From IMG/VR virus record IMGVR_UViG_2778261588_000004, positions 1 to 35,326 of that record: a DNA stretch of 35,326 nucleotides, one strand, 5' to 3'. Below, piece by piece: positions 1-35,326 of the stretch. The translations under genes and the position numbers were made by a program. Numbering within the stretch: the stretch's first letter is position 1; each line of letters opens with the position of its first letter. This DNA is from a virus (lineage: Duplodnaviria; Heunggongvirae; Uroviricota; Caudoviricetes). The notes below the pieces were generated by a model. It made no database searches, had not been told where the DNA came from, and worked only from the letters and a program-made list of their open reading frames with translations.

Positions 1-360
1 GTTGACGAAGTTCACCGCATCCAGAAAACGGGCGTAAACCTTACGCCGGACCACCGTTCCGCCGACCAGACTCTGCATATCTTCCGCCATCCCGGTGACC
101 ATACCGTACAGGTTAGAGACCGTCAGTGTCGGACGGGCAGCACTGCCCTTGCCGTTCAGTTCAAATCCCGTCCCCTGAATGGGATACGGCTGATACTGTC
201 GCCCCTGCCAGGTGACCGGCTCACCTTTTTCGTTCTGCTCATTACAGAAAAAATAACGTTCTCCACCGACCTCTGTCAGATCGATTTCCCAGAGCACCAC
301 GCTGGCCGACTGCTCCGCACGGGTGCATTCATTCAGTGTTTCCTGCCGGATATCCTGCAT
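1..360 (-). CDS. L: Minor tail protein L, N-terminal part; gene continues beyond window start
   Basis: Reverse complement of 300-360 translates MQDIRQETLNECTRAEQSASVVLWEIDL..., matching lambda L as remembered; ATG at 360..358 overlaps the M stop by 1 nt; no stop before position 1. Confidence 0.85.
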   Translation of the reverse strand, partial: MQDIRQETLNECTRAEQSASVVLWEIDLTEVGGERYFFCNEQNEKGEPVTWQGRQYQPYPIQGTGFELNGKGSAARPTLTVSNLYGMVTGMAEDMQSLVGGTVVRRKVYARFLDAVNFVN

Positions 361-689
361 CAGTTCACCACCTGTTTAAACTCTGCGCTGAACTCAACAC
401 GCAACATACTGACCTGCGACGACCATTTTGCGCAGGTCACCTTTATCTGCCTGTAACCATAAGGCGGCGTCCACAGAAAGGCCTTCCAGCCTCCGTGCTC
501 TGCCAGAAACGACTCCAGCGCCGTGGCCTCCTCACGGGAGACAGACAGCGTCACGCTGTACGTTTTCAGGTCAGCGTTCAGCCCGGCAGGCGCACGCTGG
601 GAATAGCCATCACCAAAGCGCACCTCCCTGACGGAAGGAGCCGATGTCACATCCATCCCGGGTTTCACTTTCCAGCGGAAGGTTTTCAT
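360..689 (-). CDS. M: Minor tail protein M
   Basis: 109-aa ORF, same length as lambda M; ATGA overlap with H stop; sits between L and H as in lambda. Confidence 0.88.
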   Translation of the reverse strand: MKTFRWKVKPGMDVTSAPSVREVRFGDGYSQRAPAGLNADLKTYSVTLSVSREEATALESFLAEHGGWKAFLWTPPYGYRQIKVTCAKWSSQVSMLRVEFSAEFKQVVN

Positions 690-3241
690 CGTCCACCTCC
701 GGAGAACAGACCACCATCGCGCATCTGCCCGGTCACAACATCCATTGCCGCCTTACGGGCTACGTCATAAACAGCCTTCAGCGCCTGTGGCCCTATCTGC
801 CCGTTCGTGCCGTCGTTGTTAATCACCACATGGTTATTCTGCTCAAACGTCCCGGACGCCTGCGACCGGCTGTCTGCCATGCTGCCCGGTGTACCGACAT
901 AACCGCCGGTGGCATAGCCGCGCATCAGCCGGTAAAGATTCCCCACGCCAATCCGGCTGGTTGCCTCCTTCGTGAAGACAAACTCACCACGGTGAACAAT
1001 CCCCGCTGGCTCATATTTGCCGCCGGTTCCCGTAAACCCTCCGGTTGCAAAATGGAATTTCGCCGCAGCGGCCTGAATGGCTGTACCGCCTGACGCGGAC
1101 GCGCCGCCACCAACAGCCCCGCCAATGGCGCTGCCGATACTCCCGACAATCCCCACCATTGCCTGCTTAAGCAGAATTTCTGTCATCATGGACAGCACGG
1201 AACGGGTGAAGCTGCGCCAGTTCTGCTCACTGCCGGTCAGCATCGCCGCCATATTCTGTGCAATACCATCAAAGGTCTGCGTGGCAGCACTTTTAACCTG
1301 CGACATACTGTCCGTGGCGCTCTCTTCCCACTCACTCCAGCCGGACTTCAGGCCTGCCATCCAGCTCCCGCGAAGCTGGTCTTCAGCCGCCCAGGTCTTT
1401 TTCTGCTCTGACATGACGTTATTCAGCGCCAGCGGATTATCGCCATACTGTTCCTTCAGGCGCTGTTCCGTGGCTTCCCGCGCTGCCTGCCGGTCAGTCA
1501 GCCCCCGTTTTTTTGCATCAATGGCGGCCCGTTTTGCCCGTTGTTGCTGTGCGAACTTATCCGCCTGCTGCGCCAGCGCGTTCAGGTGCTCCTGATAGGT
1601 GACCTTGTCGCCAAGTACAGCCAGCTGGCGTTTGTACTCCAGCGTCTCGTCTTTATGCGCCAGCAGGGATTTCTCCTGTGCGGACAGCTGGCGACGTTGT
1701 GCCGCCTCCTCCAGTACCGCGAACTGACTTTCTGCCTTCCACAAATCCCGGCGCTGCTGGCTGATTTTCTCATTCGCTCCGGCATGCTTCTCCAGCGTCC
1801 GGAGTTCTGCCTGAAGCGTCAGCAGGGCAGCATGAGCACTGTCTTCCTGACGATCGCCCGCAGACACCTTCACGCCTTTCGGCTTTTTCAGCGTCGCTTC
1901 ATAGTCCTTTTTCGCCGCCGCCATCAGCGTGTTGTAATCTGCCTGCAGAATTTTCCCGTCCTTCAGTGCCTTGTTCAGTTCTTCCTGACGGGCGGTATAT
2001 TTCTCCAGCGGCGTCTGCAGCCGTTCGTAAGCCTTCTGCGCCTCTTCGGTATATTTCAGCCGTGACGCTTCGGTATCGCTCTGCTGCTGCGCATTTTTGT
2101 CCTGTTGACTCTGCTGCTCAGCCTTCTTTCGGGCGGCTTCAAGCGCAAGACGGGCCTTTTCACGATCATCCCAGTAACGCGCCCGCGCTTCATCGTTAAC
2201 AAAATAATCATCCTTGCGCAGATTCCAGATGTCGTCTGCTTTCTTAAACGCAGCCTCTGCCTTAATCAGCATCTCCTGAGCGGTATCAGGACGACCAATA
2301 TCCAGCACCGCATCCCACATGGATTTGAATGCCCGTGCTGTCCTGTCTGCCCAGGTTTCCAGCGTGCCCATGTTCTCTTTCAGGCGTCGGGTCTGGTCAT
2401 CAAACCCTTTCGTTGCGGCCTCGTTCGCCGCCTGCAATGCCCCGGCTTCATCGCCGGAACGCTGCAACTGAGCAACATACGCAATCTGCTCCGCCGTCAC
2501 GTTATGGAACTGGCGTGCCATCGCCGTCAGCCCCGACGTCGGGTCTGTGGTCAGCTTCCCGAAGGCTTCAGCGACCTTGTCCACCTCCACGCCGGATGCA
2601 GAGGAGAAACGCGCCACACTCTGGCTGATGGACGCAATCTGAGCCTCACCGCTTACCCCCGCCTTAACCAGTGCGCTGAGTGACTCGCTGGTCTGGTTAA
2701 ACGTCAGCCCTGCCGCCTGCCCGGCTCTGGACAGGACCAGCATACGATCTGCCGTCAGTCCCGCCTGATTGCCGGAAAGGACCAGCGTTTTGTTGAAATC
2801 GGACAGGGTTGAGTTGCCCTGATACCAGGCATACGCCAGCGCTCCGGTCGCCACCGCCAGCGAGGTGGCCCCCACCATCGGCAGGGTGATCGCACCGGCA
2901 AGCCCCCGGAACATGGGGATCATCCCGCCGAAGGAGTCCTTCACCTGCCCCCCCTGTTGCAGCAGGATCAGCCACGGACTTTGCCCGCCTGCAAGCTGCG
3001 TGGCCACGTCAGTGAACTGCGCAGGCAGCATACGCATGGCGGCTTTATACTGCCCGACGGAAATTCCCGCTTTCTGTGCAGCCAGCGCCTGCCGGTTCAT
3101 CGACTGTTCAACGACTGCCGCTGTTTTTTTCGCATCACTTTCCGTACCGGAAAAATGACGCCTGACTCTGGCCATCTGCTCGTCAAATCTGGCCGCATCC
3201 AGACTCAAATCAACGACCAGATCGCCTACCGGTTCAGCCAT
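686..3241 (-). CDS. H: Tail tape measure protein
   Basis: 851-aa ORF, Ala/Gln-rich coiled-coil middle, Gly-rich C-terminal region; AGGAGG 8 nt upstream of ATG; lambda H-like position and length. Confidence 0.92.
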   Translation of the reverse strand: MAEPVGDLVVDLSLDAARFDEQMARVRRHFSGTESDAKKTAAVVEQSMNRQALAAQKAGISVGQYKAAMRMLPAQFTDVATQLAGGQSPWLILLQQGGQVKDSFGGMIPMFRGLAGAITLPMVGATSLAVATGALAYAWYQGNSTLSDFNKTLVLSGNQAGLTADRMLVLSRAGQAAGLTFNQTSESLSALVKAGVSGEAQIASISQSVARFSSASGVEVDKVAEAFGKLTTDPTSGLTAMARQFHNVTAEQIAYVAQLQRSGDEAGALQAANEAATKGFDDQTRRLKENMGTLETWADRTARAFKSMWDAVLDIGRPDTAQEMLIKAEAAFKKADDIWNLRKDDYFVNDEARARYWDDREKARLALEAARKKAEQQSQQDKNAQQQSDTEASRLKYTEEAQKAYERLQTPLEKYTARQEELNKALKDGKILQADYNTLMAAAKKDYEATLKKPKGVKVSAGDRQEDSAHAALLTLQAELRTLEKHAGANEKISQQRRDLWKAESQFAVLEEAAQRRQLSAQEKSLLAHKDETLEYKRQLAVLGDKVTYQEHLNALAQQADKFAQQQRAKRAAIDAKKRGLTDRQAAREATEQRLKEQYGDNPLALNNVMSEQKKTWAAEDQLRGSWMAGLKSGWSEWEESATDSMSQVKSAATQTFDGIAQNMAAMLTGSEQNWRSFTRSVLSMMTEILLKQAMVGIVGSIGSAIGGAVGGGASASGGTAIQAAAAKFHFATGGFTGTGGKYEPAGIVHRGEFVFTKEATSRIGVGNLYRLMRGYATGGYVGTPGSMADSRSQASGTFEQNNHVVINNDGTNGQIGPQALKAVYDVARKAAMDVVTGQMRDGGLFSGGGR

Positions 3242-4072
3242 ACCGGACTCCTCCTGCGATCCCTTCTGATACTGTCATCAGCATTACGTCATCCTCCGTC
3301 ATGTCCGCCACATCCGGGGAAGCGGGGATAACTTCATTCCCGTCCGGGCCAAAGCGGACGCCTCCGGCAAGCCCTGCCGCTTTCTGCATCAGCACATCAT
3401 CTTCAGGCTCTTCGTCAGCCTCGCGCCGGTTCAGCAGACTGAAATCCAGCGGATGCATATCCGGATCGCTGAAAAACAGGCTGAGTACGGTGTACGTCAG
3501 CCCGGAAAAGTGCATATCCAGCAGAACATCATGAAAATAATGGGTACTGTAAAAGCGGTGCCAGTCGGCATACTCTGTGGATGACATCCCGGCAAGCATG
3601 GCGCGCCAGTCGGGTCGCCCCATCTCACGCGCCAGTTTCAGGGCAAAACTCAGCTCACCGTCGAACACTTTCCCGCAGAAACAGGCTCTGCTGGCCCGGC
3701 GTCATCTGCCTGTTCAGGTGCATCATTCACAACAAACTCAGACATACCGGACAGACGCATTACCACATTTTCAGCCTGAGCAATTGCCTCTGTGGGCCAG
3801 GTGGTAAGCACTTCCTGCTCAATCTGTTTAACGGCTTCATTCATGGACGGCATCTTTGTCTTCTGCGGATGGCTATGCCACAGGGACATCGCCACCAGAA
3901 AAGCACCGGTTCTGACAAGATCTTCCACGCTCACCTGTCGATTGAGACTGGATCCCGCCTGTTCTGCCTGTCGTTTCAGCAGGGCGAGATGCTCAATTCG
4001 CTGCAGGGCTGACAGTTCAGAAAGCGTGACGCTCACACCGTTATATTCAAATGATTCGGTTTTCAGGAACAT
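3234..4072 (-). CDS. GT: Tail assembly chaperone GT fusion made by programmed -1 ribosomal frameshift
   Basis: Heptamer G GGA AAG (minus sense, plus coords 3674..3668) lies in the G zero frame; the -1 frame stays open to 3234 and its stop overlaps the H start. Confidence 0.8.
3650..4072 (-). CDS. G: Tail assembly chaperone G
   Basis: 140-aa ORF beginning MFLKTESFE... and ending ...PVSAGKCSTVS as lambda G; slippery heptamer at its 3' end. Confidence 0.9.
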   Translation of the reverse strand: MFLKTESFEYNGVSVTLSELSALQRIEHLALLKRQAEQAGSSLNRQVSVEDLVRTGAFLVAMSLWHSHPQKTKMPSMNEAVKQIEQEVLTTWPTEAIAQAENVVMRLSGMSEFVVNDAPEQADDAGPAEPVSAGKCSTVS

Positions 4073-4087
4073 CGCTGACTCTCCGGA

Positions 4088-4828
4088 TTAACTGTCGGTG
4101 ACGGTGATTTCTGCAACCACAGCAAGTTCACCATTACCGGATACAACCGGAATGTTGACCTTGCCTGCAGCAACACCTTTCACGGTGATGGTCATACCAC
4201 TGACCGACACGGTGGCTTTTGTTTTATCCGCAGACACCGCACGGAAGCTCTTGTCGGTTGCGCCTTCCGGCTGGAATGCCACGGTCAGCGTGGTGCTCTG
4301 CCCTTTCACCACCGAAGTGCTGGCAGGCGTCACGGTCATGCCGGTTGCCGCTGTTACCGTGCTGCGATCTTCTGCCATCGACGGACGTCCCACGTTGGTG
4401 ACTTTCACCGTGCGGGTGATCACGTCCTTCGCCGTCACCGCCTTACCGATACTGCTGACCCAGCCGCGGAACACATCGACCGTGCCGTTCGGGAAGCGGA
4501 TTTTATAGGCACGGGTATCCCCTTCATTAAACCACGCCAGCAGCGCCTGCTGCCCCTGCTCTCCGGGCATCCACGCCAGCGTGAAGCTGGTATCTCCGGC
4601 AGATTTCTGCCCCTGCCCGGTCGCAGTCCAGTCCGCATCTTCATCATCGAGATAGCTGTCGTCATAGGACTCAGCGGTCAGTTCGCCGGGCGTCAGGTCT
4701 TTAACTTTAGCCAGACGCGACCAGTCAACGTCTGAAAGCGGGTTCGCATAAGGGTCACCGTTCCCCTTATAAACCCACAGTGTGGTCCCGGCCCCTTTCA
4801 CCGGCATTACTGGATTTGGTACAGGCAT
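4088..4828 (-). CDS. V: Major tail protein V with C-terminal Ig-like domain
   Basis: ORF starts 10 codons upstream, but the lambda V N-terminus MPVPNP... begins at 4828; Thr/Val-rich C-terminal segment typical of the Ig-like domain. Confidence 0.9.
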
Positions 4829-4835
4829 ATCGTCC

Positions 4836-5231
4836 TCACATTTCATAGGTAATGACATAAGTCAGATCGGCTGAACTCCACAGGCCCGCATCATCGTCGC
4901 GCCGGTAGCCATAGCCACTGGCCACCATACTGGTGATCAAATCTGACAGTGCCGGGACATCGCTCATCACCGGATAAATCCGGGACTCCATCCACGAATC
5001 CAGCTCTGAATCCGGCACCTGAGCAGGCAGGAAAACTTCAATATGCAGCTCCGCCTGCCAGGTATCACTGTCCAGCTCTTCGCCCGTGTATTCAGCGCCG
5101 GTGAGATAAACGGCAATTGCCGGAAAATCCGCCTCATCAAAAACAGCGGGGCGACCATCAAAAAGCGTCGCCCCGGTGTCATGCTTCTCCAGTGCATCCA
5201 GTACGGCTGCACGGAGTTCAGTATGTTTCAT
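4836..5231 (-). CDS. U: Tail terminator protein U
   Basis: 131-aa [21 protein letters not shown]..., lambda U-like in length and position. Confidence 0.9.
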
Positions 5232-5806
5232 CGCTTTATTACCATTCTCAGTTGATGCTGCAGCGCATAGCCCAGCTCTTTCGGAAGACGTTCACGCCGT
5301 ATCCGTTCAATATTCTGTTTAAACGCCGTGGTCAGCGGCACCGCCATCGGGATTTTCACCACATCAATGGGGTAACGGTTTTTCCCGGCCACACGCTGCA
5401 TGACATGCCACCGGCCATTTTTCAGTTGCTGAATAAACGCGCCGGGAATACGACGGTTTCCCACCACAAGCACGCTGCCGCCACCTTTCAGGGATGAACG
5501 CTGCCCCTTTTTACGACGTCTGCGGCGGGAAAGGACAACCCGCGCGTTACCCAGCCTGATTACGGGCAAATCCCCCCGGTTAACCCTGATTCTGGCCTGC
5601 GGATTTTTGACCGTGGCCCTTTTCAGCCTGGCCCTTTCCTTTACCAGTTTCCGGCGTACCTTTGTCTCACGGGCAACCTGTGACGCAGACTGCGATATCG
5701 CGGATGACGCAACGCGGTTAATGGCCATTGCGGCGGCACCAGGCACCGCCGTTTTGCTGATACGGCTGAGGTTTTCAACGGCCTGCTCAAGACCTTTTAT
5801 GGCCAT
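5228..5806 (-). CDS. Z: Tail completion protein Z
   Basis: 192-aa ORF with Arg/Lys-rich middle, lambda Z-like; ATGA overlap with U. Confidence 0.88.
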   Translation of the reverse strand: MAIKGLEQAVENLSRISKTAVPGAAAMAINRVASSAISQSASQVARETKVRRKLVKERARLKRATVKNPQARIRVNRGDLPVIRLGNARVVLSRRRRRKKGQRSSLKGGGSVLVVGNRRIPGAFIQQLKNGRWHVMQRVAGKNRYPIDVVKIPMAVPLTTAFKQNIERIRRERLPKELGYALQHQLRMVIKR

Positions 5807-5817
5807 ACATCCCCCTT

Positions 5818-6171
5818 TCAGCGGCGACGGTTAACGGCAGGCGGTACGCCACGCCCAAGCCAGAGATGACAGCTTCCGCCATCATCCGGCGAAATCCGGT
5901 CCACCCAGAAGTTTTCCTCGCCGATGGTCAGCGTGTCTCCACGCCGCAGCTGCCGCACCTCATCAGTCCGGACAAACAGGGACGGGCTGGAGCCTTCAAC
6001 GCGCACCCCCTGTCCGGCATAGCTGATATTTTCAGGGTCATCAAAAACACCACGTATCACAGCACCGGACAGCTCACCGGATGTCATGGTGGCTGACGTT
6101 CCCATGTACCCGCGTATCGTTTCATCGGCGCGGGCAATGGCAGCATCGAACAGGTTATCGGAATCAGCCAC
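5818..6171 (-). CDS. FII: Head-tail joining protein FII
   Basis: 117-aa ORF MADSDNLFDAAIARADETIRGYMG..., lambda FII-like. Confidence 0.9.
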   Translation of the reverse strand: MADSDNLFDAAIARADETIRGYMGTSATMTSGELSGAVIRGVFDDPENISYAGQGVRVEGSSPSLFVRTDEVRQLRRGDTLTIGEENFWVDRISPDDGGSCHLWLGRGVPPAVNRRR

Positions 6172-6182
6172 AGCGCCTCCCG

Positions 6183-6578
6183 TTATTGCATTCTGGCCAG
6201 GCCATGTTCTGTCATTTCGGCTGCCACACCGGCAGAGACACGAAACGCCGTTCCCGGCAGCACAAATGCCACAGGCTCATCCCGCGTGGCGTGAAGTGCA
6301 TCAGTATGCAGCGTCACCAGTGCCACGACCGTGACCAGAGCAGCCGTATCAATCACGGTATCCGGCTGCGCTGATACCACCTCATTTTCATGTCCGGTCA
6401 GCGCATTTTCCGGGCTGACAGATGTGTCCTGACCGGCAGCGTCATCCGTGTCATCAAGCTCCTCTTCCAGCTCTGCCACACGGAGCACCAGTTCTTCTTT
6501 CGTCCCCGTCAGGCTGACATCACGGTTCAGTTGCTCACCCAGCACCTGAAGACGGGCAATCAGTTCATCTTTCGTCAT
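6183..6578 (-). CDS. FI: DNA packaging protein FI
   Basis: Lambda FI N-terminus MTKDELIARL begins at the internal Met at 6578; the track ORF extends 13 codons upstream. Confidence 0.85.
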   Translation of the reverse strand: MTKDELIARLQVLGEQLNRDVSLTGTKEELVLRVAELEEELDDTDDAAGQDTSVSPENALTGHENEVVSAQPDTVIDTAALVTVVALVTLHTDALHATRDEPVAFVLPGTAFRVSAGVAAEMTEHGLARMQ

Positions 6579-6619
6579 GGACTCCTCCACAGAGAGAAAA
6601 TGGCCCCGAAGGGCCATGA

Positions 6620-7645
6620 TTACGCCAGTTGTACGGACACGAACGCATCAGGATCAGCCAGCAGCATCAGCGGTGCTGACTGAATCATGGTGAACTCACG
6701 CGCCGGATCGCCGGTGGTCACCCAGTTTTTCGGGTAGCGGGCAGAGGCGTTAATACCTTCGCGCTGTGCGTCCGCATCCTGAATGCAGCCATAGGTGCGC
6801 AGACCGCGTGCCTGAGTGTTCCCCAGCACCATCGTGTTGTCCGGCAGGAAGTTCTTTTTGACGTCGTTTTCCACGTACTGTCCGGAATACACGACGATCG
6901 CCGTATCGCCATACATCCCCTTATAGGACACCGCTTCGCCCAGGTCTTTTACCGCTGTCTCCAGCTCGGAATTAGAGCCGCGACGGGTATCCAGCTTCTC
7001 CTTGACGGCTTTGAAGGAACGGAACAGCGCCCAGCCTTTCGGATCAAACACGATGATATTCACCACGCCGCTGGCGTTCAGCGCATAGGCTTCGATATCG
7101 TCGGTCGGGTCATACGTGGACTTGTCACGCTTGCTCCACTCCGTACCACCGGACTGTGTGATGTTGTTCGCCGCACTGCGGCCCATATCCACCTCAACCG
7201 GATCGAAGGCTTCACCGGTCATGGTGTATTTGCCCTTAAGCACAGCAGAAACTGCCTGCATCTCTTCGACCTGAGCAATGGCCAGCTCTTCGTCTCGCAT
7301 GTTCTGCATGATGATGCGACGGCGGCGGTAAGCCGGGTCCGCCAGATTCTGCGGATCTTCATCCGGCAGGCGACGCAGGGTCATCTGCGGATTCACCTCA
7401 TGCTTGGGTTTGACATATCCCGGCGTAAATTCAGAGGTGGAGCCGCCACGGGAACGGATAACCTCACCGGAAACAATCGGCGAAACGTACAGCGCCATGT
7501 TTACCAGTCCCGGAATTTGTGAGAGATAGACTTTCTCCGTGGTGAAGGGATAGCTCTCACGGAAAAAGAGACGCAGAAACAGCGGATCAAACTTAAATTT
7601 CTGCTCATTTGCCGCCAGCAGCTGGGCGGTTGTGTACATCGACAT
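6620..7645 (-). CDS. E: Major capsid protein E
   Basis: Lambda E-like sequence from MSMYTTAQLLAANEQKFKFDPLF... (internal Met at 7645) to ...FVSVQLA. Confidence 0.92.
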   Translation of the reverse strand: MSMYTTAQLLAANEQKFKFDPLFLRLFFRESYPFTTEKVYLSQIPGLVNMALYVSPIVSGEVIRSRGGSTSEFTPGYVKPKHEVNPQMTLRRLPDEDPQNLADPAYRRRRIIMQNMRDEELAIAQVEEMQAVSAVLKGKYTMTGEAFDPVEVDMGRSAANNITQSGGTEWSKRDKSTYDPTDDIEAYALNASGVVNIIVFDPKGWALFRSFKAVKEKLDTRRGSNSELETAVKDLGEAVSYKGMYGDTAIVVYSGQYVENDVKKNFLPDNTMVLGNTQARGLRTYGCIQDADAQREGINASARYPKNWVTTGDPAREFTMIQSAPLMLLADPDAFVSVQLA

Positions 7646-7700
7646 AAAAAAATCCCGTAAAAAAAGCCGCACAGGCGGCCTTTAGTGATGAAGGGTCAGG

Positions 7701-8033
7701 TTAAACGATGCTGATTGCCGTTCCGGCAAACGCGGTCCGTTTTTTCGTCTCGTCGCTGGCAGCCTCCGGCCAGAGCACATCCTCATAACGGAACGTGCCG
7801 GACTTGTAGAACGTCAGTGTGGTGCTGGTCTGGTCAGCAGCAACTGCAAGAATGCCAACGGCAGCACCGTCGGTGGTGCCATCCCACGCAACCAGCTTAC
7901 GGGTGGAGGTGTCCAGCATCAGCGGGGTCATTGCAGGCGCTTTCGCACTCAATACGCCGGGCGCGGTTGCGGTATGAGCCGGGTCACTGTTGCCCAGCGG
8001 CTGGTAATGGGTAAAGGTTTCTTTGCTCGTCAT
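7701..8033 (-). CDS. D: Head decoration protein D
   Basis: [12 protein letters not shown]...TAISIV, lambda D-like, about 110 aa from the Met at 8033. Confidence 0.9.
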
Positions 8034-8042
8034 AAACATCCC

Positions 8043-9342
8043 TTACACTGGTGTGTTCAGCAAATCGTTAACGGCATCAGATGCCGGGTTACCTGCAGCC
8101 AGCGGCGCCGGTGCCCCCTGCATCAGACGATCCAGCGCAGTGTCACTGCGCGCCTGTGCACTCTGTGGTGCTGCGGCCAGAATACGGCGGGCCGTTTCCA
8201 CGGTCATACCGGGGGTTTCGGCCAGCACGCATGCCTGTTCTTCGCGTCCGTGAGCCTCCTCACAGTTGAGGATCCCCATAATGCGACTGTTTTCTGCCGC
8301 AACCGCTGCGGTGATCTGCGCGTTCACGTCCGGCTGCGCAGCGCTGGCGTTCTCGCCCTCCGTCGCTTGCACCACGCCAGTAACGTCAGCCTGCGAAGCA
8401 GTGGCTGAAACAGTTGTTGATTGAGTCTCTTTGGTCATTCGCCCTCCTGAGAGACGGGATTTACGTGTATCCAGTGCATCACGCATGACGGTGATCGCAT
8501 CGGTACTGTTAACAAGTTCATCAGCCAGTCCGGCATCAATGGCCTCCTGACCGCTGTACACTGCAGCCTCGGTATCCAGCACAGCCTGCACAGACAGGCC
8601 GGTATATGCCGACACTTTCTGCGCAAACATCCGGCGGGTTGCATCCATCCGGGACTGCAATGTTTCCCGGACGTCATCCGGAAGATGGCTGTAGGGGTTG
8701 CCATCCACCTTATGGCTGCCGCTGTAAATCAGCGTGATTTCCACGCCCTGTTTCTCCAGCGCTGCACCGTAATTGCTGTGAGCCATCATGACGCCGATGG
8801 AGCCTGTCCGGGCGGTCTGCGTGACCAGACGCCGGGAAGCGGCACTGGCAAGCAACTGACCTGCACTGCAGTTCATGTCGTTGGCAAGCGCCCATACCGG
8901 TTTTATGTCACGCACACGGGCGATGATGTCAGCGCAGTCAAATGCCCCCGCCACCATCCCGCCGGGCGTGTCCATATCGAGCAGAATGCCGTCCACCATC
9001 GGATCGCTGGCAGCCTGTTGCAGACGGGCGATAATGCCGTTGTAACCGGTCATCCCCGAATACGGCTGCAGCGCCCGCGTCCGGCTGACCAGCGTGCCGG
9101 AAACCGGCAGCACGGCGATGCCGTTCATGACCTGATAACTGCGGGCCTGTCGTGGTCCGTCATCATCACCGGATAACGCCAGCGTCGCGGGTGTCTCCGG
9201 GGCAGTCAGGCTGTCACCGGACACCGCATCTGTCAGGTGGCTGATCCCAAGCTGGCCTGCTAGCGCACAAAAGAAAACCCGCGCATAGGCGGGTTCAAGC
9301 ATCAGCGGCTCATTAAAGGCCATGCTGGCAATATGCGGGAGA

Positions 9343-9362
<20 letters not shown>
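8043..9362 (-). CDS. C: Head protease / scaffold protein C, with nested in-frame Nu3 scaffold
   Basis: Lambda C N-terminus (M)TAELRNLPHIASMAFNEPLM begins at a GTG (plus 9360..9362, cac); 439 codons; S49-type protease region; the start overlaps the end of B as in lambda. Confidence 0.85.
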
Positions 9363-13075
<3,713 letters not shown>

Positions 13076-13752
13076 ATTCCTTCATTTTTTCAGCGGACTC
13101 AACGCATTTATTAGCCCCCTTCGCAACCAGCTCTTTTAGATAAGCCAATTGTCTGCCTGTCAATTCAGGGAATTTTCTTTGCATCGAAAGCGGAATACTG
13201 TCCAAAACAGATGCCAGTTCTCCGGATAACCGGGACAGGGCAAAAATAGAGAAAGCTGTATCAATCACCTTATGCTCTGCAACCTGGTTTTTTAACCGCT
13301 GAGAAATAGCCTGTTCTTCCGTCAGGTTAACCCTGGCCTTAAGTAGCCTTTCCTCAAGATCATTTTCACCACCTGAAGATTTCTGGTTTTGTTGACGTCG
13401 CTCGCGATCTATCTCCAGTACAGTTTTAACGTCATAGAAAACCTCTCTCCCCCGGCGCTCAACAGGAGGAACACCCCATTTATCAAATGCCTGTACTGAG
13501 ATACCGATGGAGGAGGCCATGTCGCTTTTATTCAATAAAAAGGCCACAGTCCCTCCATAAACCACCGGCAAAAAAGCAATACAACAACCACGTTTTTTGT
13601 AAAACCCTCTGATTTTACATGCTTTTTCGTATAAGAAAGATCATCAGGTTGTTGTGTTTATTTTTCTTTCTTATTACTTATCAAGTAGATATATCAAACG
13701 ATAAAACAACAACCATCACCTCAAAAAAACTCGTAAATAGCGAAAACCCGCG

Positions 13753-13764
13753 AGGTCTCCGCCC
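13753..13764 (-). other. cos: cosN cohesive-end sequence (GGGCGGAGACCT on the minus strand)
   Basis: Minus-sense GGGCGGAGACCTCGCGGGTTTTCGCTATTTACGAG matches the lambda left end GGGCGGCGACCTCGCGGGTTTTCGCTATTTATG with one mismatch in the 12-nt overhang; it lies ~190 nt upstream of the Nu1-like gene, and the flank toward 13960 resembles the lambda right end. Confidence 0.75.
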
Positions 13765-13963
13765 CGTAACCTGTCGGATCGCCGGAAAGGACCCGCAAAA
13801 TGATAATAATTATCATCTACATGTCACAACGTGCATCTACGCCATCAAACCACGTCAAATAATCAATTATGACGCAGGTATCGTATTAATTGATCCGCAT
13901 CAACTTAACGTAAAAACAACTTCAGACAATACAAATCAGCGACACTGAATACGGGGCAACCTC

Positions 13964-14158
13964 ATGTCAACGAAGAACAGAACCCGCAGAACAACAACCC
14001 GCAACATCCGCTTTCCTAACCAAATGATTGAACAAATTAACATCGCTCTTGATCAAAAAGGGTCCGGGAATTTCTCAGCCTGGGTCATTGAAGCCTGCCG
14101 TCGGAGGCTAACGTCAGAAAAGAGAGCATATACATCAATTAAAAGTGATGAAGAATGA
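13964..14158 (+). CDS. Small hypothetical protein, YlcI-like (DUF3950-type) by position and size
   Basis: 64-aa ORF MSTKNRTRRTTTRNIRFPNQMIEQINIALDQKG... beside cos, as ylcI sits beside the Nu1 homologue in DLP12; family assignment from memory only. Confidence 0.5.
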   Translation: MSTKNRTRRTTTRNIRFPNQMIEQINIALDQKGSGNFSAWVIEACRRRLTSEKRAYTSIKSDEE

Positions 14159-14322
14159 ACATCCCGCGTTCTTCCCTCCGAACAGGACGATATTGTAAAT
14201 TCACTTAATTACGAGGGCATTGCAGTAATTGAGTTGCAGTTTTACCACTTTCCTGACAGTGACAGACTGCGTGTTGGCTCTGTCACAGGTTAAGTAGTTT
14301 GAATGATTAGCAGTTATGGTGA

Positions 14323-14529
14323 TCAGTCAACCACCAGGGAATAATCCTTCATATTATTATCGTGCTTCACCAACGCTGCCTCAATTGCCCTGAATGCATC
14401 CAGAGACACCTTATGTTCTATACATGCAATTACAACATCAGGGTAACTCATAGAAATGGTGCTATTAAGCATATTTTTTACACGAATCAGATCCACGGAG
14501 GGATCATCAGCAGATTGTTCTTTATTCAT
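14323..14529 (-). CDS. Small hypothetical protein, YbcW-like by position and size
   Basis: 68-aa ORF in an AT-rich stretch between the YlcI-like and YbcV-like genes. Confidence 0.45.
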
Positions 14530-14814
14530 TTTGTCGCTCCATGCGCTTGCTCTTCATCTAGCGGTTAAAATATTACTTCAAATCTTTCTGTATGAAGATT
14601 TGAGCACGTTGGCCTTACATACATCTGTCGGTTGTATTTCCCTCCAGAATGCCAGCAGGACCGCACTTTGTTACACAACCAATACTATTAATTGAAAACA
14701 TTCCTAATATTTGACATAAATCATCAACAAAACACAAAGAGGTCAGACCAGATTGAAACGATAAAAACGATAATGCAAACTACGCGCCCTCGTATCACAT
14801 GGAAGGTTTTACCA

Positions 14815-15225
14815 ATGGCTCAGGTTGCCATTTTTAAAGAAATATTCGATCAAGTGCGAAAAGATTTAAACTGTGAATTGTTTTATTCTGAACTAAAACG
14901 TCACAATGTCTCACATTATATTTACTATCTAGCCACAGATAATATTCACATTGTGTTAGAAAACGATAACACTGTGTTAATAAAAGGACTTAAAAAGGTT
15001 GTAAATGTTAAATTCTCAAGAAATACGCATCTTATAGAAACGTCCTTTGATAGGTTGAAATCAAGAGAAATCACATTTCAGCAATACAGGGAAAATCTTG
15101 CTAAAGCAGGAGTTTTCCGATGGGTTACAAATATCCACGAACATAAAAGATATTACTATACCTTTGATAATTCATTACTATTTACTGAGAGCATTCAGAA
15201 CACTACACAAATCTTTCCACGCTAA
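14815..15225 (+). CDS. DUF1398-type protein, YbcV-like
   Basis: Internal ATG at 14815 with GGAAGG 9 nt upstream gives 136 aa ([43 protein letters not shown]...); the track ORF starts at an upstream TTG. Confidence 0.65.
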
Positions 15226-15515
15226 ATCATAACGTCCGGTTTCTTCCGTGTCAGCACCGGGGCGTTGGCATAATGCAATACGTGTACGCGCTAAACCCTG
15301 TGTGCATCGTTTTTAATTATTCCCGGACACTCCCGCAGAGAAGTTCCCCGTCAGGGCTGTGGACATAGTTAATCCGGGAATACAATGACGATTCATCGCA
15401 CCTGACATACATTAATAAATATTAACAATATGAAATTTCAACTCATTGTTTAGGGTTTGTTTAATTTTCTACACATACGATTCTGCGAACTTCAAAAAGC
15501 ATCGGGAATAACACC

Positions 15516-15809
15516 ATGAAAAAAATGCTACTCGCTACTGCGCTGGCCCTGCTTATTACAGGATGTGCTCAACAGACGTTTACTGTTCAAAACAAACAGA
15601 CAGCAGTAGCACCAAAGGAAACCATCACCCATCATTTCTTCGTTTCTGGAATTGGGCAGAAGAAAACTGTCGATGCAGCCAAAATTTGTGGCGGCGCAGA
15701 AAATGTTGTTAAAACAGAAACCCAGCAAACATTCGTAAATGGATTGCTCGGTTTTATTACTTTAGGCATTTATACTCCGCTGGAAGCGCGTGTGTATTGC
15801 TCAAAATAA
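15516..15809 (+). CDS. bor: Bor lipoprotein (serum-resistance lipoprotein of lambdoid prophages)
   Basis: 97-aa ORF MKKMLLATALALLITGCAQQTF... with lipobox LITGC; opposite orientation to the lysis genes, as bor is in lambda. Confidence 0.92.
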   Translation: MKKMLLATALALLITGCAQQTFTVQNKQTAVAPKETITHHFFVSGIGQKKTVDAAKICGGAENVVKTETQQTFVNGLLGFITLGIYTPLEARVYCSK

Positions 15810-15840
15810 TTGCATGAGTTGCCCATCGATATGGTCAGCT

Positions 15841-16320
15841 CTATCTGCACTGCTCATTAATATACTTCTGGGTTCCTTCCAGTTGTTTTTGCATAGTGAT
15901 CAGCCTCTCTCTGAGGGTGAAATAATCCCGTTCAGCGGTGTCTGCCAGTCGGGGGGAGGCTGCATTATCCACGCCGGAGGCCGTGGTGGCTTCACGCACT
16001 GACTGACAGACTGCTTTGATGTGCAACCGACGACGACCAGCGGCAACATCATCACGCAGAGCATCATTTTCAGCTTTCGCATCAGCTAACTCCTTCGTGT
16101 ATTTTGCATCGAGCGCAGCAACATCACGCTGACGCATCTGCATGTCAGTAATTGCCGCGTTCGCTAGCTTCAGTTCTCTGGCATTTTTGTCGCGCTGGGC
16201 TTTGTAGGTAATGGCGTTATCACGGTAATGATTAACAGCCCAAGACAGGCAGACGATGATGCAGATAACCAGAGCGGAGATAATCGCGGCTACTCTTCTC
16301 ACTGATCTATCCCCCAACAA
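15841..16320 (-). CDS. Rz: Spanin inner-membrane subunit Rz (i-spanin)
   Basis: Lambda Rz-like from [39 protein letters not shown]... to ...KYINEQCR; N-terminal TM helix; start uncertain and overlaps the endolysin end. Confidence 0.85.
15900..16082 (-). CDS. Rz1: Spanin outer-membrane lipoprotein Rz1 (o-spanin), embedded in Rz
   Basis: 60-aa [27 protein letters not shown]... with lipobox VVGC and Pro-rich tail, wholly inside Rz in another frame. Confidence 0.85.
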
Positions 16321-16832
16321 GCTAATGAGCTTTCCTGGTCACGACGAATAACCTGTCCGTAGCAGTTATTTGAACGTGTGCGGCAATCACGCCCACCGTC
16401 CTTAATCCACCAGCGAATCGACTCACAGGCACCTTTACGATCACCGGCATTAAGCCGCTTATAAAACGTCGACGGGAAACACTTACCGGGGCCAATGTTA
16501 TAGGGGCAAAACGACGCGATACCCGCTTTTTGTGGTTCGGTCAGTGGTACTTTAATATTACGTTCCACCCATGCCAGCGCCTTATCACGTTCAATGGCGT
16601 TAACCTGGTCGCATTTTTCCTTCGACAGTTTCATACCGGGAAAAACGGGTTTTCCATCCACCATCGTGGCACCCCGACAGATGGTCCAGATGCCGGAACC
16701 ATCACGGTATGCCGTTGTGTGGTTACCTTCTTTTTCGTCCAGAAACTGGTCAAGTATTTGAGGAGCAGACGCGCCTGCACCAATCAGCACTAGTACAGTA
16801 GCCGACAGGCCGTATCTGATTTTTGCGTTCAT
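16299..16832 (-). CDS. R: Endolysin, GH24 T4-type lysozyme with N-terminal SAR (signal-anchor-release) segment
   Basis: [20 protein letters not shown] fits the Glu-8aa-Asp-5aa-Thr lysozyme motif; N-terminus [18 protein letters not shown] is a weakly hydrophobic Gly/Ala-rich segment; not homologous to the lambda R transglycosylase. Confidence 0.85.
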
Positions 16833-16937
16833 GGATATTTATCAGGATTTATCGGTTTCTGAACCCTGGATATGTTTATCTGTCCCGGCCTGTTGAATCA
16901 GGCAAGGAATAGTTAAATACAATAGAGAGGATTGTTT

Positions 16938-17210
16938 ATGGACAATAGCACCATTTCTCTACAGGAGTTGCTCGACTGCATTTCCAAGCTTCGGGATGAT
17001 GTAAATGCCCTTACTGTCGCATTTTCATATCTGGCATTCTCAATTCCCAAGGAACAAATGCAACCAACACTGGCATCGCTCCAGCTTGAATCAATCAATT
17101 CCAAATGGTCCCAGCAACAACAAAATTCTTTCAAGTGGCTAGCGGTATTACTGGAGGAAAAATATGCTGGTGAAATTACCATTTCGGCGGAGTCTTCAGT
17201 GAACCAGTAA
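16938..17210 (+). CDS. Hypothetical small protein (90 aa), convergent with the neighbouring minus-strand ORF
   Basis: ATG at 16938 with AGAGAGG 7 nt upstream; AT-rich; overlaps the 3' end of the 17176..17520 ORF by 35 nt; no family recognised. A minus-strand ORF (16913..17245) covers the same DNA, so strand is unresolved. Confidence 0.35.
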   Translation: MDNSTISLQELLDCISKLRDDVNALTVAFSYLAFSIPKEQMQPTLASLQLESINSKWSQQQQNSFKWLAVLLEEKYAGEITISAESSVNQ

Positions 17211-17520
17211 TTCTTCCCGGCAGTTTTCCTTTGTAGGTTATCCACACACTCTGCGCCTCTAAAATTATGGGGCGCTTTTCCGGCGACTGCTCATCCCCTC
17301 CACATAACCCGGCAGCAACATCCAGGAAGACCTGTCTGATGCTCCTTCTGGCTGCTGCCTCATAAAACTCCAGCGCGGCACCTTCAACACGGTCCAGCGA
17401 GATGTCCAGGTCAAAAATTTCACCGTCAAAGCGTTCTTTGTCCTGTAATGCTAAAGTTACCGTAACTTTATTCTCAAAATTGCGGATCCCTTTCACAATC
17501 ATTTCATAGTTTTGGACCAT
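17176..17520 (-). CDS. Hypothetical protein (114 aa) between holin and endolysin
   Basis: Starts 5 nt after the holin stop with GAGGAG upstream; same position as ydfR between essQ and rrrQ in the Qin prophage, but homology to YdfR/DUF1327 is not verified. Confidence 0.5.
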   Translation of the reverse strand: MVQNYEMIVKGIRNFENKVTVTLALQDKERFDGEIFDLDISLDRVEGAALEFYEAAARRSIRQVFLDVAAGLCGGDEQSPEKRPIILEAQSVWITYKGKLPGRITGSLKTPPKW

Positions 17521-17524
17521 TATA

Positions 17525-17740
17525 TTACTCTCCTCTCGCAGCCTTTCTTCTGTCTTCTCTGATTTTGAAGTACAGATTCGTCAGATAAGTCAGAAAGCCC
17601 AGAACCAGACTTCCCAGTACACCAATCGCAGCCCACTGAGACGGACTAACCTGATCAAGCCATTGTAAAAACCAGTAGCCAGCACTGCCTGCGGAGGTGC
17701 CGTAGGCAATGCCTGTTGATATTTTTTCCATCTGATACAT
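17525..17740 (-). CDS. S: Class II holin (phage 21 S21 / EssD-type pinholin), dual-start
   Basis: Two Met codons three codons apart ([30 protein letters not shown]...), two TM segments, charged C-terminus [13 protein letters not shown]; 71 aa from the first Met; the track ORF extends upstream. Confidence 0.85.
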
Positions 17741-17849
17741 ATCCCGCCCCAACAGACCTGTGCTACCGGAAAGAAAAAAGGCCATCAGCAAAACTCTGAT
17801 GGCCTGAATCACCTTTACCAGTCATGTATGAAAAAATACGCACAATCAA

Positions 17850-17978
17850 TTGACAATAATTATCATTTTCATTAAAAATACCGCGTAACATTCTTATTTC
17901 ATGAAGAACCATACCCGCCAGCAACCTGAGTAGCAAAAGCTGTTCATCCCCCATATTTTTGCTGGCGGGTTCTTTTTT
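17850..17978 (+). ncRNA. Candidate small RNA unit: sigma70-like promoter plus intrinsic terminator, antisense to the late leader
   Basis: Perfect -35 TTGACA (17850..17855), 17-18 nt spacer, A/T-rich -10 (TAAAAA/AAAAAT ~17873..17879); hairpin ACCCGCCAGCAA (17913..17924) / TTGCTGGCGGGT (17959..17970) then TCTTTTTT (17971..17978); no ORF with an RBS inside. Confidence 0.3.
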
Positions 17979-18203
17979 CTACTGCCCTCCTCCCCAGGAA
18001 AAGCATTTCATTCTTTTCTCATTAATCGTTACTGGAGAGAAGGCGGGAAAAAGCCAGCTCTTTGGCCCTAAATAACAGCATGGCTTCAGTCCATACAGAA
18101 TCTGATTTTCCAGCTCACATAATAACCAGATGATGCAGTTGCAAAATCTGGCAACATCGGATTATTATGCGCCTGTGAAAATTTCTTCACGTTTTATTCC
18201 TTG

Positions 18204-18235
18204 CCGCCCGTGCCTCCCAGCGCGGGCTTTTTTAT
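18204..18235 (+). terminator. Weak plus-strand hairpin plus T-run (half of a back-to-back terminator pair)
   Basis: GCCCG (18206..18210) / CGGGC (18223..18227) with 12-nt loop, then TTTTTT (18228..18233). Confidence 0.3.
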
Positions 18236-18262
18236 CCAAAAAATACCCCTCCGGAGAGGGGT
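18236..18262 (-). terminator. Intrinsic terminator in the late-operon leader (tR'-like candidate)
   Basis: Minus sense ACCCCTC-TCCG-GAGGGGT followed by ATTTTTTGG; ~480 nt upstream of the holin start. Confidence 0.5.
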
Positions 18263-18552
18263 ATCATACAAGGGGATGACCATAATGCATGGTGCCGGGT
18301 GCCTCCCGGTGAGTCCGGCATCAGCATACGAACCCGCGATTATCCCAGAACTGACTGCTGATTCGCCCCGCCGCTTAGGGGGATTCACCATGCGTTTTTT
18401 TATTTACAAACTCTTCGCCAGACAAACAACCATTAACTGGCTGAATTGTGAGGTATTTCAATTTTTAGAAAACTGACCAACCTCCGCTTATACGCCGGGC
18501 ATGGAGCGGATACAAAAAAGCCCCGCAAAAGCAGATCAGAAGGATTCGTTGT

Positions 18553-18592
18553 AAAAAAAAAGCTGTCAGATTATCGCGCTAATCTGACAGCT
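18553..18592 (-). terminator. Strong intrinsic terminator downstream of the methyltransferase gene
   Basis: Perfect 13-bp stem AGCTGTCAGATTA / TAATCTGACAGCT (18561..18573 / 18580..18592), 6-nt loop, followed in minus sense by a run of 8-9 U. Confidence 0.65.
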
Positions 18593-18833
18593 ACAGCAGG
18601 TATCCAAAAACATGGGTGGAAACAATAAGTGAGTTAAGAAGACACGGTGTCGGATTTTTACCGATGAGCCGTTGGCGTGGTCAACCGTGACTCGCTTGTA
18701 TCAACGATGAATTAATGAAGCCAATCCTTTGCAGGCTATGTACAACCCACCACATCAGCCCTGCTGCATTGCAGGATACACTGTATCTGTAATCATTATA
18801 CGGCACAGACATCCCACCAATAATTGAATTAAT

Positions 18834-19895
18834 TCACAAAATTGTATTTGCTGATAACATACTGATTTCCTGGATGGTCTGATTAAACCGCTCTGTCTCA
18901 AGCTCAACACCTAACGCCCGACGCCCCAGCGCCATTGCTGCTTTTATTGTGGAACCGGATCCCATAAAGAAATCAGCAACCAGATCGCCGGGTCGACTAC
19001 TGGCATTGATTATTTGCCTGAGCATATCCGCCGGTTTCTCACACGGATGTTTACCCGGGTAGAACTGAACGGGTTTATGCATCCAGACATCGGTATAAGG
19101 CACGGAGACTGATACGGAGAAATAGCGCCGGAGAGATTTAAACTCATCCAGCAATTCAGAATATTTGCGATTCAGTGAATCATAAGATGCCACCAACTGG
19201 TGGTGTGGTTGTTCCAGTTGTTGTTCCTGAAACTTCTCTGCCGCTATACGGGAAAACAGTGCCTGTAACTTCCGGTAGTCAGCCTCATTCGGCAACTGCC
19301 ACTGACTGGCACCAAACCAGTGGGAAACCATATTTTTCTTACCTGTGGCTTCGGCAATTTGTTTTGCCGTTATACCCAGTTCGGCACGAGCATCCCTGAA
19401 ATACGATATCAGCGGTGCCATTATGTGCTGTTTGAGTTCCCTTTCTTTTGCCACATAGCCGTCACTTTTGCCGCGATATGGCCCCCGGTAATGTTCAGCA
19501 AACAGAACGCGCTCTGTGGCAGGAAAATATGCGCGCAGACTTTCTTTATTACACCCATTCCAACGTCCGGACGGCTTCGCCCAGATGATATGGTTAAGCA
19601 CGTTGAAACGTTCACGCATCATGATCTCAATATCAGATGCCAGGCGATGCCCACAGAACAGGTAAAGGCTTCCGGCAGGTTTCAACACCCGCCAGAACTG
19701 GGCCAGACAGTGGTCCAGCCACTTAAGGTAATCTTCGTCCCCTTTCCACTGATTGTCCCAACCGTTGGGTTTCACCTTGAAGTAAGGCGGATCGGTAACA
19801 ATCAGGTCAATGGAATCATCAGGCAGGGACTGAATAAAATGCAGGCAATCAGCGTTGATTAAATCAATACTGTTTATTTTTACAGTGCTTTTCAT
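18834..19895 (-). CDS. DNA methyltransferase, beta-class (probably N6-adenine)
   Basis: 353 aa; motif IV DPPY near the N-terminus (LIVTDPPYF) and AdoMet motif I FFMGSGST near the C-terminus, the beta-class order; no adjacent restriction gene recognised. Confidence 0.85.
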   Translation of the reverse strand: MKSTVKINSIDLINADCLHFIQSLPDDSIDLIVTDPPYFKVKPNGWDNQWKGDEDYLKWLDHCLAQFWRVLKPAGSLYLFCGHRLASDIEIMMRERFNVLNHIIWAKPSGRWNGCNKESLRAYFPATERVLFAEHYRGPYRGKSDGYVAKERELKQHIMAPLISYFRDARAELGITAKQIAEATGKKNMVSHWFGASQWQLPNEADYRKLQALFSRIAAEKFQEQQLEQPHHQLVASYDSLNRKYSELLDEFKSLRRYFSVSVSVPYTDVWMHKPVQFYPGKHPCEKPADMLRQIINASSRPGDLVADFFMGSGSTIKAAMALGRRALGVELETERFNQTIQEISMLSANTIL

Positions 19896-20044
19896 GGATC
19901 AGTAAGCGTAACTCTGGTAGGCTCACTCTGCTTTTGCGCTAAAGCAGTGGGCCATGGTTCGCTTGTGACCAGTAAGCATGAGCGAATGGCTGGCAGGTGC
20001 TACCAACACCCACCAGCCGCCCATTTTCACAAATTAAAAGCCCT

Positions 20045-20239
20045 TCATTGCTGAAGGCGTCTGTAACAGCCGAACTGGTAATCTGCCAGCCCCGCCATAA
20101 CCAGCTGGGTCAGTATTAACTGACAGCGTTCGCGTGAAAGGTATGTGTTTTGTGCTATCTCCCCGACTGTTGCCGGTTTGCCGTTTAATTCATTAAAAAC
20201 AACTTTCGCCGTTTCTGTCATATCTTGCTGTTTTAGCAT
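20045..20239 (-). CDS. Small winged-helix protein, FaeA/PapI-like (tentative)
   Basis: 64 aa; VVFNELNGKPATVGEIAQNTYLSRERCQLILTQLVMAGL resembles the PapI/FaeA family of Dam-methylation-linked regulators; GAAGG 9 nt upstream of ATG. Confidence 0.45.
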   Translation of the reverse strand: MLKQQDMTETAKVVFNELNGKPATVGEIAQNTYLSRERCQLILTQLVMAGLADYQFGCYRRLQQ

Positions 20240-20420
20240 GTCTTTTTACCTTCATGGTTAACATGACATACCAATAACTCTTGTCTAAAAAGCCAGCAAG
20301 ATAAAAAGTCAGTATTCACGACCACCAGCGTGTTTACCGTACTGCACCAATGTTTAATTTATAAAAAAACCGCGAGAACGCGGTAAGTATTGTTAAAAAA
20401 AAACAGTAATTTCACTCAAC

Positions 20421-21023
20421 TTATTTAATACATTCTTTTGCTTGCGCATAATAAATTTTATGAGTATTAGCAAGCTTAACGAAGTTATACTTAACTGCCC
20501 CTAACAGGGTTCCAACTCTTGTATGCCCTTCCATTAAATGAAGCCCTGTTGTATTACTTTTCAGCAAAGCTCGATCTATAAAAAATGGAGGTTCACACCA
20601 TGTGCCAAAATTACACCAATGCGCTTTTATTTCATCATCCATAAATACATCGCCTTTACGGGTTGTGAAATCTTCAACGACCTCATGCAAAAAATCAGGG
20701 TAAGTAGCATTATCCCCGATAGTTAAAAAATTTTTAGTGGGAAGTTCAATCAATTTCCATTCGATTTGGTCAATATTAAGATCCCCATAAAGCTCCTGAA
20801 ATCTGTCATAACCTGCCAATCCATAATAAATCTCCTGAATTACAGGAGTGGGGGCGGCGATAGAATATTGCTCACGAAGTATTCTTTCAGCCTCAGGAGC
20901 TTTAAATATGGGTCTTTCTGAGAAAATAGGCAAAAGATCTCGGTATAACATCCATATCCCGTGTAAGAAAAAATAATTTAACCCGCTCGGCGGCGGGTTC
21001 TTGGACTCATCAACGGTAGACAT
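20421..21023 (-). CDS. Hypothetical protein (200 aa), AT-rich cargo gene next to Q
   Basis: Long ORF with clearly lower GC than flanking genes; possible promoter (TTGCAT-17-TAATAT) in the 81-nt gap after Q; possible PD-(D/E)xK-like residues (YPD ... DEIK); no family recognised. Confidence 0.55.
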   Translation of the reverse strand: MSTVDESKNPPPSGLNYFFLHGIWMLYRDLLPIFSERPIFKAPEAERILREQYSIAAPTPVIQEIYYGLAGYDRFQELYGDLNIDQIEWKLIELPTKNFLTIGDNATYPDFLHEVVEDFTTRKGDVFMDDEIKAHWCNFGTWCEPPFFIDRALLKSNTTGLHLMEGHTRVGTLLGAVKYNFVKLANTHKIYYAQAKECIK

Positions 21024-21104
21024 ACAAAGCCCATCGTTGGGAAAATATTATCCATATTTTTTGAGAAATGCAAGCATCATGTCGCCATCTTCGGTGAAAA
21101 TCAC

Positions 21105-21857
21105 TTATCTCGTCACCTTTCTCAATTGTGCTTCAGCGAATGCTTCTTCCTGCCAGCACTTTGTTACCAGTTTATCAATGACGTCTGCATATCCTTTGTA
21201 CCACTGATAATCAGTCAGGTCCGGTACCAGCTTCTGGACATGACGTCGTGCCAGTGTGGTCGGTAAACGACTAAACCGGTTTCCATTGCAACGCCCACAA
21301 ATCTTATAAACAGGCGCGCCATGAAGCCGGGTTCTTTTTTCATCCAGGACAATGCCTTTACCCTTACACCCTCTGCAAGCCGTGCTGACTTCTCCCTTAC
21401 CATGGCAATGCTGACATAATTCCTTCACCCACTCTTCCTTGATAACAGATTCCCCGCTTCTGGAGTGTTTCACCACTTCGCGCAATACACTATGAAATCC
21501 AGTACCAGCACAATGCTCACAGCGAGCCTTACTTGCCGCAGACCTGGAATAATCAGCAAAGGCAAAACTCACAAGGTAAGGGATGATCTGTAACCGGGTT
21601 TCTTCACTCAATTTGTTCAATGTCGGGTTATCCATTGCCATCGCGTAATTGAGCAGACCTTCAATCGCAAACTGAGGATCCTGAACACCAACTTTTGCCA
21701 GGAATAAGGCAAACCCAAGCGGTGCTTTCGACTGCACCATCCCCTGCGCAGCCATCACATCCGTAATCGTTAAACCACCTGAGCCTGTCGCCGGTGCGTC
21801 ATCGCTCAATTTTGGAGATTTTGGGGAGTAATATTTTGGTAAGGCTTCAAGGTTCAT
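21105..21857 (-). CDS. Q: Late-gene antitermination protein Q (long, zinc-finger-rich Q family)
   Basis: 250 aa with CEHCAGTG, CQHCHGKG, CRGCKGKG and CGRCNGN cysteine pairs; end of the nin-like region, upstream of the late and lysis genes. Confidence 0.7.
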   Translation of the reverse strand: MNLEALPKYYSPKSPKLSDDAPATGSGGLTITDVMAAQGMVQSKAPLGFALFLAKVGVQDPQFAIEGLLNYAMAMDNPTLNKLSEETRLQIIPYLVSFAFADYSRSAASKARCEHCAGTGFHSVLREVVKHSRSGESVIKEEWVKELCQHCHGKGEVSTACRGCKGKGIVLDEKRTRLHGAPVYKICGRCNGNRFSRLPTTLARRHVQKLVPDLTDYQWYKGYADVIDKLVTKCWQEEAFAEAQLRKVTR

Positions 21858-21870
21858 GCTCGTTCTCCAC

Positions 21871-22866
21871 TTACGCCAGTACGCCTATTGCCAGCGCATG
21901 ATCGATAAAACGAAATATCAGCTCCAGCTGGGAGCCATACATCTCTTCAAATGCCACGGTATCCGCATGCAGCTCGTCGTGATGCTTTCTGCACAAAGGC
22001 AACACAAAGAGGTCATGCGCTTTTGTACCCATTCCACCCTGACCATGGCCTATCAGGTGGTGGGGATCATCAGCAGGCTTTCCACAACATGCACACGGCT
22101 GTGTCTTAACCCAGCGCGTGTACTTTTCATTAACCCAGCGGCGACGTTTTGGGCGTAACATAAAAGACTCCGGCGACTCTGGATCCACTTTCAGCGCCAG
22201 CACCTTTTTCGCTTTATCCTGGATAATGCTGGTGGCAGGAACCGAAGGAACAAGGTCACTCTCCCGGGTGACAGACGGCACAACCGGCTTCGGTAATCTC
22301 AGTGCCTTACGGGCTGCACTTTCCGGTAAGGCATCCGCCAGGTCATTACGAACCAGCCACCAGCACAGTTCCGGCATTGTCACTACGTGACTGTCATCAA
22401 AACCGAGATCCCGACGCACGACAGATAACACCCAGTGGGCACAGTTATCCGTTGCCATTGATTCCAGCCGTTCCGTGAACTGATCGCGCAGCTGGTTATC
22501 GCAGTGCCAGCACAGACGGATTGCGCCCGGAGCGTGCCGCATTGTGGTCATGTTATCGCTGTGCCAGTCGGAATGAGGCCACTGGCAGCCTTTTTCACGA
22601 AGTAACCAGCTTTCAAGACATTCCACGCCACCAGCACGACGGATCACTGCCTCATTGCGAAACACGGCCCGAACGGCAGGATCATCCGCCAGCGGTTGTG
22701 ATGCCGCCGGAACGGCACCACTGGCGAAAGATGAATAACGTTCCGGCTCAGGCTCCAGCAGGACACGCCCCTGCATAAACAGGGGCATCAGCTCTGAACC
22801 TGGCCTGAACAATACGATCCCCATACGCGGGGCAATTTCAGGGGTCAGTAATGCTCTCACGGTCAC
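21871..22866 (-). CDS. DUF968-like prophage protein with C-terminal HNH-type zinc motif
   Basis: 331 aa; C-terminus ...QPCACCGKPADDPHHLIGHGQGGMGTKAHDLFVLPLCRKHHDELH; GTG start overlapping the KilA-N stop. Confidence 0.55.
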   Translation of the reverse strand: MTVRALLTPEIAPRMGIVLFRPGSELMPLFMQGRVLLEPEPERYSSFASGAVPAASQPLADDPAVRAVFRNEAVIRRAGGVECLESWLLREKGCQWPHSDWHSDNMTTMRHAPGAIRLCWHCDNQLRDQFTERLESMATDNCAHWVLSVVRRDLGFDDSHVVTMPELCWWLVRNDLADALPESAARKALRLPKPVVPSVTRESDLVPSVPATSIIQDKAKKVLALKVDPESPESFMLRPKRRRWVNEKYTRWVKTQPCACCGKPADDPHHLIGHGQGGMGTKAHDLFVLPLCRKHHDELHADTVAFEEMYGSQLELIFRFIDHALAIGVLA

Positions 22867-22867
22867 C

Positions 22868-23695
22868 TCAATGAACGGTATCGAGCAGCTTTAACAGCTC
22901 AGGGAATCGGGATTCGAAGAAATGCGGCTGCGTCTCGCGCGGATTTGCAGGACTGGTGATGTTCTTGCCGAACATGCAGCCTTTCGCGGTCAGCGACCAG
23001 AATTTTTTGATGTTGTTAATCGCGGTACGGCTGTATCGTTCGCGTTGTTCAACGATCCCCAGCTTCGCCATCTGGTGATATGCCTGATTAGCCGTCAGGC
23101 GGATACCATACTGTTTCAGCAGTGCACTCAGCGACAGCGTAGGGCGGCTTGAACCATCTGGCGCATCAGCAGGTGCATCAATGGCATAGATCGGCATAAG
23201 TTCAGGAAGACCAGCTACCTTTGATAATTTCTGGTATGCACCAAGTTTCGAGGAGTTTGACAGATTTAGAGTCTTTGCTGCTGATTCAAGCAGAATGACC
23301 CCGGATTTAATTTTGTCGGATGTGGTTTCTTCTGGTGATGAATTATGAAGCGCATCAAAAGTACGTATCACTTTTAAGCTGAATGCCGGGCTGATCCACA
23401 TTGCATATGCATAGACCAGCTCTTTACAGACATACGTCCCACCATTGCGCCCCTGAATGGTGATGACAGGAATACTACGGGAATCTCCCGTAGTTTCTTC
23501 TTCCAATAATTCCACAAGAGCCTTCGTTTCAGGACGACGCATAAACTCGTGAACTTCCAGCGAACGGGAGGAGCGATTCTCACCAGCGGCAAGAAGAGCA
23601 GCTTTCTGAAGGTCGTTAAGACAGTAGTTAGATTCGAAGTACTGGCGCACAGAAACGCCATCAATTACAAGCAACTGATTCATTGGTTTCTCCAC
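22868..23695 (-). CDS. KilA-N domain protein
   Basis: N-terminal ...ITIQGRNGGTYVCKELVYAYAMWISPAFSLKVIRTF fits the KilA-N/APSES signature. Confidence 0.65.
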   Translation of the reverse strand: MEKPMNQLLVIDGVSVRQYFESNYCLNDLQKAALLAAGENRSSRSLEVHEFMRRPETKALVELLEEETTGDSRSIPVITIQGRNGGTYVCKELVYAYAMWISPAFSLKVIRTFDALHNSSPEETTSDKIKSGVILLESAAKTLNLSNSSKLGAYQKLSKVAGLPELMPIYAIDAPADAPDGSSRPTLSLSALLKQYGIRLTANQAYHQMAKLGIVEQRERYSRTAINNIKKFWSLTAKGCMFGKNITSPANPRETQPHFFESRFPELLKLLDTVH

Positions 23696-23845
23696 AAATT
23701 TTTATCCACGAGCGGGACTGCACTCCCTTTTCGTTGATGCAGGATGAACTTACTGCGATTTTTAATAGTTATCAAGGATACACTGTTCATAAATACAGTA
23801 TCTTTAACGAGGTAATACCCAAATTTAGGGTGTTGCTCAATTCCG

Positions 23846-24241
23846 TTACCAAGTTGCTAATTTGCAACTCGCTTTTTCGTACTTACTGATAGTGATCTCG
23901 ACCTTCCCCTCCGGGATAACCGGTCCCCACTCCACCAGCATTCTTTTCACCTGACTGTCGTCTTCCCACACACCCGCGTGGGTCAGGGCGTCAAACAGCG
24001 CCTTGTTATAGTTGTCCAGATCGCGGATCCGGTTATCCGGAGGAAACAACACGATCTCCACTGAAGCAGGTGCCGACGTTGGTTTCGGCAGACGACGTAA
24101 CTGCTCAACTATTGCTGCACACGCCGCGCTCTGGAATTTTCGCCCCGCCGCGCTTATCAGGCTCTTACCAGCAAACGCCCCTTTGTTGGGGTGTCGCCAG
24201 TACGTGTTCACGCTGGGCGGAAAAGGCAGGATCAGCTTCAT
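23846..24241 (-). CDS. rusA: Holliday junction resolvase RusA
   Basis: 131 aa; LPFPPSVNTYWRH ... RDLDNYNKALFDALTHAGVWEDDSQV matches RusA motifs including the catalytic Asp region. Confidence 0.8.
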   Translation of the reverse strand: MKLILPFPPSVNTYWRHPNKGAFAGKSLISAAGRKFQSAACAAIVEQLRRLPKPTSAPASVEIVLFPPDNRIRDLDNYNKALFDALTHAGVWEDDSQVKRMLVEWGPVIPEGKVEITISKYEKASCKLATW

Positions 24242-24564
24242 ACTTTCAGGCCCCTCTCATGTAACCAGTGGGCTGCACGCAGCCTGGCGTTTTCCTCACC
24301 GGCAAGCAGTGAGCGGATAATCCCGACCGCCTCGCTGTCGTCGTCCTTCACCACGGTATGAAGCGTGATCCCCCGGGCCACACCACGCTTTATCGTGATG
24401 ACGCCTTTTTTCTCCAGTGCGCGAAGATGCTCCACCGCTGCATTCACTGAACGGTATCCCAGCATGGTTGCCACCTCCTGATTGGTTGGCGGGAAGCCAC
24501 GTTCTTTCTGATAAGAAATCAGCATATCCAGCACCTGCTGCTGGCATTGAGTTAACGTCGTCAT
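24238..24564 (-). CDS. LexA-type N-terminal DNA-binding domain protein (no peptidase domain)
   Basis: 108 aa; LTQCQQQVLDMLISYQKERGFPPTNQEVATMLGYRSVNAAVEHLRALEKKGVITIKRGVARGITL parallels the LexA winged-helix domain; ATGA coupling to neighbours. Confidence 0.6.
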   Translation of the reverse strand: MTTLTQCQQQVLDMLISYQKERGFPPTNQEVATMLGYRSVNAAVEHLRALEKKGVITIKRGVARGITLHTVVKDDDSEAVGIIRSLLAGEENARLRAAHWLHERGLKV

Positions 24565-25214
24565 GCCGCCATCTCCCTGACCAGTTTTTCCGCCTGCTGG
24601 CGAACCTGCGCCAGAAACGCCTCACCACATGCCTCAAGTTCATCGCGCCCGATGTAGCTGATTGCCGGTCCCTTCCAGGTCTTGTCGAAAACAGCAATAG
24701 CACCAGCGAAGAAAGCGCCTGTCGGCACCTGCTTCTCATCTTTCGGGATAAACCAGGCAGGCAGTTCAAAACCAATACGCCCGCGAATAAAAGCAATATG
24801 ATCTGCATCTTCCGGCCACCACACTTCGCTGGTGGCAGCTTTGATCAGGAAAACATAGCGCCCGCCTTTATCACGCATGGCACTGGCATGTTTCATGATG
24901 TAACGCATGCCGGTGATGTATTGCCCCTCATGCTGACTGGCGCGGCTGTATGGGGGATTACCAAAGGCAGCACCTTTAAGCTCCGCAAGACGTTCTGACC
25001 AGTCATGCGCCAGCGCGTTGTCTTCCGCCGTGTAATACGCGGTACATTTGGCGTTATCACCGTCAGTAAACAGATCCAGGACAAACGGGCCAAACAGGGT
25101 GTTAATTCCCCAGAAAATGTTATCCGGCGTGCGCCACTGATCGCCCACTTCCTTCAGTTCATGGGCTGGTTTGTTCCGCAGCTCCACCAGCTCCTGGCAA
25201 TATTTATTACTCAT
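24561..25214 (-). CDS. Phage-type N6-adenine DNA methyltransferase (Dam-like)
   Basis: FGNPPYS catalytic motif; likely start at the internal Met at 25214 (MSNKYCQ...), tightly coupled to the upstream gene stop. Confidence 0.78.
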   Translation of the reverse strand: MSNKYCQELVELRNKPAHELKEVGDQWRTPDNIFWGINTLFGPFVLDLFTDGDNAKCTAYYTAEDNALAHDWSERLAELKGAAFGNPPYSRASQHEGQYITGMRYIMKHASAMRDKGGRYVFLIKAATSEVWWPEDADHIAFIRGRIGFELPAWFIPKDEKQVPTGAFFAGAIAVFDKTWKGPAISYIGRDELEACGEAFLAQVRQQAEKLVREMAA

Positions 25215-25708
25215 TAAGCCCCCACGTAATTCCCTGACAGATACCACTCATCACCCGATACAGCGCGCTTGCTGCTTTTCCGTAAGCACCGCTCACGACG
25301 TGCCAGAAAATTGTTTCGTTCTGGCTGGGAGTGGCTTTCACGGAATGCCGCCATCCACACGGTTGCAGCACGACGGTATAAGCCCCTGGACTCCAGTTCT
25401 TCAGCCTGGCGGGTCAGGCACAAAATCACCCGGGGGTCGTTAGTGCCGACATAGAAATTGCGCACAGGTCTGGTTTCACGAACAGGTTGTGGTTCCGGCT
25501 CCTGCGCTCTCTCAGTCAGGCGCGGGAAATGTCTGCGTGTATCTCCTTCACAACGGTGAGCCACACGCCCACTCTGACGTAACTTGCTTGCTGACTGCAG
25601 AACGCGCTGCCGTGAGTAACCTGCAAAAGCATCCGCAATGTCTCCGGAAGTACAGCCCGGATGGGCTTCAATGAATTTCTGAACTTCATTCAAAAGACTC
25701 ATGATCAC
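25214..25708 (-). CDS. YfdN-like prophage protein with PerC-like motif (tentative)
   Basis: 164 aa; AEELESRGLYRRAATVWMAAF resembles the PerC/Pch signature; same size and position as yfdN in CPS-53; from memory only. Confidence 0.45.
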   Translation of the reverse strand: MIMSLLNEVQKFIEAHPGCTSGDIADAFAGYSRQRVLQSASKLRQSGRVAHRCEGDTRRHFPRLTERAQEPEPQPVRETRPVRNFYVGTNDPRVILCLTRQAEELESRGLYRRAATVWMAAFRESHSQPERNNFLARRERCLRKSSKRAVSGDEWYLSGNYVGA

Positions 25709-26697
25709 CCCCTGAATCCTGCCGGGATCTGGCTGTAGTCCACGTTGTCGTAACTGGATTTGAAATACGGGTCTTCGCGTTTTTCTGTGTATGTGCTGAC
25801 GGACGGCGATAAGCGCAGGGAAAGCTCATCCCATTTTTCCCGCAGCTTCGACGGACTGAGCACGTTACGGCACCAGAACGGATCGCGGCTGACGCGGCTG
25901 TACATCTCGCAGATTTGTTTGTGAGTACGACCATCCTGCACACACATCAGGCGAATTTCGTTTGCCCAGGCTGTCCAGTTAGGTTCTTTGGGACGAACCA
26001 CCTCGCCGTCACATTCGGCGGCCTGCTCGTACAGGGCGATGATTTTTTTCCAGAGCCACTGTGCGCAGGTCAAATCATCCTGCGTTCCCCACTGGCGCTT
26101 TTTAGGGCTGAATACAACCGCATCAGGATGGCGAGTTAAAAAATCCTGTTCAGCCATCTGCGTGTCCGGTTGCGAAGCGTCCGGACGAGAAGAGGTTTTA
26201 TTCTCTGTAGTAATCTCTGTTGTATTCTCTGTAAGATCATTGGGCCATTTTGACCCGATGACAGCGTGTCGTTTTGAACCAATGGATCGTGTCATTTTGC
26301 GCCCATCCATCAGGTCACTTTGACCCGATGGAGAAGTGCATTTTGACCTGATGGATTCGTTCACTTTGACCTCTTCTAAAAGCTCACTTTCATAGTTGAT
26401 CGTGTAGAAATTGGTCATGTCACGCTTCGATTTATTGAGTTGCTCGCGACGCAAAACCCCAAGTGATTTCAGGCTTGCAAATGTGCGTTTCAGAGTGGAC
26501 TCTGACCAGAACGGAAACTGCTCCAGCCACTGTTCTGTCGTGTTATAAACCCAGCGAATTCCGCCATGCTCAGTGCCTGAATTCGTTTCATTCAGCCAGT
26601 AATGAAGCTGCTGCAACACAATTGCCTCATTCAGACCAATACGGCATGCAAGATCACGATTTATCACAATGGGCTGGGATGTCATTAACAGGCTCAT
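25705..26697 (-). CDS. Replication initiator (O-like), gene contains the origin iterons
   Basis: 330 aa; AGAGG 6 nt upstream of ATG; tandem iterons inside the coding sequence as with lambda O/ori; protein is not lambda O-like. Confidence 0.7.
   Translation of the reverse strand: MSLLMTSQPIVINRDLACRIGLNEAIVLQQLHYWLNETNSGTEHGGIRWVYNTTEQWLEQFPFWSESTLKRTFASLKSLGVLRREQLNKSKRDMTNFYTINYESELLEEVKVNESIRSKCTSPSGQSDLMDGRKMTRSIGSKRHAVIGSKWPNDLTENTTEITTENKTSSRPDASQPDTQMAEQDFLTRHPDAVVFSPKKRQWGTQDDLTCAQWLWKKIIALYEQAAECDGEVVRPKEPNWTAWANEIRLMCVQDGRTHKQICEMYSRVSRDPFWCRNVLSPSKLREKWDELSLRLSPSVSTYTEKREDPYFKSSYDNVDYSQIPAGFRG
26245..26380. repeat. ori: Origin iterons: six direct repeats of ~15-17 bp at 23-bp spacing
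   Basis: Copies cATTTTGACCCGATG (26246), gTTTTGAACCAATGG (26271), cATTTTGCGCCCATCC (26294), cACTTTGACCCGATGG (26317), cATTTTGACCTGATGG (26340), cACTTTGACCTC (26363); A/T-richer DNA follows. Confidence 0.75.
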
Positions 26698-26706
26698 GAC
26701 CGACCT

Positions 26707-27045
26707 CTATTTCCCTGAATTTACGACGAAACTGTTCGAGCGGACTGAAGCATTCATGTTCATAGCCTTCACGGAGGTAGATAACCCGTTGTGTTTCCGG
26801 CTCCCAACGAATGACTCTGACGGGCACTCCGTAGTGATCTTTGAACCAGCGGTTAACTTGTCGCAAAGGACTGTCTCCTTCTGCCGGTTGAAATCACCCA
26901 CAGCCCACTCTGCAAAGCTGTGGGTTACAATTTCCCTGTCACCTAGTACATTCACTGCATAGCAATACTCCACCTTCGCTTTTCCACCCGGTACAGGAAG
27001 CGCAATCAGTTGCGAACGACGGTAGAGTGTTGTTAAACTGTTCAT
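26707..27045 (-). CDS. Hypothetical protein between the CII-like gene and the initiator; frame ambiguous
   Basis: ATG overlaps the CII-like stop (ATGA); a second frame (26654..26866, TTG start with AAGGAG 8 nt upstream) is also open and looks more protein-like in its distal part. Confidence 0.4.
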
Positions 27046-27626
27046 GCGTTAGTTTCTCCACGGACACAAAACGCCACGACGCCCGGAGCTGCACACTCGC
27101 GGGCGTCACTCTTTTCTGAAGCGCAGAAGATTTTGTAGAACAGTGCTGCATGCTCCTGGAGCTTCGAAATTGACAGATACAACTCATCATTAATTGCTGT
27201 CTGTTCATGTGGCTCCACTACCCCATCTTCGATTGCCGAACGAATCTGCTTTGAGTAACTCCCGATCTGTTCAATGACTTCCAGTAGACGTTGGTTGATA
27301 TCAGCGTTCTCTACTTCCTCAATTTCAGGAAGTGATACAAACACCCCACCAGCAGACTGTGCGACAGCATCCGCAATGTGATGTGTACTAGCCGCACGCT
27401 GTAAAACCATTGCCCATCCCAACGGAAAAAACTGATCACCATCGGCACGAAGGCGGTTGAATAAAGCGTTCTCTGTTACATCCAGCCACTCAGCTGCTTC
27501 AGCGTAACCACCCGGCAACGCCGCGATAGTTTTTCTGACAGCTTTCACGTACCACTCAGGTTGTTTTTCTACTTTCCAGTGATGCTTACCCACGGCTATC
27601 TCCTTAAAACTGTGGTTACTTTCCAT
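27042..27626 (-). CDS. CII-like regulatory protein (CP76-type, tentative)
   Basis: 194 aa, immediately downstream of and overlapping the Cro-like gene, where cII sits in lambdoid phages; family from memory. Confidence 0.55.
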
Positions 27627-27864
27627 CTGATAAGTCTTTAATCTTTTGAAAAATATCTGGACGTAATTTTTCTTTTGATACGCCAGTGGTCATTTCAATG
27701 AATATCGAGAGCTTTGCAGGGGGACGCTTTTCTCTGTTCAACCAGTTCCAGACATGTTGTTGCTTTACTAAACGACCACTGCTGGCTGTGAGCTTCCGAG
27801 CCAATTCTGATTGACCACCAGCCAGAGCGATTGCCTCTGATAAGGCTAATTGCTCAGGTGTCAT
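27616..27864 (-). CDS. cro: Cro-like HTH repressor
   Basis: 82 aa; divergent from cI across the operator region; AGGAG 6 nt upstream of ATG; HTH segment SELARKLTASSGRLVKQQHVWNWLN. Confidence 0.65.
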   Translation of the reverse strand: MTPEQLALSEAIALAGGQSELARKLTASSGRLVKQQHVWNWLNREKRPPAKLSIFIEMTTGVSKEKLRPDIFQKIKDLSDGK

Positions 27865-27883
27865 AGCTTTCTCCTATCTGTAA

Positions 27884-27975
27884 GTAGTAAAGTTGTTGAT
27901 AACTTCGATTATACAACTACAACAACTTTTATCACAACTTTTAGATGTTGGAAAGCTAAAACATAAAGTTGTAAC
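27884..27975. promoter_or_regulatory. OR: OR operator/promoter region, including pR
   Basis: Repeated GTTGT/ACAAC half-site motifs (AAGTTGTTGATAACTT, ACAACTACAACAACTTT, ACAACTTTTAGATGTTG, AAAGTTGTAACC); minus-sense TTGTGA-18-TATAAT (TATAAT = plus 27908..27913) reads into cro. Confidence 0.6.
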
Positions 27976-28001
27976 CTCAATAAAAACGAGGGGGATATGT
28001 T

Positions 28002-28688
28002 GTGAAAACATTGGCAGAAAGACTAAAAAGCGAAAGAGAAAAAGCAGGAATGAGTCAGGCGCAACTAGCTGAAAAAATTGGGCTTTCACAACAATCCGTA
28101 GCAAAAATCGAGAATGGAGAAACTCAACAGCCTCGGAAAATTAAAGAGATTGCTAAAGTGTTAGGGGTTTCTCAAAAGTGGTTGCAATTGGGCATTGAGG
28201 ATAACGCGTCTTTCCCAGACCTTGTTGTAAAGGAGGCTGAAAGTACAACATTAGATCCTGACATTTTTGCAAACATTCCTGTCCTAGATGTCGAGTTATC
28301 AGCGGGTAATGGATGTTTGGCTGAAATAGTTGAATCAACTGTAGACTGGTTCCCGCTAAGAAGGATTGATTTAAGAAAAGCTGGTGTATGTGTCTCCAAT
28401 GCAAAGATCGTAAAAATTTGGGGTAATAGTTTACTACCTGTACTTAACAATGGAGATTTTGTTGCTGTTGATGTTTCCCAAACAGTTCCTATTCGTGATG
28501 GGGATCTTTATGCTATACGTGATGGCGTATTACTTAGAGTTAAAATATTGATCAATTTACCTGACGGTGGTCTGATTCTAAGAAGTTTCAATAAAGATGA
28601 GTATCCAGATGAAATACTCACCTTCGAAGATAGGCGTTCCAGAATTCACGTTATAGGTAGAGTATTCTGGTCATCGCGCACTTGGTAA
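28002..28688 (+). CDS. cI: CI-type prophage repressor (HTH plus S24 LexA-like autopeptidase domain)
   Basis: GTG start with GAGGGGG 8 nt upstream; N-terminal HTH (MSQAQLAEKIGLSQQSVAKIENGE); Ala-Gly cleavage site (ELSAGNG); C-terminal S24 fold with candidate Ser (WGNSLLP) and Lys (LLRVK). Confidence 0.88.
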   Translation: MKTLAERLKSEREKAGMSQAQLAEKIGLSQQSVAKIENGETQQPRKIKEIAKVLGVSQKWLQLGIEDNASFPDLVVKEAESTTLDPDIFANIPVLDVELSAGNGCLAEIVESTVDWFPLRRIDLRKAGVCVSNAKIVKIWGNSLLPVLNNGDFVAVDVSQTVPIRDGDLYAIRDGVLLRVKILINLPDGGLILRSFNKDEYPDEILTFEDRRSRIHVIGRVFWSSRTW

Positions 28689-28861
28689 TGCATCAAAAAA
28701 CATTCCTTCAGAAATTTAGTTACCATTATTACCCGCCTTTTCAATCTTCCTCCCGTGATTTGAGAGTTTCCAATCACGGAAGGAAAGTGTCCATTGTGTA
28801 ATTAAAAGCGCATCGTCCATACAACCTCCTTTTTTGATAACCCTTGCCCTCATTTCACATC

Positions 28862-28920
28862 CGTCAAAACCACATAAAGTTGTTGACAACAACCAAAACA
28901 ACAACTAGATTACAACTTAA
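28862..28920 (+). promoter_or_regulatory. OL: OL operator / pL promoter
   Basis: Same half-site family as OR: near-perfect 15-bp palindrome GTTGTTGACAACAAC, ACAACAACT, CAACTTAAAGATGTTG; perfect -35 TTGACA (28873..28878), 17-nt spacer, -10 TAGATT (28896..28901), pointing away from cI. Confidence 0.6.
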
Positions 28921-29002
28921 AGATGTTGCAGTAACGAACAGGCAGGACGCCCACGAAGTAGCCGCCGGTGGCGTATGAATGACCGGGTGATTCGTTAGCA
29001 AC

Positions 29003-29030
29003 AAAAAAGCGCCCAACAGGACGCTTAGCT
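29003..29030 (-). terminator. Intrinsic terminator after the orphan immunity-region gene
   Basis: Minus sense AGCGTCC-TGTT-GGGCGCT (one G-U pair) followed by TTTTTTGTTG; 35-60 nt downstream of the stop at 29065. Confidence 0.5.
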
Positions 29031-29064
29031 CTTTAACAATCTGGATATCCACAACAGTAGTAAT

Positions 29065-29556
29065 CTACAGATTGCCGTTAAGTTTTCTGGACAACTCCTC
29101 AATGGATGGAGGCGATACGTAATCCGGATTTTTATTCATCAGAAACTTATTTTCACAGTGGAGGCACCTGCTTTTATGAAAAAGCTCATCTTCGCTAACC
29201 GGGAATGGTTGAAGTATCGATACTATCTTTTGTCCAAAACATTTTGGGCAAAGATGCATGGTTATGCTGCCACCGTTCACGATTACCTCCTTCGAGTATA
29301 CAAAAGTACCCGACTCAAGTTGGTTAAGGATATAGCCTTCCGTCTGAGCCTCAAAGTTTTCGAATTCTGCAATTTTAGCTTTGAGAGAAGCATTTATTTC
29401 TTGATAAGAGCCCACCAGTTCAACGAGAGACACGCATTCGCGCTGAATAGACGCAAGCTTTGAGTTCAGCTCACCAATAGCCGCATTTACTTCAGCTTGA
29501 GTTTTTGCCTCGTTCATTAGTTTTGCAATCTGGGCTGTTTCACGAATAGCCGTCAT
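29065..29556 (-). CDS. Hypothetical protein: N-terminal coiled coil plus C-terminal CxxC...CxxC zinc ribbon
   Basis: 163 aa from the Met at 29556 (the track ORF reaches 29844 through GC-rich DNA); heptad-like N-terminus; CPKC ... CLHC pair; AT-rich relative to neighbours; antisense to pL; own terminator. Confidence 0.55.
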   Translation of the reverse strand: MTAIRETAQIAKLMNEAKTQAEVNAAIGELNSKLASIQRECVSLVELVGSYQEINASLKAKIAEFENFEAQTEGYILNQLESGTFVYSKEVIVNGGSITMHLCPKCFGQKIVSILQPFPVSEDELFHKSRCLHCENKFLMNKNPDYVSPPSIEELSRKLNGNL

Positions 29557-29591
29557 TGCTGCCGTTAATTCAGCGATCACATTGAATACTC

Positions 29592-29650
29592 TTATTGTTG
29601 TTGGGGATATCCAGATTAACCGAATCCTTGTTGTTGGGGAATAACCAGGT
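29592..29650. repeat. Direct repeat pair upstream of the orphan gene
   Basis: TTGTTGTTGGGGATATCCAG (from ~29594) and TTGTTGTTGGGGAATAACCAG (from ~29629), two ~20-bp copies about 35 bp apart. Confidence 0.55.
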
Positions 29651-29865
29651 CCACCTCGCCTGATGTGGCTAAAAGCAGGCACATAACAGCTAAGTATTTT
29701 CAACCAGAGAGAATCCTTAGCGTTGTGGTGAATGCGGCTCAGCGCACGCGGGTTAAGGTTGAGGCTGACAGTCGACCTTCTGTGGATACCCACCCGCCTG
29801 GTGTGCAACCTTCGCCAGGCACCGGGAGGCACCCGGCACCACAACTTTATGCTGTGTGTAGTCCT

Positions 29866-29912
29866 GGCGGTACCAGCTTGTACCCTTGCTTCCGGCTGGT
29901 ACCGTCCTTTTT
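29866..29912 (+). terminator. Intrinsic terminator-like hairpin in the early-left leader
   Basis: Stem 29866..29877 / 29895..29906 (core GGTACCAGC/GCTGGTACC), 17-nt loop, then CTTTTT (29907..29912). Confidence 0.45.
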
Positions 29913-30001
29913 ACAAAACAGAGAAGAGCATCACCGGACGACGGGCTCATAACCCAATCCATCCGGGCGGCTGCCACCGCAGGTGTTCTTCTCTGTTTTG
30001 T
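29913..30001 (+). other. Perfect 15-bp inverted repeat enclosing a 59-nt GC-rich segment (candidate structured RNA element)
   Basis: ACAAAACAGAGAAGA (29913..29927) and TCTTCTCTGTTTTGT (29987..30001) are exact reverse complements; the enclosed segment has further internal pairings; ~50 nt upstream of the first early-left gene. Confidence 0.45.
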
Positions 30002-30049
30002 GGAGAAACCAACCGACCTTGCAGGGTCGATATGATGAGGAGCAGCAAA

Positions 30050-30412
30050 ATGGCTAGCGAACGCAGTACTGATGTGCAGGCATTTATCGGGGAGCTGGAC
30101 GGCGGCGTATTTGAAACCAAAATCGGCGCAGTTCTCAGTGAGGTCGCTTCCGGTGTGATGAACACGAAAACCAAAGGGAAGGTCTCACTCAATCTGGAAA
30201 TCGAACCATTTGATGAGAACCGTGTGAAAATCAAACACAAACTCTCATATGTTCGCCCGACTAACCGCGGGAAAATTTCCGAAGAAGACACCACCGAAAC
30301 GCCGATGTATGTCAATCGCGGTGGTCGCCTGACTATTCTGCAGGAAGACCAGGGACAATTACTGACTCTTGCCGGTGAACCTGACGGAAAACTCCGCGCA
30401 GCAGGTCGTTAA
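30050..30412 (+). CDS. YfdP-like early-left protein (120 aa)
   Basis: ATG at 30050 with AGGAG 7 nt upstream; the track ORF reaches back to 29732 through the structured region; first gene of a CPS-53-like yfdPQRST-type operon. Confidence 0.55.
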   Translation: MASERSTDVQAFIGELDGGVFETKIGAVLSEVASGVMNTKTKGKVSLNLEIEPFDENRVKIKHKLSYVRPTNRGKISEEDTTETPMYVNRGGRLTILQEDQGQLLTLAGEPDGKLRAAGR

Positions 30413-30477
30413 TATCGTTCGTAATAAACTGATTATTTATCTCATCACTGAATATCTTTATATAGTGAGGACTTATT

Positions 30478-31302
30478 ATGTCTCAGAACTTAGACGCAAC
30501 CGCAATTAATCAAATCCATGCCCTTATTTCTGCTCAGGGTGTTAATGAAATTATCAGTAAGATTGGTGCCGATGCTGTGGCATTGCCTGAGAATTTCCGC
30601 ATTCATGATCTGGAAAAATTTAATTTAAATCGCTTCCGTTTCCGTGGTGCGCTTTCCACTGCCAGTATCGATGACTTTACCCGTTATTCTAAAGATCTTG
30701 CAGATGAAGGCACCCGCTGCTTTATCGATGCCGATAATATGCGTGCCGTCAGTGTGCTTAACCTGGGTACTATTGATGAACCAGGTCACGCAGATAACAC
30801 CGCCACTCTCAAACTGAAAAAGACAGCACCGTTCTCTGCTCTGTTGTCTGTTAACGGCGAGCGTAACTCCCAGAAGTCACTGGCAGAATGGATTGAAGAC
30901 TGGGCCGACTACCTTGTGGGCTTTGATGCTAATGGTGACGCCATTCAGGCAACCAAAGCGGCTGCGGCGATCCGTAAAATCACAATTGAAGCGAACCAGA
31001 CCGCTGATTTTGAAGACAATGACTTCAGCGGCAAACGCTCCCTGATGGAGTCTGTCGAAGCGAAAACCAAAGACATTATGCCAGTGGCATTTGAATTTAA
31101 ATGCGTTCCGTTTGAAGGCCTGAAAGAACGTCCGTTTAAATTACGCCTCAGCATTATCACTGGCGATCGTCCTGTACTGGTTCTGCGCATTATTCAGTTG
31201 GAAGCATTGCAGGAAGAAATGGCTAACGAATTTCGTGATCTGCTTGTTGAGAAATTCAAAGACAGCAAAGTAGAAACCTTTATTGGTACTTTCACCGCCT
31301 GA
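30478..31302 (+). CDS. YfdQ-like protein (DUF2303-type)
   Basis: 274-aa ORF with GTGAGGA ahead of the ATG; size and position match yfdQ of CPS-53; family from memory. Confidence 0.65.
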
Positions 31303-31430
31303 TTTCATTACTGCAAATGCCCCTGCGGGGGCATTTATGGAAACGTAATTGACTCAATAATCGCCGGATGGTGAGAGCTTCCTTTTAGCAGAATTCAGCG
31401 CGGTGCAGCGCATATAAAGTGGAGAACGAA

Positions 31431-31967
31431 ATGTCATTTATTAAAACTTTTTCCGGGAAGCATTTTTATTATGACAGGATAAATAAAGACGACATCGTGA
31501 TTAACGATATCGCAGTTTCCCTTTCAAATATCTGTCGCTTTGCAGGACATCTTTCACACTTCTACAGTGTCGCCCAGCATGCGGTGCTTTGCAGCCAGCT
31601 GGTGCCGCAGGAATTTGCTTTTGAAGCGTTAATGCATGATGCAACAGAAGCATATTGCCAGGACATCCCCGCGCCACTGAAACGACTTCTTCCTGACTAT
31701 AAACGGATGGAAGAAAAAATAGACGCCGTAATCCGTGAGAAATACGGGTTACCTCCTGTTATGAGCACGCCAGTGAAATATGCCGATCTCATTATGCTGG
31801 CAACCGAACGCCGCGATCTCGGGCTTGATGATGGCTCTTTCTGGCCTGTACTGGAAGGCATCCCGGCAACAGAGATGCTCAAAGTTATTCCACTGTCACC
31901 AGGCCATGCCTACGGGATGTTTATGGAACGTTTTAACGAGTTATCGGAGTTACGCAAATGCGCATGA
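31431..31967 (+). CDS. HD-domain hydrolase (YfdR-like, putative 5'-deoxynucleotidase)
   Basis: His/Asp metal-binding motifs (AQHAVLCS, ALMHDATEAY); probable start MSFIKT at 31431, four codons inside the track ORF. Confidence 0.65.
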   Translation: MSFIKTFSGKHFYYDRINKDDIVINDIAVSLSNICRFAGHLSHFYSVAQHAVLCSQLVPQEFAFEALMHDATEAYCQDIPAPLKRLLPDYKRMEEKIDAVIREKYGLPPVMSTPVKYADLIMLATERRDLGLDDGSFWPVLEGIPATEMLKVIPLSPGHAYGMFMERFNELSELRKCA

Positions 31968-32485
31968 ATGTTTTCGAAATGGAAGGGTTTCTTCGCGGGA
32001 AATGTGTACCGCGAGATCTGAAAGTGAACGAAACAAATGCTGAGTACCTGGTACGTAAGTTCGACGCGCTTGAAGCTAAATGCGAGACGCTGGCGGCGGA
32101 GAATGCGGGGCTGAAACACGCAATGGCCGTAACTCTTGAGCATGTGTCGGTCACGGATGCAGGGCAGGCTGGTGTTGCTGCAATGATTATCAACGATGCC
32201 CTACACCACAGCGAAACTCCAGCTACCGATGCTTTTCTGGCTGAAATTCGTGCGGAAGCACGCAACGAGGGGATTAACTATACCGCAAGTCGTCTTGCTG
32301 CTGCTTTCAACCACGGATTTATCAATAAGTCTTTACGTGAAGTTTTCGACGTTACGCGCATGATTCTGTCAGCGAAAGAAGAGTTGGCTAATGAACCGCA
32401 CCCGATTGATGGCCTGTCCGGTGAATATGCGGAGAAATCCCTTGAAGAATGGGCGGAACAGATTCGCAAAGGAGCTGACAAGTGA
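31958..32485 (+). CDS. Hypothetical early-left protein (YfdS position)
   Basis: 175-aa ORF overlapping the preceding stop; no family recognised. Confidence 0.5.
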   Translation: MRMNVFEMEGFLRGKCVPRDLKVNETNAEYLVRKFDALEAKCETLAAENAGLKHAMAVTLEHVSVTDAGQAGVAAMIINDALHHSETPATDAFLAEIRAEARNEGINYTASRLAAAFNHGFINKSLREVFDVTRMILSAKEELANEPHPIDGLSGEYAEKSLEEWAEQIRKGADK

Positions 32486-32892
32486 AGAAGATGATTTTTG
32501 TGGCGGCATTGCTGACCATTACCCAACAGGTGCAGGCTTCAGCAGTTATTGTGGCATCTACCGCCGCGACCACGGCTGCTGTAGCTGCTGCGAACTCTGC
32601 GAATATCGCAAACCAACAGTCACAGCGTGCTGCCAATGCATCAGCCAGTGTTCACCCAATCGCCATTAAGACCGGCAAGAAAAATATAGGTTTCATAACA
32701 TGCGGCAAACGTTCTGGCGAGGCTGTAGGTTCACTTGGATGTACGGTATATGAGGGTAGTGAGAGTAGAGAAATTCCATGGAAAACGTGGCCCGGATATG
32801 TTCTCGGCTCGAAGCTCCCTGCCAGCTATGAAGTAAACGCCGTATCGTTTGATCACTATAACGGCGTGGCAACGGTCTATTTTGCATATTGA
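32482..32892 (+). CDS. Hypothetical exported protein (N-terminal signal peptide)
   Basis: MKKMIFVAALLTITQQVQA signal-like N-terminus followed by an Ala/Thr/Ser-rich segment; ATGA coupling. Confidence 0.5.
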   Translation: MKKMIFVAALLTITQQVQASAVIVASTAATTAAVAAANSANIANQQSQRAANASASVHPIAIKTGKKNIGFITCGKRSGEAVGSLGCTVYEGSESREIPWKTWPGYVLGSKLPASYEVNAVSFDHYNGVATVYFAY

Positions 32893-33434
32893 GGCTCCGC
32901 ATGAAATTCTCCAAATTTTCTGAGTTGGTGAATCGTATTTTGTCCAACAACCACAGCCATCGTCGCGATATGGATGTAACGATCGTTGTTCATTCGCCTG
33001 GCAGCATTGGTTCAACACCCTCAGTTGAGGTTCAGTCAATTCACGCTGGTTTTGATTGGGATTCCGGGAAAGTGCTGATTTTCCCAGCACAGCCACTGAC
33101 CACGCTAACACCAGAACAGATTACTGATATTACTGATAGTGTGCGCAAAGGTCAGTCCTGGCACGCATATCAGGAATACAAGAAGCATAAAGAGCAGTTG
33201 GAAAAATTATCGATTGAACTTGATGCCGCAAAACAGCGCATTGCAGAGTTAGAAAGTGGTTCTCAGGCACAAAAGTTAGTTGAAGCAATCATTGTTGCGA
33301 TAGAAAACGAACAGGAAAGGCTTTTTGATGAAGATTACCTAATGGATTCGAAAGGATGCATTGACGTAATTCGTGAAGAAGTAAAGCGATGGAATGATTC
33401 CCGCGCCGCTGGCATTCGCATCAAAGGAGAGTGA
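32889..33434 (+). CDS. Hypothetical early-left protein
   Basis: 181-aa ORF with a coiled-coil-like middle (KEQLEKLSIELDAAKQRIAELES); start codon uncertain. Confidence 0.45.
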   Translation: MRLRMKFSKFSELVNRILSNNHSHRRDMDVTIVVHSPGSIGSTPSVEVQSIHAGFDWDSGKVLIFPAQPLTTLTPEQITDITDSVRKGQSWHAYQEYKKHKEQLEKLSIELDAAKQRIAELESGSQAQKLVEAIIVAIENEQERLFDEDYLMDSKGCIDVIREEVKRWNDSRAAGIRIKGE

Positions 33435-33435
33435 T

Positions 33436-33984
33436 ATGAGCGCTATAACCAAAGAACGCATCAAATTATTCATTAAAAATCCGCTTGATAACGGACTTAC
33501 TCGTGGCGAACAAATGGAACTGGCACGGATTGCGCTGGCATCGCTGGAAGCAGAGCCTATAAGCCAAACTTACAACTTGCCAGAGTTAATCGAAGGCATG
33601 GAAGTTTCCATTGATGTAAGCACTTGTGATGCTGATTTAGGTAATCGCTATTTCGGCACCGTCACCGAGGCGTTAGAACTTGATACAGCCAAGAATGGTT
33701 ACATCCTCCTGGTTCAGGACGCAGAGCCAAACTTCGATGTAAATGGCAACTCTCCGGGAACTCCGGATAGTTGGATAATCTGTAGTGATCGAATGCCTGA
33801 AAAGGGCCAGAACGTGCTTATTTCGGTGAATTTCGATAGCTCTCTGGTTGAACCGCTAATATGCTCCGTACGCTATACCGGAAGCACCTTTCGGCGCGGA
33901 GATGCAACGATTAAGCCGGGTAATGGTATTGAGCAAGCAACTCACTGGATGCCGCTACCGGAACCGCCGCAGGAGGTGAAGTGA
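33436..33984 (+). CDS. DUF551-type protein
   Basis: ATG at 33436 with AAGGAGA 5 nt upstream; C-terminal ...THWMPLPEPP signature typical of DUF551. Confidence 0.6.
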   Translation: MSAITKERIKLFIKNPLDNGLTRGEQMELARIALASLEAEPISQTYNLPELIEGMEVSIDVSTCDADLGNRYFGTVTEALELDTAKNGYILLVQDAEPNFDVNGNSPGTPDSWIICSDRMPEKGQNVLISVNFDSSLVEPLICSVRYTGSTFRRGDATIKPGNGIEQATHWMPLPEPPQEVK

Positions 33985-34556
33985 TGAACAACTTAATGAT
34001 CGACCTTGAGACGATGGGGAAAAATAAGGATGCACCGATCGTTTCCATTGGCGCGGTGTTCTTCACTCCAGAAACCGGAGACATCGGACAAGAATTCTAT
34101 ACGGTTGTTAGCCTGGAAAGTGCTATGGGGCAAGGAGCTACACCTGACGGCGATACCATCCTGTGGTGGTTGAAACAAAGCCCTGAAGCACGAGCTGCAA
34201 TCTGTATTGATGATACTTTGTCGATCAGCGATGCTCTCTCAGAACTAAATCATTTCATTAACCGGCACGCAGCCAATACGAACTATTTAAAAGTCTGGGG
34301 TAACGGGGCCACCTTCGACAACGTAATTTTACGTGGAGCTTATGAGCGAGCAGGACAAATCTGCCCGTGGGCATACTGGAATGACCACGATGTACGCACG
34401 ATCGTTACGCTTGGGCGTTCCATCGGATTCGACCCAAAAATGGACATGCCTTTCGATGGCGAACGGCACAACGCCCTGGCCGATGCCCGTCATCAGGCAA
34501 AATATGTTTCCGCTATCTGGCAGAAATTAATTCCTGCCACCAGCACAGAATTATGA
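33981..34556 (+). CDS. Putative 3'-5' exonuclease (DEDD-type)
   Basis: N-terminal IDLETMG acidic motif and later H...D motif (ERHNALADARHQAKY) consistent with a DnaQ-like fold. Confidence 0.65.
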   Translation: MMNNLMIDLETMGKNKDAPIVSIGAVFFTPETGDIGQEFYTVVSLESAMGQGATPDGDTILWWLKQSPEARAAICIDDTLSISDALSELNHFINRHAANTNYLKVWGNGATFDNVILRGAYERAGQICPWAYWNDHDVRTIVTLGRSIGFDPKMDMPFDGERHNALADARHQAKYVSAIWQKLIPATSTEL

Positions 34557-34565
34557 TTTTCCCGG

Positions 34566-34865
34566 GTGCAGCCGGTTTTGATGGAGAAAATTATGAACAC
34601 CTTGTTTTTACTGATGGCTGAATTCAATACCCCAAACATTGAGCTGTCAGCTGTATGCCAAAAGTATTTCGGTATGAGCCCTAACACAGCAGAAGCGAAA
34701 GCAAATGCATGCCAGTTGCCGATCCCGACTTATCGTGTTGGTACATCACAGAAAGCAAAGCGCTGCATCAACATTCAGGATCTTGCTGAATATATAGATA
34801 AACGGCGTGAAGAAGGCAGAATTGAATGGGAGAGGGTAAGAACAAATAGGAAAATAAATAACTAA
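34566..34865 (+). CDS. Small DNA-binding protein, PrtN/excisionase-like (tentative)
   Basis: 99-aa ORF (true start may be an internal Met); last gene of the early-left operon, where excisionase-type genes sit in lambdoid phages. Confidence 0.4.
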   Translation: MQPVLMEKIMNTLFLLMAEFNTPNIELSAVCQKYFGMSPNTAEAKANACQLPIPTYRVGTSQKAKRCINIQDLAEYIDKRREEGRIEWERVRTNRKINN

Positions 34866-34871
34866 TCTCAC

Positions 34872-34899
34872 AAAAAACCCGCTTCGGCGGGTTAGTTTT
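34872..34899. terminator. Bidirectional intrinsic terminator between convergent genes
   Basis: Hairpin AACCCGC-TTCG-GCGGGTT (34876..34893) flanked by AAAAAA (34872..34877) on one side and T-rich TAGTTTTC on the other. Confidence 0.65.
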
Positions 34900-35326
34900 C
34901 ATCTTTATAATTCTGGGCAATTCGCGCCAGATAGCTCATCACATCATGTTTTCTTGCTTTTTCATGTGCATCGGGATACATAATAGCAATGAGTGAATAT
35001 TTATTCTCATAAAGCTCACCTTGGACATACACAAGACAAGCATCATTATCAGGATCACCTTTCTTGCAGACCCTATCCGGTTGTGGAAGTTTCTCGGGAA
35101 ACTTGTTTGGCGGTAGACAAAGATGGATATGCATCAACCCAGCCCGAAAAGCACCATAAGGCTGAGTATACGCAACGTCCCTACCGAAATAATGCGGAAG
35201 CTCACCGGTTGCTTTGTATCTCTTGAAATCATCAATGATAGAAGACTCTAGCTCCGGGAATTTGAGAAAAACTTCATCAAAAAATTCAGCTCTAGTTTCT
35301 GGATTAATAGAGACTTCTAGATGCAT
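34892..35326 (-). CDS. YafO-family toxin-like protein; start at window edge
   Basis: Shares YafO motifs (GELPHYFGRDVAYTQPY; CLVYVQGELYENKYSLIAIMYPDAHEKARKH); ATG is the last codon in the window so upstream context is unseen. Confidence 0.6.
   Translation of the reverse strand: MHLEVSINPETRAEFFDEVFLKFPELESSIIDDFKRYKATGELPHYFGRDVAYTQPYGAFRAGLMHIHLCLPPNKFPEKLPQPDRVCKKGDPDNDACLVYVQGELYENKYSLIAIMYPDAHEKARKHDVMSYLARIAQNYKDEN

Follow-up and report, generated by a model that had tools for sequence, protein, structure and literature searches.

A convergent 90-residue gene of the phrog_2411 family, lying between ydfR and the endolysin gene of a lambdoid lysis cassette, is probably an accessory gene of moron type

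What are the two small genes of opposite orientation that separate the pinholin gene from the endolysin gene in some lambdoid prophages, and do they act together on lysis? This question is raised by a 35,326-nt stretch of DNA from a tailed virus (Caudoviricetes; IMG/VR record IMGVR_UViG_2778261588_000004, positions 1 to 35,326), which is read as an E. coli prophage and is referred to here as the window. The original prediction, made from the sequence, had described a gap of about 690 bp between pinholin and SAR endolysin that accommodates a 114-aa minus-strand ORF with a good ribosome-binding site and a 90-aa plus-strand ORF with a ribosome-binding site of its own, the two ORFs converging and overlapping at their 3' ends. 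We found this layout to be accurate: the interval between the two lysis genes is 692 bp long (16833..17524), the 114-aa ORF is preceded by a GGAG located in the 3' end of the holin gene, the 90-aa ORF follows a GAGG, and the 35-nt overlap consists of the last 11 codons and the stop of each gene (see the table). Between the stop of the minus-strand ORF and the endolysin gene, 343 nt are devoid of a minus-strand gene and hold the 90-aa plus-strand ORF. The latter had also been called AT-rich, a description that holds insofar as the G+C content of the region (41-43%, resembling that of bor) is lower than that of the adjoining lysis genes (~50%), the difference being only moderate.

Table. Features of the lysis region in the window (positions are those of the window).
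Feature	Positions	Strand	Basis or remark
bor	15516..15809	+	classical lambda moron, 1.1 kb away in the same window
Rz/Rz1 ORFs	15841..16320 and 15900..16082	-	lambdoid cassette on the minus strand
SAR-type endolysin (lysozyme) gene, RrrQ type, 177 aa	16299..16832	-	PF00959, E 2e-24
Spacer, endolysin ATG to 90-aa gene	16833..16923		alignments and PWM scan
110-aa antisense ORF shadowing the 90-aa gene	16913..17245	-	judged to be no gene
Ribosome-binding region of the 90-aa gene	16924..16937	+	GAGG at 16927-16930, 7 nt before the ATG
90-aa gene, phrog_2411 family, convergent with ydfR	16938 (ATG)..17210 (stop)	+	phrog_2411, E 1.2e-57
Convergent 3' overlap of ydfR and the 90-aa gene, 35 nt	17176..17210	both	ORF coordinates
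ydfR, 114 aa, DUF1327	17176..17520	-	PF07041, E 1.9e-42; phrog_406, E 6.5e-66
Class II holin (S21-type pinholin) gene	17525..17740	-	PF04971 Phage_holin_2_1, E 2.6e-35

The flanking genes have the composition of a phage 21-type cassette, with a class II holin of the S21 family, a lysozyme with a predicted SAR-like hydrophobic N-terminus and, thereafter, Rz/Rz1. The pinholin is the 71-aa form starting with MYQMEK (a mechanical ORF listing extends it to 17812 by way of an upstream GTG) and is annotated by PGAP as 'class II holin family protein' in a 100%-identical locus (L005), while the endolysin is labelled 'lysozyme' or rrrQ by PGAP in homologous loci. Alignments of the spacer that separates the endolysin ATG from the 90-aa gene revealed that its first ~55 nt are nearly invariant. 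Read on the late strand, this invariant part is the leader of the endolysin gene, which is AU-rich, lacks a Shine-Dalgarno (SD) sequence and contains the 9-nt unit TTTATCAGG twice.

A gene in this slot is known from the Qin prophage (ydfR), and the homology search for DUF1327/YdfR that had been proposed for the 114-aa ORF was positive. The match to PF07041 scores 143.9 bits (cut-off 25) and spans model positions 1-92 of 93, and PGAP names the gene 'YdfR family protein' in strain FDAARGOS_1058, at a locus that is 100% identical. Matches to ydfR are present in 3759 of 5426 complete E. coli genomes. As in the Qin prophage of K-12, ydfR sits on the same strand between the class II holin and lysozyme genes of a lambdoid late operon. 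Its ATG lies 4 nt past the holin stop and its SD sequence is within the holin gene, which places ydfR on the late transcript, probably with translational coupling to the pinholin gene. The order of class II holin, ydfR, RrrQ-type lysozyme and Rz-type spanin is shared with K-12 Qin (essQ-ydfR-rrrQ-rzpQ), but in Qin the ydfR gene encodes 103 aa and overlaps the start of rrrQ in a tightly packed arrangement that has no plus-strand ORF, whereas here YdfR carries a different 41-residue tail and 343 nt with a convergent gene precede the lysozyme gene. On the basis of these matches, the 114-aa ORF is best described as a plain YdfR/DUF1327 protein and a regular member of Qin-type lysis cassettes.

The relationship to K-12 YdfR is concentrated in the N-terminal core (residues 1-73), which is 81% identical to that of the Qin protein. 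By contrast, residues 74-112 form a tail, SPEKRPIILEAQ.VWITYKGKLPGRITGSLKTPP, that is unlike the K-12 sequence; it is strongly conserved among the aligned 114-, 116- and 183-residue forms, while the 104-residue form has another tail. An AF2 model of the protein comprises a beta3-alpha fold plus a low-confidence tail. In a 2026 study (PMC13232886), two-hybrid and pull-down assays mapped an interaction of K-12 YdfR with the N-terminal, catalytic half of RNase E to YdfR residues 1-72; RNA co-purified with the protein, and its overproduction changed the transcriptome little. Toxicity of overproduced YdfR was not reported, whereas overproduction of YegJ arrested growth in that study. We found no other functional information on YdfR. 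In view of the 81% identity over residues 1-73, the YdfR of the window is most likely cytoplasmic and in contact with the catalytic half of RNase E, with RNA binding a further possibility. Thus placed by homology, ydfR is most likely an accessory late function that lies outside the holin-endolysin-spanin machinery.

For the convergent ORF, the prior question is whether it is a gene at all. Neither ORF had been recognised in the original prediction, yet PGAP annotates each of them and each has a PHROG family. The 90-aa protein matches phrog_2411 over its full length (1-90/90) and is the RefSeq/PGAP hypothetical protein WP_044866936.1, an identical protein being annotated in FDAARGOS_1058; close variants are WP_000370546.1 in BL21-AI and WP_000369850.1 in EC958 and NCTC86. 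All of these belong to the same family, and we noted no difference that would set the protein of the window apart from them. For a selection test we used nine distinct copies that differ at up to 47 of 273 positions, excluding the part that overlaps ydfR from the codon-position counts. The frame is open in all nine copies, variable sites are distributed 28/18/48 over codon positions 1/2/3 and dN/dS is 0.27. Moreover, every E. coli and E. albertii copy retains the SD-ATG sequence GAGGATT(A/G)TTTATG, and AAGGA and AAGGAG are found at the matching position in the Citrobacter and Serratia homologues.

Might the 90-aa ORF instead have arisen by chance in a spacer that is not translated, and been propagated by annotation pipelines? 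Such a reading can appeal to the absence of a Pfam or NCBIfam family for the protein, to promoter searches that gave none convincing, to the occurrence of frameshifted copies and to the fact that the antisense frame has a similarly low apparent dN/dS of 0.24. The frameshifted copies occur at low frequency (a few per cent of clusters) and are in keeping with a dispensable accessory gene carried by prophages in decay. The low ratio of the antisense frame is to be expected, as this frame shares third positions with the 90-aa ORF. The antisense ORF itself, a 110-aa minus-strand ORF whose overlap with the 90-aa frame had been correctly pointed out beforehand, contains stops in six of the nine homologous loci and has no Pfam or PHROG match, and we rejected it as a gene. 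Set against the chance-ORF reading are the 90-aa frame that stays open in 9/9 copies despite their divergence, the conserved SD sequence and the 26-62%-identical homologues with a shared motif in other genera, on plasmids and at chromosomal loci. We accord it a negligible probability and regard it as essentially excluded by the comparative data, which argue that the 90-aa ORF is a genuine gene. The original prediction had named two outcomes that together would speak against it, namely that the 114-aa ORF is a plain YdfR homologue and that evidence for translation of the plus-strand ORF is wanting; the first is what we observed, whereas on the second point the comparative evidence for translation is good.

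To delineate the family, we conducted an exhaustive profile search of 1.84 billion representatives and a second, word-indexed search. Together they yielded homologues (26-62% identity) in the Enterobacterales only, with the shared motif L..L...N.L..AFSYLAFS...E....T..AL.FES; the Citrobacter, plasmid-type and Serratia homologues also match phrog_2411, and the gene is represented by 63 protein clusters. The gene is present in 1221 of the 5426 complete E. coli genomes (about a fifth), including BL21-AI and the ST131 strain EC958. Prophage copies in E. coli, Shigella and E. albertii are 74-97% identical and almost always arranged as S-ydfR-(gene)-R. In phiSTEC1575-Stx2k, however, the S-ydfR-(gene) unit is followed by a different holin/holin/M15-peptidase cassette; in metagenome-derived loci (L012-14) the 90-aa gene is intact and ydfR is reduced to a remnant of ~90 nt; and the prophage copy of Citrobacter freundii, which is 62% identical, has a different holin-lysozyme pair downstream of it. 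Outside of prophages, the family is borne on IncF plasmids, with a member on 76 PLSDB plasmids, 70 of which are conjugative; on the plasmid examined the copy is 54-60% identical and solitary, downstream of genes for an Aah-like heptosyltransferase and an AIDA-like autotransporter. Serratia marcescens and Chimaeribacter possess a chromosomal homologue (33-40% identity) at position X of the locus rne ... pyrC-dinI-X-bssS-solA, co-directional with its neighbours and situated after the dinI terminator, and Sodalis ligni has one at another chromosomal site. On the basis of its occurrence in these varied contexts, we conclude that the phrog_2411 gene appears to work independently of ydfR and of lysis cassettes.

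This distribution bears directly on the idea that ydfR and the 90-aa gene form a functional convergent pair, be it toxin/antitoxin-like or a regulator and its target acting on lysis, with the overlap coupling their expression. Short convergent overlaps do recur (35 nt in E. coli, 32 nt in E. albertii, 14 nt in Citrobacter and 20 nt in the locus L030), the Citrobacter (63 aa) and L030 (62 aa) partners of the family are homologous to each other (E 7e-7), and they have an ITGSL-like motif at the C-terminus in common with the YdfR tail (E 0.005). It is the recurrence of the convergent overlap that keeps the probability of a pair above zero. On the other hand, either gene is frequently encountered without its neighbour: ydfR occurs in 3759 genomes and the 90-aa gene in 1221, such that ydfR lacks this companion in roughly 2500 genomes, and conversely the 90-aa family is solitary on the 76 plasmids and in the Serratia/Chimaeribacter chromosomes and persists intact beside the ydfR remnant. 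Neither protein has a match among the PADLOC models (E up to 1) or the toxin and antitoxin families of Pfam, the overproduction of K-12 YdfR is not reported as toxic (PMC13232886), and three unrelated small ORFs fill the same position in other prophages. Type II toxin-antitoxin systems likewise consist of two small adjacent genes on a mobile element, but their genes are co-directional, co-transcribed and co-occurring, whereas those considered here are convergent, occur independently and match no toxin-antitoxin or defence model. The suggestion of a convergent toxin/antitoxin-like or lysis-timing pair was therefore not upheld, and we consider a functional pair improbable.

The three other small ORFs draw attention to the junction itself. 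Alignment of insert-bearing and insert-less alleles showed that they share both flanks, with homology breaking ~25 nt after the endolysin ATG and just inside the 3' end of ydfR. The 35-nt overlap sequence is also present in insert-less ydfR copies (phage 611R1), indicating that the 90-aa ORF ends within ydfR-derived sequence. K-12 Qin and phage 611R1 have no insert at the junction: in the former ydfR overlaps rrrQ, and in the latter the gap measures 63 nt. In other prophages it is occupied by a convergent ORF of 79 aa (JA0257; phrog_21218; 103 E. coli genomes), of 86 aa (PhiR5_1, and unannotated in PhiR63_1; phrog_2572; 314 E. coli genomes) or of 104 aa (gp06 of Stx2 phage 86; phrog_1853; 90 E. 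coli genomes). None of these three proteins could be aligned with phrog_2411 by BLASTP, and the hhalign probability was below 1%; the same comparisons dismissed a superfamily common to all four slot proteins that an L..L....LP.EE pattern, discerned by eye, had suggested. Two further assignments were discarded, namely the 'DUF1823' label that the 86-aa protein bears in PhiR5_1 (E 0.023, failing the cut-off) and an IraP-like anti-adapter for the 79-aa protein (E 0.091 only). Judged from these alignments, the ydfR-endolysin junction is a hot spot that appears to have taken up four or more unrelated small genes, every one of them convergent. This recurrent opposite-strand orientation is also that of bor.

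The same orientation invites an explanation at the RNA level, in which the key product is a plus-strand transcript that is antisense to the spacer, ydfR and the holin gene and damps leaky or late expression of the lysis genes by interference or duplex formation. Any convergent ORF in the slot would serve equally under such a scheme. It accords with the uniform convergent orientation of four unrelated ORFs at this junction, with the lack of room for terminators between the converging genes (nothing terminator-like was detected on the plus strand from 17210 to ~17700) and with the position of the endolysin gene on the late mRNA, 343 nt from the ydfR stop and behind the SD-less AU-rich leader. 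However, the 90-aa ORF is under protein-level purifying selection and its family also lives in non-phage contexts that offer no antisense target, no promoter was identified and many functional phages have no insert at the junction. On these grounds a primary function of the RNA is unlikely, and the protein-level selection together with the life of the family outside phages suggests that an antisense RNA effect is at most additional. A more elaborate version holds that the junction is a dedicated regulatory slot in which the mRNA of the insert, fully complementary to the untranslated 343-nt spacer, would act together with YdfR, as a late protein that binds RNase E and possibly RNA, to govern how stable the holin and endolysin mRNAs are and in what ratio they occur, and hence the timing of lysis. 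We deem this very unlikely; if true, it would amount to an RNA-level lysis clock, which has not been described for lambdoid phages.

We then considered what the 90-aa protein itself might be. An AF2 model built from an 18-sequence alignment is a three-helix bundle (helices 8-34, 38-52 and 59-77; mean pLDDT 78) with a disordered C-terminus, and inspection of the sequence revealed no obvious signal peptide or membrane-spanning segment, so that the model predicts a small, soluble, cytoplasmic three-helix protein. A Foldseek comparison of the model with the PDB gave no match at E < 1, profile and sequence searches against the PDB found nothing, and there was no Pfam, NCBIfam, PADLOC or PDB-sequence match. 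Searches of the literature returned no function or publication for the family, and no expression data for the gene were located. The neighbours of the family (in Serratia dinI and bssS, on plasmids an adhesin operon) offer a hint through guilt by association that the protein may be a small regulatory or connector protein.

Signals for expression of the gene were sought on both of its sides. A consensus scan disclosed no sigma-70 site in the spacer (16833..16923), and the best PWM promoter match, TTGAAT-19 nt-TACAAT, is weak and ends 14 nt before the ATG, leaving almost no leader; it is the sole promoter-like match for the gene and lies in the part of the spacer beyond the nearly invariant ~55 nt. 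No intrinsic terminator was found after the gene. A hairpin at 17253-17281 was rejected as its terminator: it is unspecific, being present in all examined ydfR variants except that of K-12, and in long ydfR forms its equivalent is located ~550 nt from the small ORF. LexA-type regulation, an idea prompted by the dinI neighbourhood, was likewise set aside, as inspection by eye of the upstream region, both in the window and in Serratia, turned up no CTGT-N8-ACAG box other than the one that belongs to dinI. An Rfam scan of the region returned only a sub-threshold match to SgrS, on the late-leader terminator. From orientation alone, we infer that transcription of the 90-aa gene does not depend on the late promoter and probably takes place in the lysogen.

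On balance, we favour the view that the interval probably combines two unrelated accessory genes: ydfR, a gene of the late operon whose product probably acts on RNase E or RNA, and a moron-type small gene at a hot spot. The 90-aa gene would be a self-contained moron (a term defined by Juhala and Hendrix and used in PMC2629481) that inserted at the recombination hot spot in the orientation opposite to the late operon, an orientation shared by bor further downstream. Its product would act as a small protein-binding regulator to the benefit of the host or the prophage rather than of lysis, and the 35-nt overlap would be a by-product of tight packing. Presence or absence at one junction among syntenic relatives, which is characteristic of morons, is what we observed for the gene. 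Like the lambdoid morons bor and lom of lambda, it is small and present or absent at one junction of a syntenic late operon, has a lower G+C content, lies on the opposite strand (as does bor in the same window) and has homologues outside phages. Unlike classical morons, which have a recognisable promoter and terminator, it yielded none that is convincing, it ends inside ydfR and no lysogenic-conversion phenotype is known for it.

Three observations fit less readily with a moron. First, the promoter and terminator searches gave nothing convincing. Second, members of the 90-aa family are convergent and overlapping with a minus-strand ORF in three diverged phage lineages, and these partner ORFs end in a similar C-terminal motif, (K/R)(I/L)TG(S/D); the recurrence of a partner with this ending hints at some linkage with the 90-aa family. 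Third, a small proportion of the copies is frameshifted.

In sum, the convergent 90-aa ORF is, by all comparative indications, genuine, widespread and already annotated, and it does not point to a novel regulator of lysis or a novel toxin-antitoxin system. Since the two genes are frequent and have been annotated before, the finding is for the most part ordinary. Nevertheless, it brings into view an uncharacterised, Pfam-less family of predicted three-helix proteins that moves among chromosomes (dinI-X-bssS in Serratia), IncF plasmids and prophages, and the presence of the gene in BL21 makes it easy to study. For ydfR, the recent link between YdfR and RNase E raises the question of what role an RNase E-binding protein plays in a lysis operon.

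Upstream of the convergent plus-strand gene that encodes the 90-residue small protein, the inverted repeat CCTGTT-N13-AACAGG lies roughly 30-55 nt 5' of the ATG in four related loci (L006, L009, L012 and L015), and a degenerate version occurs in the window. The repeat overlaps the sole promoter-like match of the gene and may act as an operator or as an RNA stem.

A 9-nt unit, TTTATCAGG (late strand: CCTGATAAA), is located directly 5' of the endolysin ATG, with a copy number that ranges from one in related locus L012 to two in the window and three in E. albertii. No recognisable Shine-Dalgarno sequence precedes the endolysin gene, only this AU-rich leader, which is kept even when a different gene lies behind it, as in phiSTEC1575-Stx2k.

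Two hairpins lie in or near the late genes. Within ydfR we observed GCGCCTC-N9-GGGGCGC followed by TTTTCC, and these stems are present in every examined ydfR variant except that of K-12, being kept in the JA0257 gene despite a different loop length and different encoded residues. Upstream of the pinholin gene, a strong terminator-like hairpin of 10 bp is followed by a T-run. An Rfam SgrS match overlaps it at a sub-threshold score (24.8 bits versus the 37-bit gathering score). Instead of being related to SgrS, this hairpin is probably the tR'-type terminator in the leader of the late promoter.

Coordinates of features in the window and in related loci
Feature	Locus	Coordinates	Strand
Degenerate inverted repeat	window	16889-16913	
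9-nt units of endolysin leader	window	16836-16856	
ydfR internal hairpin	window	17253-17281	+
Terminator-like hairpin	window	17805..17779 (within 17774-17870)	-
ParD-like/ParE-like pair	L012	1089-1623	
IraM-type gene	L003 (phiSTEC1575-Stx2k)	2677-3000	
Insertion-sequence interruption	L016	3201-4429	
Plasmid-branch small-protein loci	L034 (IncF plasmid)	2517-2786	
	L035 (IncF plasmid)	5989-6267	
Chromosomal homologue neighbourhoods (Serratia, Chimaeribacter)	L024	4631-5737	
	L028	3056-4250	

The small-protein family also occurs outside phages. On the IncF plasmids its gene sits in very AT-rich DNA, immediately 3' of genes for an Aah-like autotransporter heptosyltransferase and an AIDA-like autotransporter (~1600 aa). 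In Serratia and Chimaeribacter the conserved site is the dinI-bssS interval, near rne and pyrC, and the neighbouring dinI has a clear LexA box upstream. The corresponding region of E. coli K-12 contains both dinI and bssS; our searches found no chromosomal E. coli homologue of the small gene.

Further genes lie beside related lysis cassettes. A ParD-like/ParE-like toxin-antitoxin pair lies 3' of the endolysin gene in L012, at the usual place of Rz/Rz1, and phiSTEC1575-Stx2k carries an IraM-type anti-adapter gene between stx2 and the holin gene which, like the plus-strand gene, is an accessory gene near the lysis cassette on the strand opposite the late operon.

In some assemblies the holin and YdfR are encoded as a single fusion protein of 152-187 aa that contains both PF04971 and PF07041 (P0134, P0140, P0164 and P0216). 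Only 4 nt separate the two genes, and the fusions may reflect read-through mutations, errors in sequencing or artefacts of gene calling. In some strains the cassette is broken by insertion sequences (H32, which is strain PM4; related locus L016). IS1A lies inside the cassette region, and a member of the IS3 family separates ydfR from the holin gene; such interrupted cassettes are consistent with decaying prophages.

What the first reader, a model, noticed from the sequence alone, without database searches (positions are those of the whole stretch)
17850..17978. Candidate antisense small RNA between the late terminator and the holin gene
A perfect -35 TTGACA with an A/T-rich -10 at correct spacing on the plus strand is followed ~35 nt later by a GC-rich hairpin and a U-run, defining a ~95-nt transcript antisense to the late mRNA just upstream of the holin start. 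No ORF with an RBS lies inside. An antisense RNA here could modulate lysis-gene expression or leaky late transcription in the lysogen.
Basis: seen in the sequence. Interest (0 to 1): 0.45.

Follow-up and report, generated by a model that had tools for sequence, protein, structure and literature searches.

The report
Iron-regulated prophage small RNA gene
Just upstream of the phage lysis genes sits a probable unannotated ~94-nt small RNA gene whose promoter carries the same iron-sensor (Fur) binding site as the Shiga toxin 1 promoter; homologous copies occur in about a quarter of complete E. coli genomes, many on ColV-type virulence plasmids.

Summary
On the + strand there is a TTGACA -35 (17850-55), a 17-nt spacer, an A/T-rich -10 (TAAAAA, 17873-78), a 12-bp GC-rich hairpin (17913-24/17959-70) and a U-run to 17978. 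No conserved ORF lies inside.

New findings:
1. The -35 and spacer are 23/25 identical to Pstx1, the experimentally Fur-repressed Shiga toxin 1 promoter. This includes the AT dinucleotide whose mutation abolishes iron control. The Fur-box match (16/19) equals that of ryhB.
2. Position, orientation and architecture match the validated Hfq-bound sRNAs PasA/PasC (EcOnc51/52). Those lie between the moron site and the class II holin and read against the late genes. The RNA body is not detectably homologous to them. A Sakai Sp15 unit bridges the two.
3. The unit occurs in 1427 of 5426 complete E. coli genomes and 574 PLSDB plasmids. Most copies sit in iss/Rz or pap-linked remnants that lack the holin.
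4. The promoter and the 3' domain stay conserved while the flanks decay.

Verdict: probably a real, unannotated, Fur-repressed sRNA moron. It is a new variant of a known class and more likely acts in trans than as a lysis antisense. Expression is untested.

The parts
17850..17855 (+). -35 hexamer TTGACA of the sRNA promoter
   Evidence: Read from the sequence and found by the scan. It is invariant in all 10 distinct variants. It aligns with the -35 TTGAAT of Pstx1 and with TTGACA of the PasA, PasC and Sp15 units.
17852..17870 (.). Fur operator (Fur box) covering the -35 and spacer. Minus-strand reading: GAAAATGATAATTATTGTC. Plus-strand reading: GACAATAATTATCATTTTC.
   Evidence: It matches the consensus GATAATGATAATCATTATC at 16/19 positions. 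Markov shuffles of the window expect 0.00 sites at >=16 and 0.09 at >=15. Other lineages score 15-17/19. The ryhB promoter scores 16/19 and Pstx1 15/19 on the same measure. The block 17850-17874 is 23/25 identical to Pstx1 and its spacer is 17/17 identical. Window positions 17856-57 correspond to the AT mutated to GG in the Pstx1 Fur-box reporter that lost iron, Fur and NO control.
17873..17879 (+). -10 region: TAAAAA (17-nt spacer), or AAAAAT (18-nt spacer) in this lineage
   Evidence: TAAAA is invariant. The final T is G in the ColV and PAI lineages. The same T.A.AA pattern sits at the same spacing in PasA and PasC (TCAGAA), PasA unit 2 (TGAAAA) and Sp15 (TTAAAA).
17885..17978 (+). Predicted ~94-nt small RNA. 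The 5' end is inferred from the -10 and the 3' end from the U-run.
   Evidence: The covariance model built on the variants scores 126.6 bits on the + strand and 13.9 bits on the - strand. Fold z = -5.2. No conserved ORF on either strand.
17885..17912 (+). Unstructured, lineage-variable 5' region (candidate target-pairing region)
   Evidence: Folds at only -1.4 kcal/mol, no better than shuffles. 11 of 27 positions vary among lineages. This parallels the variable 5' ends of AgvB/AsxR and PasA described in the literature.
17913..17978 (+). Conserved 3' domain: 12-bp GC-rich stem (17913-24/17959-70) enclosing an 8-bp inner hairpin (17927-46) and a 12-nt C-rich single-stranded bulge (17947-58), then the U-run TCTTTTTT (17971-78). 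It is an intrinsic terminator and a likely Hfq site.
   Evidence: Fold -27.0 kcal/mol, z = -6.2. Divergence is 2-6 of 67-69 positions against 14-29% in the flanks for every lineage pair, Fisher p = 4e-4 to 1e-2. Right arm and U-run are invariant. No compensatory double changes are available.
17779..17805 (-). Late-strand terminator-like hairpin plus U-run, 39 nt upstream of the holin start codon. It forms the left edge of the mobile 368-bp block.
   Evidence: Terminator scan: 10 bp, 6 GC, T-run. A weak Rfam SgrS 3'-end-like match at 24.8 bits, below the gathering score. The equivalent late-strand hairpin sits in front of the holin at the PasA locus. The stem is partly degraded in the holin-less remnants.
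17770..18137 (.). The 368-bp block that travels as a unit (late-strand terminator, sRNA gene, 160 bp of unknown role)
   Evidence: Homology to ColV-plasmid and pathogenicity-island copies (about 85%) starts at 17770 and ends at 18137. Three different sequences follow beyond each edge.

Best explanation
This is an autonomous small-RNA gene (an 'sRNA moron') that the lysogen or plasmid host expresses from its own sigma-70 promoter.

Regulation: Fe2+-Fur binds the operator that fills the -35/spacer (17852-17870) and shuts the promoter off when iron is replete. Under iron starvation, or nitrosative stress that inactivates Fur, the promoter fires.

Transcript: RNA polymerase makes a ~94-nt RNA from about 17885 and terminates at the 12-bp GC-rich hairpin and U-run (17913-17978).

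Proposed action: the RNA has an unstructured, lineage-variable 5' third and a conserved 3' terminator domain with a C-rich single-stranded bulge and a U-tail, the usual layout of Hfq-dependent regulators. It is proposed to act mainly in trans on host, plasmid or phage RNAs, like its positional counterparts PasA/PasC and AsxR/AgvB. In intact prophages it is additionally fully complementary to the late mRNA 145-240 nt upstream of the holin start.

Shown here: the sequence elements, their conservation pattern, their distribution, and the near-identity of the operator to a validated Fur operator.

Inferred: transcription, Fur control in this context, termination, Hfq binding and trans action. No target is identified.
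For: 1. Promoter. The consensus -35, 17-nt spacer and A/T-rich -10 are present. Block 17850-17874 is 23/25 identical to Pstx1 of Sakai Sp15, with a 17/17 identical spacer and the same three departures from the Fur consensus. Pstx1 is derepressed in a fur mutant and by an iron chelator. The AT->GG change at the position equivalent to 17856-57 abolishes this control (PMC5552940).
2. Fur box. The match is 16/19, the same as ryhB. Shuffles expect 0.00 such sites per window. Four lineages keep it at 15-17/19 through different substitutions.
3. Cassette contexts. In IMG/VR the cassette TTGANNATRATTATCATTTTCATTA occurs in only two contexts: 40 times in front of stx1A and 16 times in front of this RNA.
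4. Terminator. The hairpin plus U-run has z = -6.2. Conservation drops sharply right after the U-run: 0/9 variable positions, then 49/81.
5. Selection. The 3' domain diverges 3-9% while the flanks diverge 14-29%, p = 4e-4 to 1e-2. This also holds between two remnant lineages that lack any holin.
6. Precedent. PasA (85 nt) and PasC (79 nt) are Northern-validated and Hfq-dependent. They lie between the esterase moron and the class II holin and read against the late genes (PMC8550237 Table S6). They share the layout TTGACA-N17-T.A.AA, then 45-50 nt, then a GCCAGC-stem terminator. The Sakai Sp15 unit links the two: its promoter is 28/33 identical to the window (z = 5.7) and its 3' part is PasC-like (z = 7.7).
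7. Distribution. The unit is in 1427 of 5426 complete E. coli genomes and 574 PLSDB plasmids, 537 of them conjugative. Every listed hit has no feature over it, or only a 'hypothetical protein' CDS, which one search shows not to be conserved.
Against: - No expression data of any kind were available. The 5' and 3' ends are predictions.
- The conserved -10 (TAAAAA) lacks the highly conserved final T. Only this lineage offers AAAAAT, at 18-nt spacing.
- The terminator has an unusually large (34-nt) interior and failed the simple terminator scan.
- There are no compensatory base-pair changes, because divergence is too low and there are only about four independent lineages.
- The hairpin folds as well on the minus strand (-26.7 against -27.0 kcal/mol). 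The strand call therefore rests on the U-run and the promoter.
- Low divergence of the 3' domain could reflect recent recombination rather than purifying selection.
- A second 16/19 Fur-box match in the window lies beside cos (13796-13820). A consensus match alone is therefore not proof of Fur control.
- The RNA body shows no significant similarity to PasA or PasC.
- No target was found.
Confidence: 0.57

Rival explanations
1. Cis-antisense regulator of lysis. The RNA, or the act of transcribing it, pairs or collides with the late transcript upstream of the holin gene and tunes holin expression or leaky late transcription. Given the Fur box, it would do so as a function of iron.
For: The RNA is perfectly complementary to the late mRNA 145-240 nt upstream of the holin start (17740). 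Its position next to the holin is shared by PasA, PasC and the Sp15 unit. Convergent transcription with Q-modified late transcription is unavoidable in intact prophages. Only 135 genomes keep the full holin context.
Against: Only 135 genomes keep the full context. All four sampled copies of the roughly 85-90%-identity class that makes up most records sit in remnants without a holin, lysozyme, Q or pR'. The promoter and 3' domain are still conserved there. The paired region is far from the holin ribosome-binding site, and a late-strand terminator-like hairpin lies in between. PasA and PasC have many trans partners in RIL-seq.
Confidence: 0.2
2. Non-functional mosaic relic. A Pstx1-type promoter cassette and an old terminator were juxtaposed by moron shuffling. 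Any transcript is a by-product, and the block persists only by hitch-hiking with iss, iro or pap.
For: Similarity to Pstx1 stops right after the -10, and similarity to Sp15 is confined to the promoter, so the unit is clearly mosaic. There is no covariation. All remnant copies are embedded in IS-rich DNA next to selected virulence genes. The ColV lineage has one A.C mismatch in the stem.
Against: Within the same hitch-hiking block, the flanks have accumulated 14-29% substitutions and indels. The promoter shows 7-13% and the 3' domain 3-9%. The -35, right arm and U-run are invariant in all variants. The Fur box is kept at 15-17/19 through different substitutions.
Confidence: 0.15
3. The conserved hairpin is a late-strand (minus) RNA or DNA element, for example a processing or stabilising structure in the 5' leader of the lysis mRNA. 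The plus-strand promoter is incidental.
For: The hairpin is as stable on the minus strand (-26.7 kcal/mol, z = -4.2). It lies in the leader of the lysis transcript.
Against: The invariant U-run follows the hairpin only on the + strand. The element is conserved where no late transcript exists. The covariance model scores 126.6 bits on + and 13.9 bits on -. The conserved promoter and Fur box upstream would be left unexplained.
Confidence: 0.05
4. Protein-coding gene or type I toxin-antitoxin pair. Either the PGAP 'hypothetical protein' on the minus strand (17954->17763, 63 aa) or the 10-codon plus-strand ORF (17901-17933) is the real product.
For: PGAP annotates the 63-aa CDS in RefSeq. The 10-codon ORF M[KR][NKS][HFY]TRQQ[PS][EK] has no stop or frameshift in the four lineages (read from the variant sequences).
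Against: The 63-aa frame has ATT instead of ATG, plus internal stops or frameshifts, in the ColV, PAI and L015 lineages. The mini-ORF has no Shine-Dalgarno sequence (upstream AACATTCTTATTTC), and its survival is explained by the absence of indels in the conserved domain.
Confidence: 0.03

Closest known systems
PasA / PasC sRNAs of EPEC E2348/69 (EcOnc51/EcOnc52 in EHEC Sakai)
   Same: They occupy the same genomic slot, between the moron region downstream of pR' and the class II holin, and have the same orientation against the late genes. Sizes are similar (79-85 nt against about 94 nt). The promoter layout is the same (TTGACA, 17 nt, T.A.AA), the terminator stem is of the GCCAGC type with a U-run, and a late-strand terminator sits just in front of the holin.
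   Different: The RNA bodies are not detectably homologous: Smith-Waterman z = 0.7-2.4, and no covariance-model hit. The PasA and PasC promoters have no Fur box. The terminator interior here is 34 nt with an inner hairpin. Distribution also differs: the Pas survey found 12 plasmid hits in total, while this unit is on 574 PLSDB plasmids.
Antisense sRNA unit of Sakai prophage Sp15 (NC_002695.2 about 2,922,041-2,922,164, + strand; not annotated in the RefSeq record)
   Same: It is the nearest relative found. The promoter is 28/33 identical to 17850-17882 (z = 5.7, 0/1000 shuffles). Slot and orientation are the same. The candidate's covariance model gives a weak hit (19.6 bits, E about 0.05).
   Different: The Fur operator is absent (11/19 by hand count on the sequence). 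The 3' part is PasC-like, with a short simple terminator.
Pstx1, the iron-regulated promoter of Shiga toxin 1
   Same: 23/25 identical over the -35 and spacer, with a 17/17 identical spacer and Fur operator and the same A/G polymorphism in the operator. Pstx1 is experimentally Fur-repressed (PMC5552940).
   Different: Pstx1 reads with the late genes and drives a toxin operon. This promoter reads against them and drives a non-coding RNA. The -35 is TTGACA rather than TTGAAT, and the -10 is TAAAAA rather than TACGTT. There is no similarity upstream or downstream of the cassette.
RyhB (Fur-repressed Hfq-dependent sRNA of the core genome)
   Same: The regulatory logic proposed here is the same: a ~90-nt RNA behind a promoter with a 16/19 Fur box, ending in a GCCAGC-stem terminator and a long U-tail.
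   Different: There is no sequence or Rfam relationship. This unit is carried on mobile elements. Its targets are unknown.
AsxR / AgvB 'anti-sRNAs' (Tree et al. 2014)
   Same: They are prophage sRNAs at the moron site downstream of pR' and antisense to the late direction. They have conserved 3' regions and variable 5' ends. AsxR feeds into haem and iron metabolism.
   Different: They are 51-60 nt, belong to a different sequence family, and lie immediately 3' of the moron CDS as half of a convergent pair. Rfam AgvB and AsxR models do not match anywhere in the window. The window's counterpart of that pair is more likely STnc100 plus the 18139-18235 unit.

Membership tests
PasA/PasC (EcOnc51/52) prophage sRNAs | Intergenic location between the moron region and the class II holin, transcribed opposite to the late genes | tested here: met
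   PasA runs 743499->743415 on the minus strand, between the SASA esterase (+) and the holin (+, 743713). The candidate runs 17885->17978 on +, while the holin is on the minus strand and starts at 17740.
PasA/PasC (EcOnc51/52) prophage sRNAs | Sequence homology of the RNA to PasA or PasC | tested here: not met
   Local alignment against shuffles gives z = 0.66 (PasA), 2.44 (PasC) and 1.54 (unit 2). The covariance model of the candidate finds nothing in the PasA or PasC loci at E <= 10. The only link is indirect, through the Sp15 unit.
PasA/PasC (EcOnc51/52) prophage sRNAs | [quoted passage not shown] | tested here: met
   A 12-bp stem is followed by UCUUUUUU. The stem shares the GCCAGC/GCTGGC core with PasA and PasC.
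PasA/PasC (EcOnc51/52) prophage sRNAs | Expressed, Hfq-dependent RNA of the predicted size | not testable with these tools
   No transcriptome or Hfq data for a carrier strain were accessible.
Fur-repressed promoters | Fur box matching the 19-bp consensus and overlapping the -35/-10 region | tested here: met
   16/19 at 17852-17870, between the -35 and -10. Zero such sites are expected in shuffles. ryhB scores 16/19 and Pstx1 15/19.
Fur-repressed promoters | Identity to an operator shown experimentally to confer Fur and iron control | tested here: met
   23/25 identical to Pstx1 with a 17/17 identical spacer, including the AT whose mutation abolishes control.
Fur-repressed promoters | Fur occupancy and iron-dependent transcription at this site | not testable with these tools
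   The published Fur ChIP-seq is for CFT073. The CFT073 stretch examined (iro region, 1,180,000-1,215,000) does not hold the element, and the rest of that genome was not searched.
AsxR/AgvB anti-sRNAs (Rfam RF02703, RF02702) | Match to the Rfam covariance models; length 51-60 nt | tested here: not met
   There is no hit at the gathering threshold over the window, nor at E <= 10 over 17400-18900. The predicted length is about 94 nt.
RyhB (Rfam RF00057) | Match to the Rfam model | tested here: not met
   No hit.
Intrinsic (Rho-independent) terminator | GC-rich stem immediately followed by a U-run; short loop | tested here: inconclusive
   The stem and U-run are excellent. However, the 34-nt interior falls outside the 3-8-nt loop rule of the scan. 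The inner 8-bp hairpin may close the loop.
Type I toxin-antitoxin (antisense RNA plus small toxin ORF) | Conserved small ORF on the opposite strand overlapped by the RNA | tested here: not met
   The opposite-strand ORF loses its start codon and acquires stops in 3 of 4 lineages.

The most novel reading that the evidence does not exclude
This is a previously unrecognised, horizontally mobile, Fur-repressed riboregulator: a second iron-starvation sRNA beside RyhB. It is carried by lambdoid prophages, by pap-linked islands of B2 lineages including ST131, and by conjugative ColV-type virulence plasmids of ExPEC/APEC, where it sits between iss and the Fur-regulated iro cluster. It would be driven by the same portable iron-sensing promoter cassette that controls Shiga toxin 1. 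Iron limitation in the host would then switch on a plasmid- or phage-borne post-transcriptional programme that nobody has looked for.
Probability: 0.4. Interest if true: 0.7.

Novelty: new variant of a known kind. Interest (0 to 1): 0.58.

Why it matters
- **A candidate iron-responsive regulator on virulence plasmids.** ColV-type plasmids and ExPEC islands are studied mainly for their iron-uptake genes, which are all Fur-controlled. An unannotated Fur-controlled sRNA in the same DNA would be a directly testable regulator of virulence or fitness in blood, urine and poultry infection. It is present in about 26% of complete E. coli genomes and also occurs on Klebsiella and Salmonella plasmids.
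- **Origin of the Stx1 promoter.** The finding ties the long-known iron regulation of Shiga toxin 1 to a promoter cassette shared with a prophage sRNA. This bears on how Pstx1 arose.
- **A wider class of prophage sRNAs.** It extends the class of antisense sRNAs next to the holin (PasA/PasC, EcOnc) beyond EPEC and EHEC. It also gives that class its first clear environmental input.
- **An annotation error.** PGAP places a probably spurious protein gene on the opposite strand.

Tried and rejected
- **Rfam, whole window and sensitive local scan.** Nothing matches on the + strand at the site. The only real hit is STnc100 at 18234-18422(-). A 24.8-bit SgrS-like hit on the minus strand is just the late-strand terminator.
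- **tRNA scan.** No tRNA or tmRNA genes.
- **Homology to the K-12 DLP12 nmpC-essD intergenic region or IpeX.** Only the holin coding sequence matches.
- **INPHARED phages, near and distant modes.** No match. The unit is seen only in prophages, islands and plasmids.
- **GTDB representative genomes.** The promoter pattern gave 0 hits. The hairpin pattern gave 3 unrelated chance hits.
- **c1255 as a lead.** This is a Fur-regulated unknown gene next to iroB in CFT073. It is only the gene divergent from iroB, and the element is absent from that region.
- **Direct similarity to PasA and PasC.** Not significant.
- **Covariation.** None is available.
- **Target search by duplex folding and pairing with RyhB.** The outputs were dominated by long spurious duplexes and by terminator-stem self-complementarity. 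They were not interpretable and were dropped.
- **Full-text search for the hairpin sequence and for Fur/prophage/ColV sRNA papers.** No description of this RNA was found. Subscription literature could not be searched.
- **G.U pairs as strand evidence.** Rejected after the minus-strand fold proved equally stable.

Full report
**Context**

The window is a DLP12-like lambdoid prophage of E. coli. The 501-nt stretch searched (17740-18240) is 100% identical to the chromosome of strain FDAARGOS_1058. The late genes are on the minus strand. In order they are: an antiterminator Q homologue, two small ORFs, a DNA methyltransferase (19895-18834), an Rfam STnc100 RNA (18422-18234, 115 bits), a class II holin (start 17740), YdfR, lysozyme and Rz/Rz1. 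The finding lies in the 490-bp non-coding gap between STnc100 and the holin.

**Observation**

- The -35 TTGACA is at 17850-55.
- An A/T-rich -10 follows, either TAAAAA at 17873-78 (17-nt spacer) or AAAAAT at 17874-79 (18-nt spacer, 10/12 in the scan).
- About 35 nt later there is a 12-bp GC-rich stem (17913-24 / 17959-70), followed by TCTTTTTTC.
- The stem encloses 34 nt that form an 8-bp inner hairpin and leave a 12-nt C-rich single strand. This is why the simple terminator scan did not list it.

Promoter-like hexamer pairs are no more frequent here than in shuffled sequence (4 against 5.0 +/- 1.9), so the promoter match alone is not evidence. The fold is far better than shuffles (z = -6.2).

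**Relatives**

The 151 nt around the candidate occur in 1427 of 5426 complete E. coli genomes: 915 places on chromosomes and 642 on plasmids. They also occur on 574 PLSDB plasmids, of which 531 are Escherichia, 21 Klebsiella, 17 Salmonella and 5 Shigella, and 537 are conjugative. They do not occur in any deposited phage genome, nor in GTDB representative genomes outside E. coli.

Only 135 genomes hold the full window context including the holin. All four sampled copies of the much larger, roughly 85-90%-identity class are a discrete 368-bp block (17770-18137) at about 85% identity. It lies beside an Rz fragment and iss, upstream of iroBCDEN, on ColV-type plasmids. It also lies beside papI and IS elements in chromosomal islands of ATCC 25922 and three other chromosomes examined, and the hit lists include ST131 isolates such as JJ1886. 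IMG/VR prophage contigs add two further lineages in intact context.

**Conservation**

Ten distinct variants were compared.

| Segment | Variable positions |
|---|---|
| -35 | 0/6 |
| Right stem arm | 0/12 |
| U-run | 0/9 |
| Hairpin interior | 5/34 |
| Left stem arm | 2/12 |
| 5' third of the predicted RNA | 11/27 |
| 81 nt immediately after the U-run | 49/81, with indels |

For every pair of lineages the 3' domain (17913-17979) differs at 2-6 of 67-69 positions, while the flanks differ at 14-29% (Fisher p = 4e-4 to 1e-2). This includes the pair of holin-less remnant lineages: 2/67 against 43/235, p = 8e-4. There are no compensatory double substitutions, because divergence is too low.

The PGAP 'hypothetical protein' on the minus strand has ATT instead of ATG, plus stops or frameshifts, in three of the four lineages. 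The conservation is therefore not protein-coding.

**The promoter is a Fur-controlled cassette**

The spacer holds a 19-bp Fur box at 17852-17870. It matches the consensus at 16/19, and at 15-17/19 in the other lineages. Markov shuffles of the window give no site at >=16. The ryhB promoter scores 16/19 by the same measure.

More tellingly, 17850-17874 (TTGACAATAATTATCATTTTCATTA) is 23/25 identical to the Shiga toxin 1 promoter of Sakai prophage Sp15 (TTGAATATAATTATCATTTTCATTA, about 125 nt upstream of stx1A). The spacer is identical at 17/17 and shows the same three departures from the Fur consensus.

Pstx1 is the classical iron-regulated promoter. In reporter assays it is derepressed by deferoxamine, by NO and in a fur mutant. 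A Fur-box mutation abolishes this (PMC5552940). The mutagenic primer shows that the mutated bases are the AT directly after the -35, which are also AT here at 17856-57.

In IMG/VR this cassette occurs in exactly two contexts: 40 contigs in front of stx1A and 16 in front of this RNA. Both contexts show the same A/G polymorphism. The cassette here is inverted relative to the late genes, and similarity to Pstx1 ends after the -10.

**Relation to known prophage sRNAs**

Tree et al. (PMC4104026) described Hfq-bound sRNAs at the moron site downstream of pR', including antisense-oriented ones such as AsxR and AgvB. Pearl Mizrahi et al. (PMC8550237) validated PasA (85 nt) and PasC (79 nt) in EPEC by Northern blot and showed their Hfq-dependent stability. 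Zhu et al. (2026 preprint) surveyed their distribution.

From their coordinates and the RefSeq annotation, PasA lies between the nanS-p-type esterase and the class II holin and reads against both. That is the slot and orientation of the candidate. The architecture is also the same: TTGACA, 17 nt, T.A.AA, 45-50 nt, a GCCAGC-stem terminator and a U-run, with a late-strand terminator just in front of the holin.

Direct sequence similarity of the candidate to PasA or PasC is not significant (z = 0.7-2.4). A covariance model of the candidate finds neither. A unit in the same slot of Sakai Sp15 bridges them. Its promoter is 28/33 identical to the window (z = 5.7, 0/1000), its 3' part is PasC-like (z = 7.7), and it gets a weak model hit (19.6 bits). 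That unit has no Fur box.

The candidate is therefore best described as a new, mosaic variant of this class, not a member of the Pas sequence family.

**Mechanism**

The best-supported reading is an autonomous sRNA moron.
1. Fur-Fe2+ occludes the -35/spacer when iron is plentiful.
2. Iron starvation derepresses the promoter.
3. A ~94-nt RNA is made and terminated at the hairpin and U-run.
4. Its unstructured, lineage-variable 5' third and/or the conserved C-rich bulge pair with targets. The terminator and U-tail bind Hfq.

Trans action is favoured because the unit is conserved where the late operon and holin are gone.

Steps shown: the sequence elements, the conservation pattern, the distribution, and operator identity with a validated Fur operator. 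Steps inferred: transcription, Fur control here, termination, Hfq binding and targets.

**Caveats**
- No expression data were available.
- The conserved -10 lacks the final T.
- The terminator interior is unusually large.
- There are only about four independent lineages.
- Recombination could mimic purifying selection.
- The hairpin is equally stable on the other strand.
- A second 16/19 Fur-box-like site in the window sits beside cos, so a consensus match alone is not proof.
- Attempts at target prediction were uninformative.
- Full-text searches found no prior description, but subscription literature could not be searched.

**Verdict**

This is probably a real, unannotated, Fur-repressed small RNA gene of the prophage 'antisense sRNA next to the holin' class. 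It is widely spread on ExPEC/APEC plasmids and islands. Novelty: new variant of a known kind. Interest: moderate to good, because one Northern blot with and without iron would settle it, and because it links Stx1 iron regulation, ColV plasmids and prophage riboregulation.

Noticed in passing
window 18139-18235 (+): A second promoter-to-terminator unit lies on the + strand: TTGCAA-N18-TATTAT (18139-18168), then a terminator at 18206-18227 plus a T-run. It predicts a ~60-nt RNA convergent with STnc100. Its sequence is 78% identical to the intergenic region downstream of stx1B in Sakai Sp15 (L032 6252-6424). This fits the 'convergent sRNA pair' of Tree et al., although the Rfam AgvB and AsxR models do not match it. 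It begins exactly where the mobile 368-bp block ends (18137).
   Followed up: partly
window 18234-18422 (-): A clear Rfam STnc100 match (115 bits, E = 1e-24) lies on the late strand, about 2.7 kb downstream of the Q gene and after a DNA methyltransferase moron. STnc100 has recently been linked to PasD.
   Followed up: partly
window 13796-13820: A Fur-box-like palindrome (CAAAATGATAATAATTATCATCTAC, 16/19) lies about 30 nt from a lambda-type cos sequence (13740-13765) and about 140 nt upstream of the ylcI/ynfO-like gene. From memory, phage lambda has a similar GATGATAATCATTATC near its right end. Whether Fur binds near cos is unknown.
   Followed up: no
window 17779-17805 (-): A strong late-strand terminator-like hairpin with a U-run lies only 39 nt before the holin start codon. 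It has a weak SgrS-3'-end-like Rfam score (24.8 bits, below threshold). An equivalent hairpin precedes the holin at the PasA locus. It could mark the 3' end of a late-strand sRNA or insulate the lysis genes in the lysogen.
   Followed up: partly
window 17763-17954 (-): RefSeq/PGAP annotates a 63-aa hypothetical protein (WP_157911611.1) here. The frame is broken in three of four lineages, so it is probably a mis-annotation lying over an sRNA gene.
   Followed up: yes
window 17770 and 18137 (block edges); L002, L003, L029, L030: The 368-bp block has sharp, shared edges in ColV plasmids and pap-linked islands, with different sequences (IS3, ISL3, an IS-type integrase pseudogene) beyond them. The part 18061-18137 is fairly conserved (17/77 variable positions), but nothing was found to explain it.
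   Followed up: partly
L032 4042-4165 (+) = NC_002695.2 about 2,922,041-2,922,164: Sakai prophage Sp15 carries an antisense sRNA-like unit between the esterase gene and ECs_2971, with nothing annotated over it in the RefSeq record. Its layout is TTGACA-N17-TTAAAA, then an ACCGCCAGCG/CGCTGGCGGT terminator with T8. No EcOnc entry with matching coordinates was found in the supplement search.
   Followed up: partly
window 17901-17933 (+): A 10-codon ORF inside the predicted RNA (MKNHTRQQPE) stays open in all four lineages with amino-acid changes. It has no Shine-Dalgarno sequence and is probably incidental.
   Followed up: partly
L025 4917-4950 (CFT073, near the mch microcin cluster): A 34-nt stretch is 85% identical to the candidate's promoter and Fur-box region. 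It lies between two hypothetical genes next to the Fur-regulated microcin H47 locus and is presumably another Fur operator of similar type.
   Followed up: no
window 16932-17210 (+): A 92-aa plus-strand ORF, annotated as a hypothetical protein, lies inside the minus-strand lysis cassette between the lysozyme and YdfR genes. It overlaps YdfR by 35 bp, and an equivalent CDS is annotated in strain RM13745.
   Followed up: no
L074 (ryhB) versus L005/L006 (PasA unit 2, PasC): The RyhB terminator (UUAGCCAGCCGGGUGCUGGCUUUUUUUUU) and the PasC-type terminators (UUAGCCAGCG...CGCUGGCUUUUUUU) share the UUAGCCAGC/GCUGGCU core. This may be coincidence or a common terminator module.
   Followed up: no

Follow-up and report, generated by a model that had tools for sequence, protein, structure and literature searches.

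Two elements, probably independent, opening a lambdoid late operon: an orphan adenine methyltransferase cassette and an AT-rich moron

Introduction

When a prophage carries a DNA methyltransferase gene beside other cargo, do these genes constitute a compact restriction-like system or are they passengers of separate origin? The question is raised by a 35,326-nucleotide stretch of viral DNA (the window) in which three co-oriented ORFs lie on the minus strand at 20421-21023, 20045-20239 and 18834-19895, between the gene for the antiterminator Q and that for a P21-type holin. A preliminary description correctly recognized these as lambdoid prophage cargo occupying the slot between Q and lysis and proposed that they could form a single restriction-modification-like, methylation-dependent regulatory or defence module, with the first product, read as 200 aa, as a possible PD-(D/E)xK nuclease. 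We argue here that the region probably comprises two independent elements in the first part of the late operon rather than a three-gene system: a conserved cassette of a probable winged-helix gene, an apparently structured leader of ~150 nt and an M.EcoGII-family methyltransferase, and, apart from it, an AT-rich moron. Most of what emerges is unremarkable; two details are new, if modest.

The late control region and the inserted cassette

Positions 18600-21200 of the window match an E. coli prophage at 100% identity, and 18834-21023 is the start of its lambdoid late operon. Q, a protein of 250 aa, is encoded at 21105-21857 on the minus strand (PF03589 Antiterm, 1.7e-53; phrog_127), and the P21-type holin (17525-17812) marks the other end of the slot. 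Right after Q lies a candidate late promoter, pR’ (21030-21073, minus strand), with a -35 element TTGCAT at 21073-21068, a 17-nt spacer and a -10 element TAATAT at 21050-21045. It ends in a pause element read from the sequence, AACGATGGG (21038-21030, minus strand), and the same AACGATGGG occurs in lambda pR’, 6 nt past its -10. The tR’ hairpin AACCCGC..GCGGGTT (20980-20999, minus strand), recovered by a terminator scan, completes the pR’-qut-tR’ layout of a promoter directly following Q, a -10-like pause element and an intrinsic terminator. The pR’ region is nearly identical in phages SfV and mEp460, the pause element and tR’ stem are likewise common to all three, and the SfV annotation itself calls the tR’ hairpin a terminator. 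From these sequence features we infer that pR’ acts as a promoter.

A three-way alignment places the junction of the insertion at the tail of this hairpin. In SfV and mEp460 the identical stem is followed by TTTTTTTGTGCC, whereas in the window the U-tract is swapped for AAATTATTTTTT and is degraded relative to SfV. Between the tR’ stem and the resumption of SfV-shared sequence, alignment and composition delimit a segment of ~629 bp (20351-20979, minus strand) with a GC content of 0.36. Q, the 64-aa gene and the methyltransferase gene have 0.47-0.48, a difference that bears out the AT-richness first ascribed to the leading gene of the trio. The terminator scan also found an intrinsic terminator within this segment (ACCGCG TTCT CGCGGT followed by T7; 20362-20384, minus strand), lying between the leading gene and the other two. 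By alignment, the 629-bp cassette is a moron inserted exactly at the tR’ tail and equipped with its own terminator. A separate promoter had been suggested for the AT-rich gene, but all six promoter-like matches in a scan of 17500-21300 fell on the opposite strand and none served the cassette. The very strong terminator noted after the methylase gene is real (13-bp stem and T9; 18561-18592, minus strand), though it stands ~240 nt past the stop codon. The window holds no tRNA genes, and a weak SgrS-like match at 17774-17870 was below threshold and taken as chance.

The leading ORF, judged against its relatives, is over-extended, because every homologue begins at M25; the real product is 176 aa (20421-20951, minus strand), the length annotated by RefSeq in other strains. 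Codons 1-24 of the longer version correspond to the conserved pR’ leader and tR’ hairpin, both of which SfV and mEp460 carry without an ORF behind them, and merely 17 nt separate the tR’ tail from the true ATG. At loci with the same Q type, the gap between Q and the 64-aa gene takes three forms: ~252 nt and empty (19 loci), ~929 nt, the spacing of an mEp460-type lipoprotein gene (seven loci), or ~866 nt, which corresponds to the 176-aa cassette (seven loci).

A common orphan methyltransferase of the M.EcoGII family

The third gene (18834-19895, minus strand) encodes a 353-aa enzyme that was rightly identified at the outset as a beta-class N6-adenine DNA methyltransferase. It matches PF01555 N6_N4_Mtase with 144.9 bits against a cut-off of 26.7 and PADLOC MTase_II at 3.7e-150, and displays the beta-class motif order, with TDPPYF near the N-terminus (residues 34-39) and FFMGSGST toward the C-terminus (residues 309-316). 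Its identity is 80% to M.EcoGII over the full length, 88% to the reconstructed Anc291 and 81% to the phage 1720a-02 enzyme, the M.EcoGII and Anc291 values being approximate since those sequences come from machine-read PDF supplement text with a few read errors. The target-recognition region is the part most diverged from M.EcoGII. Of 5,426 E. coli genomes at least 1,235 carry the enzyme, mostly without the 176-aa gene, and by sequence it classifies as a common orphan phage methyltransferase of the M.EcoGII family. No cognate endonuclease is co-conserved beside it; its only constant neighbours are the 64-aa gene and the leader, while the flanking slots vary.

Murray et al. 2018 (PMC5778455) describe M.EcoGII and M.EcoGI as non-specific adenine methyltransferases of E. 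coli O104:H4 prophages, with M.EcoGII silent in the lysogen and deleterious if expressed. Ochiai et al. 2024 (PMC11551740) assign the M.EcoGII clade mostly to enterobacterial prophages, report that its ancestral forms are likewise non-site-specific and present M.EcoGII as requiring no second protein for activity. By analogy with this 80% identical enzyme, the window methyltransferase would methylate adenines largely or wholly irrespective of sequence context.

The 64-aa gene and the leader of the methyltransferase

The second gene of the trio (20045-20239, minus strand; phrog_331) and the methyltransferase gene belong together. Of 79 IMG/VR methylase loci with upstream sequence (80 loci overall), 77 have the 64-aa gene 5’ of the methylase and the other two keep truncated remnants of it. 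The pairing, which holds in phages of six other genera, is seen with a spacer of 138-153 nt in SfV, mEp460, 1720a-02, Stx2a WGPS2, Hafnia, Morganella, Providencia, Salmonella and K. michiganensis, in contexts that span three Q families and differing holins. To this extent the proposal of a linked module stands.

The resemblance of the 64-aa protein to PapI/FaeA regulators did not hold up: Pfam FaeA/PapI gives no match even at E ≤ 10, and at most a common winged-helix fold is shared. NCBI names the protein ‘TrmB family transcriptional regulator’, and a Pfam search returns TrmB, MarR_2, DprA_WH and Rrf2, all of them winged-helix matches under the cut-offs. Its profile retrieves from the PDB the wH domain of an O-methyltransferase (7wdq, E 0.0055), and the family, of 548 clusters, has an invariant helix, RCQL.LTQ..AGL. 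We regard it as a probable small winged-helix protein. The orf-64 of lambda, of equal length and in the equal slot, has no similarity to it.

Conservation of the ~150-nt spacer between the two genes roughly equals or exceeds that of the coding DNA on either side. Its covariation is consistent with a five-helix structured RNA leader 5’ of the methylase (19902-20023, minus strand), in which the covariation model places P0 at 20023-20019 paired with 19952-19948, P2 at 19986-19981 with 19963-19958, P3 at 19947-19928 and P4 at 19926-19921 with 19907-19902, together with a P1 hairpin at 20018-19988 that has invariant GGCTGG/CCAGCC arms. Across 27 diverse sequences, 90.3% of cells in these helices pair, as against 29-48% in slid controls, nine pairs are altered on both sides, as against 2-4, and 0 of 500 shuffles attain the observed values—figures to be read with the fact that the structure was partly built from these same sequences, themselves chosen for invariant P1 arms. 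The terminator scan adds a hairpin across the stop codon of the 64-aa gene (20042-20057, minus strand), with a U-rich tail after it, whose stem is preserved between alleles by compensatory changes. No Rfam family matches the leader, its invariant 12-mer has no further copies in the window beyond chance, and the methylase AUG has no obvious Shine-Dalgarno sequence.

We propose that this cassette, situated behind pR’ and tR’, would be transcribed solely upon Q antitermination, a timing that would fit the published silence of M.EcoGII in lysogens (PMC5778455). The enzyme would then methylate the adenines of replicated phage DNA ahead of packaging, and the methylated progeny DNA would be shielded from many restriction systems. 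The winged-helix protein and the leader could plausibly, though we stop just short of calling it probable, act jointly in limiting or timing the output of a methylase whose overproduction is toxic. On this model the protein recognizes the invariant GGCTGG...CCAGCC element, in DNA or in RNA, and the helices beside the methylase AUG restrain translation.

Alternatively, the 64-aa protein might not regulate expression at all, but be a partner that tempers or targets the methylase in an antitoxin-like manner, or a reader of methylated DNA. The strict linkage across genera is compatible with such a role, as are the deleterious effect of M.EcoGII expressed alone (PMC5778455) and the sensing of 6mA by some prokaryotic winged-helix domains (PMC11037411). 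We nevertheless consider it unlikely: two allelic forms of the protein, only ~52% identical, adjoin methylases sharing 96-98% identity, a disparity that speaks against a closely co-evolving contact surface, and the invariant element adjoining the gene better suits a nucleic-acid ligand.

The 176-aa protein: a predicted ParB/Srx-fold protein with a probably separate history

The nuclease reading of the first gene relied on a YPD...DEIK arrangement. Among 120 aligned sequences none of its residues is invariant; in most homologues the lysine is alanine and the first aspartate glutamate, and the aspartate of YPD varies. Structure prediction likewise yields no restriction-endonuclease-like fold. 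Instead, the C-terminal domain (residues 56-176) models confidently as a ParB/Srx fold similar to solved members, and is preceded by an extra N-terminal four-helix domain. Between the strand at 137-139 and the helix at 144-154 of the model lies a segment, E141-G142-H143-T144-R145, that we matched by eye to the GxxR motif; R145 never varies among the 120 aligned sequences, and 90% or more of them keep E141 and G142. Given this phosphate-binding motif within a predicted ParB/Srx-fold domain, the protein most likely binds an NTP.

Neither the single sequence nor the 120-sequence profile matches anything in Pfam, NCBIfam, PADLOC or the PDB sequences; Pfam ParBc in particular is not matched by the protein and is absent among the matches listed for the 120 homologues (25 of 32 families). 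The family comprises ~306 representative clusters, to which neither Pfam nor PHROG assigns a function, and its longer members (254-360 aa) have no recognizable fused domain. Our literature searches found no description of either the 176-aa or the 64-aa protein.

The phyletic pattern of the gene sets it apart from the pair downstream. It is present in 90 of the 5,426 E. coli genomes and at seven of the 80 methylase loci, being missing from the other 73, and in Klebsiella and Salmonella prophages it directly follows Q without the methylase. The order in Klebsiella is Q, tR’, the 176-aa homologue, a terminator and the holin; the homologues there also bear a terminator behind the gene, and the tR’ ahead of them keeps an intact U-tract. 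Distant homologues are chromosomal and outside phage late operons. Their neighbours include a retron II-A with a type I HsdR, Lamassu LmuB, PDC-S31 and ParE/PhD, such defence genes being found in three to four of 12 contexts, although prophages and islands co-localise anyway. No neighbour gene recurs save in one closely related locus pair.

We tentatively favour the view that the 176-aa protein is a stand-alone conflict protein whose part would be in defence, exclusion or counter-defence, with Osa, a DNase/ATPase of ParB/Srx fold, as a parallel, while holding this to be somewhat short of an even proposition. Because the insertion removed the tR’ U-tract, the moron would perhaps be read from the constitutive pR’. 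A bolder version is that the protein is the founding member of a family, so far unannotated, of stand-alone ParB/Srx-fold conflict proteins that reside in defence islands next to retrons, Lamassu and type I restriction-modification systems, and that the prophage moron captures constitutive pR’ by replacing the tR’ U-tract and bringing a new terminator, so that the lysogen makes an NTP-dependent exclusion factor from a gene with no dedicated promoter; taken as a whole, this is rather unlikely.

The intact U-tract in Klebsiella points to late, Q-dependent expression there, which fits a lytic-cycle role better than defence of the lysogen. The 176-aa protein might accordingly be an ordinary late lytic function, for instance nucleotide-dependent processing of host or phage DNA, expressed through Q antitermination and without any role in the lysogen or in defence. 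In keeping with this, the gene is always the first behind pR’/tR’ in the prophages of four enterobacterial genera examined, and it lacks a detectable promoter. Yet it is dispensable, most related phages being without it; its composition is moron-like and it brings its own terminator; and the distant homologues lie on chromosomes, outside late operons and beside defence genes. This makes a purely lytic function doubtful.

More improbable still is that the 176-aa protein is a detachable helper of the methylase. Its role would be to load or activate the enzyme on dsDNA, either as half of a split ParB-N6_N4 fusion or as the equivalent of the ParB-like protein that activates phage thymine dioxygenases. 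There are precedents for both, in that ParB-CTPase folds are often fused to PF01555 in phages (PMC12704722) and, for a stand-alone ParB of a phage, activation of the cognate dioxygenase on dsDNA is described (PMC13229309), and the two genes are neighbours both here and in Hafnia. But M.EcoGII is described as fully active alone (PMC11551740), 73 of the 80 close methylase loci manage without the gene, it occurs in prophages where no methylase of this kind lies closer than 5 kb, and its distant homologues lack a recurrent neighbour, none of ten that were scanned matching a methyltransferase family. The known fusions of ParB folds with N6_N4 methylases, and the renewed co-occurrence in Hafnia, do leave room for some functional link between the two proteins.

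As for a single module built around a PD-(D/E)xK nuclease, it is hardly credible: the genes are adjacent and co-oriented, and the trio is found again in the 90 E. coli genomes and in Hafnia, where an additional gene intervenes, but the co-occurrence data already contradict it in both directions, the presumed catalytic lysine is unconserved in what models as a ParB/Srx fold, a terminator stands between the 176-aa gene and the other two, no restriction partner is present and M.EcoGII-type enzymes are orphans active alone (PMC5778455, PMC11551740). What survives of the defence proposal concerns one gene, in that the AT-rich gene by itself may be conflict or defence related.

Implications

With two independent elements as the probable reading, the apparent compact restriction-like module resolves into a well-known orphan phage methylase cassette and unrelated cargo, and a widely propagated 200-aa annotation proves to be 24 codons too long. 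M.EcoGII is a reagent in wide use, and to our knowledge its natural control is undescribed. Neither the 64-aa gene nor the leader is mentioned in the available text of Murray et al. 2018 (PMC5778455) and Ochiai et al. 2024 (PMC11551740). The constant, probably winged-helix gene and the covarying 5’ leader offer a direct way into the question of how a phage keeps a toxic, non-specific methylase in check. The 176-aa proteins, for their part, appear to form a family of small ParB/Srx-fold proteins, which profile-based surveys would miss, that spans first genes of late operons and defence islands and provides a cheap candidate for defence and exclusion screens.

Comparison with known systems

The predicted fold of the 176-aa protein (residues 56-176) and its strand-G-x-x-R-helix motif resemble those of sulfiredoxin, PadC, the N-terminal part of pNOB8 ParB, and Osa, a 189-aa plasmid fertility-inhibition DNase/ATPase. 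Like other small ParB/Srx members it is the product of a small stand-alone gene on a mobile element; it differs from them in its N-terminal four-helix domain, in having no Box III region and in that neither Pfam ParBc nor any PDB chain matches it by sequence.

The 64-aa protein shares with PapI and FaeA its small size, a probable winged helix and a link to adenine methylation. It differs in lacking a profile match and in its setting, a phage late operon rather than a fimbrial switch, and where their partner methylase is Dam, its neighbour is an M.EcoGII-family enzyme, non-specific by analogy. The controller (C) proteins of restriction-modification systems offer another parallel, namely a small putative DNA-binding protein whose gene lies just 5’ of one for modification and close to an inverted repeat; they contain an Xre-type HTH rather than the probable winged helix predicted here, no restriction gene accompanies the window methylase, and the repeat lies downstream of the 64-aa gene, within the putative RNA leader.

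The methyltransferase itself resembles M.EcoGII and M.EcoGI in its beta-class order and its prophage setting, with a full-length identity of 80% to M.EcoGII, and phage 1720a-02 encodes a very similar enzyme between Q and stx, behind a small gene that is 92% identical. The closest counterparts of the locus are SfV orf47-orf48 and mEp460_052-053, which have the same Q, pR’, tR’, 64-aa gene, spacer and methylase, with 95-98% protein identity. The three part company in the interval from tR’ to the 64-aa gene, which is empty in SfV, holds a lipoprotein gene in mEp460 and is occupied by the 176-aa cassette in the window.

Organization of the prophage downstream of Q

The window represents an E. coli lambdoid prophage; its positions 18600-21200 match strain FDAARGOS_1058 at 100% identity, and the annotation of that strain lists, in lambdoid order, genes for tail and head, lysis, Q, replication and immunity. 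On the minus strand, genes for a KilA-N protein (22868-23695), a DUF968/HNH protein (21871-22866) and the antiterminator Q (21105-21857; PF03589) are followed by ORFs of 200 aa (20421-21023) and 64 aa (20045-20239) and by a gene for a 353-aa N6_N4 methyltransferase (18834-19895); beyond a stretch of ~1 kb without long ORFs come a P21-type holin (17525-17812), a DUF1327 protein and a lysozyme. The preliminary description had located the three central ORFs correctly, and its remark that the first is AT-rich holds, the cassette carrying it having a GC content of 0.36 against 0.47-0.48 in its neighbors.

In the ORF-poor stretch between methylase and holin, 18234-18422 (minus strand) matches the Rfam sRNA STnc100 over its full length (115 bits, E 2e-25), with the terminator 18265-18242 forming the 3' end. 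This sRNA is known from prophages and has lately been related to PasD (bioRxiv 10.64898/2026.05.13.724894). The early region contains a second adenine methyltransferase gene (24561-25247, minus strand), which has an NPPY motif and is labeled "phage N-6-adenine-methyltransferase" in RefSeq; the prophage thus has one methylase there and one in its late operon.

The methylase, its small upstream gene and the intervening leader

The methyltransferase bears DPPY towards its N-terminus and FxGxG towards its C-terminus, in agreement with its prior recognition as a beta-class adenine methylase, and is 81% identical to the phage 1720a-02 enzyme, 80% to M.EcoGII and 88% to Anc291, the reconstructed ancestor of the M.EcoGII clade (the latter two sequences from the supplement of PMC11551740). 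PMC5778455 characterizes M.EcoGII as a non-specific adenine methylase carried by a prophage, not expressed in the lysogen and harmful if it is, and proposes that the prophage turns it on in starting a new infection; PMC11551740 places the clade mainly in enterobacterial prophages and has the enzyme working without partner proteins, its ancestral forms being likewise largely non-site-specific. The gene is common: Megablast, which picks up relatives of ~80% DNA identity incompletely, recovers it from at least 1,235 of 5,426 complete E. coli genomes. In no context examined does an endonuclease gene lie beside the methylase. GATC, a Dam site, directly precedes the start codon of the methylase (19896-19901, minus strand; TGATCCATG). 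Most versions from E. coli, Salmonella, Klebsiella and Morganella keep it; the Hafnia version does not have it (CATCCATG).

Among 80 IMG/VR loci with a close methylase relative, 79 have enough upstream sequence to judge, and in 77 of these the small gene lies ~150 nt upstream of the methylase; the other two retain truncated remnants of it, one adjoining an IS1-like transposase fragment. The same arrangement occurs in SfV, mEp460, 1720a-02 and an Stx2a phage, as well as in prophages or phages of Hafnia, Morganella, Providencia, Salmonella and Klebsiella michiganensis, and it is kept across three Q families and several holin families. The linkage is thus strict in the loci and phages examined. 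The 64-aa protein itself gives only sub-threshold matches to winged-helix families (TrmB, MarR_2, DprA_WH), and a seven-sequence profile of it hits a PDB O-methyltransferase in its winged-helix domain (E 0.0055); NCBI labels many members "TrmB family transcriptional regulator". As no FaeA/PapI match appears even at E<=10, the PapI/FaeA likeness proposed before reduces to, at most, a common fold class. The small gene comes in two allelic forms, of 64 and 67 aa, with only ~52% identity, which have in common the N-terminus and a helix RCQL.LTQ..AGL and adjoin methylases 96-98% identical and near-identical spacers. In mEp460 (L013), L023 and the other IMG/VR loci, the divergence stops at a hairpin over the stop codon, and the flanks are near-identical, a pattern that suggests cassette-like exchange or diversifying selection. 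Lambda orf-64 (L117 222-416), an ORF of equal length that lies between Q and S and overlaps the pR'-tR' transcript, has no similarity to the 64-aa protein and was rejected as its counterpart.

The spacer between the two genes (19902-20023, minus strand) appears, from comparison of its versions, to be a conserved RNA leader with covariation. It is conserved about as well as the flanking genes, or better; against Morganella it is 69% identical, and the two coding regions 55% and 66%. A predicted five-helix structure was evaluated on 27 diverse versions, from a pattern scan of viral contigs and the earlier loci: 90.3% of cells pair (slid controls 29-48%), nine pairs are changed on both sides (controls 2-4) and the covariation score is 0.123 (controls 0.03-0.07), values reached by none of 500 shuffles, in a set that was chosen on invariant arms and from which the structure was itself partly drawn. 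One pair is C-G in 10 sequences, U-A in eight and A-U in seven, and the arms of the long hairpin, GGCTGG and CCAGCC, are invariant. The last helix ends 6 nt 5' of the methylase AUG, which has no obvious Shine-Dalgarno sequence. No Rfam family matches the leader.

The first gene after Q is an independent cargo inserted at tR'

Directly 3' of the Q stop codon the window has TTGCAT, 17 nt, TAATAT, TTTCCC and AACGATGGG; lambda pR' has TTGACT, 17 nt, TAAATT, TGACTC and AACGATGGG, and this matching offset places the -10-like pause element equally in both. Downstream of it a terminator scan finds a hairpin at 20999-20980. The stretch from pR' to this hairpin, including the ATG at 21023, is near-identical in SfV and mEp460, which have no ORF behind it, and the SfV annotation calls the hairpin a terminator. 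The protein homologues all start at the equivalent of M25 of the 200-aa ORF, the PHROG profile spans residues 25-196, the RefSeq model is 176 aa in other strains (protein 94% identical) and 200 aa in the identical strain (L001 20822-21424), and in four genera the start equivalent to M25 has a Shine-Dalgarno-like sequence ahead of it. Hence, the real gene spans 20421-20951, for a product of 176 aa, and the 24 codons that the longer ORF has in front (20952-21023, minus strand) are the pR' leader and tR'.

Aligned with SfV, the cassette is inserted exactly after the tR' stem (SfV GCGGGTTTTTTTGTGCC, window GCGGGTTAAATTATTTTTT) and ends in its own terminator (20384-20362), which may act as a replacement for tR'. 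The insertion has replaced the tR' U-tract (20968-20999, minus strand; SfV GCGGGTTTTTTTGTG), and weaker termination of the constitutive pR' transcript is therefore expected. The synteny survey that had been proposed for this slot, run on loci with the same Q type, gives a Q-to-small-gene gap of ~252 nt with nothing inserted, as in SfV, in 19 loci, ~929 nt, the spacing of mEp460 with its lipoprotein gene, in seven, and ~866 nt, the 176-aa cassette, in seven. Other occupants of the slot between tR' and the small gene are varied: in mEp460 (L013 4076-4492, mEp460_051), a protein of 138 aa that carries a lipoprotein signal (..LVGC), with a second tR'-like terminator beside its gene; a 139-aa protein without known function in a Salmonella prophage (L112 3424-3843); and two opposite-strand genes in an Stx2a phage (L109).

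The distribution of the 176-aa gene marks it as independent cargo: it is present in seven of the 80 methylase loci and in 90 of the 5,426 E. coli genomes, and homologues of ~50% identity are the first gene after Q in Klebsiella oxytoca, Salmonella and Hafnia. In the Klebsiella prophages the order is Q, intact tR', homologue, terminator and holin, without the methylase, which is likewise missing from the Salmonella prophage; in Hafnia an opposite-strand gene intervenes before the small gene and methylase. A single restriction-like or defense module of three genes is accordingly not supported. The preliminary description is partly confirmed, since the small protein and methylase do form a pair; its alternative of unrelated genes fits the first gene, which is far rarer than the methylase and also found without it.

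The 176-aa protein is a predicted member of the ParB/Srx fold class

The 176-aa protein has no sequence match in Pfam, NCBIfam, PADLOC or the PDB and belongs to phrog_8867, a PHROG without assigned function. A profile search recovers 306 representative clusters, mostly of ~170-180 aa. W112, W118 and R145 never vary across 120 aligned sequences, and E141 and G142 are present in at least 90% of these, within HW...GTW.EPP and LHL.EGHTR.G.L.G; the residues formerly proposed as a PD-(D/E)xK-like motif lack conservation. The full-length model (pLDDT 79) gives weak matches, including sulfiredoxin, ParB-N and PadC, with a ParB dimer as the top Foldseek match. As the E-G-H-T-R of the model falls at a strand-helix junction, the position of the GxxR phosphate-binding motif of the ParB/Srx superfamily, we place the protein, on its predicted structure, in that fold class, though by sequence it is outside Pfam ParBc; it is probably an NTP binder.

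More distant, chromosomal homologues have no conserved neighbor common to them. Several adjoin defense genes: a type II-A retron (NDT and RT) and a type I HsdR in Accumulibacter (L019 4084-10517), Lamassu LmuB in Planctomycetia (L020 1338-5198) and the PADLOC candidate PDC-S31/DUF2971 in a prophage remnant (L106 4825-5760); another lies beside a ParE/PhD toxin-antitoxin pair. One subgroup, from marine gammaproteobacteria, has a conserved 169-174-aa gene without a family match (L014 6518-7027, from an uncultured Psychromonas; L103 3044-3568) 13-22 nt behind the homologue, and the two may form a two-gene unit.

Proposed mechanism and relation to known systems

As in lambda, pR' would be constitutive and halted at tR'. 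Q-modified polymerase would pass tR', the terminator of the cassette and the hairpin that closes the small gene, and with such readthrough the methylase would be made late. It could then modify adenines throughout the replicated phage DNA before packaging, blunting restriction in the next host. We infer that the small protein and leader jointly set the amount of methylase made; that they hold a toxic enzyme in check has nearly even chances.

For the 176-aa protein we tentatively favor, by analogy, a stand-alone role in conflict like that of Osa. With the U-tract of tR' lost through the insertion, the 176-aa gene may be expressed in the lysogen; the intact tR' ahead of the Klebsiella homologue argues for purely late expression there. 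A role as helper of the methylase would fit the common fusion of ParB-fold domains to N6_N4 methylases in phages (PMC12704722) and the activation of a thymine dioxygenase by a stand-alone phage ParB (PMC13229309), but the patterns of co-occurrence, and the fact that M.EcoGII suffices by itself, make it improbable.

Modestly new are the correction of the gene model, the placing of an unannotated family in the ParB/Srx class, the leader with its covariation and the insertion at the tR' tail; the methylase had been described before, and sequenced phages, SfV among them, carry the cassette of small gene and methylase.

Follow-up and report, generated by a model that had tools for sequence, protein, structure and literature searches.

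The immunity and early-left region of phage lambda carries SieB and RexAB, which are expressed in the lysogen as abortive-infection and exclusion genes, sieB lying antisense to pL. Another prophage-encoded defence protein is Rip1 (ring-interacting pore 1), which, according to a 2026 review (PMC13434031) of the work of Patel et al. (2026, Nature 651:1060), is encoded between the terminase genes of a Pseudomonas aeruginosa prophage and is harmless when present alone. As described in the same review, Rip1 is triggered by the portal proteins of Pseudomonas phages or by the small terminase of Escherichia coli phages, and cryo-EM placed 12 Rip1 subunits around an 11-mer ring of small terminase, the C-terminal half of the protein contacting the ring and the N-terminal half being an amphipathic helix (PMC13434031). 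The complex is a pore, which released dye from liposomes and by which the infected cell is lysed prematurely; homologues are stated there to be widespread in proteobacteria, chiefly in prophages (PMC13434031). A conference report is consistent with this account (PMC12908700).

The window, that is, the whole stretch of 35,326 nucleotides analysed here, is a lambdoid prophage, and the region under study is identical to that of a prophage in E. coli FDAARGOS_1058. Between pL and yfdP it contains a minus-strand gene which is convergent with pL and which, with its flanks, forms a cassette crossed in antisense by the transcript from pL (Table 1). A sequence-only reading of the same DNA had compared the position of this gene, antisense to pL, with that of sieB and rex. 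The comparison was confirmed, and the rip1 gene of phage HK446 was also found to be antisense in a pL operon, where it adjoins N. The operator-like repeats around pL were found by repeat search in the cI-cro intergenic region as well; since these repeats accompany a promoter match, the earlier placement of OL/pL is sound. The gene had further been described as AT-rich relative to its neighbours, which is correct for the right side (GC 0.40-0.45 versus 0.52-0.60) but not for the cI side, which is equally AT-rich.

Two other observations concern the surroundings of the gene. About 60 nt past the cI stop codon there is a hairpin (28747-28785) with 17-nt arms, TTCCTCCCGTGATTTGA and TCCAATCACGGAAGGAA, a 5-nt loop and no U-tract, which may be the end of the cI transcript. 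The prophage contains further accessory genes, namely a YafO-family type II toxin gene at the edge of the window (34892-35326, minus strand) and the gene of the Bor serum-resistance lipoprotein (15516-15809, plus strand). The small terminase of the prophage itself is encoded at 13041-13547 and its portal protein at 9343-10944.

Table 1. Positions in the window of the Rip1-like gene, its flanking elements and the neighbouring immunity-region features
Feature	Position	Strand	Basis
cro-like gene	27616-27864	minus	
cI repressor gene	28002-28688	plus	
pL promoter, TTGACA-17-TAGATT, with operator-like repeats	28883-28911	plus	promoter scan, 10/12 match
Intrinsic terminator, stem AAGCGTCC/GGGCGCTT (29026-29007), loop TGTT, then TTTTTTGTTG	28997..29026	minus	terminator scan
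Conserved 3' module GTTAAAGAGC, between left inverted-repeat arm and terminator	29027..29037	minus	cross-locus alignment
Left inverted-repeat arm (26 nt), AATCTGGATATCCACAACAGTAGTAA, within the gene's 3' UTR	29038..29063	unstranded	repeat search, 85% complementary
Rip1-family gene, 171 aa from the most likely start, GTG	29065..29580	minus	ORF list, homologue starts, RefSeq, profile and fold searches
Shine-Dalgarno-like AAGAG, 8 nt before GTG	29589..29593	minus	read from sequence; A(A/T)GAG kept in alignment
Right inverted-repeat arm, equal to proximal direct-repeat copy, CTGGATATCCCCAACAACAA on gene strand	29592..29617	unstranded	repeat search, alignments
Candidate weak promoter, TTCCCC (29641-29636), 17 nt, TAATCT (29618-29613)	29613..29641	minus	conservation only
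Distal direct-repeat copy, CCTGGTTATTCCCCAACAACAA on gene strand	29628..29650	unstranded	end of variable slot versus SfV-type backbones
Distal element of about 40 nt, GCCTGCTTTTAGCCACATCAGGCGAGGTGG on gene strand	29651..29690	unstranded	conserved across loci
yfdP, first early-left gene	starts 30050		RefSeq annotation

The gene had originally been delimited as an ORF of 163 aa (29065..29556); its end at 29065 stands, while its start was set 24 nt too far in. The homologues begin eight residues earlier, with MIAELSAAM, and a GTG occurs at the equivalent position in 16 of 17 homologous loci, the remaining one having TTG. The RefSeq annotation of the identical genome (WP_000559922.1) also gives 29065..29580. 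From the homologue starts, the conservation of the GTG and the RefSeq coordinates it is concluded that the true start is most likely the GTG at 29580 and that the protein would comprise 171 residues, not 163.

A plus-strand ORF of 101 aa (29158..29463) overlaps the gene, and it could be supposed that this ORF, transcribed from pL, is the real gene and the minus-strand ORF its by-product. Such a supposition is favoured by an open stretch of 88-133 codons found on the opposite strand in all the full-length homologous loci and by the near absence of the sense codons TTA, CTA and TCA from codons 45-145. However, the third codon positions of the minus frame are the most variable, and the comparison with 13 homologues gave dN/dS values of 0.13-0.35 for the minus frame, with dS saturated, versus 0.6-0.9 for the codon-aligned plus frame; as judged from these values, purifying selection is acting on the minus frame. 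Moreover, the minus-frame protein has a solved homologue and a confident predicted fold, and the open shadow frame is accounted for by the codon usage of the gene, which prefers CTT and TCT and avoids TTA, CTA and TCA. The plus ORF, which the sequence-only reading had itself named as an alternative that would overturn its proposal, was ruled out as the real gene by the codon-position and dN/dS analysis, which leaves this alternative with next to no probability.

The codon usage is an observation in its own right. In codons 45-145 of the window gene and its homologues (loci L008-L026), CTT accounts for 69 of 111 Leu codons; across genera TCT is the commonest Ser codon in this segment, there is no TTA, and CTA and TCA hardly occur. 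This strong bias is kept across genera despite a saturated synonymous divergence, and its effect is that the strand read from pL retains an open shadow frame about 100 codons long.

The gene product is almost certainly a divergent member of the known Rip1 family. No family had been recognised for it in the sequence-only reading; nevertheless, the protein matches phrog_1244 of PHROGs (E 2.4e-58; annotated function unknown), and a profile built from 41 members, when compared with the PDB, matched 9oox_L, Rip1, as the sole solved structure (E 9e-33, positions 3-152). The protein was recognised only through PHROGs and through comparison with the PDB by sequence and by fold, no significant family being found when all the models of Pfam, PADLOC and NCBIfam were scanned. 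The window protein as a single sequence matched 9oox_L with E 2.7e-7, BLASTP to HK446_037 gave 27% identity over 148 aa (E 4e-11), and the local family HMM scored HK446 Rip1 at E 5e-37. PDB entry 9oox is, as its title states, a structure solved by cryo-EM in which Rip1 of phage HK446 is in complex with the small terminase of T6. A match to a housekeeping phage protein, which had been named beforehand as an outcome that would tell against an anti-phage role, was not obtained in the Pfam, PHROGs, PADLOC and NCBIfam scans.

The AlphaFold2 model (pLDDT 89.7) consists of two helices, residues 2-23 and 28-79, followed by a beta-rich domain (84-150) with the CxxC...CxxC motif, in agreement with the helical N-terminus and the following four-cysteine domain that had been read from the sequence. 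In the Foldseek comparison with the PDB only 9oox_L and 9oox_M were significant (probability 1.00), with TM values to the 9oox chains of up to 0.54 (query) and 0.69 (target). C111 and C114 (171-aa numbering) do not vary among 41 diverse members, in which the conservation of C139 and C142 is at least 90%; all four cysteines are also present in the HK446, HK620 and JBD30 proteins. The helical half is amphipathic, its hydrophobic moment reaching 0.44 over residues 8-25, and no transmembrane segment or signal peptide was predicted (maximum 19-residue hydropathy 0.85). In full-length similarity, in fold, in the cysteines and in being a stand-alone antisense prophage gene with a putative promoter of its own, the window gene agrees with the Rip1 family.

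An exhaustive profile search returned 2,774 clusters at 50% identity (E of 1e-10 or better), nearly all of 145-180 aa, and the named members of the family come from Enterobacterales, Pseudomonas and Chromobacterium. In tblastn searches of phage genomes, copies with 100% identity were found in PhiR29_1 and PhiR49_1 and copies with 48% identity in Klebsiella phages, and identity was about 30% in HK620 hkaP, in HK629/HK630 and in many Pseudomonas Casadabanvirus phages (DMS3, JBD30, MP38 and others). All four cysteines are aligned in these full-length matches. By comparison of the sequences, the group of the window protein is a distinct enterobacterial subfamily, with 50-75% identity within it and 27-30% to the characterised Rip1 proteins. 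When a genome is counted as positive with at least 80% of the query covered, 697 of the 5,426 complete E. coli genomes (about 13%) carry the cassette. With a phrog_1244 assignment, some 2,800 clusters and this frequency in E. coli, the gene is not the orphan it was first taken for.

The orientation of the gene recurs in its homologues. HK620 hkaP is antisense between hkaQ/N and cIII, and the O157:H7 copy, which has 93.6% nucleotide identity, is antisense just after a RacR-type repressor in a prophage at potC; these two, HK446 Rip1 and JBD30 gp30 are all encoded antisense within lytic operons. Of 15 loci from other genera, 14 have the gene converging on a downstream ORF of 126-313 aa, which from its position is presumably the repressor. 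In these loci rightward genes usually follow beyond the presumed repressor, and most of the ORFs lying farther upstream have the other orientation.

The elements which flank the gene proved to be conserved. The terminator that had been noted 35-60 nt past the stop is real and begins 38 nt past the stop codon; its stem is kept, with variable loops, in loci of Citrobacter, Kosakonia, Scandinavium, Buttiauxella, Enterobacter and Erwinia. The adjoining 3' module also follows an unrelated cargo (locus L035). The upstream pair of direct repeats was likewise recovered, TTGTTGTTGGGGA being exact at 29595 and 29628 and conserved across genera. A further element, absent from the sequence-only reading, is the 26-nt inverted repeat (29038-29063 / 29592-29617) which brackets the ORF and the core of which, GGATATCCAGATT, is kept from genus to genus. 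The pairing of this repeat in the window is made more favourable on the plus strand (pL transcript versus mRNA) by three G-U pairs, and the duplex energies calculated for 15 loci showed no consistent strand bias. An invertible switch was considered and rejected, the inverted junction (chimeric query, coverage of at least 80%) being present in 0 of 5,426 E. coli genomes and all the fetched loci having the same orientation. A conserved RNA fold of the 5' flank was not supported by RNAalifold (-3.5 kcal/mol, almost no covariation).

The promoter scan revealed no consensus sigma-70 promoter upstream of the gene. The hexamer positions of the candidate weak promoter are conserved in 15 loci, and both HK620 and HK446 contain TACCCC-17-TAAAAT, with the same spacing as in the window; we infer that the gene is expressed in the lysogen from this weak promoter of its own. 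The distal element also precedes hkaP in HK620 and rip1 in HK446, and the O157 copy has it as well. The element (plus strand CCACCTCGCCTGATGTGGCTAAAAGCAGGC...) was thus observed upstream of genes from two Rip1 subfamilies with only 28% protein identity (L001 3882-3913; L029), and it persists in the cassette-free backbones of SfV and mEp460_4F5. It may represent a recombination boundary or a regulatory site.

Read towards the gene, the 5' flank has the order distal element of about 40 nt, two direct repeats (TCCCCAACAACAA) at a distance of 33 nt, then AAGAG and GTG, the 5' module of about 110 nt comprising the distal element, the two direct repeats, the candidate weak promoter and the 5' UTR. 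The 3' flank is composed of GGATATCCAGATTGTTAAAGAGC and the terminator, and the 5' and 3' modules together form a 13-26-nt inverted repeat around the ORF. These flanks are nearly invariant across enterobacterial genera while the coding dS is saturated. In HK620 and HK446 the same distal element is followed by two repeats of another sequence at the same spacing.

Comparison with related backbones showed that 28933-28996 and the sequence from 29651 onward are common to SfV, SfIV and mEp460_4F5, the sequence between them being different. SfIV retains the terminator and left end up to 29044 and, from 29597 on, the repeat region, and between them it carries an unrelated gene of 144 aa; SfIV_36 and the other slot cargos were ruled out as Rip1 relatives. 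In E. coli genomes at least five unrelated cargos, all on the minus strand, follow this 5' module: the Rip1-like gene, a gene of the ECs1072 family and genes for an LprI-like secreted protein, for a protein of 167 aa and for a two-transmembrane protein, the module of the last being more diverged; none of these cargos gave a match in PADLOC. Among 120 IMG/VR contigs chosen by an exact 29-mer of the module, the ECs1072 gene was present in 72, the Rip1-like gene in 34 and the LprI-like gene in one. The LprI-like cassette possesses its own perfect inverted repeat of 13 nt, AATCTGGATGACT / AGTCATCCAGATT, built on the shared core, from which it seems that an inverted repeat on either side of the cargo is a feature that is preserved. 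The pL-proximal slot (28997-29650; loci L005 and L031-L035) is a variable hotspot, which in SfV and mEp460_4F5 holds plus-strand genes instead, one of them coding for an HTH_17 protein with a weak match to PADLOC mad1.

The combination of conserved flanks and cargo exchange may be the part of these results that is new. It is tempting to speculate, although we regard this as possible rather than probable, that the Rip1-like gene rides a portable moron cassette, a module devoted to the exchange and regulation of defence genes. Its flanks could act as recombination handles, the expression of a toxic cargo could be tuned by pairing of the 5' UTR with the 3' UTR or by the binding of some factor, and convergent transcription from pL could switch the cargo off on induction. 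If this were true, the slot would be a hotspot for the discovery of new anti-phage genes. The shared flanks and the variable cargo, which is without match in the defence databases, mark the pL-proximal slot for a defence-gene search.

Between the cassette and yfdP there is a GC-rich 'non-coding' stretch in which, at 29692-29915 on the plus strand, a sub-threshold match to the full model of STnc100 (RF02076), a prophage sRNA family, was detected; it reaches 42.4 bits, the gathering score being 47 (E 1.7e-7). The 402-nt stretch 29651-30052, in which this match lies, folds far better than shuffled sequences (z = -6.6), and RefSeq probably errs in annotating a 'frameshifted hypothetical protein' at 29725-30035. 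At 18234-18422 on the minus strand there is a strong match to STnc100 (115 bits, E 1e-24), between the DNA methyltransferase and holin genes, in the late-operon leader downstream of a Q-like antiterminator. The two matches indicate that the prophage carries two diverged copies, one after pL and one in the late region. STnc100 has been reported to be related to the PasD sRNAs of Stx phages (bioRxiv 10.64898/2026.05.13.724894).

The full mechanism, which combines expression in the lysogen from the gene's own promoter with formation of a Rip1 pore, probably operates in the window protein. The gene would then be a prophage accessory gene ('moron') for a 171-aa Rip1-family anti-phage protein. In the lysogen it would be transcribed from its own weak promoter in the conserved repeat region as far as the terminator (29026-28997), and the conserved GTG start would keep the protein level low, the product being soluble and, by itself, harmless. 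The later steps are drawn from the characterised homologues: when a foreign phage reached late expression, the four-cysteine beta domain would bind its small terminase or portal ring, the phage ring would template about 12 Rip1 subunits, and their N-terminal amphipathic helices would make a membrane pore. The inner membrane would thereby be breached before the virions were complete, and the cell would die with no phage released, that is, by abortive infection. On induction of the resident prophage the convergent lytic transcription may shut the gene off, a silencing which is proposed because the homologues are consistently antisense inside lytic operons. The suggestion that this is an anti-phage gene of the lysogen type thus gains backing from its homology (27% identity) to characterised Rip1 proteins, whereas exclusion in the classical sense, or the lysogeny maintenance that had been suggested with it, gives way to the mechanism of the family, abortive infection by a triggered pore. 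Literature searches for hkaP and phrog_1244 gave nothing functional, and no published experiment was found for this Rip1 subfamily.

A protein of this kind might instead confer superinfection exclusion, blocking DNA injection early and at the envelope rather than forming a late triggered pore. The homologue JBD30 gp30 (30% identity over 143 aa) is listed with the entry 'blocks phage genome injection' (Tsao et al. 2018, via PMC11445458 and its Appendix Table S1), and for HK620 hkaP the annotation of 2001 reads 'putative superinfection exclusion protein'. The hkaP annotation, however, is positional only, and the window protein has neither a signal peptide nor a transmembrane segment; later structural and genetic work on the family shows a late trigger, small terminase or portal, and a pore (PMC13434031). 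The genome-injection description of JBD30 gp30 is taken here to be an earlier interpretation of one and the same phenotype of protection, and a block of injection by the window protein is considered improbable.

It is very unlikely that the protein is a regulatory or lysogeny-maintenance factor, a zinc-ribbon coiled-coil nucleic-acid binder acting on pL or on a neighbouring RNA. The location of the gene in the immunity region, adjoining pL and the STnc100-like RNA, and the near-palindromic TCTGGATATCCAGA-like sites on both sides of it would suit such a function, but the same flanks carry unrelated cargo, and the sites therefore belong to the cassette and not to the Rip1-like protein. Moreover, in Pseudomonas Mu-like phages the family is found between the terminase genes, far from the immunity region, and a defence role has been demonstrated for homologues (PMC13434031).

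The gene itself belongs to a known family and is common, not orphan, and the sequence-only interpretation was right in kind. A 'hypothetical protein' becomes nameable as a probable Rip1-family abortive-infection pore, the cassette of which is present in about 13% of complete E. coli genomes, O157:H7 included, and the assignment is relevant to host range in phage therapy and to the immunity that prophages confer. As the subfamily is 27% identical to HK446 Rip1, it could show how the specificity for the trigger (small terminase versus portal) is encoded.

In comparison with the lambda genes, SieB and RexB are membrane proteins, whereas the window protein is without a transmembrane segment. A homologue of SieB, RexA or RexB was considered and rejected, no Pfam, PADLOC or NCBIfam family and no transmembrane helix being found, and the likeness is positional only. 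The tail assembly blocker Tab (JBD26 gp31; PMC10884400) resembles the window gene as an antisense prophage-expressed moron with its own promoter. It occupies the inter-terminase slot which in sister phages holds Rip1 homologues, and it acts late with an abortive outcome (PMC10884400). Nevertheless, Tab is an unrelated protein of 83 aa, which blocks tail assembly via the tape-measure protein and has an anti-Tab partner (PMC10884400); no anti-Tab-like partner gene was evident beside the window gene.

Closer relationships were found within the Rip1 family. JBD30 gp30 (164 aa, 30% identity over 143 aa, conserved CxxC...CxxC) is reported to protect against phage, and its gene, like that of the window, is opposite to the surrounding lytic operon. 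It is located in the inter-terminase slot of the late operon, whereas the window gene is early-left, and host and phage type differ. HK620 HkaP, found also in HK629 and HK630, belongs to the same family (29% identity, E 3e-21) and is encoded antisense in the pL operon. As in the window, a distal element of about 30 nt and two direct repeats about 34 nt apart lie upstream of it, the repeat sequence being TACCCCTACAG in HK620 and TCCCCAACAAC in the window. The hkaP gene is situated between N/hkaQ and cIII, in contrast to the window gene, which directly follows pL, and its 3' end is devoid of the 13-nt GGATATCCAGATT inverted repeat.

HK446 gp37 (PDB 9oox) is homologous over its full length, 164 aa compared with 171 aa, and the folds match. 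The two proteins are 27% identical, and that of the window has an additional C-terminal tail of about 20 residues. The window gene directly follows pL in an SfV/YfdP-type early-left region without N, whereas HK446 Rip1 adjoins N. Both genes are prophage-encoded and antisense inside a lytic operon, and both products combine an amphipathic helical N-terminal half with a four-cysteine beta C-terminal half.

Follow-up and report, generated by a model that had tools for sequence, protein, structure and literature searches.

A promoter-less STnc100/PasD-like RNA in the untranslated early-left leader of a lambdoid prophage

Introduction

The window, a 35,326-nt stretch of phage DNA, contains an early-left operon whose first gene, a yfdP-like gene, lies behind about 400 nt of GC-rich sequence. 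An earlier note on this DNA described in these 400 nt several open frames, a terminator-like hairpin, and a perfect inverted repeat, and found no N-like gene upstream. It proposed either a cis-acting antitermination element, comparable in principle to the HK022 put RNAs, or an independent small RNA or riboregulator. The locus thus raises two questions: what this stretch is, and what allows transcription to continue past it into the early-left genes.

A GC-rich leader without a protein-coding gene

The following reading frames lie in and behind the GC-rich stretch:

29665 to 29952, plus strand: open reading frame, no convincing start
29732 to 30412, plus strand: open reading frame in frame with yfdP, no convincing start
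29886 to 30035, plus strand: open reading frame, no convincing start
29753 to 29977, minus strand: open reading frame, no convincing start
30050 to 30412, plus strand: yfdP-like gene (phrog_204), first early-left gene (PHROG match)

The GC content of 29700-29999 is 58-60% (0.575-0.595 in 200-nt windows) versus 0.40-0.45 on both flanks. Both the GC-rich character of the stretch and the presence of several open frames upstream of the yfdP-like gene, none with a convincing start, are as first described.

The leader region is matched in about 3,000 Escherichia coli genomes. In RefSeq, the ortholog in prophage e14 is named 'protein YmfH', and in other genomes hypothetical proteins are annotated over the region. 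Together with frame 29732-30412, which runs open into yfdP, these annotations speak for a protein-coding gene, either YmfH-like or an N-terminal extension of YfdP. Such a gene is extremely improbable. Open frames are expected at 58-60% GC, and the one overlapping frame compared with PHROG families (29665-29952, plus strand) gave zero matches. No CDS is annotated at the leader position in SfV, ST64B, and phiES15. The conserved core described below varies in length among homologs from 116 to 139 nt, with differences that are not multiples of three; indels between homologs break the YmfH-type frame, an in-frame intrinsic terminator used in vivo in e14 interrupts it, and the substitutions compensate one another within RNA helices. 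What precedes the yfdP-like gene in this GC-rich stretch is a structured, non-coding RNA leader.

A divergent member of the STnc100/PasD family

The first part of the leader comprises four elements:

29689 to 29721, plus strand: hairpin P1 (GCUAAG...CUUAGC), ahead of the core (folding, homologs)
29722 to 29845, plus strand: STnc100-like core (Rfam RF02076, folds, model R2)
29846 to 29865, plus strand: conserved linker UUUAUGCUGUGUGUAGUCCU, kept in e14, phiES15, and loci L200 and L206
29866 to 29912, plus strand: intrinsic terminator with a 13-bp stem, a 15-17-nt loop, and a C followed by U5 (folding)

A covariance-model scan combined with RNA folding of the leader yielded a match to Rfam family RF02076, this terminator, and the fold of the inverted repeat behind it. 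The Rfam match (29692-29915) covers the full length of the model (positions 1-206 of 206) with a significant E-value (42.4 bits, E = 1.8e-7 in a 1.5-kb search), at a score below the gathering score of 47. Copies at the equivalent place in other phages, here called left copies, also score below 47 (phiES15, 40.6 bits; SfV, 39.5 bits; ST64B, 35.1 bits), and the e14 copy is not reported at E < 0.01. Because of these sub-threshold scores, standard annotation misses left copies and calls open reading frames, such as ymfH, in their place.

STnc100, also known as EcOnc27 or sRNA103, is an Hfq-binding small RNA encoded downstream of stx2B (PMC12711010). The prophage small RNAs PasD1 and PasD2 are related to it, PasD having been validated by northern blot (Zhu et al. 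2026 bioRxiv). For both EcOnc27 and PasD, the literature reports binding to Hfq and trans targets (PMC12711010; Zhu et al. 2026 bioRxiv). A canonical family member is present elsewhere in the window:

18234 to 18422, minus strand: late-operon STnc100 copy, upstream of the holin gene (Rfam, 115 bits, E = 1e-24)

The core of the left copy consists, in this order, of the 9-bp closing helix P2 (GUUGUGGUG/CACCACAAC), AAU, hairpin a (5 bp, a 3' bulge, and the pentaloop UCAGC), a variable middle domain made of P3 and hairpins b-d, and hairpin e (CCGGG-AGGCA-CCCGG), which stacks directly on the 3' strand of P2. Support for the core comes from homology and covariation, folding stability being uninformative in GC-rich sequence. 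The core alone folds no better than shuffled sequences (z = -1.6 for the plus strand and -1.2 for the minus strand), and thermodynamic stability was dropped as evidence.

Model R2, built only from 17 left-type cores, recovers late-type copies at full length with 38-65 bits (54.1 bits for the late copy of the window). MAFFT alignment of the whole core misaligns the variable middle domain; covariation was counted on the well-anchored helices only, and P1 and P3 were compared by eye and by single-sequence folds. When left and late copies are taken together, 94.8% of the cells of P2, a, and e are paired, and both partners have changed in 13 of 19 pairs; none of 500 shuffles did as well. The alignment was fitted to the model, which favors structure. 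Compensatory changes thus occur in related prophages, both in these helices and in those of the inverted repeat, and pairing is conserved. P1 pairing, too, is kept where the sequence differs (GAUAAGAG/CUCUUAUC in ST64B, AUGAAGCGCAUU/AAUGCGCUUCAU in phiES15), and the equivalents of P1 in L062, L167, and L128 are 17-20-bp stems.

The segment 29689-29912 is a divergent, promoter-less member of the STnc100/PasD family. It shares with the family the closing helix, the GGUGAAU junction, hairpin a with its UNNGC-type pentaloop and 3' bulge, and an invariant 22-nt block CACCGGGAGGCACCCGGCACCA that comprises hairpin e and the 3' strand of P2. This block and the junction are identical in both window copies and across 111 unique IMG/VR cores. 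The AGGCA loop of hairpin e is kept on other stems as well (CCUGG/CCAGG in L200, GGUGG/CCACC in L206). Further shared traits are the intrinsic terminator after the core, occurrence in lambdoid prophages, and co-orientation with a long antiterminated operon. In contrast to the canonical RNAs, the left copy lacks a promoter and is found between cI and the first delayed-early gene, not between Q/tR' and the lysis genes. The stem of its hairpin a is GCGGC and not CCCCC, and its middle domain is rebuilt, with one or two hairpins inside P3 in most left-type copies; left copies score 35-42 bits against a gathering score of 47.

The very high conservation of hairpin e and GGUGAAU suggests a surface that binds a protein or RNA polymerase (RNAP) rather than a base-pairing seed.

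Several other identities were considered for parts of the core and rejected. GGUGAAU does not qualify as a sigma-dependent pause element, having no A at position 2 of the -10 hexamer and pairing with CACC. The pairing of hairpin d (CGCCAGG) with the foot of the terminator (CCUGGCG) is possible in the window and e14, is absent from ST64B and phiES15, and was treated as chance. An ARAGORN scan for tRNA and tmRNA was empty, and such an identity was abandoned; the tRNA-like topology of the core is an analogy only, the loop of hairpin e having 5 nt.

Left and late copies

Two further features of the window bear on the promoters of the two copies:

28883 to 28911, plus strand: pL-like sigma-70 promoter TTGACA-17-TAGATT (promoter scan, 10/12 matches)
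about 21075 to 20980, minus strand: Q-dependent late cassette TTGCAT-17-TAATAT, AACGAT, and terminator 20999-20980, directly after Q

Left copies always lie between cI and the first early-left gene, on a constant strand. They were found in SfV, SfIV, ST64B, phiES15, a Klebsiella phage, and e14, whose ortholog is 90% identical to the window module; the first gene behind them varies (yfdP, yfdR, kil-gam, or xis-int). The promoter scan gave no promoter-like site near 29650-29720, and pL is the sole plus-strand one in 27500-31000. Transcription from the best e14 candidate, AAGACA-17-TATTTT, would start inside P1, and Reg-Seq revealed no constitutive start site for e14 ymfH (PMC12132413).

Late copies, in contrast, are located between Q/tR' and the lysis genes and have their own terminator and their own promoter, TTGACA-N17-TAAATT, about 7 nt before P2. 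The late window copy follows this pattern, with a promoter-like site, a terminator (18265-18242, minus strand), and a location 9.5 kb from pR, before the lysis genes. The idea that STnc100 is the pR'-tR' leader used by Q was rejected: a separate pR'-AACGAT-tR' cassette follows Q in the window and in IMG/VR, and late STnc100 sits with its own promoter downstream of tR'. Nothing comparable to a Q-type cassette (pR'-QBE/SDPE-tR') was found at 29650-29720.

An unlikely explanation of the left copies is that a late-region STnc100 gene was captured by the left arm, lost its promoter, and persists as a recombination relic, in which only the terminator matters, as an insulator or tL, and the core is decaying. 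Mosaic junctions at the flanks of the module (query positions 38, 92, and 306 of the homology search), partial degenerate copies of the P1/P2 junction at 29589-29606 and 29622-29639, and lesions in hairpin e of e14 (CCGGG-GGCA-CCCGA) are in line with this. However, left-type cores form a widespread and diverse subfamily in phages of Escherichia/Shigella, Salmonella, Klebsiella, and Cronobacter; almost every one of these cores has an intact hairpin e. Pairing across these cores is maintained by compensatory changes, which points to purifying selection on the fold and not to decay.

The terminator and the in vivo use of its e14 ortholog

The plus-strand terminator-like hairpin with a U-run that had been noticed at 29866-29912 is confirmed by folding (-23 kcal/mol, z = -4.0 versus dinucleotide shuffles). 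Its arms are perfect over 10 bp (29868-29877 and 29895-29904), form 13 pairs when folded, and are followed by UUUUU at 29908-29912. A simple terminator scan missed it for the sole reason that its loop has 17 nt. A hairpin with a U-run, on different stems, occupies the same position in ST64B, phiES15, L200, L206, and L215. Group-B left-type copies have neither the terminator nor the inverted repeat; therefore, termination is not universal to the module.

Published K-12 Term-seq data, which concern the e14 ortholog and not the window prophage, contain a 3' end at 1201195 (minus strand), the last U of the e14 U-run, that is not flagged as Rho-dependent. A second 3' end, at 1201257 (minus strand), follows UUUA 4 nt past P2 and is equivalent to position 29849 of the window. 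In e14, a GC-rich hairpin, a U-run, and a 3' end within that U-run thus coincide, as expected of an intrinsic terminator. With these ends and the STnc100/PasD homology, the small-RNA interpretation of the earlier note essentially holds for 29689-29912. Its 'independent' part does not, as the RNA has no promoter of its own and would be made from the pL transcript.

A structured domain directly upstream of a terminator may also be a regulated attenuator, riboswitch-like or protein-responsive, in which the core responds to a ligand or to a protein of phage or host and the choice between extended P1 and P2 sets termination. In the full-length fold, CAUAAC (29682-29687) extends P1 by pairing with GUUGUG. 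The latter can pair either with CAUAAC or, in P2, with CACAAC; the two pairings are mutually exclusive in the window, and other sequences provide exclusive pairings in phiES15, L167, and L062. The extreme conservation of junction and loop nucleotides is also consistent with sensing. Nevertheless, we consider an attenuator of this kind distinctly unlikely. No pairing between the core and the terminator stem is conserved, the 7-nt complementarity of hairpin d being lost in ST64B and phiES15, and the terminator begins only after a 20-nt linker. Late copies are genes complete in themselves and often far from the downstream open reading frame (130-3357 nt), and the group-B left copies have no terminator to be regulated.

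A second structured RNA before yfdP

Two elements separate the terminator from the yfdP-like gene:

29913 to 30001, plus strand: inverted-repeat RNA element with a 20-bp stem and a three-way junction (folding and covariation)
30002 to 30049, plus strand: conserved 5' UTR of the first early-left gene, GGAGAAAC (sequence, folding)

The perfect 15-bp inverted repeat around a 59-nt segment with internal pairings, as originally noted, proved to be the outer part of a larger fold. Its arms (29913-29937 and 29977-30001) form a stem of 20 bp when G-U pairs are counted, and the three-way junction holds a conserved hairpin GGG-CUCAUAA-CCC. The fold has -45.5 kcal/mol (z = -7.3), and none of 200 shuffles was as stable. 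In an alignment of 18 diverse homologs, pairing is kept in 94.6% of the cells and both partners have changed in 10 of 32 pairs, a result that none of 500 shuffles matched; a U-G wobble kept in 16 of the 18 sequences suggests a plus-strand RNA. Of 93 pL operons with the pL-proximal leader RNA described in the next section, 69 have the 3' arm. The inverted repeat is an RNA element in its own right, with covarying helices.

In the lambda N leader, the RNase III site is a long hairpin just upstream of the ribosome-binding region of the first gene. The inverted repeat resembles this site and is possibly a site of RNase III processing as well. The yfdP 5' UTR behind it contains a small hairpin (30014-30029) and the Shine-Dalgarno sequence GAGGAG (30037-30042). 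In many loci, also where terminator and inverted repeat are missing, GUGGAG(A/U)AA and a hairpin stand before the first gene.

The region between pL and the leader

The pL-proximal region, upstream of 29650, contains the following features:

28931 to 29002, plus strand: conserved structured pL-proximal leader RNA, 72 nt (covariation, model R1)
29028 to 29039, plus strand: rrn-type boxA GCUCUUUAACAA, an exact match with a candidate function
29065 to 29520, minus strand: convergent moron gene of 151 aa, phrog_1244 (PHROG, E = 2.4e-53)

An operator-like palindrome, GTTGTTGACAACAAC (28879-28893), overlaps pL in the sequence. The transcript from pL must cross the moron gene antisense, and this minus-strand gene is the only real one between pL and the terminator. 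No gene, N-like Arg-rich or other, was found on the plus strand of 28912-30049 in the list of open reading frames or with PHROG, in agreement with the earlier observation, and the plus-strand frame 29158-29463 matches no PHROG family. Nor can an N-like assignment be made for the products of e14 ymfJ and SfV orf33, which belong to unrelated PHROGs with function-less annotation. The boxA is the single exact match in the window (0.12 expected with one mismatch allowed) and lies at +88/89 from the pL leader in 21 of 93 related loci. It directly follows a hairpin (29007-29026) that on the minus strand is the terminator of the convergent gene (29026-29007), and a boxB-type pentaloop hairpin is absent after it. 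The system thus differs from lambda nut, having neither an Arg-rich N gene nor an adjacent boxA-boxB site, and its boxA stands behind a hairpin in an rrn-like order.

In the pL-proximal leader RNA, two covarying 5-bp helices surround a 25-nt internal loop that is invariant (CAGGCAGGACGCCCACGAAGUAGCC) and a 12-nt hairpin loop that is conserved. The RNA is present in more than 120 IMG/VR loci; 97.3% of the cells are paired, both partners have changed in 9 of 10 pairs, and none of 500 shuffles did as well. It begins 18-29 nt past the -10 element of promoters of many immunity types, no more than about 10 nt from the transcription start. At 28931-29002, model R1 scores 89 bits, and it finds one copy per phage, with no second 'putR-like' copy after pR. 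This conserved RNA appears to be a better candidate antiterminator than the STnc100-like element.

These observations bear on the put-like antiterminator proposed for the leader element, in which the core would bind its own RNAP and make it resist the terminator at 29866-29912 and later ones. The premise of the proposal stands: N is absent, and transcription from pL meets a terminator. The element is without exception part of the pL operon and precedes the delayed-early genes, and its core is highly conserved and structured, as for an RNA that binds a protein or RNAP. Prophage e14 is not known to carry N or Q. Read-through happens in e14 nonetheless: ymfH, xisE, and intE are all induced after DNA damage, so that xis and int are expressed upon SOS induction (PMC11228462). 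Several lines of indirect evidence speak against the proposal itself, and we regard it as very unlikely. Late paralogs, which share the conserved core and have constitutive-looking promoters, accumulate as RNAs of about 200 nt that end at their own terminators; with a self-sufficient antiterminator, transcription would run on into the lysis genes. In e14, RNA made in vivo ends at the terminator of the copy itself, and some left-type copies are not followed by a terminator. The distance of the element from pL is 0.4-1.1 kb, and in ST64B another terminator-like hairpin precedes it.

Comparison with HK022 leads in the same direction. The likeness consists of an N-less lambdoid phage with a structured early-leader RNA and terminators downstream, and as a functional analogy it fits 28931-29002 better, which starts near the transcription start, as putL does. 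The putL and putR sites, as read from the HK022 record, are two stem-loops of about 70 nt, and neither the core nor the pL leader resembles them in sequence or by model: neither R1 nor R2 gives a significant hit in the HK022 loci L001 and L003. The STnc100-like element further differs in its distance from pL (0.8 kb), its size (about 125-230 nt), and its own functional terminator. The put sites are paired, one after pL and one after pR, and here the pR operon contains no second copy. RNA-based antitermination of the early-left operon may still occur, with 28931-29002, followed by the boxA and like it outside 29650-30050, as the better candidate.

Discussion

Our preferred reading, which we hold to be probable, is that 29650-30050 is an untranslated modular pL leader made of an STnc100-like small RNA and attenuator and a processing hairpin, with read-through set upstream. 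Most transcripts from pL, or reading in, would end at the terminator 29866-29912 or be trimmed to the core; the predicted products are 29683-29912 (about 230 nt) and 29683-29849 (about 167 nt). The module would thereby both attenuate the operon, as a tL-type stop before the delayed-early genes, and yield a small RNA, with a putative role in trans, of the same kind as the late copy (18234-18422) makes from its own promoter. A double-strand-specific, RNase III-type enzyme may cleave 29913-30001 and free the read-through mRNA from the leader just upstream of the yfdP 5' UTR. Read-through into yfdP and beyond would not come from the STnc100-like element; it would most plausibly come from the RNA at 28931-29002, helped here by the boxA.

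Parts of this arrangement have counterparts in lambda. As at tL1/nutL, an intrinsic terminator gates the delayed-early left genes. The pR'-tR' transcripts (lambda 6S RNA, StxS) offer a parallel for a short terminated lambdoid RNA that doubles as a small RNA, but pR'-AACGAT-tR' is a separate unit after Q, STnc100 copies have no sigma-dependent pause element, and the left copy has no promoter. Literature searches on ymfH and on e14 antitermination gave no paper describing the element.

A more general scheme can be put forward tentatively, and we think it rather doubtful. Many N-less lambdoid prophages (e14, SfV/SfIV, ST64B, Klebsiella phage Kp4866-6, and the window phage) may control their early-left operon by RNA only. 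The means would be a conserved 72-nt RNA at the very start of the pL transcript, serving as a processive antiterminator or anti-Rho element unrelated to put, an embedded STnc100-like RNA set free by termination or processing, and a long hairpin at which processing occurs. In that case, the tRNA-like topology and the invariant hairpin e of the STnc100 core would belong to an RNA that binds a protein or RNAP and not to a base-pairing small RNA.

The analysis has consequences for annotation, as what is called e14 ymfH, or 'hypothetical proteins' at this place in other E. coli, is in all likelihood structured RNA that encodes no protein. Within the STnc100/PasD family, the left copies form a second lineage, located in the early-left leader and devoid of promoters, and a single prophage can express this type of RNA from two operons with different timing: the left copy is presumably expressed only after induction, from pL, and the late copy is a stand-alone unit with its own promoter. 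Such expression from two operons constrains ideas on small RNAs linked to pathogenic E. coli. Finally, with three RNA modules defined by coordinates, the gap in our understanding of how SfV-, ST64B-, and e14-type phages express their delayed-early genes without N becomes testable.

The pL operon of the prophage

The window is a lambdoid prophage with the following features around its repressor gene:

27042-27626, minus strand, CII-like gene
27616-27864, minus strand, Cro-like gene
28002-28688, plus strand, cI-like repressor gene
28883-28911, plus strand, strong sigma-70 promoter TTGACA-17-TAGATT overlapping an operator-like palindrome (promoter scan)
28931-29002, plus strand, conserved 72-nt element directly 3' of pL, at the very 5' end of the transcript
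29028-29039, plus strand, exact rrn-type boxA GCUCUUUAACAA on the pL transcript, directly after the hairpin 29007-29026
29065-29520, minus strand, convergent gene 3' of pL (phrog_1244)

The promoter at 28883-28911 is the only plus-strand promoter-like site that the scan found within 27500-31000, and it is taken as pL. From pL, the convergent phrog_1244 gene is followed by the element region and then by the yfdP-, yfdQ- (DUF2303) and yfdR-like genes. The plus strand between pL and the terminator contains no gene, N-like or other.

The features of the element region described in the earlier note were all found again. GC content is 0.575-0.595 at 29700-29999 vs 0.40-0.45 in the flanks, and several frames are open over this stretch, none with family support. 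The terminator-like hairpin 29866-29906 (10 perfect pairs, 13 when extended; z = -4.0) leads into C and U5 (29908-29912). Next come the arms of a perfect 15-bp inverted repeat (29913-29927 and 29987-30001) enclosing 59 nt; the fold is a 20-bp stem topped by a three-way junction (z = -7.3). Further upstream, direct repeats (containing TTGTTGTTGGGG) at 29589-29606 and 29622-29639 on the plus strand resemble the junction between the 3' strand of hairpin P1 and the 5' strand of helix P2 (29711-29728). They seem to be incomplete, vestigial copies of this junction and fall at mosaic junctions (BLAST query positions 38 and 92).

Relationship of the element to STnc100

A covariance-model scan, one of the checks proposed in the earlier note, gave a full-length match of 29692-29915 to Rfam STnc100 (RF02076) with E 1.8e-7; its 42.4 bits fall short of the gathering score, 47. 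STnc100, also known as EcOnc27/sRNA103, is an Hfq-binding sRNA located directly 3' of stx2B (PMC12711010; PMC12370729). It is related to PasD1 and PasD2, abundant Hfq-bound sRNAs of EPEC prophages found near Q and the lysis genes (Zhu, Shabalina and Storz, bioRxiv 10.64898/2026.05.13.724894). The window has a canonical copy of its own in the late region:

18234-18422, minus strand, STnc100 sRNA gene of the canonical type (Rfam, 115 bits), having a promoter-like site and a terminator of its own
~21075-20980, minus strand, late promoter cassette: TTGCAT-17-TAATAT, lambda-identical pause element AACGATGGG and terminator 20999-20980

The cassette directly follows the Q gene (Pfam PF03589). Between it and the lysis genes lie two morons, each with a terminator, and the STnc100 gene sits between a DNA methylase moron and the holin gene. 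Identity of STnc100 with the pR'-tR' transcript was ruled out: in the window and the IMG/VR loci, pR'-AACGAT-tR' directly follows Q and STnc100 is separate beyond it. The late unit has its own promoter of the TTGACA-N17-TAAATT type, ending ~7 nt 5' of P2, and its own terminator. In three IMG/VR loci (L012, L020 and L059), the late region carries three to five STnc100-like units in tandem, spaced roughly 250-500 nt apart.

A 22-nt block, CACCGGGAGGCACCCGGCACCA, is the same in both copies of the window, and so is the GGUGAAU junction. Single-sequence folds give the same architecture in 13 left-type cores (between cI and the first early-left gene) and 4 late-type cores (before the lysis genes): closing helix P2, an AAU junction, hairpin a, a variable middle domain, and hairpin e. 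Hairpin a has a UNNGC pentaloop and a bulge on its 3' side; hairpin e has an AGGCA loop and stacks directly on the P2 3' strand. The stem of hairpin a is GCGGC in left copies vs CCCCC (or CUUUC, CCAUC, CCGG) in others, and that of hairpin e is CCUGG/CCAGG in locus L200 and GGUGG/CCACC in L206, with the loop unchanged. A covariance model trained on left-type cores alone (17 sequences) found late-type copies at full length (38-65 bits), including that of the window (54.1 bits, E 1.7e-9). In a combined alignment of 64 distinct left and late sequences, which was model-fitted and hence biased toward structure, helices P2, a and e are 94.8% paired, with compensatory double changes in 13 of 19 pairs and none of 500 shuffles as good. 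Recovery of the late copies together with covariation of the shared helices means that the element (29689-29912) is a true structural relative of STnc100. The invariant junction, together with hairpin e, resembles a binding surface more than a seed for base pairing. Three traits of the described family are absent from the element: (i) the curated score, (ii) an own promoter, and (iii) the late-region site.

Genomic contexts of STnc100-like elements

A 22-mer scan of IMG/VR yielded at least 120 loci. By flanking genes, the matches listed fall into two contexts, both co-oriented with the neighboring operon: 3' of Q or a methylase gene and 5' of holin and lysis genes, or 3' of cI and 5' of early-left genes. 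The left context also occurs in SfV, SfIV, SfII, ST64B, phiES15, a Klebsiella phage, and e14, irrespective of whether the first left gene is yfdP, yfdR, kil-gam or xis-int. No left copy tested reached the Rfam threshold.

In ST64B, ~230 nt of GC-rich non-coding sequence (L125 2735-2960) separate the pL leader from the STnc100-like element and contain another terminator-like hairpin (GGCGG…CCGCC AGCUUUUU); thus, pL transcription has two terminators to pass there. In the rightward early region of SfV (L002 1226-1414, minus strand) and ST64B (L125 409-597, minus strand), C4 antisense RNA and isrK are adjacent, both over the Rfam threshold; neither occurs in the window.

Transcription and 3' ends

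No own promoter was found in left copies. Immediately 5' of P1, e14 and phiES15 have conserved sequence that reads as a minus-strand extended -10 promoter (TGgTATACT/TGgTATGCT) for the divergent moron, and Reg-Seq did not see a constitutive start site for e14 ymfH (PMC12132413). P1 (29689-29721) covaries: its stem is GCUAAG/CUUAGC in the window, GAUAAGAG/CUCUUAUC in ST64B, 12 bp long in phiES15, and 17-20 bp elsewhere. Hence P1 must be transcribed and, with no own promoter, the RNA arises by transcription coming in from pL upstream. On the plus strand at 29682-29730, CAUAAC (29682-29687) can pair with GUUGUG (29722-29727) to extend P1. As GUUGUG is also the 5' strand of P2, extended P1 and P2 compete; the same competition is possible in phiES15 and in loci L167 and L062.

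The E. coli K-12 e14 module is 90% identical and lies directly 5' of xisE-intE, where it is annotated as a CDS:

L004 (e14) 3576-3887, RefSeq CDS "protein YmfH", spanning the STnc100-like core, terminator and inverted-repeat RNA

Most likely, this CDS is a mis-annotated non-coding RNA. MG1655 Term-seq (Adams et al., 2021, PMC7815308, supplementary file 1) has three 3' ends on the module's strand, read as position 51 of each 61-nt string, a convention verified on sgrS. The first, 1201195, is the last U of the U-run (29912 in the window). The second, 1201257, follows CACCACAACUUUA, 4 nt after the P2 3' strand (29849). The third, 1201423, between GACAGGCAC and AUAACAGCUA, lies just 5' of P1 (29682), at the exact 5' edge of the CAUAAC alternative-pairing segment. 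Rho dependence is "No" for 1201423 and 1201257, the two with a call (PMC7815308, supplementary file 3). The ends at the U-run and core edge indicate that the terminator is used in vivo and that a shorter species stops at the core edge.

These ends bear on the earlier proposal of a put-like cis-acting antiterminator, which is improbable as the role of the element: STnc100-type cores stop in vivo at terminators of their own, the element does not resemble put, and for some copies there is no terminator that would have to be passed. Read-through itself does take place: in e14, DNA damage induces ymfH, xisE, intE and genes beyond (PMC11228462). As e14 is not known to carry N or Q, read-through also occurs without either.

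Candidate antitermination site in the pL-proximal leader

The 72-nt leader 28931-29002 is also present in e14, SfV, ST64B and the Klebsiella phage; in IMG/VR, over 120 loci have it. Its two 5-bp helices (97.3% paired, 9 of 10 pairs double-changed, 0/500 shuffles as good) enclose two loops: an internal one of 25 nt, which is invariant, and a conserved 12-nt hairpin loop. Promoters of many different immunity types precede it; among 89 unique upstream regions, 59 score 9/12 or better. From their -10 hexamer to the start of the element is 18-29 nt, which places this start at approximately +5 to +20 of the transcript. HK022 putL likewise starts close to the transcript 5' end. The leader is single-copy in each phage, is not found after pR, and has no HK022 or Rfam match.

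The hairpin 29007-29026, read on the opposite strand, is the terminator of the convergent gene. Of 93 related loci, 21 have the same boxA module, at position +88/89 relative to the leader. A boxA makes sense here because the RNA leader is ~1.1 kb, untranslated and antisense to a gene, hence Rho-exposed. Given its putL-like position in phages without N, we infer that the 72-nt leader is the best candidate for N-independent antitermination, possibly as a new cis-acting antiterminator or anti-Rho element.

The inverted-repeat element and the modular leader

The 89-nt inverted-repeat element (29913-30001) forms a module by itself. Of 93 leader-carrying pL operons, 69 have its 3' arm, among them 18 that lack the STnc100-like core. 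Across 18 diverse homologs, pairing reaches 94.6% over the 20-bp stem, both inner helices and a third hairpin of variable length; 10 of 32 pairs are double-changed, and none of 500 shuffles is as good. Compensatory changes in related prophages, which the earlier note had suggested looking for, are thus present in both the core and the inverted repeat. A U-G wobble in the stem, kept in 16 of 18 sequences, points to selection on the plus-strand RNA rather than on a DNA palindrome, and the apical motif GACGGGCUCAUAACCCAAUCC hardly varies. A hairpin of this kind acts as P1 before the core in locus L128; in L014 and L052 it comes after the core with no terminator in between. A conserved GUGGAG(A/U)AA always comes next, along with a small hairpin and the first gene's ribosome-binding site. 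Because a 20-bp RNA duplex is a classical RNase III substrate, the hairpin is a candidate RNase III processing site, comparable to that in the lambda N leader.

In summary, the finding of the earlier note is real, and its second interpretation, an independent small RNA or riboregulator, is essentially right for 29689-29912; the RNA is not fully independent, since it has no own promoter and is made by upstream transcription. The element adds a new form, one lacking a promoter, to a known sRNA family. It sits in a modular RNA leader, where it is coupled to a working terminator and to a conserved RNA hairpin that is a module of its own.

Follow-up and report, generated by a model that had tools for sequence, protein, structure and literature searches.

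The repeated 21-nt element of a lambdoid prophage belongs to a pseudoknotted RNA domain of the STnc100/PasD family

What is the role of a short hairpin sequence that recurs, with the same RNA sense, in two oppositely transcribed operons of one prophage? The window, i.e., the whole stretch of 35,326 nt analysed here, represents a lambdoid prophage of the SfV/SfIV/mEp460/PhiR49 kind. Across this window the 21-mer CACCGGGAGGCACCCGGCACC was found exactly at two positions, once on the plus strand and once, reverse-complemented, on the minus strand (Table 1), as the initial annotation had reported. No further match with up to three mismatches exists in the window, and none is expected in shuffled sequences. 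The common RNA sense of both copies was borne out as well: cI and the yfdP/Q/R-like genes are encoded on the plus strand, and Q, methylase, holin and lysozyme on the minus strand. Both copies lie ahead of intrinsic terminators, formed by 29868-29878 and 29894-29904 with a U-run and by 18265-18242 with a U-run, respectively. The general description as an RNA-level element that precedes terminators in two operons is in good agreement with our results, in which its occurrence is far beyond chance and it is conserved in many phages. Its interpretation, for which a self-contained antitermination hairpin, a processing signal, a protein-binding site and a mosaic-junction linker had been put forward, has to be revised in several points.

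We conclude with high confidence that the 21-mer is not a free-standing hairpin but the 3' end of a pseudoknotted RNA domain of approximately 115 nt, which is present in the window as two diverged paralogues. With the same high confidence, it is identified as hairpin P5 together with the inner segment of P1, which is the closing helix of an STnc100/PasD-family domain.

Two diverged copies of one structured RNA

In a pairwise alignment, the ungapped identity between both loci is restricted to 22 nt. Approximately 90 nt upstream of each 21-mer, a GGUGAAU box and a GC hairpin were found, and the bases 5' of the box pair with those 3' of the 21-mer to form P1 (GCAUGGUG/CACCAUGC in the late copy, GUUGUGGUG/CACCACAAC in the left copy). 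The same layout, with compensatory differences, occurs in ST64B, in phage P1 and in one Klebsiella phage. A scan of the window with Rfam gave a single match, RF02076 (STnc100), with 115 bits over model positions 1-206 at 18422..18234(-). In a permissive scan the left copy also matches RF02076 over model positions 1-206, at 29692-29915(+), with 42.4 bits (E 4.9e-8), which is below the STnc100 gathering score of 47 bits that the late copy exceeds. Our own covariance model R1, built from family members, detects exactly two copies in the window and assigns 90.7 bits to the late copy and 77.7 bits to the left copy, which is clearly a full-length, diverged STnc100 homologue. From the common layout, the P1 pairing and the family match it follows that the two loci are diverged paralogues of one structured RNA. 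The repeat is the best-conserved part of a longer homology, as had been considered at the outset, but this homology is visible as shared structure and not as a plain sequence block.

The late copy is a member of a known Rfam family. It shares with RF02076 the same helices, the consensus with an invariant CACCGGGAGGCACCCGGCACC, the 3' terminator and the prophage setting near Q and lysis genes. The left copy differs from STnc100 in its score below the cut-off, an extra 5' helix, a different P2, the lack of an own promoter and its location in the early-left operon; it is a new member below the threshold and extends the family to a context for which it had not been described. The finding largely resolves into a known thing, namely two copies of a prophage RNA listed in Rfam, while the family itself proves broader than the Rfam model and includes a left-type branch in early-left operons.

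With regard to other Rfam families, including riboswitches, the window contains, apart from STnc100, only sub-threshold matches to DicF and ftsZ-DE. The latter (RF02985, 18.1 bits, 29690-29749(-)) lies opposite to the left copy. Read as reverse complement, the 5' strand of the left-type P1 with P2 is similar to the ftsZ-DE consensus, and ftsZ-DE may represent a related element that was assigned to the other strand. An exhaustive R1 scan of the window revealed no third copy beyond a relic-like match of 14.5 bits (E about 0.02) at 18638-18790(-), just upstream of the late copy, which could represent a decayed tandem unit. The related core GTGCCTCCC, previously placed at 18211-18219, is actually located at 18210-18218. 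As a family feature it was rejected, being present in 3 out of 120 relatives against a background of 4.8%.

Table 1. Coordinates of the two units and of the associated transcription signals in the window.
Feature	Position	Strand	Basis or remark
Late copy of the STnc100-type core domain	18283..18397	-	Rfam, own model, fold, sequence
Late P1	18393-18386 paired with 18294-18287	-	
Late GGUGAAU box	18389-18383	-	
Late P2	18382-18366	-	
Late pseudoknot	18362-18357 paired with 18325-18320	-	
Late P4	18335-18329 paired with 18317-18311	-	
Late P5	18309-18295	-	
Late 21-mer	18291..18311	-	last P4 base, A, P5 (CCGGG-AGGCA-CCCGG), CACC (first 4 nt of the P1 3' strand)
Intrinsic terminator of the late-copy RNA (GAUACCCCUCUCCGGAGGGGUAUU and U-run)	18234..18265	-	within the Rfam STnc100 match
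Conserved upstream block CTCACAATTCAG, CACAAT at 18450-18445	18423..18460	-	common to one late-type subclass; presumed promoter region of the late copy
Q-dependent late promoter and leader	20968..21073	-	comparison with the HK022 pR' region
pL-like promoter TTGACA-17-TAGATT	28883..28911	+	about 800 nt upstream of the left copy
Extra 5' helix P0 (GCUAAG 29689-29694 / CUUAGC 29716-29721)	29689..29721	+	abuts P1
Early-left copy of the core domain	29719..29848	+	Rfam sub-threshold, R1 model, sequence
Left P1	29722-29730 paired with 29837-29845	+	
Left GGUGAAU box	29727-29733	+	
Left P2 region	29734-29752	+	
Left pseudoknot	29755-29761 paired with 29806-29812	+	
Left P4	29796-29803 paired with 29813-29820	+	
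Left P5	29822-29836	+	
Left 21-mer	29820..29840	+	sequence
Intrinsic terminator after the left copy, weakly DicF-like (UGGCGGUACCAG)	29853..29912	+	fold

Fold, covariation and the conserved hairpin

The domain is ordered as P1, GGUGAAU box, P2, pseudoknot, P4 and P5, which runs directly into the 3' strand of P1. Further consensus details are the junction J1/2 (AAU), a GCG-containing P2 loop and a variable hairpin before P4; P1 usually comprises 7-9 bp. Relatives were collected from viral contigs with two patterns, one anchored at both ends and the other at the 5' box only. Most sequences were gathered with patterns that fix P5 or the 5' box, which biases the collection toward the conclusions drawn from it. 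RNAalifold, applied to 22 diverse members, recovered P1, P2, P4 and P5, and 12 of the 22 pairs are compensatory. In an alignment of 94 distinct sequences, 96.9% of the cells pair compared to about 46% in slid controls, and double changes were counted in 262 cells versus 74 in shuffles; this alignment was fitted to the covariance model and hence leans toward the structure. The STnc100 architecture with closing helix, 5' hairpin, P4 and CCGGG/CCCGG hairpin was recovered together with its covariation.

The pseudoknot, which is absent from the Rfam structure, is formed by the segment after P2 and the P4 loop. Among the relatives it is realised by at least a dozen distinct pairs of complementary sequences, e.g., AUCAGC/GCUGAU in the late copy, AAGGUUG/CAACCUU in the left copy, and CCAGUC/GACUGG or CAGUUAA/UUAACUG elsewhere. 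Since its register shifts by one column between sequences in the MAFFT alignment, it was evaluated by permutation of cognate and non-cognate partners. For the pseudoknot as well as for the variable outer pairs of P1, cognate pairing exceeds non-cognate pairing, and none of 5000 permutations reaches the observed value. Overall, P1, P2, P4 and the pseudoknot covary strongly, and P5 is conserved as sequence. The combination of a covarying, unannotated pseudoknot with a sequence-frozen hairpin fits an RNA with a specific partner better than a seed-based sRNA.

The constancy of P5 was assessed in the sample anchored on the 5' box only. There, the 21-mer is present within four substitutions in all 104 unique elements, and the 15-nt hairpin CCGGGAGGCACCCGG is exact in 95 of them. 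The rare P5 changes in this sample are not compensatory, and in the set of 94 sequences P5 shows no covariation. A compensatory stem change with the loop retained was found in Qin of K-12 (CCUGG-AGGCA-CCAGG). With respect to the proposed 5-bp stem with AGGCA loop, the predicted fold of the late copy contains this hairpin, whereas the single-sequence minimum free energy structure of the left copy favours another pairing; there, the hairpin is backed by the family consensus. A divergent subtype of the domain occurs in mEp460 and phiSTEC1575-Stx2k (L285 2052-2192; L286 2064-2192). It scores about 25 bits, keeps P1 and GGUGAAU, carries CCGG-AGAUCAGCA-CCGG as its last hairpin, and fills the same slot before the same terminator and yfdP. 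The compensatory Qin stem and this hairpin variant indicate a structural role of the hairpin that stacks on P1, to which the main family adds a fixed sequence. Since P5 is fixed in sequence while the other helices covary, a conserved protein-binding site, as suggested initially, is possible.

Is the hairpin used outside the domain? The 19-nt core was searched against one genome per bacterial species. Matches stem almost only from Enterobacterales (Enterobacteriaceae, Erwiniaceae and Yersiniaceae) and from a few high-GC or odd taxa. By a simple test, the 5' box is present in 107 of 132 testable core matches; of the 14 Enterobacterales cases left over by this test, 13 are full domains with scores of 60-102 bits. 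In taxa such as Streptomyces and Planctomycetes, the match is confined to the 16-nt hairpin, as predicted by chance. Random scatter of the 21-mer does not describe these data, as Enterobacterales matches are essentially confined to the full domain, and an autonomous hairpin module was rejected on the same grounds. Two further candidate identities were dismissed. A small ORF translated from the GGAGG of P5 is not conserved in the family: a downstream AUG is present in 44 of 100 late-type sequences and in none of the 20 left-type ones, and the peptides are unrelated. A tRNA-like or tmRNA-like gene was likewise discarded, because ARAGORN finds no tRNA-like gene in the window, and the stacking of P5 on P1 is a loose topological analogy only.

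Genomic context of late-type and left-type units

The late copy had been assigned to the late leader, but the Q-dependent pR' leader lies elsewhere, at about 21073-20968. Its promoter has the form TTGCAT-17-TAATAT, with the -35 box at 21073-21068 and the -10 box at 21050-21045; six bases after the latter, the pause element AACGAT follows at 21038-21033, and tR' is located at 20999-20968. In sequence, this arrangement can be aligned with pR' of HK022. The Q gene (21105-21857) belongs to PF03589, as does Q of HK022. A position directly after Q, a Q site embedded in the promoter and a -10-like pause are found at 21073-21033 and are lacking at the late copy, which lies 2.6 kb downstream of pR', beyond one ORF, the methylase and two terminators. 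The ORF listed at 20421-21023 starts inside the pR' leader; its true start is probably located further downstream. A Q-specific RNA site or a pR' leader was rejected as identity of the element, and a Q-specific role in general is unlikely, given the large distance between the genuine pR' and the late copy downstream of it, and the occurrence of such units behind Q genes of all three families.

Among 161 elements, 130 (81%) have a terminator within 170 nt, compared to 20% of random windows, with a median distance of 29 nt after P5. Late-type copies exhibit promoter-like sequences at fixed distance upstream, as judged from sequence. In one late subclass, TTGACN-17/18-TAAATT ends 8 nt before GGUGAAU; given this spacing, the RNA would begin at P1. 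The subclass of the window has the conserved CTCACAATTCAG block about 55 nt upstream, and the Rfam model starts directly after it, at 18422. The nearest upstream genes of late-type copies are Q of PF03589, PF06530 or PF06323, or cargo (TerB, methylase, Stx2A). In the window, the late unit lies within the late operon, flanked by cargo genes on one side and by the lysis cassette on the other. With its promoter-like block and its own terminator it would be self-contained, while the left unit would be embedded in the pL transcript. In several contigs, 3-5 equally oriented units follow each other in tandem at intervals of about 255 nt (L072 4376-5463; L025 369-992; L037 1722-2345; L014 2322-3354; L206, L235, L190, L241). 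Several of these units, in L025, L037 and L072, are closely preceded by -10-like sequences.

Short pR' transcripts are known to be co-opted as sRNAs, as in lambda 6S RNA and StxS. These resemble the late unit as small RNAs that terminate in the late region of lambdoid prophages and are expressed in lysogens. They differ in that the true short pR' transcript is a separate unit of about 100 nt after Q, to which the STnc100 unit is additional and independent. HK022 contains no STnc100-type copy. In Klebsiella phage KO-TP1, a Q82-type gene is immediately followed by an isrJ-family RNA (L003 2209-2285; RF01393, 63 bits) with a terminator at its end, and then by the STnc100 unit; the isrJ-type RNA resembles a short pR' transcript belonging to this type of Q.

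Left-type copies have no promoter at fixed distance and instead exhibit an extra covarying helix directly upstream of P1. This helix is P0 in the window, and equivalents with different sequence occur in ST64B, P1, L008 and L023. The copies are situated downstream of cI-like repressors (28002-28688 on the plus strand of the window) and precede yfdP/Q/R-type genes in the window, ST64B and the SfV group, xisE-intE in e14 of K-12, and dicB in Qin of K-12. The operons of ST64B, e14, Qin and P1 lack a recognisable N gene. Some relatives, e.g., in Qin (dicB) and P1, have no terminator and lie directly before a coding gene. The left-type sequence was found in 1914 of 5426 complete E. coli genomes (35%), where it is annotated everywhere as hypothetical protein. 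In e14 (L164 3030-3224), the gene annotated as ymfH overlies the left-type copy, whose P5 is damaged (GGGGGCA, CCCGA); this ORF annotation is probably spurious. In K-12, the family thus underlies the 'ymfH' ORF of e14, and a related copy fills the dicF-dicB spacer of Qin (L163 2884-3085), with the core directly after dicF.

DicF (RF00039, Qin dicB operon) resembles the left copy in its early-left-type operon with an internal terminator ahead of downstream genes. The left terminator of the window, UGGCGGUACCAG, and DicF, UGGCGGUAUCAG, share UGGCGGUA(C/U)CAG. However, positions 29853-29907 score 15.9 bits (E 0.66) against a cut-off of 48 bits, compared to 76.7 bits for genuine dicF, and the order of core and terminator in Qin is reversed with respect to the window. 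The left unit, 29689-29912(+), ends at this terminator ahead of the yfdP/Q/R-like genes. It is presumably transcribed from the pL-like promoter, of whose transcript the first approximately 60 nt are common to the window and ST64B. A cargo gene on the reverse strand (29065-29556, phrog_1244) is inserted between pL and the left element. Upstream of this gene, two copies of TTGTTGTTGGGGA at 29595-29607 and 29628-29640, 33 nt apart, could serve as operator or regulatory repeat.

Possible roles of the domain

Our preferred reading as a whole, to which we assign a probability of about 0.6, is that the 21-mer represents P5 and the inner P1 of an STnc100/PasD domain and that this domain serves as scaffold of a discrete product RNA, most likely a regulatory one. 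For the product-RNA mechanism itself, which we infer, our confidence is moderate. Transcription would stop at the downstream terminator and release a discrete, stable and compact RNA that acts as a product and not as a signal to the polymerase. In such an RNA, P1 would clamp the ends, P5 would stack on P1 and the pseudoknot would lock the core. The fold is kept by compensatory changes, and P5, GGUGAAU and the GCG-containing loops are fixed in sequence, which suggests a partner contact common to all hosts. Candidate partners are Hfq, as documented for homologues, another protein, or the ribosome, which is conceivable because GGAGG represents a Shine-Dalgarno core. PasD, a reported structural homologue of STnc100, is verified by Northern blot and Hfq-dependent in a lysogen (PMC8550237; bioRxiv 10.64898/2026.05.13.724894). 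EDL933 expresses 11 STnc100 copies, one of them Northern-verified (PMC5331693), and the STnc100 promoter regions of LT2 were examined by sigma-factor ChIP-exo (PMC10794520). Sequence, homology, covariation and context were computed here, and lysogen expression and Hfq dependence are taken from these reports on homologues. The promoter-like sequences, terminators, arrays, independence of Q type and accumulation of homologues in lysogens favour the product RNA. Other observations speak against it. The left copy has no detectable promoter and its operon is repressed in lysogens, so that it cannot represent a constitutive lysogen sRNA; relatives without terminator before coding genes (Qin dicB, P1) would better suit a 5'-UTR role; and a fold of about 115 nt that contains a pseudoknot and about 35 fixed nucleotides is uncommon among Hfq-dependent base-pairing sRNAs. 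In such sRNAs, the seed is normally the conserved part.

Alternatively, the folded RNA could act in cis, alone as in put or with a protein as in the N-nut system, and give read-through of the downstream terminator by antitermination or attenuation, and would then take the place of the N system that the early-left operon of these phages lacks. The position before a terminator in 81% of cases fits this explanation, as does the place of left-type copies between repressor/pL and early-left genes of N-less phages (ST64B, SfV group, e14, Qin). Furthermore, mEp460 and the Stx2k phages carry the divergent domain and not an N gene in the same slot, the fixed P5 sequence would be expected of a polymerase or protein contact, and a put-like RNA was suggested for ST64B-like N-less left operons (PMC12315714). 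The element resembles lambda nut in its 5-bp stem, 5-nt loop, location on the sense strand of a phage operon leader and downstream terminator, and HK022 put in being a structured RNA of about 70-115 nt in an early-operon leader of an N-less lambdoid phage, with terminators downstream and more than one sense-orientation copy per genome. The self-contained boxB-like hairpin of the initial annotation, though, finds no support. BoxB is a short stem with a GNRA-like pentaloop (GAAAA, GAAGA, GACAA), whereas the loop here is AGGCA in both copies and nearly all relatives; no boxA adjoins either copy, boxA-like 9-mers being at chance level and the nearest one, at 29027-29039, lying about 780 nt upstream; and no N-type protein was recognised. 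Among the early-left ORFs of the window, Pfam and PHROGs gave no N-type family, a weak negative since N proteins are diverse, and no plausible N-like small basic ORF is found in the ST64B leader. The exhaustive model scan of the window gave no copy after pR or in the early-right operon, late-type copies lie in a Q-controlled operon where N is irrelevant, and the hairpin in Enterobacterales is essentially always part of the domain of about 115 nt. Neither locus has similarity to the HK022 genome, including putL, which was reconstructed at about 28312(-) of that genome via the residue numbering in PMC9378689, so that identity with put was rejected; put also has two stems instead of a pseudoknotted five-helix domain and does not share the presence in the late region and absence after pR. 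Moreover, healthy lysogens accumulate the homologues as discrete RNAs that end at a terminator (PMC8550237, PMC5331693). If late-type units were constitutively self-antiterminating, the lysis genes would be expressed, at odds with such lysogens, and the late-type core evidently terminates efficiently ahead of the lysis genes. The independence of Q family and the separate pR' add to this, and the terminators vary while P5 is constant, so that, by informal inference from the terminator survey, a conserved alternative antiterminator/terminator pairing is not evident. On balance, we regard antitermination as unlikely, although it is the main rival reading for the left-type copies and worth keeping in view.

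A role in processing or stability, with the P1-closed domain as entry site or barrier for a nuclease (RNase III, E or P), appears rather improbable to us. Adjacent RNAs, e.g., a DicF-like sRNA, would have their ends set by the domain, or the 5' end of a downstream mRNA would be shielded by it. In the late subclass with the -10-like sequence 8 nt before GGUGAAU, P1 would enclose the 5' end; the terminator of the left copy has a weak similarity to DicF, and some copies lie directly before coding genes without terminator. The 3' end of DicF can arise via RNase III processing, and in Qin, where the core lies between dicF and dicB, P1 is extendable to 17 bp just 3' of DicF; so extended, and adjacent to the 3' end of DicF, this helix could be a target of RNase III. 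Elsewhere, P1 with its usual length is too short for RNase III, a simple protective hairpin needs neither a pseudoknot nor about 35 fixed nucleotides, and the window has no tRNA-like gene according to ARAGORN. Selection at the DNA level, i.e., a conserved site for homologous recombination between phage modules, is very improbable. It is true that, in BLAST comparisons with phages, only about 18157-18337 of the region 17800-18900, a part that lies in the element, is common to Stx phages, and that left homology breakpoints at about 29597, 29651 and 29865 flank the core. Compensatory changes in four helices, however, indicate selection on RNA pairing and not on DNA identity, the element keeps a constant orientation to transcription and is accompanied by promoter-like and terminator features, and recombination at a conserved gene is an expected by-product. 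The mosaic-junction linker survives as such a by-product only; as primary role it is largely refuted by covariation.

A bolder variant, which we consider speculative and rather unlikely, sees the STnc100-type domain not as a usual base-pairing sRNA but as a dedicated structured RNA with a specific macromolecular partner. The left type would be a new cis-acting class with put-like function and unrelated fold that governs passage of the early-left terminator, and the late type would comprise autonomous derivatives. If so, the left-type RNA would guard yfdPQR-type genes, xis-int of e14 and dicB of Qin in many N-less lambdoid prophages, and the late-type units would be derivatives that are sometimes amplified in arrays. 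As the element sits exactly at the terminator heading the early-left operon in N-less phages of the ST64B/SfV/e14 type, terminator passage is directly testable there.

One minor observation concerns the pL leader of the window. The consensus of rrn-type boxA is UGCUCUUUAACAA, and AGCTCTTTAACAA at 29027-29039(+) matches it in 12 of 13 positions, for which a rough estimate gives about 0.04 occurrences by chance in the window. This boxA-like sequence lies on the sense strand of the leader, approximately 110 nt after the pL-like promoter and right after the bidirectional terminator of the cargo gene.

Follow-up and report, generated by a model that had tools for sequence, protein, structure and literature searches.

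The stretch of DNA analysed here (the window, 35,326 nucleotides of a caudovirus genome, IMG/VR record IMGVR_UViG_2778261588_000004) stops on the start codon of a gene for a YafO-like toxin, and the question that it raises is with what, if anything, this toxin is paired. The initial annotation had assigned the last open reading frame to the YafO family, and this holds: the product is assigned to PF13957 (YafO_toxin) of Pfam with an E value of 1.9e-21 and 76.5 bits (cut-off 25) over profile positions 1-100 of 101, is 36% identical to YafO of E. coli K-12 over 117 residues (E 2e-19), and has the motifs FGRD, HIHL, R85, LVY.QG and P..H..AR in common with it. The frame is complete: the window closes with its ATG (35326..35324), and its TAA occupies 34892..34894. 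Position 34872, from which the initial annotation counts this feature, is terminator, and the coding sequence ends at 34892. Against the NCBIfam equivalog PRK09885 (K-12 YafO) the toxin stays below the cut-off (75.8 vs 153 bits), and it is thus a member of the YafO family, not a K-12 ortholog. It falls in a separate YafO clade of proteins of 144-146 aa, across which 27 positions are invariant, and it also matches phrog_1651 (function not annotated) at E 1.8e-47.

The AF2 model of the toxin is a confident one (pLDDT 94.9), and its best fold neighbours in the PDB are toxins of the RelE superfamily, namely HigB2, YafQ, YoeB, RelE and HigB1, the fold matches themselves being weak (probability 0.94 for HigB2, best E 0.015, TM 0.42-0.56 over the top PDB neighbours). 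These neighbours agree with the placement of YafO in the RelE/BECR superfamily (PMC2814082; PMC11980606). A sequence search of the PDB with the toxin profile gave no meaningful match and no YafO structure. Among the defence models of PADLOC-DB 2.0 the toxin had no match, and the partner protein described below matched at chance level only (E 0.017). The pI of the toxin is 5.7, on the acidic side, and that of the E. coli partner is near 6; the usual toxin-antitoxin pair consists of a basic toxin and an acidic antitoxin.

What lies past the window edge can be read in E. coli, since a 767-base stretch is present at 99-100% identity in about 50 complete genomes of this species (49/5426) as well as in the phages PhiR40_1 and PhiR55_1. 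A partner gene had been anticipated just past the edge, and a co-oriented gene, orf179, was indeed found there after a gap of 16 bp (Table 1). The YafN-type antitoxin that this gene had been expected to encode was not: inspection of the sequence beyond 35326 yielded a 179-aa protein without similarity to YafN (E 1.7). The attP/dusA junction starts ~130 bp past the partner gene, at the point where homology to sister phages returns, and beyond it come a displaced 5′ fragment of the host gene dusA and then yjbM, zur, dinF and lexA. The integrase gene stands at the opposite end of the prophage (PhiR40_1 40960..42057); in the phage form, seen in mEp460 and SKA5, int lies directly across attP. This arrangement fits the dusA-targeting integrase family that has been described (PMC4482086). 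With xis adjacent on one side, attP/dusA close by on the other and int across attP, the module does adjoin the integration functions, as the initial annotation had surmised. Beside int of SKA5 (L123 4891..5013) there is a short 'tRNA-dihydrouridine' ORF, which by analogy would be a surrogate dusA 5′ end restoring the host gene upon integration (cf. PMC4482086).

Table 1. The toxin cassette, its neighbours, and the cargo types found in the same slot (positions beyond 35326 are window-equivalent)
Feature	Position	Strand	Remarks
PrtN-family excisionase (xis) gene	34593..34865	+	closes the early-left operon; transcribed towards the toxin gene
Cargo module, in-window part	34867..35326	.	whole module ~1.15 kb, to about 35326+690 (L002 7455)
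Bidirectional intrinsic terminator	34876..34893	.	common to the cassette (-) and the early-left operon (+); overlaps the toxin stop codon
YafO-family toxin gene	34892..35326	-	complete ORF, 144 aa plus stop; distal member of the two-gene cassette
Partner gene orf179	35343..35882	-	179 aa; 16 bp upstream of the toxin gene in identical E. coli prophages
Promoter-like site TTGACC-17-TAGACT	35936..35964		~50 bp upstream of orf179
Slot cargo 1: YafO cassette			this window, PhiR40_1, PhiR55_1
Slot cargo 2: PanA(DUF4065)/PanT			PhiR47_1, phiSTEC1575-Stx2k, 1720a-02
Slot cargo 3: two small genes, gp23-gp24			mEp460
Slot cargo 4: three small genes			SKA5

Many IMG/VR provirus records stop exactly at the start codon of the YafO-like gene (L038-L040, L042, L045, L050, L056, L057, L061 and L062), as the window does at 35326, and others stop 556 bp further, at the start codon of the partner gene. 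The window edge thus looks like a provirus boundary call, and a call that splits the operon at the toxin start codon makes the toxin appear orphaned. The prophage of strain CFSAN004176 (L002 1..4700) is degraded, the tail-tip gene and yfdQ being truncated by an IS600 insertion and ead/Ea22 being partial; the YafO cassette is still intact there despite this decay.

As to expression, the sequence GAGG precedes orf179 as a ribosome-binding site, and the site before the toxin gene is weak. A search for operators near the promoter-like site returned short palindromes only, none of them convincing, a scan of the leader for a LexA-like box (within 1 mismatch) found none, and Rfam gave chance-level matches only on the cassette and its leader. 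A perfect tandem TCTATTCATA x2 is present just upstream of the promoter-like -35 hexamer, and a small palindrome AATAGCTAAGGCTATT in the 5′ leader of the cassette (L002 sites 7431..7450 and 7340..7375); both are possible operator or regulatory sites. In lysogens the displaced dusA 5′ fragment, 35 codons long, has the same orientation as orf179 and is found 200 bp upstream of it (L002 7323..7630; window-equivalent about 35882..36189). No terminator-like sites were found between this fragment and the partner gene, so that the host dusA promoter could read into the cassette, in the integrated state only.

PGAP calls the product of orf179 (WP_001067896) 'hypothetical', and the phage depositors entered it as 'YafM antitoxin'; the latter label, carried by the PhiR40_1 gene, is supported by none of our searches. 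The protein belongs to phrog_8416 (function not annotated). With E values up to 10 allowed, its best match in Pfam is DUF5076 (E 0.12), and no RHH, HTH, AbrB, Phd/YefM or RelB domain was detected; a Pfam search with ten distant homologs gave nothing. The AF2 model of a homolog 75% identical to the partner (pLDDT 78) consists of a hydrophobic N-terminal helix (residues 6-27), a linker (residues 29-37, pLDDT below 50) and a five-helix bundle, and Foldseek found no match to the partner model at E <= 0.001 in either the PDB or BFVD. The family is small, with 22 clusters only when 1.84 billion representative proteins were searched with its profile, and a literature search found no study of it. The representative of the 90%-identity cluster of the partner (P0044) differs from the E. 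coli protein by an 11-residue stretch (LSTLLLLRNSS against FEYSPSVEEFS), a difference suggestive of a local double frameshift within a short Logan contig.

At the loci of this clade that were examined, the two genes of the cassette were not found apart. In 21/21 GTDB genome loci, from Pantoea, Phytobacter, Enterobacter, Photorhabdus, Xenorhabdus, Rouxiella, Orbaceae, Pseudomonas, Halopseudomonas, Halomonas and one Phycisphaerae MAG, a member of the partner family (179-205 aa, same strand) lies directly upstream of the gene of the toxin clade, and the same is true of all IMG/VR loci with enough upstream DNA (55/55; gaps of 4-36 bp). The distinct upstream ORFs all belong to one HMM family (52/52), and a search started from the partner side led to the same pair in a Serratia prophage. 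The pairing is kept in HK639 (gp17/gp18), in the P. aeruginosa phage R656 (gp093/gp092) and in a Klebsiella phage-plasmid whose toxin is just 31% identical. Pairwise identities of toxins and partners are correlated (Pearson 0.94), with means of 59% and 29%, respectively, the partner diverging about twice as fast. Small, adjacent and in the same orientation, the two genes stay together throughout, as do those of toxin-antitoxin pairs, and such tight, absolute pairing across very divergent cassettes argues for direct functional coupling. Genes of the K-12 type (131-134 aa) were preceded by Phd/YefM proteins of 95-97 aa wherever examined, and the YafO family thus splits into two clades with different partners, Phd/YefM in one and phrog_8416 in the other.

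The explanation that we favour, with a probability of roughly 0.6, is a toxin-antitoxin-like prophage cargo module in which a YafO-family toxin is combined with a non-canonical partner that replaces YafN. The cassette would comprise, in this order, a promoter of its own, the 179-aa partner gene, the 16-bp gap, the YafO-like gene and the terminator that it has in common with xis. By homology to K-12 YafO, the toxin would be a RelE-superfamily (BECR-fold) endoribonuclease whose cleavage of mRNA arrests translation. The phrog_8416 protein is most likely the cognate neutralising or controlling protein, given the strict co-occurrence, the antitoxin-then-toxin order, the strong ribosome-binding site of the partner against the weak one of the toxin, and the faster divergence of the partner. 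Judging from its context, the module probably serves abortive infection or prophage maintenance; a role in stabilisation or defence is plausible because sister phages carry PanA/PanT in the same cargo slot.

A canonical YafN-YafO type II module, with a small RelB/Phd-type antitoxin past the window, is what the family of the toxin and the Phd/YefM pairing of the K-12-type clade would lead one to expect, but it is hardly conceivable here: in the genomes identical to the window no gene other than orf179 separates the toxin from the attachment site, the 179-aa product has neither a Phd/YefM or RelB match nor similarity to YafN, and the 16-bp gap and the 200-bp leader have no room for a small ORF and contain no known RNA. 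One could also suppose that the toxin is an orphan or a decaying remnant, functionless and passively carried at the prophage end. The cassette is rare in E. coli, as the genome counts given above indicate, and YafO appears as 'toxin alone' in work on P. aeruginosa prophages (PMC10449497). However, these 'toxin alone' genes are members of the same clade, with an overlooked partner upstream, the pair is intact at all loci, and the partner N-terminal codons differ mostly synonymously between close relatives; the full-length ORF, the invariant clade positions and the confident model likewise speak against decay, which makes a remnant very unlikely.

More weight has to be given to the N-terminus of the partner. 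Over 37 distinct N-termini the sequence diverges and a physico-chemical pattern is kept, which in most partners runs from a K/R n-region through 14-25 uncharged residues to a small-x-small motif, with D/E after it. Read heuristically, most of these N-termini look like Sec signals, and the chances that the partner is exported seem, from this pattern, somewhat better than even, which renders its cytoplasmic location uncertain. The region is translated, since codons 1-33 differ mostly synonymously among close relatives (14 synonymous against 4 amino-acid-changing differences between E. coli and Pantoea, 9 against 2 between E. coli and Enterobacter). An internal start giving a cytoplasmic isoform was considered and rejected, M22 and M51 being without a well-placed ribosome-binding site and M51 not being conserved; a lipoprotein signal does not fit as there is no lipobox around C13, nor does a Tat signal as there is no consistent twin-arginine motif. 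Export would place the partner in the periplasm, away from the cytoplasmic toxin, and an exported protein does not easily fit the picture of a classical antitoxin acting in the cytoplasm. The partner may then be an envelope protein, truly exported or anchored in the membrane, that does not act directly as an antitoxin, the two genes forming an envelope-linked exclusion or abortive-infection pair with a nuclease that is otherwise restrained or conditionally active, or simply being co-selected, independent cargo genes. This would account for the signal-like pattern and its persistence, for the isolated helix and low-confidence linker of the AF2 model, for the lack of a conserved internal start, and for the lack of any antitoxin-like domain in the Pfam and structure searches. 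It would leave unexplained why the pairing is absolute, with gaps of 4-36 bp, across very divergent cassettes. Moreover, the partner homolog of the Klebsiella phage-plasmid, pJN226_0104 (E 1e-8), is without any hydrophobic N-terminus, yet precedes a YafO homolog, and HK639 gp17 has a weaker, less signal-like N-terminus than the window partner, its hydrophobic run being broken by QQ; these two distant members make the signal-like start less general, and, judging from them, the conserved helical domain probably works in the compartment of the toxin. We hold an envelope protein of this kind to be doubtful, if by no means far-fetched. It could also be, although we think it rather unlikely, that the partner is a Sec pre-protein that neutralises the toxin solely while it is cytoplasmic, export and not proteolysis draining the antitoxin pool. 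With such a design the toxin would fire when partner synthesis stops or when secretion-chaperone traffic is disturbed, for instance by an infecting phage.

To return to the favoured reading, that of a toxin-antitoxin-like cargo module, on the side of the toxin the cassette faces the early-left operon, whose last genes are one for an Rv2179c-like 3′-5′ exonuclease, a DUF551 gene and xis. For the xis product the matches are to Pfam PF11112 (E 4.4e-24) and to phrog_1300 'excisionase' (E 2.5e-40), and PGAP places the start of the gene at L002 6034, which is window 34593. The proposal that the toxin gene and the final early-left gene converge on one bidirectional terminator was borne out: a GC-rich stem-loop with a 7-bp stem (RNA fold of -11.6 kcal/mol, z -2.4) has terminator-like scores on either strand and extends into the toxin stop codon, and the convergent layout is correct because the hairpin sits 10 bases past the xis stop on the + strand (..34865). 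DNA homology to mEp460 and PhiR47_1 ends at about L002 6284-6308 (window about 34867) and returns at L002 7456. The slot from the xis terminator to attP(dusA) houses four cargo types (Table 1), all read from attP towards xis; differing cargo is held between conserved flanks, which is what characterises a prophage cargo (moron) or defence hot spot.

Outside this slot the cassette occurs in quite different surroundings: within the baseplate cluster of a myovirus in Photorhabdus, between the tail fibre and lysis genes of a P2-like prophage in Gilliamella, between the tail tube and tape measure genes and adjoining ParDE in Yersinia, and between the tape measure and minor tail genes in HK639. When the xis, exonuclease and DUF551 products of the window and the integrase of PhiR40_1 were compared by tblastn with the 21 genome loci, the same backbone was found in Phytobacter only, and the cassette thus moves independently of the backbone. 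The insertion pattern is that of a mobile accessory (moron) cassette, a kind of placement known for prophage toxin-antitoxin and defence genes. In the Yersinia prophage (L033/L034 4328..5176) a ParD-ParE pair and an extra ParD-like gene lie immediately upstream of the orf186/YafO-like cassette, which is a case of a second toxin-antitoxin cargo stacked at one hot spot.

Among known systems, the nearest by toxin is YafN-YafO of K-12 (dinB-yafN-yafO-yafP operon), which according to PMC2814082 (citing Zhang et al. 2009) is of type II and has as its toxin an mRNA interferase dependent on translation. Both have a toxin of PF13957 with the FGRD, HIHL and LVY.QG motifs, a partner-then-toxin order and a proximal promoter. 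Unlike the 97-aa Phd/YefM protein YafN, however, the partner here has 179 aa, is all-helical with a signal-like N-terminus and belongs to no Pfam family; the genes overlap in K-12 whereas they are 16 bp apart here; the present cassette lies outside any dinB or LexA context, has no LexA box and so is not SOS-linked in the manner of K-12; and it is prophage cargo, whereas the K-12 locus is core chromosomal. By position, the nearest is PanA (DUF4065, Panacea)/PanT of PhiR47_1, phiSTEC1575-Stx2k and 1720a-02, which has the identical slot, orientation and lambdoid backbone and is likewise a two-gene partner-then-toxin cassette of similar size. PanA is a known antitoxin domain. The proteins of the two cassettes are unrelated, and PanT differs from the YafO-like toxin in that its C-terminal region is hydrophobic and that it is no homolog of RNases. 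HK639 gp17-gp18 and gp093-gp092 of YMC11/02/R656 consist of the same two families in the same order, again as prophage cargo; their partners match the partner HMM at E 3e-23 and 4e-59, respectively, and the pairs are annotated as a hypothetical protein plus a YafO family toxin. They differ from the window cassette in location, the HK639 copy being inside the tail gene cluster and the R656 copy near a CI-like repressor gene, and a literature search found no experimental study of either pair. Finally, the HigBA-SecB toxin-antitoxin-chaperone (TAC) systems (summarised in PMC11980606) also have a RelE-superfamily toxin, and control that is tied to the world of secretion chaperones. The likeness is one of idea only: there is no chaperone gene here, no homology was found, and the hydrophobic element is N-terminal and signal-like, in contrast to the C-terminal chaperone-addiction segment of TAC systems.

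The toxin by itself is ordinary, as RefSeq already names it as YafO family. In previous work on a Salmonella prophage, ydaS was taken as the companion of a yafO-like gene (PMC9836087), and a toxin-antitoxin survey of Photorhabdus names YafO only as a search category (PMC13617665). Absent from the annotation and literature searched are three points: that this YafO clade, including the Pseudomonas 'toxin alone' cases, always comes with a second protein family; that the partner usually starts like a secretion signal; and that the xis-attP(dusA) junction is a slot for toxin-antitoxin-like cassettes. On the practical side, IMG/VR provirus boundary calls often split this operon at the toxin start codon, an artefact that mimics an orphan toxin. 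If the partner does neutralise the toxin, it would represent a new antitoxin family, and if it is exported, a new control logic would be at work. An antitoxin drained by export, should that be true, would be a toxin-antitoxin design without earlier description, in which the antitoxin is made labile by secretion.
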